A DNA stretch of 64,000 nucleotides from Dimorphilus gyrociliatus (GCA_904063045.1 CAJFCJ010000013.1:1532156-1596155), one strand, 5' to 3'. Shown: positions 1 through 64,000, numbered from the stretch's first letter. Numbers and translations: made by a program. The notes: generated by a model from the letters alone, not told the origin.

Positions 1-1507
1 AAAGCTAACGGTTTTTGGAGAAGGATGCGCTTTATGAAAACGAAACATGTGGGCTTCGTAATCGCTCATCCAGATGACGAATGTATGTTTTTTGCTCCAA
101 CTATACTGGAACTAGTTAGAAGGAAATATAATGTTTATATTTACTGCTGCTCAACTGGTAAATATATTTTCTTTTTACTATTTGTATCTTTAAATATTAA
201 AGAAGATTTCCGTTGTTTAAAAATACCGGCTAGGAGCTATTCTTATATCATAAAATGTTTATATATATATATATATATAAAATAATGATAATGAAAGTAA
301 CAACAACGGAAACTGCAACATATGTAAATGCAATCTGTTGACTTGTTCGATAAAAACATTAAAGCTTTTCGATCTTATTTAGGTAATTATTATGGACAAG
401 GAGTCCGACGAGTTGCTGAATTAATGGCAAGTTGTTCCAAATTGGGAATTGATGGAAGTAAAGTGACAATCTCGGCAGATGAGTACGTCTCACTCTATGT
501 CAAATATATACATTATATACACACACGCTCTATTATTTATAACATTTTATATATAGCTTATTTTTCCTATTAAGCGCCCACCGCTTGTTCATTATGTTTG
601 TCATTTCTCTAGGGCTTTTCCTGATAACCCAAATGTGCAATGGGACATTGAAAAGCTCGCCTCTCGAATTAATGCATTTATCCGCGATAGGAAACTCGAA
701 ATGGTTTGTAACTTTTTCGAATTAAAAATAAGATAAAAAAAAAGAGTGAAAGATGTCAAATTATCACCATTTTACAGCTCATCTCATTTGATGAATATGG
801 AATTAGCGGACATCCTAATCACTGTGATATAAGCAAAGCCTTGCGGTTAGTTGCATAAGTTACCTTATTATACGTATATAAAATATACATACTATATACA
901 TCTTATTTATATATTTGTATGTTTCTTTCTTCTTCATTTTAGAACCCTAAAAGAAAATTATAGTACTGGTAAATAATATTTATCTCTCTTATCTTTTATC
1001 TTTCTTTTTTTTTTCTATCATTATTCTGCAGGGAGAATTCCAATTTACGTTTTAGTAACAACAAATATGTTTAGAAAATATTCGTCATGGATGGATTTAA
1101 TATGGAGCTTTGTATCCGAAATTTTGATAGTAACAAGACTTACAAACGTTCTTAAAACTCAGGTAAATAGACGCCTTTTTTTATTTTTTTTTCTAATATT
1201 TACATTTCATTTTCGCTATCTGTCTTCTTCCCAGTCTTATCCCTGTCTCTCTCTCTTTCTGTTGTGTTTTTTTTTCTTTAATTATTTAATTAATTTTGAA
1301 TACTCAATGCATAAATACAATTATACAAGAGCTAGTCAAATTACAAACAATCTTCATTAATTATTCAGTTGCTTAATTACGTTTTTTTCTCTTCTTTCCC
1401 TTTAGACGGCCATGTTTCAACATAAAACTCAGCTTACTTGGTTCCGAATATTATATATGATCTTTTCTAGATATGTTGTCATAAACACTCTTCGCCAATT
1501 AAAGTAG
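1..1507 (+). CDS. PIGL: N-acetylglucosaminyl-phosphatidylinositol de-N-acetylase (GPI biosynthesis), 5'-truncated by the window
   Basis: The frame is open from base 1. Motifs: [36 protein letters not shown] and C-terminal [26 protein letters not shown] exons <1-157, 383-482, 613-703, 778-845, 943-968, 1032-1162 and 1406-1507 all join in phase. Confidence 0.95.
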
Positions 1508-1838
1508 AGCATCCTCTCTTCTCTTTTTTGGTTAATTTCTCTGTCTCTTTTTATATACGTTTCAATGTATTTGAAATGAATAATTGTAAAGAAATACTAT
1601 ACTAATTTGTTTATTTATATATACAAATATATAAGTATATTATAAATGTATTGAATTTTTTATAAAAAGGAATACTATGTATTAGTAATAAATGGGCCTA
1701 CCTAAATAAGGCCGATATAGAAAAAAACCCATTTAAAATCGATGAACCGTGTCTATATTGTATATTTACAACCGCCTCGCCCCAAATCGTTGCGAAAAAG
1801 TAAAAATGACTCGAGTATTTTAGAAAATTATTTATAAT

Positions 1839-3959
1839 ATGGGAAATAATCAAACTACTTTACATATATCTGACTTTCAACCGGCGGAAGATGAGAATAA
1901 GACTTTTGTACCTCACGTTGAAGAACCAATTCCAAATGGGATTTCAAATGATAAACCTATAACGCCTATAATTAAACCTGCGAACTTGAATGGATCTTTA
2001 AAACCCCAAGCTCCTCCTAGAAAGGTTGCTCCTGGTAGGCGGAAAAAGTTGAGAAATAGAATTCCTTTACAACCCATTCAGGAGGAGGAAAATGAACCGG
2101 AACCAGAGCCACTTCCTCCTCGAGCTCCACCAAGGAAGAAAAAATTAGCAAAATTTGACCACTCCCCCCTTCCCTCTCCCAAAAGTAGTCATGAATCAAA
2201 ATTTTTAAGTGACATTGATAAATTAGCAAGAGAGCAAAGTATTCCAGAAGAGCCAGAAGACGATTGGGAAGAAATTGAACCAGGTAAACTTGACGATTAC
2301 AAACCTCGAATACAACAAGAGGAAGAGCCAAAACTTGACATAGAGACTGAGCAAGAAGCCGAGATAGAGTCTGAGAAAGAATCAGACAAAGAGACAGAAC
2401 CAGCGTCACCTCAAGCAAAACCATATAAGAGACAAAGAGAGCCAATAATAGAGAGACCACCATCTTCAATAGATGAAAATGAGTCACCAGAATTCGAAAA
2501 TTACGAAGTATTTGATCCGAAATCATTTAAATTGGAAGAATTACCGAAAGAGAAGACCGTTTGGGAAAAGCTCAAATCCGAATTAATAACTGCCGTTGCT
2601 AGTAGAGTAGAATTCGACGAAAGTCTTATTCCTAAAAAATCGAAGAAACCAGAAAAATTCAAAGAAGATATTATTAAAGCCGTAAAAGAAAGAGAAAATC
2701 GAAGAAAGAAGGGAGGTTTACATATGAGAAACGTTGGTCCACTTCCTGTTTGCACTACTGTTACGGAAGATGATGTTACAATTAAACCTCCGGCAAGAAG
2801 AAAAAAAAACAAGTTAAAAAAAAAGATAAAATCCATGAAAAATAATGTTGTAAAAGCCTTTGACTCCTTCTCGCGTTCCAAAAGACCTAAGAGTATTCAT
2901 ATTATGGAATTGAAGAATAACGAATTTGATTCTCCACCAACTTCCCCGGTAAGAGTTCATCATGTAGAGGAAATACCATTCTTTGCCTATGATGAAAAAG
3001 ATGAAGAGGTTATACGATTACCGAAATCTGAGAAAGTTTTTGTAACTGATGACGGAAGGACTATTCGCTCCAGCGAGGTTACTAAACTTAAGAGAAAATC
3101 TTCTGTGAAAGAAGACAAAAAGATAAAAGACGATTCTTTAAGTTCTGTGGAAAACGAAAGAAAAGAACTTATGTCAGCTGAACTTGAATTTAAGACTGTT
3201 AGAAGCTCAACGAGTGCGTCAGATTCGATAAAAGGTAGAGTACTACTGTCGTCGCCTGATAGAGACTCAAACGAATTAGGGGAATTTGAATTAGCTACTG
3301 AAAAGGATTTAGATAAATTTCATAATAGCGACGTTGACGATGATATGGCCTTATACGTAGTAGCTCCCGAGCATAATCCATGGAGCTCGTCTTCAAAGGA
3401 AAATTCTCCTCGCTCAGAAAAGAATGAGATGTCTAAGAGAAGTTCACCTCGTTCTGAGACATCATCTCCTTATCCTGCATCAAATATCTCTTCAAATAAC
3501 TATCAAATGCCCAATTTTTTTATGCCAACTGCTTTTTATCCCTACCCTGGACCTGGCAACTATTCTGCATGGACCCAACCCCCTTGGGTCTATCCTGAAC
3601 CTTCTCCTAGTGTTACAACCGCAACGTCACCTAGGGAATCAGTTCCAGCAGACGATATCGATCAACAAAATGCTGAGGACGAATTAACAAGGCGGCGACG
3701 CCTCCTTTTAGCACCAATTGGATATAGGCCTGTAAAATTTAACCCAACCGCCAGTTTAAAATCGGTAACATTACCGAATTTCGTCAGTCCAAAGCCCTAT
3801 TCAACACCATCCATTAACGAAAAACCCGAAGAACAAGAAGAAAAAGAAGAAAAAAAAGAAAAAGAAGAGAGAGAAGAGCAAGAAGAAGAAGAAAAAGAAG
3901 AAAAAAAAGAAAAAGAGGAAAAAGAGGAAGAAAATGAAAATATTTCTACTGCAAAATGA
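1839..3959 (+). CDS. Uncharacterised 706-aa low-complexity, probably disordered protein (single-exon ORF)
   Basis: A 2.1-kb uninterrupted ORF in ~70% AT DNA, rich in P/E/S/K. It starts MGNNQT and ends in an EEQEEKEEKKEKEE repeat. I recognise no domain. Confidence 0.8.
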   Translation: MGNNQTTLHISDFQPAEDENKTFVPHVEEPIPNGISNDKPITPIIKPANLNGSLKPQAPPRKVAPGRRKKLRNRIPLQPIQEEENEPEPEPLPPRAPPRKKKLAKFDHSPLPSPKSSHESKFLSDIDKLAREQSIPEEPEDDWEEIEPGKLDDYKPRIQQEEEPKLDIETEQEAEIESEKESDKETEPASPQAKPYKRQREPIIERPPSSIDENESPEFENYEVFDPKSFKLEELPKEKTVWEKLKSELITAVASRVEFDESLIPKKSKKPEKFKEDIIKAVKERENRRKKGGLHMRNVGPLPVCTTVTEDDVTIKPPARRKKNKLKKKIKSMKNNVVKAFDSFSRSKRPKSIHIMELKNNEFDSPPTSPVRVHHVEEIPFFAYDEKDEEVIRLPKSEKVFVTDDGRTIRSSEVTKLKRKSSVKEDKKIKDDSLSSVENERKELMSAELEFKTVRSSTSASDSIKGRVLLSSPDRDSNELGEFELATEKDLDKFHNSDVDDDMALYVVAPEHNPWSSSSKENSPRSEKNEMSKRSSPRSETSSPYPASNISSNNYQMPNFFMPTAFYPYPGPGNYSAWTQPPWVYPEPSPSVTTATSPRESVPADDIDQQNAEDELTRRRRLLLAPIGYRPVKFNPTASLKSVTLPNFVSPKPYSTPSINEKPEEQEEKEEKKEKEEREEQEEEEKEEKKEKEEKEEENENISTAK

Positions 3960-4410
3960 TATATATATATATATATGTATACATCTATTTAAACAATTAC
4001 AGTATAAACGTATATACAATACATAATCTATATGAATATTGTATATATAGAGTAGGATTAATTAAATTTAAATTATTTAAATACTAATTATAGAGTCGTA
4101 TTACAATTTAAATGTAAATTTAAGTGTAATATTACAAAAAATATTGAATTCTTAAAAATACACAAGTTACAGTATCAGTTCTTTTTTAAATTAATAAAAA
4201 ATTAGAGATTTTCTCAATCATGCAATGCAAAGCTAGGCTAAAAAGAAGTATAGAAAATATATGACGTAATTTATTTTAATTTATATCTTTTGGTTTTTTT
4301 TTTAAGGGGTTGGGAAATGAGAGAAGGAGAGGGGGGGAAGGGAAGGGAAGGGGAAGATAGAATAATGATTGGTACTATTGATTCTGGCAATCTTTAACTC
4401 TTTTGATTTA

Positions 4411-4413
<3 letters not shown>

Positions 4414-4444
<31 letters not shown>
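4414..4444. repeat. (AT)n microsatellite
   Basis: A pure AT dinucleotide run in the intergenic region. Confidence 0.95.
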
Positions 4445-4445
<1 letters not shown>

Positions 4446-4952
4446 CATTCACTGTACTTTTTTACTACAATGCTGTAATTTTATGCAAATTTCTCTCTCT
4501 CTCTCTCTCTATTAGTTATCATACTGTATCTTTTTACCTGAATAGGGTTGCAAAAGATTTCGTTTATTCTATCTAAAAATAGAATAATTCTCGTATTAGA
4601 CAAACATTAATAAGAAAGATAAAGAGAGAACAAAAAAATACTGGACAGAAGACATATAGGCGTAATATTTATTCTCATATCAATAGGGAATATCTTTAAT
4701 TAATTATGCGATAAACGTGACAGATGGCGCCAATATACATTTACTATTTAACCTTATGTCTCTCTTTACTTCTACCCCTTCCTACCTTCCTGCCCTTTCC
4801 CCCGTCCCTCTCTGTCTATTTATAGTATTTTTCCCTATTGATAGATGTAGTTGTTGTTTTCTCTTTGTTTTTCTGACAAGACAAATTTGCATTAATGAAT
4901 AGAACAACACCTAGAAAATAAATATAAATTTAAATGTTTGTCAGCGAATTCT

Positions 4953-7900
4953 TCAAGTTTTCTTTTCCGTTTCAATTGTAAAAGTAGCTTTTAGCTCTTG
5001 GGTAGTTTCGCTCATCTTCCGTTTTAAATATCTTAGAATGTGAATTTTCGATTTAACACTTTCTCGTTTAGCTTGTAAATGAGCATCGTTCAGTATAGAC
5101 ATAAGAAAATTTAGACAAATAACAATATTAACAAGTACAAAACTGGAATAGAATATATGCCTATAAGGGACCTTATATTTATCTAATTCTCTCATAATGG
5201 GAGAAGAGAGTGTTGCCAAACAAATTGTATAAATTGACGAAATCATAGTAGAGAACGATTCTATATATGTGACAAACATTAAATAAGCAAAGTGAGAGTG
5301 AGCTACTAGGCTTATGAAAAAAATCAAAGATATAGACACCAAGGATTTCGAAGATAATACAATGGTCCTGTACAAGAGAATAATTGTACGATTAAACTGT
5401 AATATGTATAGAATCTTTAAGCAGGAAATCGATGTCATAAAAGCCAGAATATAAGTAAATGACTCATTTACAATAGCCAAATGTTGCATATCTACGAAAT
5501 CATCTTTAAGGGAATCTTTAACTTTTCTTCTTAATACTAATTTGGTTATAAATAAGCCTAAACCGGCTAAACACAGAATATTGTTTGTAATGCCAGTTAT
5601 GTTCCATAAGTTTGTAAAATATTTCATCTTTGTCTTCTTAATCTTTAAAATATTCCCCCAAAAATCATATAGTATTAGTAAAACAAACAACACTTGACAA
5701 ACCAGTATGAAAACACCATAGTCAGAATTATACGGATAAAGGTCAATAATAGCAATATGATTCCATGCGTTTATTGAAAGATCCATACTCTGTTCAATTA
5801 CAATTGTTATATGAACAAATAGATTTGAATTTGGATTGAATAGTGTAGATTCTATAATAACAGCTCTAGTACGAGCGTCTAACCAGTCATTACTCGGTTG
5901 AATAGGCGTATTATGTTCAAAAATGTAACCTCCCGACGGATAACTATTTCTTTTCGCAACAGTTATTACGTCGTTACCCTCGATATATTTCATCGGATTA
6001 GGCATATATTTGGGCAATTTTTTATCTCTAATCGTTGTTTTATCTATGTTACCGCTGTCTAAATCGTATGAACAATTTTTAATAACATGCTCCAATTGTT
6101 TGCAAGGCTCTGTAGAAACTCTTAACTGACGCCATCTGATGGAGCCAACTCTGAACATATTCCCATTAAAACAACTGTAACGCTTCTCTCTCCAATGTAA
6201 AGGCGTTCCATTATAGTCTTCTGCATCAAACATGGACGGAAGGAACGATTTATTAGCCCATATATAGACGTCTTTTATCTTTGAAATACTATCAAGATTT
6301 TTAATAAATCCATTTCGAACAGTTTCGCCAATTCTAAAACTACTCAAAGGAACTTGTTTGTAACTTATAAAGAACAATAAAAATACATATATTAACGCCG
6401 TTATTATATTAAATATGGCATTTTCGGCCTTCTTATCCTGTTTTAGATTTATATAATTATCGATCATGTGCTCTAAAGACGGCTTTGGAACTCCACTACT
6501 TGTATTTCGTACTAAAATATGAAAAACAGACATTTCATCAAGTAAACAAACTCTGTTTGTAAAGAAAAAATTATTTTAACAAACAAACCTCTAAGATGTA
6601 GATATTCTGAACAAATTTCGGTGGCAACTCTCTCATTTTCAACATGCTGAAGGAATTCTTTATCGTCTATCTCTGAATCGGATTTTTTAAAGATGAAAGA
6701 TAAGATAAACGCCAAGGCAAAAACCTAAAATGTTAAATTCAATAAAGTTTTAATAAATAAGGAATTGTTTGTTTTGATTGGTTGTTGTCAAACCTTTAAC
6801 GGTTGTATTAGTAGAACGGATTGAGAAAAGCTAACTAGCATTGAGGTTAGCCACTCTTCCGATTTCTCCTTTCCCCATTCAAGTGAATATAATAGAACAA
6901 AGAAACAAGACGTCGATACCGATAAGAATATTAGCAGCCAAGCCACAAATATCAAGAAAGAAGGAAGTAACTTCTTTTCTTTAGAGTTAGGATTCCGGCT
7001 ACATTTCCTAAATATAGTTACAATAAGAAGGTTAACGGGAACAACAACCAGACCCGACATGGCCCCAATCCAGAGCTGTTGCAAAGAAAATTTTAAGGGC
7101 CCGAATTTAATAACGCTATCGGCACTCTCATCTTTTGTTGTTCTATAAAACATAGCTGAAGCTAGCATAGATGTTGTTATCAATGATAAGCAGCAGGAAG
7201 CCCTTTGTAACCGGTTGAAAACACTTCTTGTAGGTCTTGACAAAACACTGATCCATAGATGATCGTCTGTAAGTTTTCTTCTTAACCACATTGGCCATAG
7301 CCTAGAAGATTTTAGAATCTCCTTTCCCTCTATTGTTGATACGTATAAGCAGGGATTAGTCTCAGTCAACCAAGAACTAACGTAAAAATAGTGCTTATTC
7401 ATCGTTGAAATATCGACGACAATTATCTCTTCTAGAAGCAACGAATCATATTTATTATTATCATCTGGATTAATCCATATCTGTAAATTCGTTGGTTTAC
7501 CCAAACTCTGATTAGTGGTCATGTGATAATGATAGATGTTCGATGGTCTTAATTCTTGACGGTATCCATCATACAACGTTCTCACGTGAGAACTTCCCTC
7601 ATTACCCTGAATTCTGAATCTAATAACGGATTTCGTACCCGAGTTCTTCTTATACCCAATTCTTACAATAAGGGCGTAATGATGAGTATCGAATGCCGAA
7701 TTATCTAACAAACTCCTCATAGACCATTTAATTTCGTCGCTTTTATCGAGCTTTCTAAGAATAAATAAAGATATCCAAAATAGTACCAGAATAGAAATAA
7801 TAAACGCCAATACAACGATATTATCCCCAATCGTCTTAAATTTTCCAAATACCGAACTAAAATCAATAGGATTCGGAGCTACTATTATATTTGACCCAAA

Positions 7901-10900
7901 AAATGTCAGATGGTTACATTCGCATAGAACCTGACTATTATCTTCCTGATTATCCGACACCTATTAGCGTATAAGATTTTATTTACTCTTTCAATTAACT
8001 AATTAATACTATGTTAAATCACACAACGTACTCGGCATCCTTCATCTTTCCATTCTCTATCTGTAGTACTCCAGAACATACACGTCAGTTTTTCAATACT
8101 AATACCATATTCCATATAGGATATTTGATTTTCTTGGAAATAATAATAATATATAAGAAAAGTACATACAAAGTATATTTTTACAAAAGAATTTCTAAAT
8201 ATAGGCTCAATTAAGAAGGGAATACTTACTAGCTTTAACTCCAATATAGCAAGTACCATTTCCGACTACTGGAATGACCTGATTAAATCCGTTTTTGTTT
8301 GACGGCAGAAAATATAAGGAATCGTACTTTTCACTTGTAGGTTTTTCGTTCATTCTTACATAGATAATTAAGGGTTCTTTCCTCTGCTTTGGTACTAATT
8401 TCAAATTGATGGCTCTAGTTGGATAGGCATACGAAACGTTATGAGAAATAATATTAGTTTCCCTCTTATCTAAATCGTATGCCTTCATTCTATAAAAGAT
8501 ATCTCTCTTCTTCTTCATTTTATCCACTTTTAAAATTATATTTTCGGTTAGGTTCTTAACGTAAATTTGTCTTCTTGAAGAGTCAAAAAGTTTTATCCCC
8601 AATATTCCAGAATTTATCAATTTTCCATTATCAATTCCCCAGGAGATTGGATTTTCTTTTGAGCTTATAATCTAAAGAGAATATGTTTTTTTCTTTAAAA
8701 TATAAAACCGTTATGTAACTTTCTCCCTTTCTTACCTGTAAAGTGACATCTTTCTCCTTATAGCCTCTAAGTAGGTTGGAAGCTACCGATGGAAACACAA
8801 CTCTCGCATCCCCGTTCATATAGGTCGACATATATAACGATACTTTAGATATCTTCTTTATTTTCATATTCCAATTGTCGTTTCCAAGTTCGATTGTTTC
8901 TTCATTAGGCATTTGAAAGTTGGATAATACCGACGTTACTATATCCCCCGATTGAATTGTTGTAGTTAAAATAATTTCAGCCTATATAGAATTATTTAAA
9001 ATATGAATAAATTATAATAATTAATTATTTAAATTAAATTACAATTTTTCTTTCGTAATCGTATATTTTCCGTTGTTTTTGTTCAATTTCTTTCAAGAGT
9101 TTTTCTTTCTCCTTAGGCGGTAGGTCCGGTAGATTAGTACTCAACGGCACTGACAGATAACTCTTCTCTACGCACTTTGCTATTATTTTCGATATTTCTG
9201 ATGTGTTTTTTACAATAATACAGTAAATTATAGGACTATAAATGATATCTGCAAAAACCTTTGGCTGTAGTTAGAGCGTCTTCGAAAATATCATCATTAA
9301 TAGTTGATAGTTTTGTTGCCATTTTAAGTAACAAATCCGACGTTTCTCTCTAATAAAAGTAATAAAAAGGTAGAAAAAAAAATTTGTCATCAATTGATTT
9401 CGTTTACCGCTGAATCGGATGAAATTTCATTCGTTTCATATATTAATTGATTTAAAGTTGACGCTCCCTGCCTCAAAGCTGAACTAGTTTCCAACCATAT
9501 AGACGTATTCGAAAATGTTTCAATTAGATCTTTTCGAAGTTGTTTTCTATCGGTTATATTTAAATTATTATTCGGAGAACAAGGAGGTTTGTAGTTAAGG
9601 TGACCGGCGATAGCATTTTGTATTCGTAAGTTGGCTTGGAAATTCTTAGAAAGGGTAGAAAATTTTAATTCGCTACTACTCCCTTTAATAAGCGAATGTA
9701 TTTCCTGTAAACCAGCTGTAAATGGTTGTACGTGGGCTATTAAAAATACTTCTTTAAAAGCATCGTACGAATCTATTATTTTAACTTTTATCTCCGTATT
9801 AGGATTAACTGGTAAATGCATAGGTGGAGTTGAACTTTCTTCCGAAGTATGAAGTAAAATCCAATCTGAATTTTGCTTAAGAAAAGTTTGATAAACTAGT
9901 TTTCTATTTTGAAAGAAGTCATCGGCAGGACTTCTAGTTAATTGTAAACCTTCATCAGCCCAATTTGAGCACTCAACCTTCAATTTATGAATCAGAGATA
10001 TAACTGAAAATAATACGTTAAGGGTAGTTTTTATATAATTAGAGCAAAGAAATACTGTTACTTTGATTAGGCTCTACTTTACACATTCCATTATAAGGTG
10101 GATAATTGGTTATAAAGGCTTGCTCGATGAATCCATAACTTTGGGAATTGTGCATTGTTAATTTAAGTTTATATTTGTAACCTGAGTGAACAACTCCTCC
10201 TTTTAGAGAAAAATCCTTAGAGTTCTTATCTGATAAAATAAAAAAGACATTATATTTTTGTTTAATTGTTGCTCTATTTCTCTTTCTCTCTTCATTAATC
10301 TCTTACCGGTGACAAACTTGTCATCAATATTTATACGATGTGTACCGTTTTCAAACTCGCCGAATAATTCCCATTTATATTGCCAAACGCTGTTTACAGG
10401 ACAATTTAAGCATTCTGAAGCATAAGTTAGACGATTTGAAGGATTCATTTTTCTTTTACAATTAATAAGACATTTCAGAGTAATGGATGGAATGAATGCG
10501 GCATCCATCACTACCATTGATTGTTTAACAGAAGTTTTCCTTGATCCTTGTGTCACTTCTACTTGAATATCGATTGTTCCTTGTTGATCGGCTATTGTTT
10601 CTAAACATCCAAAATTACATACAGATCTCTTCTTTCTTCTACTGGAGGCTAGAGTTTGCTTTCCCAAAATAGTCCATCGTTTATCATTTTTACGCTTCCA
10701 TGTAAACATGAATTCATTAACGCTACTACCATCGGAATCGACAACCGAAGAAGAGGCATTTATATATAGGACGTCGTTCCATCTAACTGCACGACCACTT
10801 CCTCCAGATAGTTTTATGTCTAGGGGTGTTGGTAAAACTTTAATATATTTTCTAGCTGTATTCTCTACTCCTTCGAATTCAGTGATCTTTACATTAACCT

Positions 10901-13900
10901 CAAAAAAGATGATACCATAGGGAAGAACATTAGACGGTATATTCAACCAAGGTAAAGTGGTATTAATCTTAAATAATTCCACGCCATCCTTAAAGACTTT
11001 CCACTTAATATCTAAAGGATAGGCTTCTGTACAACGACTTTCTATGATTGTTTGTAAAGATAGTTTTTCCGATCTAAATACAACTAAGGCCTCGTCCAAA
11101 GTTTTACCAATACCACTAATGTCTACAAATGGTTTCTGACATTCTATAACTCTTACTGATAAACGTTTGGTTATTCTGGAAACGCTATTAAAGCCATAAA
11201 CGAAAATATTATATAAGCCAGCTTTTCTCCAAATATGATTATGAGTTAATTTATTCCTCTCGTAATTAAACTCCTTTAAAATAGCATTAGCGTCATTCTG
11301 TCTACAAGATTCTCTACCATATATGTATCTTGGACCCGAATCGTCAAAATCCCATATAAGACAGGGCTCTAATCCGAGATTTGAATAGCTAAATTGAAAT
11401 TGAAGTGGCGATCCGACTAAAGGCGTATTCATTAATTGAAGTTTTATCCCTTCAATCCTCTCTTCAATGCTAAACGCTAACCATTTACTAACAGAACAGA
11501 AATTATTCTGAAATTTAGCAGTGATATTGTATTTTCCTTGATTTTTGAATATTTTCTCAAAGATAGCTTGATTTTCTTCCATTTTAATGATATTTTCAAA
11601 ATTATTGTTTATATATATGGCTAAAGTTACGTTAGATCCTTCAGTGATGTTTAACGTGAACTGAATTAAACTTCCAGGTGTAAAATTTGCCGATTTCAAC
11701 AGGAATAGCGGATTCTTGATACATTCTCCAACTTGGATAATTACATTTCTAGTTATAGAGCTAATCTTATTACTAATAATCGCTTTAATATCATATTCTC
11801 TTTCGTATTTATACGAATGTTTAATTGTATAATTATTCGATATGTTTATATTAATATTATTAAATTCGTACAAACTACCATCTCCAGTTTGTAATTTAAT
11901 AGTTGCATCTTCTATAGATATTGATGAATTTTTCGTATAGAACTCAAAAGTAGCAGCTTCCCTAAACGAATTTAAATTATTTACGTCCATAAAAACTTCT
12001 TTAATTCTATCTTGAATGAAAATAGATTTCTCTACAGTCTTTTCTCCTAGTATATTCGTAACTTTAAGGGATAAATTAGTTTGTCCCAGATTATGGAATC
12101 TATAATTTAACCAATAATGTTTCTTATCGCTGTTGTCTCCTTTGTAAACGAATGTTTTAATATTTTTGATAAATTGAGATTTTAGTAGAGCTGTAAAATT
12201 TGATCCTTTTTCAATTATGACGCTTATATTAACAGTCTCTCCTTTTGGAAAATAATTCCCAATGAGTTTTATTGATATTGATTCAATTTCTCTAATTCTA
12301 ATTAATTCAATTGATTCGGATAGGAAGGATAAATGATTCCACGTAGTAAAATTATAAATATGTGAACCAACTTGCGACGGTGCCTGTATATCAATCTTAC
12401 TAGATTTATTACAATTTTCATTAATATTCCAAATAGAAATGTCTTTATACGTTAATCGACAAGACAGAGGATTTCCATCACTTATATTCCATCTTATTAT
12501 TGCTCTATCATCACTAAGAGAGCTATAAATAGTTTTAATAACTTCAATTTTCTTAATTAATTCTTCAACAAATAGGTTTTCGATAATTTTATCGATATCA
12601 GTAAATAAATTAAACGCTCGCAATCCTATCTTATAAACGCCAATTCTATTATAGGTAAAATTTATTGGAATTATATTATTTGTTGTAGCGTTTCTATAAG
12701 TGACGCTTTCTCTTTCGCCAAAATAATCGATTGATAATGATACATTAGAACCATCGGTTATTTGGCAAGATATTGTATAAGTTTGATTAAGAATTAGAGA
12801 TTTTGTCGGTAGAGAGAATGATAGAGAGGAAATTCCTTGTCCAACTTGAACAGTTTTAGACGTTGATGAATTACCAACTGGATTAGACGTTTGGATTGAT
12901 ATCTTATAATATCCATCTTCTTGATAAATATGGCTAATTTTGTAATTATATTCATCAATTTTCTCGACTGCGCTGGAGGCTTTTTCATCCCCGAATAACA
13001 CTATTATTTCCATATCTGAGGGAAATGCGTACAAGCTAGGAAAAGCCAGAAATATTTCGACAGGCATCCAATGATAAGAGACATTATCAGCCATTATATT
13101 AAAGTCAATAACGTCGTTAAACGTTTGGAAATATATAGATTTGCTGGCGTTACCTAAAGAATTCCAACAATTTATCGTTAACCTATAATACCCTGGCTGA
13201 GGTCCTTGGATCGAAAATTTCATTTCATAATCTTTACCATCCTCTATACGGAATGCAGTCGGAATTTTAAGAGTAGAATTCGTTAATATTTCAACATTAA
13301 TATTAATTCCGAATTTAAAGCTTAAAGTGCAATTTACGGTTTCATTCGTCTTAAATAGGGCTTTTGGTAATTGTAGATTGAGACCTTCAATCCTTTTTGT
13401 AACTGTTAAATTCTTTGAAAACGTTATAAGGTTGCTCACTTTATTGTCAATGAATAATTTAAATTCTGGACGGTATGACAGTAAATAACTACTGGCATTT
13501 ACTGAAAAATGAGTATCGTTCTCTTTTTCAACAAAAACTGGCATATTATCAATATAGGCTGTAGCGTTTATTGGATAACCTTGACTTATTTTCCAACGTA
13601 TTATTTTAGAATCTGTTAAATCGAAAATAAATGGTCCTATCGGTTGAAAATCTTGAATTTCTTTTTGAATTTCAACAGTTGTATTATACTTTGATGTAAC
13701 AATTCCAAAATTATTTGATACTACTAAAGTAATATTAAATATTCCTATTGGATTATTTTGAAAATAGTATTGAAAATATCCATTTACAAGACCATTATGG
13801 GATTTTATTTTCATTATTGAGCCTAAAAACACTCGAGATTTAACATTACTTCCATCTGTAATTCGTATACCGATATTTATCGTATCGGACGTTTTAGCTA

Positions 13901-16900
13901 TTAAAGGCGTCACCTGATCTATAGAAATATTTCCAATAGGCGTTCCAATTCGTATAATTTCATCGTTTATTATCTGCTTAGTCGAAACTCTATTAGACAT
14001 TTCCGCCTTAAAATAGTAAAAACCATCTTGATTAATTGGTGTACAAGTTAATTTCTCATAATTAAATTCATTTATAAAGGAAGTTTGGCAAATGTCGAAC
14101 GATGGAGAATCGAATTTCTTATATTGTAAAATAACTGTTACATTTGTAGCTAGATTATCGGATGTTAAATTGACATTTATCCCTTTTTGATAATGGGTAA
14201 CATTAAAAGCATCCAAAGAGGCATTCCCCAAAGGAATTTGAATAAAGATATATTCACTAAGAGCGTTAATAGAAGATAAATCATTTCTGGCACTTCCGTT
14301 GATTAAATAATAACCGGGGGAGGAGAAATTTGTTTGATACTTATTGATCATTTCAACTTGATCTCCAGGAATAAATTTACTAATTGAATATGATTCGAAA
14401 GAAATATCTTGCCATACATTTGAACCAGTTAAATTAATAAAAACGTCAAAAGTTTCATTAGTTTTGTAATAGGATCCGTTAGAATATATTCTGAAATAAC
14501 TTATCTTCCTTTCAATCCTTGCAGTAGCATTAACGTATGCTGTTGAATAATTATTTTTGGCGTATATATCTATTATATAGCTATCAGTTTCATTCATAAA
14601 ATTATCGAAAAGATAAAAATTATCCCATGTTTTTACTATAAAACTCTCATTTACATGTAATGAATATTCAATTAAATTCCCTGATTCAACTTTCCAACTA
14701 ATATTCTTCGGGTCATTTATGTCCATTAACCAAAATGGTTGAATTGTAAGATTCTTTATTGTTTCAATTATGGAAATGTTTAACGAAACTTCCTCCTTTG
14801 ATATTTTATTATTGCAGATCAACTTTAATTCGTTTAGTCCTCTTTTCGTAAAATTTTCAACGTATGTTGTGATTTTTGTTAAATTCTTTACAAACATACT
14901 TCCCTGGAGAATGTTATTAATAAATATTGAACAATTTGCCATAGTTCCACCCCCAATTGCAGAGTATGTGAACGTTTGCGTCGAATTAAATTCAAATGTC
15001 GTTGGACCTTGAATTGTTAAATTTCTAATCAACTCTCTAGGAGTGATAACCTGTATTGTTTGTCTTAGAATTACATCATTCTTTTCATTTCTAGCCAGAC
15101 TTTCAATTATAAATTCGCCAGTAATTGAATATTTATATTCAAAATCACGAATATATGTAAAATGGATGACGTCATTCGTTAAATTAATTCTAAACATGGC
15201 AAAAGTATTTTCGTTAGTTGTCAAGTTGAACGTAAACGTCTCGTTAACATTTATAAAAATTTCATTGTCAATTGAGTAGTGATCGTTGACAGTTGCGTTA
15301 AAATTGATTATCCTCTCCGGATTAATGAATGGTAGAAAGGCGCAAGTTCTGTATACTGTTGAATAAGATCCATTGCAGACGCTATAATTAATTAAAGTTA
15401 GATTGGAACAATAACAAGAGTTGGTATCGCTTAGTAAACTCTTTTCACTATTTATCTTGCAGTTTCTCCTACATTCCAATGAATTATTTACTTGTCCCAT
15501 CAAAGTCCAATCTGAAGATATCGTTGACAAACAACCAATCTCATAATGGATTTCATTATTAACATTCTCAATCAATTCACTCTTCCCATTCAATATTTCC
15601 AATTCATCAATTTCAAATTCTGATGATCCATCACCAATGATGATATCTTGAACTGTATAAAGTTTATCATCTAATTTCGGTATTGGCGTTAACCTTTCCA
15701 AAAGTAAACCGTCAACGTAAACGCTAAGATCGTCTTGTAAATTCCACGATAAGAATAAATGGAAATAGACGCCGAACTTTACGCGATAAATTGAAGTCCA
15801 AACCTTGTTTGAAGATATTATCTGATAAAAAAACGAAAACATTTATAATAATTTATAGTTTTTGCTGTATATTGCTGTATTTTAGATAGAACCTCAATTT
15901 TGCAGTATTTTCTTAAAGGTAAACTTTCGTTAAAAATATCACAAACGAAGTTTACTAAACTAGAATTTAAGATAACAGTTTTATTATAGTTTTCATCCAA
16001 TTTTACAAAGACGGATAAGGAAAAACCAGAGCATAACGTAATATCTCTAAAGCAAGTATCTTTCAGTAAATTATCAATTTTAAACTGCCCATTTAATGAA
16101 AATTTAGTGGCATCTTTTGAAAATAATCCCGATTTAACCAACAGTCCAGACGTTGAGTTTGTACCAGACGTCTGTTGGCCATTAAGAAATCCATATGAAT
16201 TGTCCATACTAAATGATAAATTCCTATTCCATATTAATCCCTTTTCTAAAAAAGAAAGAGAATAGACATTTTAATTGAACAAGATGATCTAATTATTCTT
16301 TATAGTTTACCATATGTATCATTTATAATTCGATAATTTAAAGAGCTTTCATCAAATTTCAATTCGTCTATGATTAAATTTCCTCCAATTCGAAGTGGAG
16401 ATGGTTGATGAGCACTTCCGCTAGATATTATTTTTGATAAATTTCCATTTGTTATTAAGATATTGTTTATAAACAAGACAATTGAATCATTATTATAGCT
16501 AAGAGCAATATGATTCCACTCTAAAATATTAAATGTCGTCTGAATTAATAGCGTTTCAGTTTCTTCTCGAATCTTTATAATTATCATCTTATCATTTCTG
16601 TTATAAGAGAAGATAACCGAATTGGATATTTCTAATAGGAGATTCTCGGTTGAAGTTGTCTGTCTTAAATTAATCCAGAATGATAAGGTAAAACCTTCGA
16701 AACACCAAGCAATTGTTGATAAGCATTCTGTTGAATATTTTACAAAAGTTTCTGTTGTTTCATTAACTAAAATTGCTTTTCCAATAAGGCCGTCTACTAA
16801 TTTACCAGAATCCTTCCATTTAATAGGATAAGTTACATTATCCATTGGAAAGCTATAGCTACGCCTATATTGACTGGATAACAGTTTGGATACACTTTGA

Positions 16901-19900
16901 TTTACGGAAGTTGTAAAAAGATGTAAATCATCAACTCCTAATTGATTACCATTGAAAGTTAATATTGAAGTAAAATCGTTATTAGTACTGTTTGTAACGT
17001 AGGAAGAGTTCACTAATCTTCCATTAACTAAAACTTCTACCATTGTAGAATTTAAGGTTATGAATAAATGATGCCAACTACCTTTTGACGTATGGAAATA
17101 TAGTATATCATTAAAATATATAGATGATAGAGTAACTGTTGAATCACCATCGTAATTCAATTTAATATTCTTTCCTAATTGAAAGAATTGACTTGCAGTC
17201 TCCTCCATATTGAATTTATACCAGAAAGCAATCGTAAAACCATTTGGACAAAATGATAAACTAACTGGACAAGTTACTCTATGTCCCATTAAAAGTTCAT
17301 CTACTTGAAGACCATTTTCAATGGGTTCGTTAATCTGTTTCAAATTGGTACCGTTCCAATAAGTTGGTAAAGCTGTTAAATTATCAAAAGAAAAATGGAA
17401 ATAATCGATTTGTAAGCTTTGGTATATTTTTAATCTGTTTTCTTTAGTATAAATAACATTTTGTGAAAAGTAAAATTCGTCCATGTAGAAAGAATTATCT
17501 GTTAAATTCCTACCAATGCCTAATCGATTGAAGGAACAACCGTATATAACACAACTGTGTGTTTTATCAGTCATCGTCTTATATTCTCCATTCATTGTTA
17601 TCGTATCAATATTATTTAAATATAATTTTGAACCAAGAATCGGATGCCAGGAAACCATAATATGAATCCAATTATCAATTGATGTTTCAATAGAATTCTC
17701 CCAATAGTTACCTTCTTGATAAACGGCAAAGATAATTTTTCCAGATTTATACTCAATTTGAAATCCATCCGGATTTAGATTTAACATTATTGTCTGCTGA
17801 TTATATATTTTCTGGGGATATTTTACCCAAAAAGCTAGTGAAAAACCCATAATACAATCGTTAATATTCTTGAAACATTTGACATTCCTTTTCGTTGAAT
17901 CAATAGTCAAACCATTACTATCTACTTTCCAACAAGTATGCCCTTCATCTTCAACTTTTATAAAATTTGTTGGATGATATATAAAACGCTGATCCATATT
18001 GTTTGTATCGGAATCGTCTAAAGGAAAATAAAAACCCAACGGACCATCGTCTATCCCTATAAGAGGACTTACTTTCCAAGCAAAACCAGTTGTAATACTA
18101 TGAGATTCTTGCACTCTAACGGCTTTAAAAGGTACCTCACTATTCGAAATACTTTCCTCTTTTGTATGATCAAAATAAACTGAACCCTCATCAGTCGTAT
18201 TTGAATTAATGCCATCGCAATTGCAAGGAGCATTAACGTTTTCACATTCATTCTTATTCCTACAAGGACACGTACCAGCGCTTATAGCTCCCGGTAATTT
18301 TTCCTCTCTTCTACTTATTGTTTCGTAGTAAGTATTTGACAAAGTGTTAAATAATTGAAAATTTTCTAAACACTTTATTGTAAAATATTGTAAAGATTTC
18401 TTTGAAGTGAGAAGAAGATGCTGCACAGCACCTCTAAAGCTGGAGGTAGAATAAAAATCTGAATACTTTATTTCAGTCGTTATGGAAGTCCAATTGTGGC
18501 CAACTGTACTTTCAAGTTCCGTTATAGTTTCTTTCTCTGTAGGAATACTATTGCTTTTAAATGAGAAACCATTTTAATTAGTTAAGAACCTTTATCTTCT
18601 GGAAATTTACATCTGTATTTATAACTTGAAAGCCTAAATATTTCAAATTCTTTAAAATATTCTTCATATCTGAAATCACTACATGTGACTCCAACTGAAA
18701 AAGATAAGAAAGATTGAATGAATCAAATTCCCATTCATTTTCTTACCATAAGTGAAATCAGATTGTCCTCTCTCTCTCTCATTATAATTTCCATCAAAAT
18801 ATAAAAAGAGATCATCTATAGCTGCCTTTCCTTTATCTGAGATTACATTATCGCTATAATCTGCTCCAAATACCATATAACCCTCATCGGAACTTGTCCA
18901 CTCTGTAACCTCATCATAACAGAGAGACCATTGCTTTTTCCTTTGAAGTTCAAATGTGATATTTTCAGCAATTTTAAACGCCGCATTATCAGTAATTACA
19001 GATATTTGAACAAGCAACCATTTATCATATTGAACGGGAGAAGATGCATAACAAACGTTTGTTTTTGATCTGGCAGTTATGTTAATATTTTGATCGGTAC
19101 TCGACACTTTTAGAAAAGTGAAATTTCCATTTCCAACCCAAAAGTGAGTGCCATAAGAAGAGGCGGATAATTTTAACCAAAACGAATAATGAAAGTATGC
19201 ATTTGCACAATATTCAGGATGTGTAAAACAATGTCTATAGTAAGTTGACGAAATAGCATATCCATCGCTTAGATTCAAGTAGTTATGAAACAATACAGAT
19301 CCATAATCCAATTTAGCATTTTCGTATAGTTTAAATTGAACAGGAGGTTGATTTTCATCAATATTCATTAAGTAATTTTTTTTACCCGATACGTAATTAT
19401 ATGAATCAACTGTTTCAAAACTACAAAATGTAACCGTATATGCATAAGTTCTAGCCGTTTCTCCAATAAATTTTGTATCGTTCAAAGGACTTTTCTCACT
19501 TGAGTTCGATACGTAAAGTTTATAGAACATGAAATCATTATGAGAGAATGTATAATTTGTTAGATAGCCAAGAGACTGCTTCAGTGGTTCTGTTCTCTCC
19601 TTATATGTTCTAGGTTTGCATATCTTCTCCTGACCAACTATAAATGAATTGATTCTTACTCTTAAGCCTATGGTTAATTCTTCGTGCGAAAAATGTAAAT
19701 GAAACCATTGGCCTAGTAATACTTCTCTTGAATATTCATAATAACAATACTTGGTTTGTAAACGAATAACAAGCATTTTGTTTAGAATATAGATTCCGTA
19801 GCCGTATTCATCGTCACTATAGCCTCCTCTATCAAAAATAACCCCATCTTCAACAGATCCAATATTCTCTGAAGACATTTTACAAATATATATATATATG

Positions 19901-19919
19901 TACTGTATATATATAAATG

Positions 19920-19963
<44 letters not shown>

Positions 19964-21859
19964 ATAAACCTGATATAAAGAGCCAAACTCCGAGAGAGAT
20001 ACCTTTTGAACAGTATCTGATGTTTTTTAAACAATTGCTGGTATTATATAATTTAATCTGTTCATAAGAATTCTTAACTATTCTGCTTGCAGAATAAAGA
20101 TGAGGTCCTTGGAAGAAAGGTGCACATTCTTGACATGAAACCTTACGTAAAGTTTCTGTACTATTGATTATTGAAAGGTAAGTACTGGTCAGAGAGATTT
20201 TTTCCTCTGTAATAGTTTCTAGAAAGGAGTAAACAAATTTAAATATGGGAAAATGATAAATTACTAGAATATTTTACCAAATCCTTGTTCAGCTGTGTTT
20301 GCATCAAATTTTTTACCGTAGAACTTAAAGCTATCAATCATATACGGAAAGCTTGTATTAGTTCCTATGAACAATAATGAATATAATATATAGTATAAAT
20401 AGATCAATTGTAATTGGAATACCTAAAACAAGATCTAAATTAAAGCTTTCTAATCTATCGCCAAGGTCATCATATTGATGATAAATGCTTTTGTCTTTCA
20501 GTATAAACCGTGTACCTATAAATTCCACTTTGTTTTCGAATGTTTTCTTAGTGAAAATTACATCTTTTAATTAGTCAACTTCTATAATTTATAATTTTTC
20601 CTTAACTTACAGAAAAACCTCCTAGTATGTGATCAAATGTTAATATAATCTCAAACCATTCAGGTTTTGATATTTCACCAATTCTATATTTTAGATAATG
20701 CTTCTTTTTAAAGATTATTAGAAAAAGATCGTATGCGTTCTTAGGAGTACCGTTATCTTCTGCTCGATCTATGTATATACCGAAACCAGTGAATGCCATA
20801 TTAAAATCTGAATTTCCAAATAGCCTCATTATTTCATGAGGAAAGATGGTAAAATCGACAACTTTAAACCAAAAATGGAGGGTAAACCCATCCGGACACC
20901 AAACTTCTTTGTCTTTACCTTGTCCAAAACAGTCAGGGAATGAACCAATATTTAAAACAGCATTTTTCATTTTAATTGCGGAATTTGATTTTCCTTCGGA
21001 AAGCTGCAAGTTGTAGGCAGGAGCCGAGACAAATGGTAATCCACTTAATATTGATCCTTCGTAGATATCATCAAAATTTAAGGTAATAACATTGTCAACA
21101 GGTTTTATTAGAGTATCTTTAAAATTTTCAAAAATATTATTATGAAAGGTAAATGACCTAAGATGAAATAGAGGTTGAATTACCTTGCATATTTAAGACA
21201 TCGCTAAAAGAAAATGATTTATCTCTAATAAATAATTCATCAATTTTAAATGAACCATTACATGTAGATCCAATTCTCAATCTACCTCCAAGCTCTGATG
21301 ATGAGGATGTTGTCTCCTCCTCTGTTATATTACGTAAGTTTGCATTCAACCATAAAAGTTGAAATTTATACTCTCTATTCCATGATCCAGCAACGTGCAT
21401 CCAATTGTTGATACCAGCTTGATCAGGTAAAAGTGTGCTTATCTCAAATTTACTTCCATTTCGAAAAACAGAAAAAGTAATTTTATGTTCATAAGAGTTA
21501 TATCTTATCTGAAAACCCATAGATGAAGCAGATTCATCTACAGTTGATAAGATTTCTAATGAAGAACCAGTTACATTTATCAAATACACCCAGAAACCAA
21601 ACGCAATACCATTTTCACAACTGTCCGGGTTAGTTATACAATTATCTCCCAATGACCAATTTCCAACAACTGGCAAACTTTCATTAAAGTTTACAAGCAA
21701 ACTATTTCCTTTTTTGCCAAGTGAACTACTGCTATAATTCGTTTGAATAGGTAAACTATTTGGCCCATTTGGAATGTCAAACGACCAATACCAGGATTTT
21801 CCATTGCAGTAGTAGATTGAAAAGAGAAAGGAGATTAAAAGAAAGTCTATCAAACGCAT
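4953..21859 (-). CDS. PKD1-like: Giant polycystin-1-like receptor/channel subunit (~5,200 aa, ~19 exons): signal peptide, 8 LamG-like repeats, CASPR-like module, WSC, ~15 degenerate PKD repeats, REJ/GAIN, GPS, PLAT, polycystin TOP and channel domains
   Basis: Signal peptide MRLIDFLLISFLFSIYYCNG. REJ-type motifs LKCLINC and PPYNGMCKVEP. GPS CMFWSTTDREWKDEGCRV...CECNHLTFFG. PLAT HYALIVRIGYKKNSGT. TOP RWRQLRV. Six-TM channel block in ORF 4953-6533. The junctions I checked join in phase (6790/6735, 6591/6513, ~10287, ~15820, 18537-18652, 19875-20620, 21180/21115). Confidence 0.92.
19921..19962. repeat. Compound (AT)n(GA)n microsatellite in a polycystin intron
   Basis: Directly visible. It explains the spurious SLSLSIYIYIY start of ORF 18679-20034. 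Confidence 0.95.
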
Positions 21860-22810
21860 ACTATCGTCTTATGAAATTGATACAAGAGTTGCCATATTTA
21901 AACGACAAGTCATTAATATTTTACTCCGCGTTTTGTATTCAATATTATTATTTTATTCATTAACAACGTCTAATAGATTTCTTTCAATTTTACATTAATT
22001 AAGAACAAAGGGTATTTTCATTATTCAAATATATAAAATACAATGGTTTCCCAAGAGACAAAAATGAAAAACGTTAGTATAGAGATAAGAAGAGAGACAG
22101 AAAGAGAGAGACGGAGGGAACAATCTAATATAAAGTTTCATTTTACGATATCTTTAAATATCTTAATGTAACTTTCTCCAGAGTTGATACGATTCTCTGC
22201 AGATGTATTGTTATATTTGTGCATTATCTAATGTATTTATCATTCATTCATAAATGAAGTAATTCGTAGGCGTTTCTAAATTGTTTGAAACCATTATAGA
22301 CACACATGTATATTAGATTATATTAAAGAAGTCTTCCAAGAACTCTTAAAGTTTTGATATCTAGTTGGAAAAGAGAAAGAAAAGAGTACAAGTAGGTTCA
22401 ATAAATACAAATTAAATATCTAAAAGTGTGGGCAATTGTTGTGCAATTAGCTGTATTTGCTTTTGCCCGATGATTTGATTAATGATAATAAAAACCTGGT
22501 TCAACCGTAATATCTGTAATAACGTTTTTTTATTGTTATACATTTCATTATAAACAATAATATTAATATGTTTGCTTTTTTTATTAAAATAGAATTTAAT
22601 GTATATTAGTCTAATAAATAAGACGTTATTTTCTGATAAATATATATATAAGTGAAAAATTAGAGTAAACTTATGCAAGAGTTGCTTGTTTTTTATTAAC
22701 TTCCTTACCCAAACCCTATTTCTCCCAAGTCACCTCCTTCCCCCACCCCTTTCCCTCTTGTGATTTTGAAACATCTATTACATCATCAGTTAGTCCTTCG
22801 TTATGTAACG

Positions 22811-25800
22811 TTATGCTAAGTGGGCTCCTTCGTCAGTTCCATTTGCTAAATGATCAACTAAAACTTGAGTGGGTCTTGAATTATTTTCTAATTTAAGTCG
22901 TTCTTCTTCCAACCACTCTACAACTTCGTCGCTATACATTCTCAGCCCAAAATCATCTTTGCTTTGGACTTTTTCGCCCACGAATTTATGAGACATCGAA
23001 TTCTAGTTGAAGAGATAAAAAGAAGTGTTTTTACTACTATTATAACCTTTATATATATTATTATATATCAAAAACCTCATCAGTATTTGGCTCCGCGTAT
23101 AAAGGCTTTAACATTAAAAGAGCATCTTCACATAACTGCAGTTCCTTTTCTGTTAGAGTTTGAACGACTTGAAATCGAACGTGATCTTCAATATGATAAT
23201 CTTCTTCGTCTTCTACTTCAGACATTCGCTTCTTGTATTTTATACGGAACATAAAAGATTCAAGTATAAATGCAACAATTACAGTTAAAACAACCTGTGA
23301 AAGAAAAAAATAAAGAATTAATATATAAAATAGATATTAATATATAAATGTATTACCATTGTTGCAATATAAAAAACCATAAAATAAATTCGATACCATT
23401 CGCTAGTCACAAATGCATATCCGTTCTAAAAAATAAAAAACTCATTTAATTAAGAATATATTCCTTAAGAGAAGTTATTTCTAAACGAATTAATCAATTA
23501 ATTACCATTATAATATACCAATTATTTACAACGGTTAATTCGAATAAGGTCACTTTGTAAGGTAAAAAAAAAGTAATAAGATATTATTAAAATATAAATT
23601 GAAAAAAAAGTTTATTTGATATTCATTTAAAAATCCTACCGGAACTGGCTAATATATTTTCAAAATTATTTAAATAATAATATCCAGTATTATTATTTTC
23701 TGCATATCTATATGCATATTGTATTTCGACGCTTGTATTCCTTAAAAAATAATATAATAATTAAAAATAAAGACTTTTTTAATTCATTTTTTCAATATTT
23801 TACCTGCAGCAATCTTTCATTTCGTATTTTGAGAATAATTCCATACCAACTATTGCAAACGAATAGAATAATAATATCATAACTATGGCAATGCTGTGTA
23901 AAAATATATATATCTATGTATGTAGGACTACTTTATTTTGAAAAGATTTATTACTTAAACATTCTATCGCCAAGAACACTGACAGTTCCAAGGACTTCTC
24001 TATATCTTGATTTTAATTTAAACAATCTGAAAGAAAAACATTTATAAAGGACAAAAAAAAAAGAACAATATCTTTTACCTTAGTAATCTTAATGGCCTCA
24101 AAATGATAATATACGTTAGAGTTGGTTTTGCATAGGCGATAAAACCTCCGATAAAACCCAAAATTGTTACTACGCAATCAAACCTTTAGAAAAGAAATGA
24201 ATTAACCAAGTAAAAAAAATGAAGAAAGTAGCCCACCTATTCCAGCCCGATTTAAAATATTCTACAGGTCCTAAACCAAGCAATTTCATTGACATTTCAA
24301 CAACGTAGACTATAGGCGGAAGGAAGAAAAAAAATTAAATTATCCATTCGTCAAAAAAAAAAAACAATAACAAAAGTAGAAAAAGAAACTACTTACTCGA
24401 CACAAATATTAAAGTATATGCTTCGTGTTCAATAGCTTTTTCCTCTTGTTCAAAATTTCTAGACTTTTGAAATCTTATCGACAATCTTATTGTATTTATA
24501 AAAAAGAAAGCGAAATTTGCAGCAATAACAACATCTGTTAAAATATATTAATGAATTTAGTGAACTGATAAAGGTATTAATGGAAAATATTTTAAAACGT
24601 ACAAACTCCAATATCGAAGCATTTCATTTTGACAATTTTACGTAAAATTTTACATATGAACTTAAAAGGTTGAAAAAAATTATTGAACCATGGTCCTTTA
24701 CGTTCAATTAAAAGCTGTAAAGAGAATAAAAGACAAATTAAAAAGCATAAGAAAATGCTTGAAAAATCAATAATGGATTTATCACGTTATTATAAATAAT
24801 TAAGAGAAATGAAAAGGTTATTATTGAATCAAGTATCTTTTTTTTTAATGGTATAGGCCTTATTTTGAAAAGTCATCAAACAATGAACTAATTTTAGCTT
24901 GCAACATTCTTAGAAAAATTAATTAACAAAGTTAATCAAAGAAAACATTCTATTATTCTTTAATAATGTTAAAACTAACCTTCCATTTTAAGCCAATCAT
25001 TTCGAATACACATAAAAATTCCTCCAGGTTTAATGTCCCATTACCCGACTTATTTAGTGTCTTAAACGATAAGTAAACGCTTTTTCGATCTATAATTGAC
25101 GGCGAAAAAAAAACAAAACAGGGACAATAATTAATAACAGTAATAATTTAAATATAATTATATTTTTCTAACCCATATAGGGATTAAAGTAATGCATAAT
25201 TTTGCTATATTGACATAAATTCATAGTATCGCTTCCCTGTTTAGAAAAAGTAAAAGAGTTCAAGCATTGTCCTAGTTAATATGTAAAACAAAAACAAAAA
25301 AGGTCACCTACTAATAATGAGAAAGCTTTTCTGCAAGAAGTTCTCTTGTGAAGAAGTAACTTTTTCAACTTTAACTTCTCCTGATTACTAAAAACGTTAT
25401 AGGCAACTGCTAGCATCTAATTTTTAATTAATAATAAGAAAAAATTAAAAGAATTAATAATAAATATTAATAATCAATTACCAAATTCATCAAAAAATAT
25501 AATTCAATAGCTAAATATACAATAAAGAATGCAGCGTTTATTCTGTGAGCATTATAGGCGGGCATCATGACATCTGGATAGCTGGGAAGAGATTTTAGTT
25601 TGAAAAAGTAAAGAATAAAGGAATAATTTTAAAGATGTATAACATACTTTGCAGTTGTTAGCAGAACAAAGAGGCTAACAAAACTTTGTTGAATAGAATC
25701 GAAGTACTATAGAGAAACAATTTGATACAACGCAATATATAGATTACATCATTTACTTACGTCGTTATGAGGGATATCAGCAAATAAATAAAAACCTATA

Positions 25801-27238
25801 AAAAACCGGTATCGATAAATTAAATGGCTCTTTTAATAATTTCTTACCTAATATTGAGAAAAGTAACATGTTGAACAATACTAAAAGTAGCATATCAAGT
25901 ATTGGTGGTAAAGATAGTATAATTTGACGAATAAATCTAAGATAAATAACTATTCACTTTCTTATTATATGGTTAATTAAATAGCAGACCTCCTCAAACC
26001 AGTGCAATAAAAGCAATCCAATAGAAAAAGTGGCCTAATACATCTGGTAACCCGGAAGTGACTTTTATTTCTTGCTATAACCACTATTGCCTCGACTATC
26101 ATAATAGCCAGAGCCATTGCCTGGAAAAATACAAGAAAAAACAATGGACTATTAAGAGAATATTTCTAAATAGAACCTTAATAGCACTTCGAAAATGAGT
26201 TCTAAAGATTCCAACTCCGAGCCATTTAATTCTTAGAAATACTTCCATAGCAATTAGAAATAAGCACGACAATTCAATCGTTGCATGAATCTAACAGAAT
26301 AAACAAGTAGCAGAAATGGGATACTTTTATTTTTTATCGAAAAACGTATGCACTTCATTAAATAAACTCTCAATAATACTGTATAGTGATAGAATTAGAC
26401 AAGGCGTAAAGCAGACGTTATCGTTATCAAATATGCATTATCAAAAAAAAAACCGTAGAATTGACTTTATAAGCAAATATCATTCATATGACCTTTAAAT
26501 TTCGTAGTGTTTTATTTCTAATACATAAAACTGTAGTATGATTTAGAATGATATAATTGAATTTAATTGTTTTTGTTCTTTTTCAAGAATAATTATATGG
26601 TAACTTGAATTGATTTAATTAGATATTTCACAGTGAAATTTTATAAACTTTGTCTAATTATAAAATTTAATAGGTTGCTTTTTTTTGAAAGTATAACATA
26701 AGCCAGTCGCAGGAAAATTAGCAATTCGAATCAAGACAATTTATATAGTATAAATTATTTTAAAAATGGATAAATGTATATTTTATTTCAAACTTACAAT
26801 GCTACTAATCTTTATAACAGCCGGAGGTTCAAAAAAAGCAAGAAGCAAAAGAATAGTAGAGGCTACTAAATCCAACAAGTAAAACCAAAAATTGTGCGTA
26901 ATGACATAAGCTGTAACTGCTGCACTGCCGTTAGGATGGGTATCAAATTTATCATTGTATAACCCTTCCTGCAAATAGATTGCGGCATTATGTAACTTTC
27001 TGTTATTAGCTCCATCGTCAGATAGAGGATTTATTCCAATTGGCGAATCGTCGTTCCTTTCTGAAAGAATGGGAGACAAAGAGGTCTCAGAAGACGTCCT
27101 CAAAAAGGACATGATAGCACAATTGGTAACTTCTTAAGGTTGATCCAATTATGACCTCACAAAAGTTTTACCTGAAGGGACAGATGAATAATCATTGTTT
27201 CTTTTGTTAAGCAGTTTTACTCGTTCATCCTCCGCCAT
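22811..27238 (-). CDS. TPCN1: Two-pore channel 1 (endolysosomal Na+/Ca2+ channel), multi-exon
   Basis: Motifs: AAIYLQEGLYNDKFDTHP; filter I LLTTANYPDVMMP; filter II FELTVVNNWYIIM; LFKLKSRYR; C-terminal FVGEKVQSKDDFGLRMYSDEVVEW, matching TPC1 [24 protein letters not shown]. ORFs 22811-22996 and 23061-23252 are its last exons. ATG at 27238. Confidence 0.95.
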
Positions 27239-27564
27239 TTGTGTTGCTTTTAAAAGTTATCTTCGAATTTTTGACGACGTCTTCCTGATATTTGTCACAA
27301 AATAATTTACACTATTTTAAAAATAATATTCCGTCTGGCTTACAGCTAAATCATTTCATTTTTTCAATTTTTGTATTTTTACCCACTCTTTTTACTATCG
27401 GACTACTTTTTAATACGCGCGTTTAACTCTTCACTAATTCGTTCGCTAAGTGTCTATTAATACGAGAATTGCATTACTTATGTAAGTGAACATTTATTAT
27501 AATTGAGAAAATTTAGATTAAATATAATTAGCTGCTAAAAAAAACTTTTTGTATGAAACTACTT

Positions 27565-27577
27565 GTTACTAAGCAAC
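27565..27577. promoter_or_regulatory. RFX X-box-like element in the TPCN1/IQCD shared promoter
   Basis: GTTACTAAGCAAC fits GTNRCY-N(0-3)-RGYAAC. It lies ~160 bp upstream of the ATG of a motile-cilia gene. Confidence 0.6.
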
Positions 27578-27734
27578 ACAATACATAACACAACAGTCAT
27601 TCGGTTTTAACTGAACTTTTCTCCTACCATCTACAACCAACTAAAAAGCAGATAATTAAATCATCTGTACAGGTAATTTTTGAGTATATAGTTCTACTTG
27701 GAGGTTAATGTATATTTAATTAAACAGATAGGCG

Positions 27735-29474
27735 ATGACTACTGTCAGTGAACCATCAATAGCAGGAGAGAAAATGTCGAAGCTTATGTCTCAACCTCAA
27801 AATATAACGCAATATGAGCCAAAACGCTCTAAAGTTCCCAAAGTAGACCCCATTCGAACTTTAGAGCCTGCAAGAAAAAAAGTATCTACTGTGGAGGCCC
27901 AAAGAGTTCTTCACACTTTACTCGATTCGATCAAGAAATTAGAAATTGCAGTAAACATAGAATATATAATTGACAACATGGAAAGATTTAACGTTGCTTT
28001 TGGGCAAACTTTAGTAAAGAAATTTTTAAATCATCAACAACTATTGGAAAAATTCGACACGCAAGTTTTCGAGATGGAAAAACTCTTTATAGAACAAAGA
28101 CAAAAAAGGATTAGAGAGCTGAAAAGACGGGTTCGTAGAGGTTCTGATATAAGTGGTGAAGAAGATGCTTATTTATTGGAACAAAATTTTGATGAAGAAG
28201 AAGAGGATCATGAAGAACAAGAAGATGAAAGAGAATACGACGATGAAGGGGAGCGAGAAGAACCCGAACAGTCTCAACAAGAAGAGGCAGCTGATCCGAG
28301 TCTTGAAAAAGATCCTGAAACAAAATCAGCTAAAGCCACAGATGATGGCCAATCCGAACAAGTATTAACACCAAGACCACCCTCCACCAGCCGCCCAAGT
28401 AGCACGAAATCATCTGTTAGGAGGGGAACAACACCAACTTCTCAAAAGTCCGTAAGCTCTACTGACTCGAGGATAGTCCAGAATATTAATGAACTACAAC
28501 AGAATCTTATAAGAATTAACTCTTTAATTTCCGATTCTACAAGGAATATCCAAAGGTGTTTTGCAGTTGATCCAGGCGCATATGATGCCTTTCATAAAGA
28601 TATCGATAACGATGAAATTGATTATGACGCTGAAGTTAAACAATTTCTTGAATTTGTTTATGAATTAAGGGTAAGATTAAATGAATTAAGTATTAGAATT
28701 GTATTCGATCTATAATTCTTCTTCTTCTTTTTCTTTTAGAATATCATCACTCGCAAGTTATTGACTTCACCAGTAGAAGAACTTGAAAACAATAAATGTC
28801 TAAAAGAGATAGAAGCACGAGCACGTAATCATATGGATACAATAGCTAAATTAGAAGGTGTACTTAAAGAATTAGAGGAGGAGAAGAACAACGAAATTAA
28901 AGATAAGAATAACATCATTAGAAATCTTCAAAATCAACTACACACTATCGAAAGAGTTTCTGAAGAAAGTATTAAACAAGTTAAATCCGATGCTGACAAA
29001 CAAGAGCTGGCAGATAAGAAAAACTCTGAAGGACGACAAGGTAAACTTGCTCAAGAAGTTGCCGCCCTTAAACAACAATACCAGAACGAATTGCAAGAGC
29101 ACAGAAGCATCGAAGCGGATTTGAGAAACAAGAAGTATAAAAACGAAACCGAAGTTGAAAATTGGATTAACAGATATGATGAAAATATGGGATCAAGACA
29201 GGAGAAATACGAAGAGATCGATGAACAATATACGAAAGAGAAGAAACAATTAAATGAATTAGAAGAACGCTTTAAAACACTGGAAGAAGAATATAAAGCA
29301 ATCATGGCCGAAAGGGAAGCGGAAAGGGAAAGACGAGAAAAGGAGGCGAGAGAATTACAACTATGTATGCAAGCTGCAACAACAATACAAGCTTTCTGGA
29401 GATCATTTAAGGTTAGGAAAGCAATCAGAACTAAGAAGAAGGGCAAGAGAGGCAAGAAGTCAAAGAAAAAATAA
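27735..29474 (+). CDS. IQCD: IQ domain-containing protein D / dynein regulatory complex subunit 10
   Basis: Exons 27735-28670 and 28740-29474 give ELR|NIITRKLLTSP. Also KKYKNETEVENWINRYD, IQ motif AATTIQAFWRSFKVR and a basic C-terminus. Confidence 0.93.
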
Positions 29475-29789
29475 ACTATTCTATTGTTATATACAGTATT
29501 TATATACAAATATACAGTATATATAAATACACTGTATACATTAAAAAACTTTGTCAATTCTTTCTATGGATTAATAATAAATACACTTCAGTTGTATATT
29601 AAAACAGTCTTAACTCAAAAAAACTCCATGTGCAGCGCCATCTGTTACCTAAATTTTTGTCGATAGGGGAATTTCAATGCGAAAATGAATGTAGCATTAA
29701 ATTTCTAAGAGGAAGAAAATATAGCTTTGTAAAATTGGGTGAATAGATATTGACAGAGAATGAAGGAATAAGAGAGAGGAAGGAGAAAT

Positions 29790-31153
29790 ATGGAAAGAAG
29801 CATGAATTCTATAAAATATCTGATATATTGTACATTATTTCTTGGAATAAAATGTGATTTTCAACCTCCAAGAAGCTTGAATAAGACAAACGTTCCCTAT
29901 TTAATTTCTATTATTTTTCGAGGAGATTCAAGCCAAACAATAGACGATTTTGATCTCTGCAAGTTGGAGCAATTATTTAGTTATAAAAGGAAAAATCCAA
30001 ATGGATGTCCTATAAAGGCAACATTCCTTTTAAATAAACCTAAAAAGAACACCAGCTTTAAGGAGAGCGATAAATGCGTTTTAAACAGGTTGGTATATTA
30101 ATTTTAGGTCAAAGATAAAAGAATTAAATCTTTCTTCTCTTCTTCTAATCGTTTTTTCATAGTTTATCAAATTACGGCCATGAGATTGGAGTTAGTATTG
30201 CAGAAAGATATAAAGACCTAGATAAAGAGAAGCAAAGAAATTCATTTTTAAATGGAACTGTTAAAGATTTTGAAACAAAAATTCAACAGGCCGTCAATTA
30301 CTTGACTAATTCAACGAAAATACAAAGAGAAAATATTAAAGGATCATTTGGTTTTGATTGGCCACAATCAATTGACATTCCACTTACCTATTTACAAGCT
30401 ATATATAATGAATTAGGAGATAATTCCTACGATACAACTTTTAAGGACAAGGATTCTCAAAATGGTTTAGCCAAATGGCCGTCTTTTAATAATTTATTAA
30501 ACTTAACAGAAATCTATACACCGAGTTATGCTTCAAAGAAGAAAGGGACAAAACAATATGTTCCATGCTTCGAATTGGGCGCTTCTCATTGTCACCCCGT
30601 TGAAACTGCTGATGAAATTCGTAATATCCTATGGAAGGATTTCGTCGCAAGGGACAAAGAATTTTCTAACAGGGCACCCTTTATTTTAAATGTACCCTTA
30701 TATTCCATAGTTGATTATAGCCACGCTATGATCGCTATCGATCAATTTTTAGATCTGACTCTAAATTTAGGCGACGATGTATGGGTGGTAACAGCCAGTC
30801 AAATGATTGACTGGATAAAATCAAATGAAACTGTACTGAATAATTTGAGAGAGTTTGAAGGATTCGGTTGTAAAGATTTTGGAAAATTTAATAAATTGGT
30901 AAGTAGTTAACAAAAGTCAAAGTAGACAATAAGTGATATTTATAAACTTTATCATTAGAATTGTTCGGCTGTGGCAGACCGATGCTCAGATTTCACTGGC
31001 CTCTTGAAATGTAAGGACAAAAACGACACATCCGAAATAGAATATCCTAACCCAGACTTTGCTAAAATAGATGGAAATATTCTCCTTCTAGTCCAGACTA
31101 TTGTCCTTATTTTAGCCTTTGCAATATTTGTGATGAGGGAAAAAGTTTCTTAG
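29790..31153 (+). CDS. Chitin-deacetylase-like (CE4/NodB fold) protein, catalytic residues degenerate, with signal peptide and C-terminal hydrophobic anchor
   Basis: Exons 29790-30088, 30163-30898 and 30959-31153. Motifs RKNPNGCPIKATF, GHEIGV, RAPFILN and DVWVVTASQMIDW resemble animal chitin deacetylases. The start may be 29802. Confidence 0.8.
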
Positions 31154-31726
31154 CTTGTTTAGATGTTTATTTTGTGTCTAAATAAACTATTAGTTGTTAT
31201 TTTTGCGTTAGTAATAACCAGTAGACAATCAATCGTTTAACACAAATTAGTGTTTTTTCCAAGTAGTAAGATTATAGTGCTAGACATCAAAACTTTGAAA
31301 CACAGCATTAATAAAGAGTACGTAGGAATCTAAATGATTATAGTTTTGCCAGCTGATGTTCATTTCCTATACTTTACACAAAATCCACCCTTAATTGAAT
31401 ATTATTAACAGTAATCACAGAAAGGAGTTTCTAGAAAATTTAATGACCACAAAAAACAGACGATTATCTATATTTTAAGCGCAAAAAAAAATCAGAAAAT
31501 CAAACAAAAACAGTCACAGCAATAATTGATTTAATAACATTCATGGCAACAATAACCAGTACAAAGATGTTTATGCATAAAATTGTAAAAAATATTTTTT
31601 ACTGTTTCACATCTTGGCAAATTATTTAATATATTTTTACTCTAAAATTATTGCCAGCACCGAAACAAACTATATGTGCAAAAATATTTGTCTTTTTTCC
31701 ACAACTTAAGGTAGATATGATCATAG

Positions 31727-34700
31727 TTAAGCCTCAATTTTTACTTCCATTTTTTCTGAATTTTCTATTTTTTCGGCTTTTTCTACATTTTGTACTTTCT
31801 CTTTATCTTCAGTAGTAACTTTTTCTTTTTCATTATCTGGTATCACATTAAAGACAGTGAGATTTTGGAAAAGATCGCTTTTTTTTCTAATCACTGTGCG
31901 TAAGTTTTCTAAATTTTCGTATCTGAAAATAATAAACAATAATAAGAGTTTTACCTAGTAGATTATTATAATTTTATAATTATGATACATACTCTATACG
32001 CATAAACATCATTCCGTTAGCCATATTTAAGGTTTCCATAGTCCATGGAGTGGTTGGTTGTAGTTGAATAGCAAAAGTTTTCAAAAACTCTTGAGCAACA
32101 CCTGGTTCAGTTGCTTTGTCCTGTTCCCTAATGAATTTTTCAAATTTAACAGCCATTTCGGTTAGAAGATTTACACATTCCTTGGATTCAATTGTTCTCT
32201 GATTCTTTTCAGTCAGTATATCGTTATAAATTTCATACGTGTCTCTTTCAAGTTGCAGAGCTTGACGGAAGTCAGCTTGAGATGCATAGCACTTAGACAT
32301 AAGGTGTGTGCTAAGAGCAATTTTGAGACGTTGGTTCTGTAATACCTCATAAGCTGTTTTTGCACTTCTCAAATATCTCAAAGAGTAGTCATACTCGGCC
32401 AAATGGTATAATATAATTCCAATGTTTAAATCAATCAGAGCCAATTGAGGATGGTTTTCTCCTCCAGGATTAGCGACTAAAAATAAGTGGCGAGCCCTAT
32501 AAATGCAGCGTAAACAACTAGCCAACTTATCATGTGCAAAATAGAATAATCCCAAAAGAAGGAAATCCATAACAAGATCAGCATGATCAACTCCTAAAAC
32601 TCTTTCAGTAATAAGAGTAGCCCTCTCCTGCATATTTATAGCTTCTGTGAAATCGGCAAGAACGTAAAACATTTTTGCCAGAAGACGACAACAAGAAGCA
32701 ATGTCTGGATGAAGGAAGCCGTAAGTGTTATTAAACATCGAAAGTGCACCTTGAACATGCTTAAAAGCGATTGGTATTTGGTTACTATTTAAAGCTTTAC
32801 GTCCTAATTCAAGCAACCTATAGGCTGGACCACATTTTGGTTCACAAGCTTTGACAATAGGAAATTGTCCAATAATGTCTTCCTCATAAAAAGATGGTTT
32901 AGCAGTTTTGCTTGATTCAAACTGATATTCCCTGAGATGCAGTTGGATACCATTTGCCTTGCAAAAAGCTCGTAATAGACTGAGCTTGCTTAATTTGTAT
33001 TTTTTAACGGTTGAATCAAGATCAGTGGTTCCCATTTTAAAATAGTAGCACATTTGAATATCTTCGATGATTTTAGTCCAGATAGAATTAGCGGTTTCAC
33101 CAGTCCATTCAATATCTTTTGGAGTTTCTCCATTTGACTGAGGACGCTTTCCCTTCTTTTTATTCCATTTTTTCTTCCGGGGTTGCAGTTCATCGGAATC
33201 GACTAAGTTCATCGCGTTGAAAGTAGCATGCGACAAGAAACAATTTAAGAAATGAGCAATCGCGCCACCCATATGATGCTGTTGAATGTTCTGAACATAT
33301 TCTCTGAAAAATTAAGAAAACTTTTTTAAAAATAACTAACAGCATTTTTCCTATCTAAAATTTTTTATCACATCATACGATCAAGGCTACAACCTTTTCA
33401 CCTTTAAAATAACTGACACCTGACCTTTATATAGTGAACTTTGGATAGTAGCATGCTTTAAACAAAAGATTTAACCAACCTATATACATGTTTAGCAGCT
33501 CTATTGATCAATGACGCAATGCAGATCGGGAACATGAATTTATTTCTCTTAAACGCCTTTGTTACAATTCCGAGATATCTCATATTTATTCCTGACTCAT
33601 GCATCTTGTTTCTAAGCATAAATCCATCAACAACTCCTTGAGATTGATCAACGAATCCCATGATAAATGCTGGTATTGTGCTTGTCAACATAAATTCAGC
33701 AGCTTTCAAAAGTAATCGTTTATCTTTTTCCAAATTTTCCGCTTCCTCTTCGGGAGCTTGAACATTCGAATGGAACGTATTCGGATTAACAGAAAAATTG
33801 AGGCGATTCTGGTCAAGAGAGCCAAGCTCATCAAGTATTTCTATTACTTTCTTTTGCTCTTCTTCAAGAGTTGTTGATACATCACTTTCACATTCAGTTT
33901 CTGGTCCTAGAATAATTTCCAATTGTTTTATCATATCCTGTTTGAAGTCATCATCAGCAAAAGTCTCAAGAATAATTTGTTTAACAATCTCCCGTTGGAA
34001 ATTAGGATGAATTTTTCCTTTAACAGAAATTAGGAAAAATTTAAAACGGGAATCTTTAAATAATCTCCAAAATTCGCGTCGGAAAAAGCAAAATTTATGT
34101 CGAAAATCTCTGGGTAATTTGTAACTAGTCATGGTTTTTGAAATATATTTTTTCTCCAAATCTCCAATGAAATTTGGGTCCTTAGGAAACAAGGTTAACA
34201 AATCGATAATATATGGTCTTCTATCATTACCAATTATTCCTTTACATTCAACAGCAGAGTACAATAAATGTTCTTCGCCAGAAGCATCAAGGACAGTATT
34301 TGGTCTAATATCTAATTCTTTTCCCAAATTTTTCATAATTTCGACGTAAGTCGAATCTGATGAACGAATAGTGTTTCCAAAGTCGAACGATCCATACACC
34401 ACAGAATGCTCCTGATCTTTCTCTAATATTCCAGGAACAATACTTTGAACAGCCACTCTCTGACCTTTATAGTCGACAACCGTTGTCCCAAGCGTATAGA
34501 CCCCTTCAATGTTGGATTGTAAAACGGCATTAACAGCTGCCAAATCGGCCGAGGGGGCTGCGTGAGCTGCTGTGTCTCCTCCAAAAGCAGCATAATGTTC
34601 TTTGACATCATATCCCAAACTTAAAAATAGATTACTCCACAGAAACATTCTATTTTTGGACTCTTCACTTTGATTTATAGCCAGGATATTTCCATCTAAT

Positions 34701-36734
34701 ACTGCCATTGCTCCACGAACAGACACAGATGTAAAGTCTGAGTAGGCTTTAAATATCGAACGCTCTCTAATTATCGTTTGTTCTAGATTTTCACTTGGCA
34801 TATCTTTGGTTGTTTGAAGTTCTTCATTCCAGTCTCGAGCCTGACCAGGTAGATGGTCTTCCAGTGGGTATCGAGTTGAAAAAGCGTCTTCGCCTCTCAT
34901 ATGATCGTAAAAGATTGGTAGCTGAGGAGATAACCAAGAGTGTACTTGATGAGGTGTAACCATTTTTTCAAAAGGGTGCATTAATTTCCTAAAACGCATG
35001 ATTTGAGCATAATTTTTCTTGAAAATAGGACTTATTTGTGAAAGGGTATCCACTAAGCAGTGATTGAGATATTTTGGATTGTCAGGTTTTGGATCGAAAA
35101 CTTCCTCCGTCGATTTATTTACATAGAAGCCTCTTGTACTTGCCGTAATGCTGATCTTTTTATTTTCCATAGTTACAACATGAATATACATAATGTCACC
35201 ATGAAATCTTCGATTAGGTGGTGGAGGATTCCACCCACTTAGAGTAAGAACTTTCACACACTCCGGAACCTATTAAAAAAAAGACAAAAACATATCAGTT
35301 ACTCATTCATCTATCTGCTACATACAATAATCGCTTTCAGTAGTAAATAGTACTACAATATAGATTATAAAATATTTGCATTTACATAAAAGTTTATCAT
35401 AATCATTGATAAATGCAACTAGCACTATCTAGTACTTAAGCAGAAACCCATCAGTAAATATTAAAAGTAATGCTTAAGATATATTTACACATCGTTTATA
35501 TTCGCCACTATCAGAAACATTGGGATGCAAAGGGAGAAGTTTAAGTTGCTTTAGATTCGTTTCTGGAGTTAAATATTCTGGAGGACTGCAGTCACTCTCA
35601 CGGGCAAATCCATTTTCTTTTAATAACATCATATTTTAAGATATTTTAAGAAATTTAAATTCTGTATACAAACCAGCTGATCCTATACAACATCCGCGGG
35701 CAACAACATTCATAAATGACAAAGATTGACCATCAACACCTTGATAGGCATCGATACTTTCAACAGATTTCAACAAGTCCCTTGTATGACGAAAGTGGGT
35801 TTTTGCTTCTCTTGTATTGTATGGTTCTAAAGGAATTATAAAAATATTATAAATATAATACTTTTTTCATACATTAATGACTCACTGACCTTCAACAAAC
35901 TTGATCACGCTATTTTCCGTTAAATTTTCAATTGATCTTACTTCAGAAAATACGTCTAGAGTTGTACCATCTAATTTCAAAGAAAAACAAGTTTTTGCGC
36001 AACAGTCTTCCCGCTCTTGAAGCAATTGGGCTAGAGATTGAATTAGTTCAGATGGAGCAAGCTGCAATGGAAATGAAAACCATTATTTCGATAAGTAATT
36101 TAGCGACACACTAAGTTTTAAAATTGTTCCTTTGTAGTGAAAGGTCAAAAAATCTATTGTAAAGCATGTATAAATATATATTTTTATTCACCTTCAGTTC
36201 AACTCTTTCAGAATTTGGCAACTCAACTACTAAATCGAGAGTGACCTCGTCAAATATGTTGTTTTGTTGAATTCCTTCATGATTTTCATCAGGGTTAACA
36301 GCTGCAGCATTGTTCGATTCTTCAATCTGGCTACCATTTTCAGCAACTTCTTTCTCAACTTCTTTTGTAGTATTTTCACTTGGGGCTGATCCACTTTTAA
36401 TACTTGTTTCGCTTGACTCTGGACGAGTAGAATCTTCTAAGATAAAGAAATCATTAAAATTCAAATTATGACGTAATCGTTCTAGATATTGTAAAACACG
36501 CTTTTTTAAGGTCCAAGGTTTACATGTTTCAGATATTATATACTAAACAGTTGATATTTATTTGTTCTAACGATTTTGTTTTAAATAGCTAATGTATGAC
36601 AGTCATATCTTAAAAATATATTTGATTTTCTTTCGCAAGGACGAAGCGAGCGAAACTGCCGAGGGTCATTGAAGACAAAATGTATTTAAAGTTTAATAAA
36701 TACCTGTTGTAACGTCTCCTAATTTTGTAGGCAT
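31727..36734 (-). CDS. CLUH: Clustered mitochondria protein homolog (Clu/TIF31)
   Basis: Motifs: KVLTLSGWNPPPPNRRFHGD, GQARDWNEELQ, ECKGIIGNDRRPYIIDL, and C-terminal TPR region GFLHPDIASCCRLLA. Exon 1 MPTKLGDVTT splices in phase 1 to EDSTRPE. The last exon ends at TAA 31727. Confidence 0.93.
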
Positions 36735-37195
36735 GTTCCTTTTTCTCTTACTTATTTAAGTAAATAAAAAAGCATTGAAGAGTTTTCTTCTATTAGCGAA
36801 TTTCGAACGAAGTTGAATTTCACGTGTTCTCAGATGCGCTTTGACCGATGCTTCCGGTAGACTTCGAAGGTTAACCATATTTTCGTTGTTTTCCAAAAAA
36901 TTATAAAATATCATGTAATAATTTATTTAATATAAAATAAAGAAATACAGAGTATAAGAAATTTAATGGGACATATACGAAAAAGCAAAGTAATCATCTG
37001 TTGCTTTGAGTGTTTTACGCAAGTTACAAAAATAAACATCGCAACAACAGCAAATCCGATAATCTATCGAAAGTAAAACATATATTTCAGCTTTTTTCCT
37101 TTCTATATAACTAAATCAGATTTTACGTTTGAATACAAAGTTTTTTGAACTAATTTTTAAATTGATAATAATATTTTTAATATTTAACTGATTTT

Positions 37196-37698
37196 ATGAG
37201 CGATAATGTGATAAAAACAGTGAATTACGATGAAATGCTCGATCGCGAAAACCAAAGGAGAACTGAATCGTTAGCTTCAAAAGCAGCTGCCTTAAAAGGA
37301 GTTAGTTGTCAATCTTTTTTATTTAAAAATATAATATCTTCATTTCTATTAATTATTAGTCAATTTCTAGCTGTTCAGTAGTTTGAGCTATAAGTGCTTA
37401 ATACTTGTTCTAGATTGTCGGTGATATTAAACGGGAAGTTCACGGCCAAGTTGACTATCTCTCTGGCATGGTATTTTAAAATATAGGGAATTTGTAGGAT
37501 ATTATTTGAAACTAATATTTCACACAGAATACCGATTTTGACAGCACTGATGGACTATTAGGTGGAAGTGTGAAAAGATTCTCCAATATGCTCAGTGCCA
37601 GAAAAATGAATAGGAAAATTACTTGCTATATCATTCTAGGTTTGGTCGGACTATTTATTCTATTCTATTACATTTTCTCTGGTTTACACTTATATTAA
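37196..37698 (+). CDS. BET1L: Golgi SNARE BET1-like (GS15), ~110 aa
   Basis: Exons 37196-37300, 37414-37470 and 37528-37698. Motifs MLDRENQRRTESLASK and GLLGGSVKRFS, plus a C-terminal TM helix. Confidence 0.92.
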
Positions 37699-38414
37699 CC
37701 TTTGAAAGAACATTAGAAAATATTACCAAATATTCTTGAAAGTCATTTCAATTTCATGAGTGGGAGTTTGGAAAAGTTTCATTTACAACTGAAACAATGT
37801 CTTACAATAATTCATTTTAAATTTTATTAATTTAAAACTTTTCTTTAAAATAATAATGAAAGTATTTTTTTGAATACAACATAAAATATTGATTCCATGT
37901 TACATTTTGTAATATTTTTCCAATATAATCATGAAGTTTTCAGTTAAAAAATTAACTAATTTATTGCAATAAAATCTTAAAGAAAAAACAAACAAAGATT
38001 TTATATTTTAAAAAAAAAAATTTCTTTCTTGTATATTGATCGCATGAAAATGTATGATTTTTATAGCCTCGGTGTGGAATAAGTAACTTGAATTCGTAAA
38101 CCATCTAAATCAATAGTACCAACCAGTGAGAGAAAAATGATTACTTTGAGTAGATTCCAGGTAAAATTTAAAAAGTCGTATCTTGTAAAGTCATCTTTCA
38201 CTATCCAAAGATGTTTTATTTAACTGTGAGGCTAACATACAAGCAGAAAGTTTTAAATAAAAAGTTTAGGGTATATTTCTTTTTAGATAAAAAATAATCT
38301 ATAGATATTTTCTTCAAATGAATAGAATCCGAAAAGTCGTATAAAAATTTCTTGAGAATATAAAGAGTTTTGTCTGCGCTATAAAATATAATCTGTTGGC
38401 ATCGTTAGACAGAT

Positions 38415-40235
<1,821 letters not shown>

Positions 40236-40670
40236 ATTTGTTCGGCAAATTTTAACCCGCAGCTTGGTGGGTCTGTCTAAAACTTGGCGGAACTATAATT
40301 AACTTGTGAAAACGCAAATCAAGTGGCAGGTGGTGAACATATATTCGTTTATAAACTAACTGAGTTATAGATTTAGATAATAGGATATATTAATTGATAG
40401 TTTTTTCTAAATTTAAATTGGAAAATTTAAAAAAACTTGATTTAAGTCTTGAAGGAAAATTTTTTTACAACCTTGTAAACACTATTGCCATATTACAGAT
40501 TGACCAGAGCTCCATAGAGGAAAACTAAATAAATATTGTTAATGAAAAATAGTCACTAAGCAATTCGTAAGATTATGAAAAAAACAAAATACAACAATTT
40601 CCGGCATTTAGAATAGCTAAACTGTATAGGCCAGGGAACCACTTTAATTTTAGTAAAACTGACCTTGCTA

Positions 40671-41708
<1,038 letters not shown>

Positions 41709-41857
41709 ACTGAATACTATTTTATAATCAATTAAAAACGCATAAGTTTTCTGTGTGTTTTATCCATAAAATAAGTCGTTTATTTCATTAACGGTAACAA
41801 AGAATAGTAACTGTTGCTGGAAAATTGAAAATTTCCAAATAAAAATAAGAAAAGAAG

Positions 41858-44647
41858 TTAATCAGAGCACATTTTAAATATCTGTTCGTATTTTACTGTC
41901 CCTTCATCTTGATAATGATAGGTCAAAATGGATTCCATTTGTTCCTCTCTCAATACACTATTCTCGAAAGTATCGTAAGCGTTTGGATCTGATGGGTGTC
42001 TTTGGCGAACTATAGCATCTTGCAGAACATCAGGTAGGGAGGTACCTTCTTGGAGAGGTTTATCCTCAAAACACTCAAGATTTGAAACAGAATACGATTC
42101 AGCTTCAGTGGATATCTTCTCTTTCAATGGCTTCAAGTAAGGTGGACTAGTACCGATAGGACGATGACGAGGAGCTGCCTGACTTTCTAACTCACTTACC
42201 GCCAATTGGCAGCTAAATCTGCATAACAGTATTAACATCAATTAAATTAGGACAAAATATAAAAGCGGAAATTACCTTGCGCTATATCGATGACCTCCGT
42301 TTTGAAATGTTGTAATAAACGATCTTGTTAGTACAACAAATTCAGAAACGAACCATCGGAATTCCTTAGGTAAATAGGGAGCCCATTTTAGAAACCTAAA
42401 TAATGAAATATATAATTTTAGCATATGAATTCTAGTTGTTGGAAGTAAACAATTATACCTTTGGCCTAAGTTTAATACATGATCGACTGGAACTGTTATT
42501 GGTGAAGAAAGCAGAGACACAACTTTGTATATTTTTGATCCATATATAGGTGCAAATAGCCCCTTATTTACCGAATCACAAGCAGCTTGTAAAGCTATAT
42601 TAATAATGATGAAATATAATGGTTCTAAATAACAATAATAATAGTGAATAATAATAATTACCATGAACAACTGTAGGTGGTAAATTTTGGAGAAGAGCAA
42701 TTTTATGCTTTTGTTTACATTCATGGCACTCTTTAACATCGTTCTCTTCTGTATTTTCATCAAAATTCCAATCATTACCTCCATCATTCTCATCAATGCT
42801 GCTATTTTCTTCTGCATCCTCCTCGGGAATGAAAGTTGCTTGAATTTCAAGATGACGAGGACAATTAATGAAATCTAAAACAAAAAGCATAAACTTTTGA
42901 TTTAGTTTTTAATATTAATCCTATTTTATACTGTATATTATATCAAAAGATAGAGATATATGACCTATTTAAATAACTGTAACAATTTATCCTACAGCTT
43001 AAAAAAATAATCTATGAAAAAGAAATAAAGAAAGAGAAAGTAAAAAAAAAAAATTTCAAATGACTTTCAATACAAAGAAAGGCCAACTTTGGAAGTTGAA
43101 AGTCACGTATTTATATGAATTTTATAGATGTACGCAATGTAATATGAAATACAGAGAAAGTACAAAAAAAACAGCTGTTGCCTCTGTTTTGCTTTTTTAC
43201 CCTCCATTATTTTGTTAGCTTTTAAATACAATAAATATAAAAAAAGAGAACTCGGTCAAGGGTTCAATAGTTAGATAGTTTATAGAGCGGACCTAGTTTC
43301 TTCGGTTGAATTCATATTGAGGTCATGTTTTTCTTTCTCTCTTTCTCTATATCTCTGTGTACAAGTAGATTTGCATTAAATTACTTACTATTCTTTTTTA
43401 AGAATGTTAGAGCGTCGTCAAATCCCTGACGACACATGTCGCTTAGCACCGTTGGATGGGGAGGGAAGAGGGCATGGCTTAGTCTATATATATTACTGCA
43501 TGTAAATTGAATACTGGTATTCGATAAATTCATATGCCAGAAATTTGAAGAAGGATCTTCGGGGCAAATATCACTTTCGCCAGCGAATGGTGATACCGTA
43601 ATTGTATTTTCGTCAAATACAGGAATGTTTACCGTCAATCCACCATCAACGTAACACTATTGAAAAGAAAGAAAGAACGTTTTTTAAGGGATTTTTTTTC
43701 ATTTTTTCAATATCATAACAAAGGATCTTTTTTAGGCGAAGAGGAAATATACATACTTCTCCTCTAAAATAGGGCGGAAGAAGTCCACAGTAGAAAGGGA
43801 CAAAGGCACTGCAAATTAAAGCCTGTACAAAAGGAGAAAGAATTTTATTAAATTTGTATTAATTTAAATAATATAAACAAACCTCGATTAAGTCATCTTT
43901 AGAGTAAAATTTTGAAATAATTACGTTCTTCTTATCTTTAACTCTTGTTAAAGATATAAAGAGCTTCCCAGAGCAGATAAGGTGAGCATTATCTGGTAGA
44001 ACCTATGAATAATTTACAACAAGGTCAAGATTTACGTAATTTTTCATCGTTCTATTATCCTATAAGTACGTGATGGCTTGATTATTTTGATAGAATAAAA
44101 GAAAAAGAATAGAAGATAAAACTATCTTAAAATTGGTGCAATTATCTAAAAATGGTAAACATATTTACTAAAAAGTTTTCTATTATTATTTAGTATACAA
44201 TGCTAGTTTCTCTTTTCTTTTAATGAATAAAGAAAAAGCTGATGTCATCTAAAAGGTTAGATTGTTCTAGTTTAGAAATTACGTATTAAAGTTATAAACT
44301 ACCTCGCTTAGACCGTCATGCAATAATCTCATAGCATTAAATTTTGGGCTTAGGGGTCCAATTGAAGACTGCCTAGCTATGGTTGCAGCTCTCAGTGTAA
44401 ACGATGTACACTCTCCTGTATAGGATTAGTTGGTAACTAAATTTTTATTTAAATGTTAAATCTTCCTACCTAAACAACAGCCAGACATTAAAGCACAGGC
44501 TACCAAAGAACCAGCACTAGCACCTGATAATTTACCACTTAATAAATGAGGTGCATACTCTTTCAAGCAAGTTGCAACTCCAACATGATAAATACCCAAA
44601 AATCCACAGCCGGCAAAAGAAATCGTTGGCTCTGAATTTTTCTGCAT
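41858..44647 (-). CDS. PNPLA2: Patatin-like triglyceride lipase (ATGL/brummer type)
   Basis: GCGFLG, GASAG and YVDGGL catalytic motifs are intact. The C-terminal CHECK and [14 protein letters not shown] segments match the ATGL/brummer family. Confidence 0.92.
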
Positions 44648-44893
44648 ATTTTTTAGAATCAAATACAATCGGTATTCTGTCGAAAATCTTTAATAATAAA
44701 GATAATTTTTATGTTTGATATCAATACGTCGTTATAATATCGTTCTGATAGATAATTGGTCAATTCGTAGGTCATTGACCGACTTTGACCCTAAGATTTT
44801 CTGCTAAAAAATATTAAAGAATATTTAGATTAGTTTTAAAAAAAATAATCATGTTAAATAATATTTTATTTCGAAAAACTAATTACATTCTTT

Positions 44894-44918
44894 TGCGCAT
44901 GCGCAGTGAAAGCACGTG
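44894..44918. promoter_or_regulatory. Perfect NRF1/EWG palindrome plus canonical E-box in the PNPLA2/orphan shared promoter
   Basis: TGCGCATGCGCA at 44894-44905 and CACGTG at 44913-44918, in very AT-rich DNA. Confidence 0.65.
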
Positions 44919-45177
44919 TGGTCAATTTTTCATCCATGTAGCAGATACAATACTATTTTGTGCGTGAATTGATGCTTAACGTCTTTTTCTACGAATTAAA
45001 CGTGCTGAGCTATCGTATTTTGCATACGATGCGCTGAATTTTAATCTGCTAGTCAACCTTAAAAACAAGTTATTTTATTTTCTACTACTGCTCAAGTTTC
45101 TTCGGCCTTGAAGGTGACTGTACTATTTTGTTTACATGCTCAGTTTACGTTTTTCAATCCTCATAGATTATGCATAA

Positions 45178-45789
45178 ATGGATAAAGAAAAGGAAAAATC
45201 GAGGAGGATTAGCCTTATTTTACCACTGAAGTGGCCGAAACGTCCTACAAATGCGAAATTGTTTTCAAAATTGCTGCGTAGCCGTTCAGATAGTTCTGTA
45301 ACATGCACTGCCAAACCAGCTAAAAGAAAATTTTGTCGAATCATAAAGAACGCTGAATCCGAAGGAGAAGAATTTGAGAATCCTCACGTGATCCGTAAAT
45401 ATACAAAAGATTTTGTTGAGAAGCAGCAAACCGAGTGTTGGGAAGCCAGAAAATATCATTCATTAGACGAAAGACCGTACGAAATTACCGGCGTTGATCA
45501 TCCTATTCTAAAGAGACAAGTCTCTCTTGATTTAGAGGATGTACACCACGAGAATACCGAAAGACATGCCCACTTTAGTGAACATGTTGACGTATTCGAT
45601 ACGGTAAGGAAAAGGGTACAACACGAGCCCCTAAGCGATGAGAAATGCCCCGAATGCGGTAGATATGTTCACGATGATCGTTGTTCATCAAGAGAGGGAT
45701 CTGTAGAAGTATCACCAGCAGTCTCAGAATGCTCAGAAGACGTCATAGAAGAAACATCTAAAAAATTAATGGATCTCGAAATAAGGTAA
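45178..45789 (+). CDS. Orphan protein unit A (203 aa), possibly exon 1 of a two-unit gene
   Basis: A clean ATG ORF that shares ordered motifs with ORF 46702-47142. Its stop codon lies inside a consensus donor (AG|GTAAT). Confidence 0.8.
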   Translation: MDKEKEKSRRISLILPLKWPKRPTNAKLFSKLLRSRSDSSVTCTAKPAKRKFCRIIKNAESEGEEFENPHVIRKYTKDFVEKQQTECWEARKYHSLDERPYEITGVDHPILKRQVSLDLEDVHHENTERHAHFSEHVDVFDTVRKRVQHEPLSDEKCPECGRYVHDDRCSSREGSVEVSPAVSECSEDVIEETSKKLMDLEIR

Positions 45790-46673
45790 TATAAAAAAAC
45801 AAAACAAGAAAGGAAAGGGAATCGATTAGTCTCTACTTGAATGTAACATAATAATAAAAAAATCTAGGTTAAACGAAAGAAAAACAGAATACAAATATAG
45901 GCTTAGTGGAAAGAATAAGAAATAACAAGAATATTTAAACTACTAAAACGTCCTAATCGTCATTGAAATAGGATTTATTTTTGGAAAAAATCCATATTCA
46001 TTTAAATATCACCAAGTAGGTTTATAGTAGAAACTTGTACAAATGACGTTTCTCTTATTGAATCGTTGAATCGATACAATCCAGTTGTTCTAAAAAAGCA
46101 TAGGTAATTTATAAATTAAAACATGTAAGTGTATATAAGTGAATATAAGGTATTTATTTATATATCTAATATTTGTATATAGAAACATGGATTAACTATT
46201 TAATCCTACAAAGTTAATCTATTCTCCTCTAGGTAATCTATTTTTTCTTATTTTTTTCACCTTGCCACTTAAGAAAACATGCTTTTCTTTTTGACTATAT
46301 CGTCTGCACTCATTAATTGTAATTTATATATTTTTCTTGATAGCTTAAAATTGCTGTACTTATTCTGTATCCGCATCATCAGAAAGCACGTTCACTTATT
46401 CTATAGAGAACCATCGTTATTCTTTGAAAATCTTACTCTCAAAGAGAATAATATAGTGATTTCCTATAATATATACAGTATATATTTAAGCTACAAAAGT
46501 AAACCTTGTACGTTTTTTTCTTTAGCTTTCTATGTTGAATTTTCCATTTTTTACATATGACATTAAAGATAATTAAGAAAGTAGATGGCGCTTCAATTTG
46601 CATTACATATATATGCTGTAAATATATATGATTATGTGTAATATATAATCTAATCAACAATTATTCCCCACAG

Positions 46674-47142
46674 GAAATATGACCTTGACGAGGGTAAATC
46701 AATGAGGAAGCGATCTAATACTTTTGATCTTCATCATCTGGGATCTTTCGGTAGACTACCTAAACTCACTAATATATTCAAATCCTTTCGTTCAAGATCA
46801 GAAACAACGTTATTCTCAAAGTGTTCACCAGGAGTCTCTCCGGCAACTAGACGAAGACGTTTTGTACGAGTAGTACGAGACGACTCGTATCCGATAGAGT
46901 GTAAAAACGAGCATGTTATAAGAAAGCTGGCCGAACCAACATGGGGTTCTACAGAGTGGGTTGGTCCCTTACCATACACTGTGGATGCTGATATGCATAC
47001 AATACTTAAGAAACAAGGAAGTGCAGATTGCGGAAATCATCCTTTGAAACACGCAAGATTTTCTCAAAGTGTAGAAATTGTTGAATTAGATGATACAGAG
47101 AAAAAGAACATAAAATATGAAAATATGGATATGGCTGACTAA
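46674..47142 (+). CDS. Orphan protein unit B (146-156 aa), a paralogous repeat of unit A; either exon 2 or a tandem paralog
   Basis: Acceptor ccccacag at 46673, with the frame open from the acceptor (KYDLDEGKS) into ATG 46702. Motifs RSRSE, NEHVIRK, HTILKKQGS and KHARFS. Confidence 0.8.
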
Positions 47143-48083
47143 GGATGCTTTTAATTTATTTATTTTATTATATTATATACAATATATCATTTTAATCTTC
47201 TTTGAAAGATGAAGATACTTTTAATTTCAGTCTTCTGTATGCAAATCGCATGGTGCTTGTGTTATCGAATCTCTTATATATATATATCTCCCCTCTCTTT
47301 ATCTTCATGTGTTTTTATACACATACAGTATATCTATATTAATATTAGTTCATACTATATCTTTGAAGCAGGAAAGACTGAAAAAATTTTAAAAGATGTG
47401 TATACAATACTATATGTGTCGATTATATACAAATGTAATATATTTATATACACTATATACACGTATATAAAATATTCCATTTTGCTTTTACTACATATTT
47501 TATTGTATGTTTATTGATATAATTTATTTTAATAAGCGTATTTTATGCGTGTAAATGATATTGTTGTCAAAAATTAATGAAACAGTTCAGATTTTTAGCC
47601 TAATAGATTAAATAAAAGAGTTTATAAAAAAGATCTTTCTCTATATATAATATTACAAAAACTTGCATATTTTAATAAGAATGAATTAAAATAAGCTCGG
47701 CTCAGTATTTCTAATATGATAAAAGAAGATTGGAATTGTAATATTGCGCCAATATTTATGCTACACTCCGACAGTAGACTATATATATAGGTAGTAAAGC
47801 GAGAAGAGGTGAGATGTTTAGCTTGGGATGTTGTCATTGGTAACAGTAAATTTAATTAAATTTTATATTAGAAGAGAGTAAATTTGACAAACAGAACGTT
47901 ATTGTTATTGAGGAATTTTTCTTTTTTCTTTCTCATTGCAATATATAAAGTATATGCAACAGCAATTGCAGATTAGCACTTGTTTACAATTAATTAAATC
48001 ATATATACTAATTAACAATTTACGTAAAAGCCGATATGACTCTTAATATGTAAATAAAGATATATAGTTTGTTACGCGCATGC

Positions 48084-48121
<38 letters not shown>

Positions 48122-48268
48122 ATGTATAGGGAGAAGATCGTGGGTGGAGGGGTGAAGGTTAAATGGGGGATTCTCGAAGAATATATACTATTAAATGCGG
48201 ACAAGTTGTCGAGGTAAGTGGTATACAAACAACTAACAGTTTATTATTTATGTAAGTGTTAGAGTTAC

Positions 48269-49992
48269 TTATAGAAATTGTGTATTGTAATGGAAATTTA
48301 CCCTTTGCAATCTACGAATACCGCCTCTGTAAGAAGCATGAGCACCCATTCTTTTGGATAGTTTGGAAATTAATTCGTCATCCTTTCTTATATGTTCTGC
48401 GTCCATTTTAGCTTGTAGTCTTGCGTACTTGTGATAAAGTTGAAAACTGTTTGCAATAACAGGTATTGGTAAGCCAGTTGCCAAAACTCCAGATAACGCG
48501 CAAATGGATCCAACAATATAGCCCAAAAGTGATGTTGGAAATTGATCACCGTAACCGACCGTAGTCATAGTTACAATACTCCACCATAAACCAACTGGTA
48601 TATTCTCGAAAGTATCAGGTTCGTTTAATTCAGCGTAATAAATCATAGTTGAGAAGATAATAGCTCCGATGAACAGGAGTAGAACCAATAGAAGAAGTTG
48701 TGTGGCGGAAGACTTTACAGCTAAATACATAAGTCTAACGCCTCTATGCCTTCTGACCAACTTTAGAACCCTTATTGCACGAAAAACCGATGTCAAAGAG
48801 AGAACGCAGTATCCTATAAAAATATTATGTCGAACCCATAAAGTGCTATCGAGGAAGTCGGTTGTCGTCAGAACAAACATTGGTAAGATGCTTTTTTTTT
48901 ATAAAAAAAAAACAAATAAAAAAGTAATATAATCGGATTTTATCATATAATAATAATTGCCTCTTATTTCTTTCTTTATATTTAGTATATATACTGTATA
49001 TATTATATATACATATACAACTATATACGTATGTTTAGTATGTTTGTATGTTTGATAGGATTAATAATTTTTAATGATAAAATCCGACCTAAGTAAGTCG
49101 AGAACGTTGAAGAAAGATTTAAAAAATATCCTTTTCACCGGACAAACAATAAACCGTAATAAGATTTCGCAACTGAAGATAAAAGTGCATATATAATCCA
49201 TATAGATAAGAGAAGGATGAGCCCTAGTTGTTATTAACATTTTCAACTTGTTATTAGTCATATTTAATAGATCCTGCCTTATCGACGAGATATACTGATA
49301 TTCTTTTGAAGGAAGGGGAATTCTACATTTAGGATGAGTTTCTAAACAGAGAATAATAAGCGATATAATAAGTAGACTGACGTAGAAGTGCGCCCAAAGC
49401 TAGAAGAAAGAAAGCAAAAATTGAGGGAAAATAAGATATATCTTATTGAATTTAATATAAAAGAATTGAAGGAAAACCCTATTATATAATGTACCTTAGC
49501 TGACAAAGAAGAGGGAGGCTCTTCTAAGAATTTCCAGACTTTATACTTCCATTGTTCCAAAACAGTTGCGTTTGAGAGATTTCTTCTAGTTGAATTAGAT
49601 GTTTTTAAGCTTTTCTCAACGTTTAATAACGTATTTCTTTCTTCCGCGTACTCGTTATAAGTTCTCCAACAACAGGGAGCTATATGATCGGTACTGATCT
49701 TCCAAAATCTTAATTCAGCTTCTATCAACGGACCGCAAGTATCATGCGGAAAATGTAATTCTCCAGTTCTGTAAAAGTCCAAAACAAAATGGAAAAGATA
49801 AGGGTTCCTATCGAAGAAGTACTCTCCAGTAACCGTTTCGTAAGAGACATCGGAGGCCGTTAATTGTCCTAGCCTCGATGCTGGTAACGAGTTTAGAGTC
49901 GAATAGTAAGTTACAAACTTTTGGCCGCCAACATTCAACGTCACTCTTTCGCGCTTTAGCATCTTCTTGGTGCGAGGGTAAACCGACGCCAT
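48269..49992 (-). CDS. Voltage-gated K+ channel, divergent Shaw/Kv3-like
   Basis: T1 domain LNVGG...FFDRNP...CGPLIEAELRFW...PCCW, pore WWSIVTMTTVGYGD, S6 LPIPVI. Three coding exons, approximately 49992-49494, 49399-49091 and 48890-48269. Confidence 0.92.
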
Positions 49993-52734
49993 ATTTACTT
50001 AGTAATCAGTTCTGTATACAAAATTAACAAATCGAAGACGTTAGGATGAATATTAATTAAATCTTAAACAGAATGGTATTCATCCTATCAGTTTACTTAC
50101 AAAATTAGCTTATTTTTAATGAAAAGTTCTAAAAATAAAGTTAAATAAAACATGTGGAACGTTGGAGAAAAAAAACTCTTTTTTTTTTGTTAAATTTTTA
50201 CAGTTTTTGCAGTTTTTGCAGTTTTACTTTTTTTGTTGAAAATTATAAAACACTTTTACAAATTATTTTAAAAAAGACGCATAATAAGGGAAAAAACGTG
50301 CAATTTTTAGAAAGTATGTTCATTATAGGGGTAGCGATGAGGATGAAGGCGTCGATGATAGAGAGATATCGGGATGAATATCCGCTTACCTAATGCGAAA
50401 AAACAAATAGATTACAGATATAGATATATAGACACTTTTGAAACATGAGAGATGAGTGACTCCCTTCTTTCAAAGAATGGATTAAAGGGATTAGAGAAAC
50501 ATTTATTTTTTCTAATTCAATATTTTTATCATGCATAACACTCAGAATTATAATAAAATACTTAAATATAAACCTATAATAAAGGTTGTCAGGATGAATA
50601 TATTAATAATCCCAGCAGTTTATAAGTGAATTTATCTGCATTACTGCCGCAGACGAACTGCATCATTCTCATTTTATCTTTATCTTTGAAAACAATCTAG
50701 TTTATTTATCAGTGCAGCATTTTTCGCTTTAGTGCTTAGTTTACGCGGTTTTTTATTCTGATTAGGATTGATGCCGTTACGAGGCTTTACAAACAAGCCG
50801 CCTTTACAGATTATATTTGCAAACAGTTTATTTAGATTTTGAATATACAACTGTCTCTCTGTTTTATCATCAGCTTATGCGACCTTTGGATTAGTTAGTT
50901 TATTTCTTCAGATAAGAGGAAAGGAGGAAGATGAGCATGAGGAAGAGGAGGAGGAGGAGAAAGAGGAAGTAATTATTTTCCTATAGATGGCACCAGGTAT
51001 GTCAATTTTTATAATCATATATAATATGAGGATTGCACAGGTTATTATATTTTATATATAGCAGTAGTTTGCCACTTTTATTCTTCTACCTTTAAGAGGA
51101 AGCAGGAGCAAGAAAGGAAGAAAGAAACAAGAGAGAAAGATATATATACATATATATACTGTATATTTAAAAGAGATAGAGAAAGATAATATTAAACAGA
51201 GAGCATAGAGCTAGACGTCATTAATAGTGAGAGCACCTTATCAACTAGAATATTTAATAAGTATATTGAAAATAGTACTTTTCTTAAGAAATTCTTATCT
51301 CAAATAAATACAAATATATGAAAAATATAGAAAAGGTATATCTTCTTGTTTTTTTAAAAAAAATTTTTCTTTATAAAACTTTCTTCTAAAATATATTTAT
51401 ATTGACATTCTATGTAGCAAATTTTTTTTTTATATAGAAATAACGATCTTTTATGTTCGCATCTAATATGCTACATTAAATATATACTGAGAAAAAAATC
51501 TACATATATACATATATATGTAGTGTATACGAGCAAGCGGAGATTTGTGTTTTTAAAAAAAAATGTCTATATATATATATATATATATGTATATAGTATA
51601 TGATACCTAATTAAATAATCTACAAATAAAAATTACAATAAAGACTATTATTATTTTTTTTTACTCTAATTGTAATAATAAATAGGCCTAATTTACAAGT
51701 TTAATAATCATATATCTTAATATATATATATATATATATACTGTATATATATTCTTTTAAAATTAAACATAAATATACTAATACTTAATGCTTTCTTAAC
51801 ATTCTCACCTATATATTAAAATTAAAAACTATAGATTTAAATAGCGAAGAGAGACATATTGATAGAAAGAAGAGAAGAGGAACAGAAGAAGGAATATATA
51901 TGTATATCAATTGGATAAAAAAAATTTTTAAATTATATCTGTTCGAATCGAACGAAATAACGAGTGGTAAGAAGATGTGTGAACAGCTGTTAAAAAAAGT
52001 TCAATCGATTTTCAAAACGCACAATCTGACCGTCATATTTCGTGTTTTAATTGTACAGGCGTATTCTATTAATATTTACAGATACGTTCGATAACAGTCA
52101 ATGCTTTTTTTTTTCTTCTACTCTTTTTTCCATTCCTTTTCTTATATAGAATCTTATTATTTTAAGCTTTTCTTTTAATTATATACCTTTTCTTTGTATT
52201 GGTATTAATTTGAAAGTTTTATGATTCTAAATCATTTGAGTATTAATGTAACAAAATGTTTGCATCTGGTATTGTAAGTAAAATTTGGAGAGAGAGACAG
52301 AGAGAGACAGAAAGGGAGTACCAATATACAGAACTATTCTATATATATATATATATGTGTGTAAGAGTTGAGAAAGAATAGTTCTGACAATTGTAACGCT
52401 ATACAAAGGTAAATTAACGGGTCAAATATCTACTTCTGCCTATATACTTTTATGTATATTTTCTCCTCTTTCCTCTTTTACTCTTCTTCCCCTCCCCTCA
52501 GTTTTTGTGATATTTTTATATTTATTTTCTCTTCTACTTTACTATTGCTATTCTCTTTTTTATTTTCTAGATATGTATATAGTATATATATAGTATATAG
52601 TGTGTATACAGTATACAGTGTATATACAGTATACAGTATATAATCCGTATATACACTTTTAATACCTTTAATATATATATATATTCTCTTTTATTTACCT
52701 ATACAGCTCTTTTAGTATAAGTAAGAAATATTTT

Positions 52735-52798
52735 AGCCATGCTGGCTAGTGTGGACATGAATATTTATAAATGCACATGGCAGTTTAGCATAACAGCT
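52735..52798 (+). ncRNA. Candidate pre-miRNA with miR-277-type seed in the 3' arm
   Basis: An imperfect hairpin ~80 nt upstream of the miR-278 precursor. The 3' arm starts TAAATGCAC (52768), identical to the first 9 nt of miR-277, and is divergent thereafter. Confidence 0.4.
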
Positions 52799-52875
52799 GT
52801 GTTTTTAAGATCGATTATATCTGTATGAAGGAACTGAGGATCATTCTATGCTGTTAGTTTGTGAAAGGAACATCT

Positions 52876-52958
52876 CTTTCCGCCATTTACGGATGAAAGC
52901 TCTTTCCAATCGAAAATTTCTATGATCGGTGGGACTTTCGTTCGTTTGTGGTTGAAAG
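52876..52958 (+). ncRNA. mir-278: microRNA miR-278 precursor (mature 3p at 52926-52947)
   Basis: Mature TCGGTGGGACTTTCGTTCGTTT differs by 1 nt from Drosophila miR-278-3p. The 5' arm ACGGATGAAAG pairs with it, the lower stem is ctttc/gaaag, and a CNNC motif sits 16 nt downstream. Confidence 0.95.
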
Positions 52959-53213
52959 CCATCGTCTTTCTTTTGCTTGTTTGAATTAGTTAAATTGAAA
53001 ATTTACCTTTTTTCTAGTGTATAAACTTTATATAAATATGATATTGTATTTATTTATATATTTATACATTTAAATTTTTGTAAATCTAAATGTTTAATTT
53101 ATTTATATTCACAAAAGCCAAAGGTAAAAGAAAATATCAAATGGAGATCAAAGAAAAATAAAGAAAAAACTGGGCATGAAGACATTCTCTACTCATCAAA
53201 GTGAACTGAATTA

Positions 53214-55733
53214 TCATGCAAGCATAATAGAAATCTTACAAGAAAGATAGAGAATCAAGGGCAAGAAGTTGGAAATCAAATTCTCGCCTGAAGATCGTAA
53301 AAAGAAATTAATAACTTGAGCAGACATGTTGTTACTTTCAGCGACGTTTACTTCCGTTTCTTGTGTAATAAAACCAGGTTTGACAACCTATAAAAATATA
53401 GGACATTGTAATCTTTTTTGAAAAAAAAAACTGAAATACATGTATATAAATTACATTTTATGCAAATGAAGTATTGTGTTCACTAATTAAATTAAAGTTA
53501 GAATATAAATTTTTCTTTTTGAAGTAATTTAAAATACTAGAAATATAAAGAGAGAAAGAGAAAGAGAGAGAGAAAGAAGGAAAAGGTGATAAAATAAATT
53601 TTGAAACTTTGAGTCCTGCTATTTTTATGTAGTTATAGGAAAGAGCTTTCTCAATTTCGCAAATATAAACTCCATGTTTCTCCTTTATTCTCTTTGTAGA
53701 ATCTTTGCGTATACTCTATTCTACATAAAAATTCTAGCAAAGGCTTCTCCGCTCTAAAAAATATTCCACTCTATACTAGAAAATTCTATTAATAACGTTA
53801 TATTTAAACGTGCTGCGCATCAATTAATAACAAACTGTATTTCTAGTGGAACGATAAATCCTAACATCGGTGAGTTATATTGTTATTATTGTTATTGTTA
53901 TACGACGATTCTAGTTACATTAATCCTTAATACAAACCTTAATAATATATGTCCCAGGCAGTAGGAGGCGCCAATATTCACCTAATTTGCTTGTTTCTAC
54001 ATATGTCGATCTGTAATTTACGAAAATCTTGGCTCCATCTATTGGCAGCTTTGTATTTTCTTCAAAAACGGTTCCCTTAATGCCTTTTTAAATATAGATT
54101 AAATAACGGTAACAATTTATTTTGTTACATGAGAAAATTCTTTTTTGTAATTTATAAATAAATGAAAGTTGGAATAATTTATTTACCTATATGTGATTTT
54201 TGTAGGAAGATAATTAAAGAGTTTTTGTGACGCTGCCAAAGAGATGGTAAATCGGAAGCGTTTGGAAATTTACAGCATGACATTTCTATTGTTAATTCAA
54301 ATGTTTTATGGACTATGTAGTTGTAATCTTGCATACCGCCTAAAAGGTGAAAGACAAATATACTGTAAAAATAATAGCTATTATATCTCGAAAACAAAAA
54401 AACTAAATAGTATTGAAACGCACCGACTATTGGATACCAAGCCGCACCATTTGTTATTCCTTCATCAAAATTCTCGAAACTATTACATTTAAAATCTGCC
54501 TTTGACACCGGTAGAGAATTTGCATAGACTCTTGAAAGATGAGTGAAAATATCGTTATCCGGTGTAAGATATTCTTTAGATGGGCCATTATCTATGGCAT
54601 TAGGGTAACTATCATAAGGATAGGAGACAACTAGAGCACCACCGTGAAAATTTGCCGATAAAACAAATTTTTCAGTTTCAAGCCATTTCATTATTGACCT
54701 GGAATGTGATTTAGTTATAGAGATGTTAAATACTTATTATTTCTTTTTTACTACACTTCTTTCTAAAAAGTAAATTACTAATTTAAACAAAAATTATCAA
54801 TAATTGTTTCGCTTTAAAGAGATTAAAATAACAGAATCACATTCCTAGTTTCGGGCTGTAAATTACTTTGAGATTTAGGTACAATCTTATCAGGGAAGTT
54901 ACGATTAAGATCCTCTTTGTTACTATTATATCTGCCTCCAACTCCAGTGCAACTGTGTAATTCCATATTAGATATTGACTTTTCCATGCCATCGGGGTTC
55001 ATTGTTGGCATTATATGTATTCTTGTTTTATTTAATAATAAACCTATTGTAGTGTTTGTTGAGTAAGATGATAACAAGAAGTTAGCTAATTCCAATAAAA
55101 TTTCTTTACTAACAATCTATAAAGTAATAGAAAAATCATGAAAGTCTATAATAATGATAAACCCCTATCCCCCTCCCCACCACCTTCCTCTCCTCCTTTT
55201 TTATAGTCTTAATTGCATTTTATACAATAAATATCAAGCTATATTGCAATGCTCTCAAGATTCAAAAAAAGGCGGTTTTACAATATGTATACAGGAAATG
55301 TATTGAAACATTTTTTTTTTATAAAAACATGATTACCTCATTTCCATGAATGTTACCAATATATTTAACATCCGGAATAAGATATTGGTGTTTTTTAGCA
55401 TATTTACCTAGAGCTATAACGTATAGTTCCCTACCTATATTTAAATAAAAAATAAGTATTTATATATTCAATGTAGATATATTTTGCCTGCTAAAGACAA
55501 CAATTTACCACCTTCTACTGAATTTCCAATGCTGTATAAATGACTAATATCAGAATATAAATTAGATAATTTTTTAAGTTCGTTGCTAGTTTCTTCAAAT
55601 TTTCTATAATTCTTTAATAATGCAGTAGCAGTAATAAAATGCATACATATAACTGTCAAAAAGATATATAGATATACAAGTTATTAACCATAATACTATT
55701 GTAATAAATTATACCTAAAACGGTCGTTTTCAT
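53214..55733 (-). CDS. CPM: Metallocarboxypeptidase M14B, single-domain, carboxypeptidase M-like, probably GPI-anchored
   Basis: Signal peptide MKTTVLVICMHFITATA. Catalytic motifs HGNE, DLNRNFPD, SANFHGG and TIEMSCCKFP. Transthyretin-like GEYWRLLLPG. The last exon ends in a hydrophobic tail (LISNFLPLILYLSCKISIMLA*). Confidence 0.88.
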
Positions 55734-58044
55734 TCCGTATTCTGGCAGTTTAATATCCCTGCAGGAGTAATAGAGAAACATACCTAATTACAGTTCAGTA
55801 TATTAAGAAGTAAAAACAAAGAAAAAAAATAGAAAAAGAAACTGGCAGGGGATATGTTTATAACAAAAAGAAAAAGTGTAGTTTTTTAATCGTTTCATTT
55901 ATAAATAATATAATAAATTAATTATTTATAACTGATAAGGTTTATTTTACTTTATAGGCTTAATTATTATGTTGATACGATTACGCCTAAAAGTAATATG
56001 GCTAACGATGTTAAAGGGATAAAAAGTGTACAAAAAAAGGAGAGGATAAGACTAAAAGGAATATAAGAGGAAGGAAAGATAGGTAAGGAAAAATCAAGGA
56101 GAGAGTTCATTATAATGAAATCATAATATATTGAAGAAATGTTTTAAAAATTAGGAAAAGGACTTTGTTTACTGTTACAATTTATATTATATTATTTCTT
56201 TGTATGAAGCATCTAATGAGCACTTTTAGAGTTTTACAGACGAATACAAAGATGCAGTTTTTAGTAGAGTAATTAATTAATAGCTCGTCATAAAGTATCT
56301 CATTCATATCGGTAAAAGACGACTGAAAACTTCTTTAAAGGATATAAATACGACAAGGATAAACTGATGAAAATTGTCTAATAAGAGAGGTTATAAGCAT
56401 ATTATTATACTATATATGTATATAAATCTATATATATACTTATTGCAATTATATATGCAATATACACAGTCTTGTGTAAAGTGTTTATAAAATAAATTAG
56501 TATTAAACAAAATAGAAAGAAAATCTAAAATATATCTAACATTTTACAACAGGGAATATTAACATTATCAACATGGTATGTAATTTATTGTCTTTATTAA
56601 ATAATTAATTCAATTATTTATTAATAGAATAAGTAACGTAGTAGAATAAACTAAGTAAAAAAAAATGGCTCTCTTTTTTACCTATTAAATCCAAAAATAC
56701 AAAAAGAATCTTTAAATAATTCAAGAGAATGTCTTGGAGATGAATAACAAAACTGTTTTAAATCAAATAAATCAATACAGTTTTTTTGATTTAACTATAA
56801 TTAAGAAAAACGAAATATTTAAGCTATAAAAAAAAAGAATATAAAAAAAAGGATTTTTGTTCTATTCTTTTTTTCGTTTTGACGAAGTAATATTATTTAT
56901 AGCACTAAAATATATATATATATATATATATATATACTGTATATTTAAGAAATAGAATCGATTTATCTAAAGATAAAGATTTAATTTATTATTCTTTTAA
57001 GAGTGAAAGACTTTTAAGCGTTCTAGAAAAGAGATGGAAAGAGTGATTGTTTTTTCTTATTATTCCTTATAAGATACATAATTAGTTTTTTTTATCTTAA
57101 TAGAATAACATTATTTATATTAATGTTAATTAAATATTGCAAGAAAAGTATATATTCTAAATAGATTTTAACTCATCTATCAAATTTTAAGCTCAACTGA
57201 AGCTTTAGAAAAATGCTTAAAACTTTCTTAGTCTGGTCTCGGTTGGTGTATAGTTTACCTATATATAGAAAAGGAATGTTAAATTGAACTTACTTATCGA
57301 TTCTTTGCAGAGAAAATTTCTTTATCTAGCAGTAGTAAGGAAGTAATTTTTTAGGATTAAACCAGCGTTTTTATATTTAAAACTTTTGTAATTTATCAAT
57401 CAACAACAAAGCCAATTTGAGCGATAATTTATTTAAATGATAATATAATTTAAAAATTTCCCAATCACTTAAGAAAGTTGTAGTAAACAAACCTAAAAAT
57501 ACAACTCAATAAAATAGTGGTACCGCAAAAAAAATACATTTAACGAAAGTATGCGAAATGGCGACGGGAAACCAGTTTAGCGTTTAACCTGTCGTCTGCA
57601 ATATTAGTATAAAACACATGCGTAGTATGAGCGCTGTCAGGCAGTTAACTCGCTAAGATCAAGCAACACTCCGAAGGGTCTAGTAACTTTTAAACATCTA
57701 CTCCGAAATTGGTTAGTTTTGTTGGCGAAAAATAACGATACAGGGTAAATATGCGTCTGAAGGAAATTCCTAGCAGACAATCTAATTAATTTTCATAAGG
57801 TCACGTGACGGCTTTGTGTATTCGGCGCATGTGAGGCGATTTTTCATATTTCGCTTTCAGACGTCGAATTCGGTAGATCTTTTTACTTTTTAAACATTTT
57901 TTTATTTTAAGTAATAGATATGAATGTGATATATATTATAACTGATAATTAATTTGAACAACTCTTTCAGGCCGACGCTGGAGCGAGAATTTAGGAAAAT
58001 TATTTTGCTATGAGATAGTGTTATTTATTTTATGGCCTTAAATT

Positions 58045-58712
58045 ATGGCACTAGTCGGAGCGAGGCAGAATTACCATGATCACGGATCTCAACCTATTCT
58101 AGCCGCCAATCTCCCTTACTACCAAGGTACAGTTCTTTCCCAGCAAGATGTACCACCCGACAGACCGATTGGCTATGGAGCTTTTGGAGTGGTATGGTTA
58201 GTATTTAATTTCTTTTCTAAAATAATTGCATATATATGTATATAAATCTCTACGTATATTAACATCTATATACAAAAAGTCAATTTTTTTTTATCTATCT
58301 CAACTTCCTCTTTGTTATTACTCTTAATCATTTGCTCGTATATTCTCTTCTTTTTTTTTTTAAGTGAGTAATTCACAAAAATTACTAATATTATATAGAC
58401 AATATAAAATCACGAAATAGAGATAAAATATTAAGATACGTACTTGAAAATGAAAGGAAGAAAGAAAGCACAATATACACTGTATATATTTATTGTATTG
58501 CGCGTTGCATACCGAAATACACACATATATACACATTTTTTTTTCTTACATGAATTTAGTATATATAAAATATAATATGATAATAAAACTAATAACGAAT
58601 ATGTATAAATTAAATATTTATTCTTTACGAATCGTTATACATTAACAGAGTTCTTTTATTTTCTTTTTCTATCATTGAAAAACAATGCTTCTACTGCAGC
58701 CTATATTGTACT

Positions 58713-58746
<34 letters not shown>

Positions 58747-59120
58747 TTATATATTCTCTAAAGGGTTTATATTAAAATATGTATTAAAAAATATAGTAAA
58801 GAGGATTACTAAAGAAAGAAAAGAGTAATTTTTATATGAGTTAATACGTGTTTTTGGGTAGTTTGTGGTTTTTTTTTCTCTCTTACAAATTCTATATAAT
58901 TGTTAATATGATTCAACCGCTTTTGAAGGCTTTTTATTGTTGATGAGACAAAAGTACTGAGACAATAGGTAATGCTTTATCTTGACTCTCTCTCACTCTT
59001 TCTCTCCCTTCATTTTAGTTGTTTTTTTTATCATTCAGATTTGATAATAATAAAAACAGACAGGTAGGCGTGTGCAAAGCCGAGTAAATTATATGCAATA
59101 AGTAGACGAGAAAAGTGGAA

Positions 59121-59166
<46 letters not shown>

Positions 59167-62100
59167 TAGATAGATAGACGAAAACCGAGGGGAAGTTAGG
59201 TGAGAAAAGATGACTTGATAAATATAAGAAGGATAAAATATAATTAGCCACTATATTTTACATATTGGTAATTTTTATTACGTTAATTAATAAATCTAAT
59301 TCAAGACAATAAAAAATATATTTCCTTTTTAAAAAACAGAAAAGGGGTAGTTCTCCTTTTTTATTGTTAAAAAAAGGATTTTAGATTTATTATTATTTCA
59401 ATGATTAAACGATTTATTCAAGAAAGTCACGATTTTCCTGATTGTTGAAAAAAAGAAAATATATTTTTGGTGAAAAAAGAAAACGAGTTCTCATCTTATA
59501 TAATTTTCTCTCTTTCTCTCTCTCTCCTTTTTATTCACTTTATCGGTCTTTCTTTATGCGATAATTGAAATACTATTATTATTTTTCTATCTTTATTGGC
59601 GGTTATACTAAAAGCCTTCGTGACTGTATTCGGTATACACTCTACACTAGACTTACTTATACATCAAGTGTATACAGTACACATGAATTTATGTTCATCG
59701 CTCTACGGAAAATCTCTTAATTAAGATTAATAGACCCATATCTAAATTGAAAGTACCATTCTCACGCTCTATTAAATTGTTTTATTTTTTTTATTTTTAA
59801 TTCCATTCCTTTACTCCCGCCCCCCTCCTCTTATCCTTTTTACCTCCCTCTATTACTACTCTTACCACCCATTTAGATTGAAATATATCTACCTGTATAA
59901 TATATTAAAAAAACAAAAAGGATATTTTATCTGTTTTAAATTATCTTCTTTCTATTTTACTATTATTATTATTTTTAAACAAATTTTTTAATTTTTACAC
60001 AAATCATTCGCAATATTAAAATATTTGTACATTTTGAAATTGAATATGATATACAATCTTTAGTATACAATATACGTAGTATACTCGTATAGAAAAAGGT
60101 TTAAAATATATGGTTGACATTCTCTTCCGTTAACGATATTTGACACAGCAAAATGCTTAAGCAGTCGTATAATATTTGCAATTCTACACTATTTCTTTAT
60201 TTTATTTTTTTTTCTTTTTACCCTTAAAGGGCGGTTACGGACCCAAGGAATGGAAAACGGGTTGCTTTAAAGAAAATGCCGAATGTCTTTCAAAGTCTGA
60301 TATCGGCGAAGAGAGTGTACAGAGAGCTGAAGATACTGTGTCATTGCAAACATGATAACGTATGTTTTCATCATTATAGCATATATACTGTATAGATATG
60401 TTTCTTTTTTTTCTCTCTATTAAAAGATTCCTTTTTATTTTTTTTTTAAACAGCTTTTGTCAGCTTTAGATATACTTCATCCTCACAGTCAATTCTTTTC
60501 GGAAATGTACGTCATTACAGTTTATTTTTATCTTATAGATTCCGTTTTCTTTTTATCTCGTGTTCATCCTCTCTCTCTCTATCTATCTATCTATCTCTGT
60601 ATCTATCTGTTTCTCTCAAATGAGAACGAATGGAAGAGAAAGAGGATACAACGACTATCTTGAGATTTTTCACTTATTCTTACTTGTTTACCATTGCGTA
60701 TAGGTAGAGAAAAAACTCTTAGAACAAAACATGGATACCTAGTACAAGTAATTTCCTTTATTTCGAAATAATGTTTACGTAAAAAAGAATTTTTTATATA
60801 CCAAACTCAAAGGGTTTACTTTAGACTTATTAGCTGAGAGACCAAGTTAATAAAACAACTTTTATTAAGTGTATTTTTGTTATCGCACTAATTAAGTCTA
60901 TGGCCACACCTATTTTACTAAAATGCAAGATATAGAAAAAGAGTAGCGAAATGATTCTTTCAACTAGATAAACAAACAAAAATACAGAAAATTGACCGCT
61001 TGAAAGGAAACGCCAATGATAATGATACTAATAAGAAATAATAACAAAAAATCTGAAAAGGAGTAGCCTTTTTTATTGTTATTAAAGAAATAGTAAAGTA
61101 TCACCTGTATCACTCTTTTTTATTTAAATAAATAAAGGAGGAGAAGGGTAAAGGAGGAAGGTGGGGGGGGGGGGAATTTGAGTGAATGGGACGAAGATAT
61201 AAAAGATACAAGTTGTATTCAGTGAAAATGCGTATAACACTGAAATCTATACCTCTTTCCCTTTCTTGCTAATAGCTTGAGGCCATTACCGAACTTGGTT
61301 TCTCTCTTAATAATAAAAGCTGAGCTGAATTTGGCACGCCCTTACCGGCATCTGTTATTAATTAGGTATATGGTTAGACTTAATGATTGTAAACTAGGTA
61401 GGGTATGCAAAAGAAGAAAGACTGTAAGAACGTACGGTATTCATATACCTATCAATTTCTCTTATTTAATTCTAACTTTATATTTGTAAATATAAGACTT
61501 CTTATTATCGTAGCGAAATAGGAGAAATAAGAAAAGGAAAAAAACGATATATCGAATTTACCTTAATATATGAATATATATATAAATTTATGTATACCGT
61601 TTATAGTGATGACTCATTTTAATTAACACTATTGTTTTTCTCTTAATTTACAGTTATGTTGTATCGGAACTTATGCAAAGTGACTTACACAAGATCATTG
61701 TCTCGCCACAACCGCTTAGCATCGACCACATTAAAGTATTCCTGTATCAAATTTTTCGTGGTATCAAATATCTTCATTCGGCTAAGATTATCCACCGAGA
61801 TATTAAACCGGGCAACCTTCTAGTCAATAGTGATTGTTGCCTAAAGATTTGCGATTTTGGTCTAGCTCGTGTTGAAGAACCTGATACTTCTCGACAAATG
61901 ACTCAGGAGGTGGTTACACAGTATTACCGGGCACCCGAGCTATTGATGGGAGCTCGTCACTATTCGTCTGCTATAGATATGTGGAGCATTGGTTGTATAT
62001 TTGCAGAGTTGCTATCGAGAAGAATCTTGTTTCAAGCTGCTTCACCAATTCAGCAATTGGATCTCATCATGAACTTACTTGGTACTCCCGGACCGGAAGA

Positions 62101-62737
62101 TATGCAAACAGCTTGTTCAGCTGCTAAATCACATATCCTTAAGCGTCCTACGAAATTGATGAATCTGACACCGTTATATAATTTAAGCTCGCATACTTCA
62201 CATGAAGCCGTTCATCTCCTTAGTAGAATGCTCGTCTTTCGACCTGACAAAAGAATAGACGCCGACGAGGGTTTAAGTCATCCCTATATTGAAGAGGGTC
62301 GCTTACGCTATCATTCTTGCATGTGTAAATGCTGCGGTACAGCTCCTAATGGTGCCCGCCAATACGCTTTGGAGTTGGAGCCTGGTTGCATCGAACCTTT
62401 TACGACAGATATGGAACGAGGTTTGACTACTGTACAAAATGTAAGGTCAAAGTTAAATCGGTTTATTGCCGAACATCAAAAGTCTTCTACCCGCGTTCCA
62501 TTATGCATTAATCCTAATTCCGCTGCGTTCAAAAGTTTTTCCAGGTAAGTGTGCTTTCAAAGAGAGAAAGAAAAGAAATTAAATAAATTTTATCTATTAA
62601 ATTCTTTTCTTCTCTTTATCTGTATGACAAGCGTAAGGGAAAACGATATTAAATATTAATTTTGTATATTTTTTTTTAGTTCTCAAACAGCTCATGCAAG
62701 CGAGTTGCCGCCTTCTCCACATGTCTGGGAATCTTAA
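58045..62737 (+). CDS. NLK: Nemo-like kinase
   Basis: Motifs DRPIGYGAFGVVW, VALKKMPNVFQ, activation loop MTQEVVTQYYRAPE (TQE signature) and terminal ELPPSPHVWES*. Five exons beginning at 58045, 60230, ~60455, ~61655 and ~62680. Confidence 0.97.
59123..59178. repeat. Compound (GA)n(GATA)n microsatellite in NLK intron 1
   Basis: Directly visible. Confidence 0.95.
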
Positions 62738-63143
62738 CGATTTTCCACACGCATTCTTCATATGGATGTCTCTTATTTTTACATACCCGATCTACTTTCA
62801 AAATCAGCAAAACATAAACACTACCCTAAATGTTGTAAACGTAGTTGTTGTTTAGAGTTATTGTCGGGTTTTGTTTCTATTGCACCTTGGTCTGATCTGA
62901 AGATTCTATCCATTTTATTTGATATTTACTGCTGCCGTATTTAGAACGGTTAATGAGGTGTTTTGTTTTAAAAGATTTTTTTCTATACCGTGCAATACGT
63001 TCGATATTTTTTGTATGTCGTTCAGTAGTGTTCATGCTTAAATTCACATAATTTTTTTTCTTAAAAAATTAAATCCAAACTATTACAAATAAAAATTTTA
63101 AAGTCAAATGATAATGAAAATTTTATTCGGTGAAAAAAACAAC

Positions 63144-63537
63144 TTAATCGAATAGACCGAATCCCATATCATCATCAGATTCATCATTCTCTTCCTCCTC
63201 TTTTTTAGCTGGGGCTGAAGAGCTTGCTTGTTCTGAAGAGGTGGCGGCTGCTGGTGCTGCTGCTGCTCCTCCGGTTGGTACGGTAGTTAGTTTTTCCAAG
63301 CCTGGATTTAGTAATTGTATACATTTAAAAAATCTATTTGATTGGATTATAGTTTCAAATTATTATACCTTCTTCGACGACTTCAGCAATATTTTTACCG
63401 TCCATGGCTTTAAGGACACTATCGATCTTGTCAGCTTCGATATCTACACCAGCTGAGTCCAAGATAGCCTTTATGCTCTTAGCAGAGGGGGTTTTAGCTG
63501 ACAAAGCAGCGAGCATATAGGCGGCCACGTAACGCAT
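63144..63537 (-). CDS. RPLP2: 60S acidic ribosomal protein P2 (108 aa)
   Basis: Exons 63537-63369 and 63301-63144. It runs MRYVAAY ... ESDDDMGFGLFD*, with AATAAA on the minus strand at 63122-63127. Confidence 0.98.
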
Positions 63538-63809
63538 CTGAAAAAAATTAATGTTTAAATCTGGAGAGAAATTTTCTGCTATAATGTGAAAGTTACTCTA
63601 TTAAACGATGACTAGATCATTTATTTGTTATTAGATTTTACTATTGGCCACGTGCTAACAAAAAAGTCAACTTTTATCATAGTTTTAAAATATTTCTCAA
63701 AAAATCGGCCAGTATTTTCCTGTCTATGACTTCAACTATAAGAAGACGCCTAGCCTACATTCGTAAACCTACGTTTAAGTCCAAATTTGACCCGAAACGA
63801 TGTGCACAC

Positions 63810-63844
63810 CTCGGTAAGTTACAACTTTCCAAAGTAAAAGGAAG
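63810..63844 (-). promoter_or_regulatory. Putative RPLP2 non-coding exon 1 with TCT/5'TOP start
   Basis: A CTTCCTTTT pyrimidine tract typical of ribosomal protein TSSs, a donor GAG|GTGTGC at 63809, and an acceptor cag immediately before the ATG at 63537. Confidence 0.6.
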
Positions 63845-64000
63845 CGGAAATACGTTTTTTTAGAAACATTCGTAAAAAATAATTTTTTACAAAATTAATA
63901 ATTAATAACAAAATAAAACTTAATAATAAAAAATATTAATTTTACTAAAATAAAAATTATCATCCGGGGAATTCGTATTTCTTACTTTCTCGTCCGCCAT

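Follow-up and report, generated by a model that had tools for sequence, protein, structure and literature searches.

The minus strand of the window, the whole 64,000-nucleotide stretch of Dimorphilus gyrociliatus DNA analysed here, carries between positions 21859 and 4953 a multi-exon gene of about 5,100–5,200 codons in which a long arm of LamG domains precedes the core of a polycystin-1-type receptor. From the N- to the C-terminus, a signal peptide is followed by four LamG repeats, a Cys-rich module, four further LamG repeats, a WSC-like domain, and a PKD stalk; after the stalk come a REJ domain, a GPS motif with H-L-T, the first transmembrane helix (TM1), a PLAT domain, and a polycystin channel-like transmembrane region (Table 1). 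Judged by its predicted domains, the product is a member of the PKD1/polycystin-1 family, and the union of an eight-LamG arm with the polycystin core is a new domain architecture within this known receptor family. The sequence-only reading had proposed a LamG-armed polycystin-1-like receptor of about 5,200 residues; this proposal is supported, the summed exons agree with that length, and nothing that it had named beforehand as speaking against it was found. Taken jointly, it seems quite likely that this is one intact gene of the LamG-arm polycystin-1 type and that its product would act as a GPS-cut part of a channel complex of sensory cilia.

The LamG-arm polycystin gene, which together with its exon borders is predicted from the genomic sequence, is intact and real. 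It can be read in open frames through short canonical introns, and all of its exons are open, including frames of 1,879, 757, 540, and 390 codons. Pfam and profile searches were run exon by exon, and the total length was obtained by adding up the exon lengths.

Table 1. Parts of the predicted gene, in N- to C-terminal order, with positions counted from the first letter of the window.
Feature	Position	Strand	Basis or remark
Exon 1: start codon, signal peptide, LamG repeat 1 (signature 21640)	21184..21859	-	ORF, Laminin_G_3
LamG repeat 2 (signature 20931)	20278..21116	-	tentative exons 21116-20611, 20546-20423, 20364-20278
LamG repeat 3 (signature 20033)	19560..20218	-	exon 20218-19970 and start of exon 19868-18747
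LamG repeat 4 (signature 19230)	18747..19559	-	hhalign, AlphaFold model
Tentative mini-exon (18669-18611) and Cys-rich module (18534-18043)	18043..18669	-	kept in paralogues
LamG repeats 5, 6, 7, one exon (signatures 17877, 17271, 16725)	16311..18042	-	Laminin_G_3
Bounds of repeats 5, 6, 7 (about)	18042-17404, 17403-16834, 16833-16311	-	
LamG repeat 8 (signature 16054)	15580..16245	-	intron-split; C-half hhalign 92.8%
WSC-like (PAN/apple-type) domain	15333..15548	-	predicted fold
PKD (Ig-like) repeat stalk	11142..15300	-	Pfam PKD E 8.7e-29
REJ domain	9393..11045	-	end of 1,879-codon exon and following exons
GPS motif, TM1, PLAT, TM2-5	6791..8265	-	GPS split over exons ~8265-8017 and 7960-6791
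Polycystin (TOP) domain, 6-TM channel-like domain, stop codon	4953..6575	-	Pfam

The LamG arm

A Cys/Trp signature recurs through the arm, and all eight copies reported earlier were located on the minus strand. Their exons had been described as in phase; they can indeed be joined by short canonical GT-AG introns (58–101 nt), but they use three reading frames rather than one shared frame. When all six frames of the 64-kb window were searched with a permissive regular expression for this signature, 10 matches were obtained, seven of them on the gene's strand within this 6-kb stretch. The eighth signature is degenerate, with neither the Gly nor the Trp. Likewise, the eight repeats are present but are not strictly tandem, as a Cys-rich module of about 170 residues parts repeats 4 and 5 and leaves an array of 4 + 4.

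The repeats had been read as LamG or ConA-like, and they score as such by several approaches. Repeats 1, 5, 6, and 7 lie above the Pfam gathering cut-off for Laminin_G_3, which matches the exon at 21161–21859 with E 3.8e-7 and three stretches of the exon at 16303–18573 with E 5.6e-25. Searched as exon pieces, repeats 2, 3, 4, and 8 gave no direct Pfam match; with repeat 8 represented by its C-half, they are tied to the Pfam-recognised repeats by hhalign on paralogue alignments at 92.8–96.7%. The N-terminal third of repeat 2 aligned with repeat 7 at 96.7%, the C-terminal part of repeat 3 with repeat 5 at 94.5%, repeat 4 with repeat 7 at 96.2%, and the C-half of repeat 8 (15821–15580) with the C-half of repeat 7 at the lower bound of this range, while the N-half of repeat 8 was weak (58%). 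Repeat 1 matched repeat 7 at 98.3%, and repeats 5, 6, and 7 matched one another at 94.7–98.1%. The jelly-roll fold was checked on an AlphaFold model of repeat 4, which is all-beta with a domain pLDDT of 64–87. Foldseek placed this model with the jelly rolls of neurexin LNS, agrin, perlecan, laminin LG, and clostridial neurotoxin HCN domains (E 2e-5 to 2e-4); there were 168 PDB matches at E ≤0.001, and those listed, some 40 among the first 50 ranks, were all ConA-like folds. A profile of repeats 3/4 found no match among PDB sequences. The Pfam matches, the hhalign links for the remaining repeats, and the repeat 4 model together support the assignment of the repeats as predicted LamG/ConA-like jelly-roll domains.

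The exon structure of the first half of the arm is in part tentative. The ORF of exon 1 opens with a hydrophobic N-terminus, and a motif past the signal peptide is kept in paralogues; the donor at 21184 is tentative. Repeat 2 is interrupted by introns of 64 and 58 nt, and its middle and C-terminal LamG motifs are visible in paralogue pieces. The intron of repeat 3 (101 nt) carries a microsatellite and was placed by alignment to the paralogues, in which the repeat 3 signature is kept. The Cys-rich module, with the pattern C-P-C ... C ... C-N-C-D-G, recurs in the paralogues as well as in three outside relatives (P0001–P0003). A profile search with it gave no match in Pfam or among PDB sequences, and hhalign showed no kinship between the module and the LamG repeats.

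The WSC-like domain and the polycystin core

A WSC-like domain had been proposed at about 15545–15345. The stretch exists and its predicted fold agrees with that proposal, but Pfam WSC (PF01822) did not recognise it in this gene or in its three paralogues, even with an E limit of 10. Six cysteines are invariant among the four paralogues, against eight in the WSC consensus. In the AlphaFold model the core of the domain has a pLDDT of 78–91, and its best structural match by two methods was the WSC domain of yeast Wsc1, 7pz2 (Foldseek: E 0.015, prob 1.0, TM 0.50–0.54; VIA-align: Z 7.6 over 76 residues, rmsd 3.2). Next came chains of Kremen1, glyoxal oxidase, and copper oxidase (Z 5.9–6.2), proteins that carry WSC domains, and then PAN/apple domains. 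With these middling scores the modelled stretch probably belongs to the WSC family.

Downstream, a self-profile search of the PKD stalk found eight repeats at i-E <0.01 and three weaker ones, with a period of about 90 residues; the length of the stalk would allow about 14, and the number is estimated at about 8–14. Pfam REJ matched consecutive exons, with E 4.9e-32 over profile positions 3–261 and E 7.7e-10 over positions 328–449. The GPS motif has its C..W..W..GC part in one exon and C-x-C-N-H-L-T-F-F-G at the opening of the next (7960–6791), directly before TM1. Pfam GPS scored E 0.0033 on the partial motif, and the C-x-C-N-H-L-T-F-F-G motif is complete, as expected from the earlier description of an intact GPS cleavable at HL^T. 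Pfam PLAT (E 1.8e-7) follows the first transmembrane helix, and the GPS/PLAT region aligns to residues 32–331 of the human polycystin-1 chain 6a70_B with E 1.6e-28. At the C-terminus, Pfam PKD_channel and Polycystin_dom matched with E 2.1e-29 and E 7.7e-20; against the PDB, the channel region is closer to PKD2L1 (E 1.6e-34) and PKD2 (about 1e-31) than to the PKD1L3 chain (4.7e-17).

Paralogues and relatives

Three paralogues with the same layout and order of parts lie in tandem on another contig, while the gene described here stands alone on its contig and has diverged furthest among the four. The genome has about 22 REJ loci; LamG adjoins REJ in only four of them, and the other 18 or so have no Laminin_G_3 match nearby. 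With this gene, the LamG-bearing subfamily counts four members inside the far larger PKD1/REJ family of this genome. The arm is 26–29% identical between paralogues and 36–37% identical to the nearest outside ORF. Four outside relatives (P0001–P0004) are ORFs from Logan assemblies, and ORFs of other assemblies match the arm at 26–37% identity. Among them, a 762-residue ORF, 37% identical across the whole exon length, looks by sequence like an orthologue of this gene. The three like-built paralogues and the outside ORFs at 26–37% identity therefore indicate purifying selection on the arm.

Outside this family, none of the long LamG matches in an exhaustive HMMER search carried REJ or PKD_channel; they were bacterial surface proteins, a laminin/neurexin-like protein, an EGF-LamG protein, and an ASC channel-LamG fusion. 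A metagenome scan with the LamG alignment returned two weak generic LamG loci (L009 and L010), neither with PKD or REJ similarity. The 1,879-residue exon, searched whole and by its REJ part, gave no protein match at E ≤0.001 with a word index that misses divergent AT-rich sequence, and its ESM Atlas scores (≤0.76) were uninformative.

Proposed function

The best functional analogy is offered by another annelid member of the PKD1 family, PKD1-1 of Platynereis dumerilii. It belongs to an invertebrate clade paralogous to PC1 and PKD1L1 and has a sensory-cilium function: PKD1-1 and PKD2-1 are required in ciliated collar-receptor neurons for the hydrodynamic startle response (PMC6294549). If it behaves like the PKD1-family proteins that have been characterised, the D. 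gyrociliatus protein would be cut at the GPS, with its halves remaining non-covalently joined, and would assemble with PKD2-like partners into a cation-channel complex. This complex would sit in a sensory membrane, with sensory-neuron cilia as the likeliest site. The LamG arm of 1,900 residues, kept off the membrane by the PKD stalk, may bind a glycan or matrix ligand, and the REJ/GAIN region would relay to the channel either this binding or mechanical tension on the tethered arm. The ciliary or adhesion mechanosensor role that had been suggested is plausible by analogy, and the title of the structure best matching the WSC-like part (7pz2) also names a mechanosensor domain.

The same gene could instead encode a gamete receptor of the sea-urchin REJ type, its LamG arm binding glycans of the egg coat or reproductive tract and triggering sperm ion flux. 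LamG and ConA-like domains often bind carbohydrate, which counts in favour of such a role, as does the fast evolution of the arm, seen in the low identities given above; rapid evolution is typical of reproductive proteins. The family owes its name to the receptor for egg jelly on sea-urchin sperm; ten SpREJ paralogues are present in the urchin (PMC1934368), an expansion paralleled by the large number of REJ loci in this genome. However, the low identity could merely mean that the duplications are old, and among annelid polycystin-1-like genes the only one whose function has been tested acts in neurons (PMC6294549). A gamete receptor is unlikely, and the sensory-cilium channel complex is the preferred reading.

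One intact gene

That the arm and the core belong to one gene follows because LamG repeat 8 continues into the exon that encodes WSC/PKD/REJ. Repeat 8 is split by an intron at 15892–15822 (71 nt, phase 0, GT..AG, with splice sites read from the sequence), and its C-half supplies the first 80 residues of the 1,879-codon exon, which goes on to encode the WSC-like domain and the PKD and REJ parts. The exon end at repeat 8 is conserved in the paralogues. An arrangement of two genes, one (21859 to about 15900) for a secreted protein with several LamG domains and one for a WSC-PKD-REJ polycystin starting from an ATG at 15842, would draw on the fact that the 1,879-codon open frame does open with that ATG. 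Against it, no signal peptide directly follows the ATG, the residues from 15821 on already form the C-half of a LamG repeat (by the hhalign match to repeat 7), the N-half of that repeat lies only 71 nt upstream across the phase-0 GT-AG intron, the exon end is common to all three paralogues, and the space is too small for a terminator and a promoter. With three paralogues also keeping the order of parts, a separate gene for the LamG exons, which the sequence-only reading had named as a way to be wrong, is ruled against, and two genes are very improbable. Least probable of all is that the gene, as its divergence and its lone position on a different contig might suggest, is a paralogue of the tandem array that is decaying or has lost its function: every exon, the four long frames included, is open, the gene keeps its invariant Cys and Trp residues, and the 762-residue apparent orthologue exists elsewhere.

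Comparison with known systems

The polycystin-1 family (PKD1, PKD1L1-3, PKDREJ, sea-urchin REJ, and the PKD1-like proteins of cnidarians, planarians, and molluscs) shares the core of this protein in its canonical order: the WSC-like, PKD, and REJ parts, the GPS with H-L-T, PLAT after TM1, the TOP/polycystin domain, and the channel-like C-terminus. It differs in the N-terminal arm of about 1,900 residues found here, with eight LamG domains and the Cys-rich module. Vertebrate PKD1 bears N-terminal LRR, C-type lectin, and LDL-A domains, none of which had a Pfam match in the N-terminal exons at E up to 10; this speaks against a vertebrate-type polycystin-1 orthologue. The PKD1-like proteins of coral, Nematostella, abalone, and planarian share the canonical core (PMC4890752, PMC8846589, PMC12980990, PMC11448475). 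Papers on the cnidarian, coral, urchin, abalone, planarian, and Platynereis proteins do not mention a LamG arm, and the text on Platynereis PKD1-1 names no LamG domain (PMC6294549). As to the concern that this architecture might already be common in invertebrate polycystins, no LamG-bearing polycystin was found in the literature searched or among the exhaustive HMMER matches outside the family.

ADGRD-type adhesion GPCRs carry a LamG/pentraxin-like ligand domain upstream of an autoproteolytic GPS, and so have the same LamG-before-GPS layout. Here, however, there are eight LamG domains instead of one, and the membrane part is of the polycystin type: no 7tm_2 or secretin-like 7TM match follows the GPS in Pfam, and PLAT and PKD_channel are found in its place, which does not fit an ADGRD-like adhesion GPCR.

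Neurexin, Caspr (CNTNAP), and laminin-agrin arrays likewise have serial LamG/LNS jelly rolls broken by a small Cys-rich module. In contrast to those arrays, the repeats here fit Laminin_G_3 rather than Laminin_G_1/2 and the arm has no EGF domains; instead of a single-pass tail, it has behind it a polycystin core, for which 11 transmembrane helices would be expected. It is conceivable, if rather doubtful, that the LamG(4)-Cys-rich-LamG(4) arm was captured from an adhesion gene of the neurexin/Caspr type. If so, a small annelid clade would possess a polycystin channel complex gated by a ligand of the synaptic-adhesion type, a receptor class not known elsewhere and a natural experiment in the way a polycystin ectodomain determines the stimulus to which its channel responds.

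There is continuing debate over the stimuli of polycystin-1-type receptors, which their large and variable ectodomains are believed to determine. This gene is a variant within a known receptor family and not a new kind of system; eight lectin-fold domains stand where the usual N-terminal modules would be, which suggests another ligand, probably a glycan or matrix component. The four LamG-bearing genes, set against the 18 or so other REJ loci, make for a tractable comparison within one genome, and they speak for a reshaping of PKD1-family ectodomains by domain shuffling in small invertebrate lineages.

Gene structure

The window is AT-rich (GC about 30%) and comes from a eukaryotic assembly of 77.9 Mb in 349 contigs. 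A series of long open reading frames (236, 196, 454, 757, 150, 1,879, 227, 390 and 540 codons, with smaller ones) makes up the polycystin gene, and in the region of the LamG signatures the introns predicted between adjacent frames are canonical GT-AG introns of 58-101 nt, with the frame kept across every pair; all exon borders are predictions from sequence. The passage from the LamG arm to the polycystin core lies within the eighth LamG-like repeat. The exon at 16245-15893 ends on a codon boundary with GT next, an end that is kept in the gene's paralogues, and after a 71-nt intron finishing in a pyrimidine run and AG the 1,879-codon frame resumes in phase 0 at 15821. The first 80 residues past this junction are the second half of repeat 8, and the same exon continues through the WSC-like domain and the PKD repeats into REJ. 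Because a phase-0 GT-AG junction splits repeat 8, the downstream exon reads on into the core, and the exon end is conserved, the arm and core are predicted to be a single coding chain, which bears out the sequence-only reading's joining of a LamG arm to a WSC/PKD/REJ core. It is very unlikely that the LamG and polycystin parts are two separate genes, since the second half of repeat 8 shares its exon with the WSC-like, PKD and REJ parts.

The predicted 101-nt intron within repeat 3 is largely TC and TA microsatellite, and one paralogue (L006) has no intron at the matching point. Downstream, tail to tail with the polycystin gene and about 1 kb from its end, lies a gene whose 706-aa product is of low complexity, with much Pro, Glu and Lys. 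A further exon with an H-P-D-D-E motif resembles a PIG-L-type de-N-acetylase.

Features of the polycystin gene and its neighbours, in window positions
Feature	Position	Strand	Description
Polycystin gene	21859-4953	minus	series of long open reading frames
Intron in LamG repeat 3	19869-19969	minus	predicted, 101 nt
Cys-rich module	18534-18043	minus	about 170 residues; invariant C-P-C, C and C-N-C-x-G motifs
WSC-like domain	15548-15333	minus	predicted fold and six conserved cysteines
Low-complexity gene	1839-3959	plus	706 aa
PIG-L-like exon	25-285	plus	H-P-D-D-E motif

The LamG arm

All eight Cys/Trp strings reported from the sequence were found at their positions. A loose form of the signature gave 10 matches across all six reading frames of the whole window, seven of them in the 6-kb stretch of the LamG arm and on its strand. 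Four matches of Pfam Laminin_G_3 exceeded the curated threshold: one in the first exon (E 3.8e-7) and three within the 757-codon exon (E 5.6e-25). The pieces with repeats 2, 3, 4 and 8 gave no match in the Pfam scan; therefore, profiles in which each exon was aligned with its counterparts from three paralogues of the same genome were compared by hhalign. Repeat 7 was matched by repeat 1 (98.3%), repeat 4 (96.2%, 123 columns), the N-terminal third of repeat 2 (96.7%) and, over the same part, the C-terminal half of repeat 8 (92.8%), while the C-terminal part of repeat 3 matched repeat 5 (94.5%). Only 58% was reached by the N-terminal half of repeat 8. In paralogue pieces, repeat 2 shows the usual LamG motifs in its middle and at its end. 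The AlphaFold model of the exon with repeat 4 was poor as a whole (mean pLDDT 49.5); across repeat 4 it was all-beta (pLDDT 64-87). With E values of 2e-5 to 2e-4, Foldseek matched the model to the LNS domain of neurexin, to LG domains of agrin, perlecan and laminin, and to the lectin-like HCN domain of clostridial neurotoxins. Given the Pfam matches, the hhalign links and the fold match of repeat 4, the arm can fairly be counted as eight LamG-type domains, with the start of repeat 8, its first half, as the least certain part.

The array had been described as tandem; the count of eight stands, and the layout is instead 4 + 4, split by a Cys-rich module kept in all relatives. This module had no relation to the LamG repeats by hhalign, no Pfam match and no match in a PDB sequence search.

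The WSC-like domain and the polycystin core

The stretch after repeat 8 is probably a divergent WSC/PAN-type domain, judging from its modelled fold. Pfam WSC found no match in the gene or in any of its three paralogues up to E 10. Its six cysteines are invariant across all four genes, and a model from the four-gene alignment (core pLDDT 78-91) had as its best structural match the yeast Wsc1 WSC domain (7pz2); two independent aligners agreed on this, with middling scores (Foldseek E 0.015, TM 0.50-0.54; VIA-align Z 7.6). Next came chains of Kremen1, glyoxal oxidase and copper oxidase, which we take to carry WSC domains, and then PAN/apple domains.

In the core, Pfam recognized PKD (E 8.7e-29), REJ (E 4.9e-32 and 7.7e-10), a partial GPS (E 0.0033), PLAT (E 1.8e-7), Polycystin_dom (E 7.7e-20) and PKD_channel (E 2.1e-29). 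A self-profile search found at least eight PKD repeats with a period of about 90 residues, in a space for about 14. The GPS reads C-x-C-N-H-L-T-F-F-G, confirming as a motif the intact HL^T site noted earlier. The GPS-PLAT exon matched human polycystin-1 (E 1.6e-28), and the last exon matched PKD2L1 and PKD2 (about 1e-34 to 1e-31) and PKD1L3 (4.7e-17). The Pfam scan of the gene's exons detected neither LRR, C-type lectin nor LDL-A domains. By its predicted architecture, the gene is a member of the PKD1 family and not a PC1 orthologue.

Relatives and spread of the architecture

Three paralogues of the 757-codon LamG exon (26-29% identity) lie in tandem on another contig of the genome, C4, and share with the gene a signal peptide, the signatures, exon ends and the WSC-like domain. 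REJ-domain (PKD1-family) genes are greatly expanded in this 78-Mb genome, where 44 exon-level matches group into about 22 loci (for example, G000:C136:2364-3812, C7:3003038-3004426 and C20:1319486-1320964). Laminin_G_3 adjoins REJ at only four of these, namely the present gene and the three C4 genes. Elsewhere in the genome, the locus L005 (G000:C29:252563-256282) has at least two Laminin_G_3 exons (ORFs of 318 and 561 aa) with weak similarity to repeat 5 (E 3e-6) and no REJ domain near. Laminin_G_3 also occurs at G000:C20:1778705-1779142 and G000:C21:514573-515082 within ORFs of 2,334 and 2,639 aa, other giant LamG-bearing genes remote from every REJ locus.

Among 1.84 billion representative proteins searched exhaustively with HMMER there were only four close relatives, all ORFs from Logan assemblies: P0001 (37% identity, full length), P0002 (28%), P0003 (26%) and the fragment P0004. 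The remaining 52 matches are generic LamG proteins. Neither a REJ nor a polycystin channel domain was present in the fourteen matches that were scanned, namely P0001-P0008 and six others of greater length. P0001 aligns closest to the gene, and by aligned residues P0002 appears closest to the paralogue L008 and P0003 to L007. This pattern suggests that the duplication predates at least one speciation. One of the fourteen, P0007, is a 1,163-aa protein with an amiloride-sensitive sodium channel (ASC) N-terminus and three Laminin_G_3 domains, another LamG-armed ion channel.

Comparison with described polycystins and possible function

Coral and sea-anemone REJ proteins (PMC4890752), Nematostella polycystin-1 (PMC8846589), abalone TRPP1-like proteins (PMC12980990), planarian PKD homologues (PMC11448475) and sea-urchin SpREJ1-10 (PMC1934368) have been described with WSC, PKD, REJ, GPS, PLAT and TOP, and no LamG; "laminin G" appears nowhere in the sea-urchin paper. 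According to PMC6294549, whose text has no domain list, Platynereis PKD1-1 defines a family of invertebrate proteins that is paralogous to PC1 and PKD1L1. The LamG arm sets the present gene apart from the coral, sea-anemone, Nematostella, abalone, planarian and sea-urchin descriptions. The literature searched, of limited coverage, described no polycystin/REJ protein with a LamG arm, which is absence of evidence. The structural interpretation of the sequence-only reading is supported, and the gene is a new domain-architecture variant within the polycystin-1 family.

As the main alternative to a sensory function, the protein may serve in gamete recognition like the sea-urchin REJ proteins, which is plausible because the REJ family is greatly expanded in the genome and the LamG arm diverges fast. 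The parts and their order are shown by the sequence, and by analogy with the family the protein would undergo autoproteolysis at the GPS, assemble with PKD2-like subunits and act at a sensory (ciliary) site. The LamG arm may then be its ligand-binding or tethering end, borne on a long PKD stalk.
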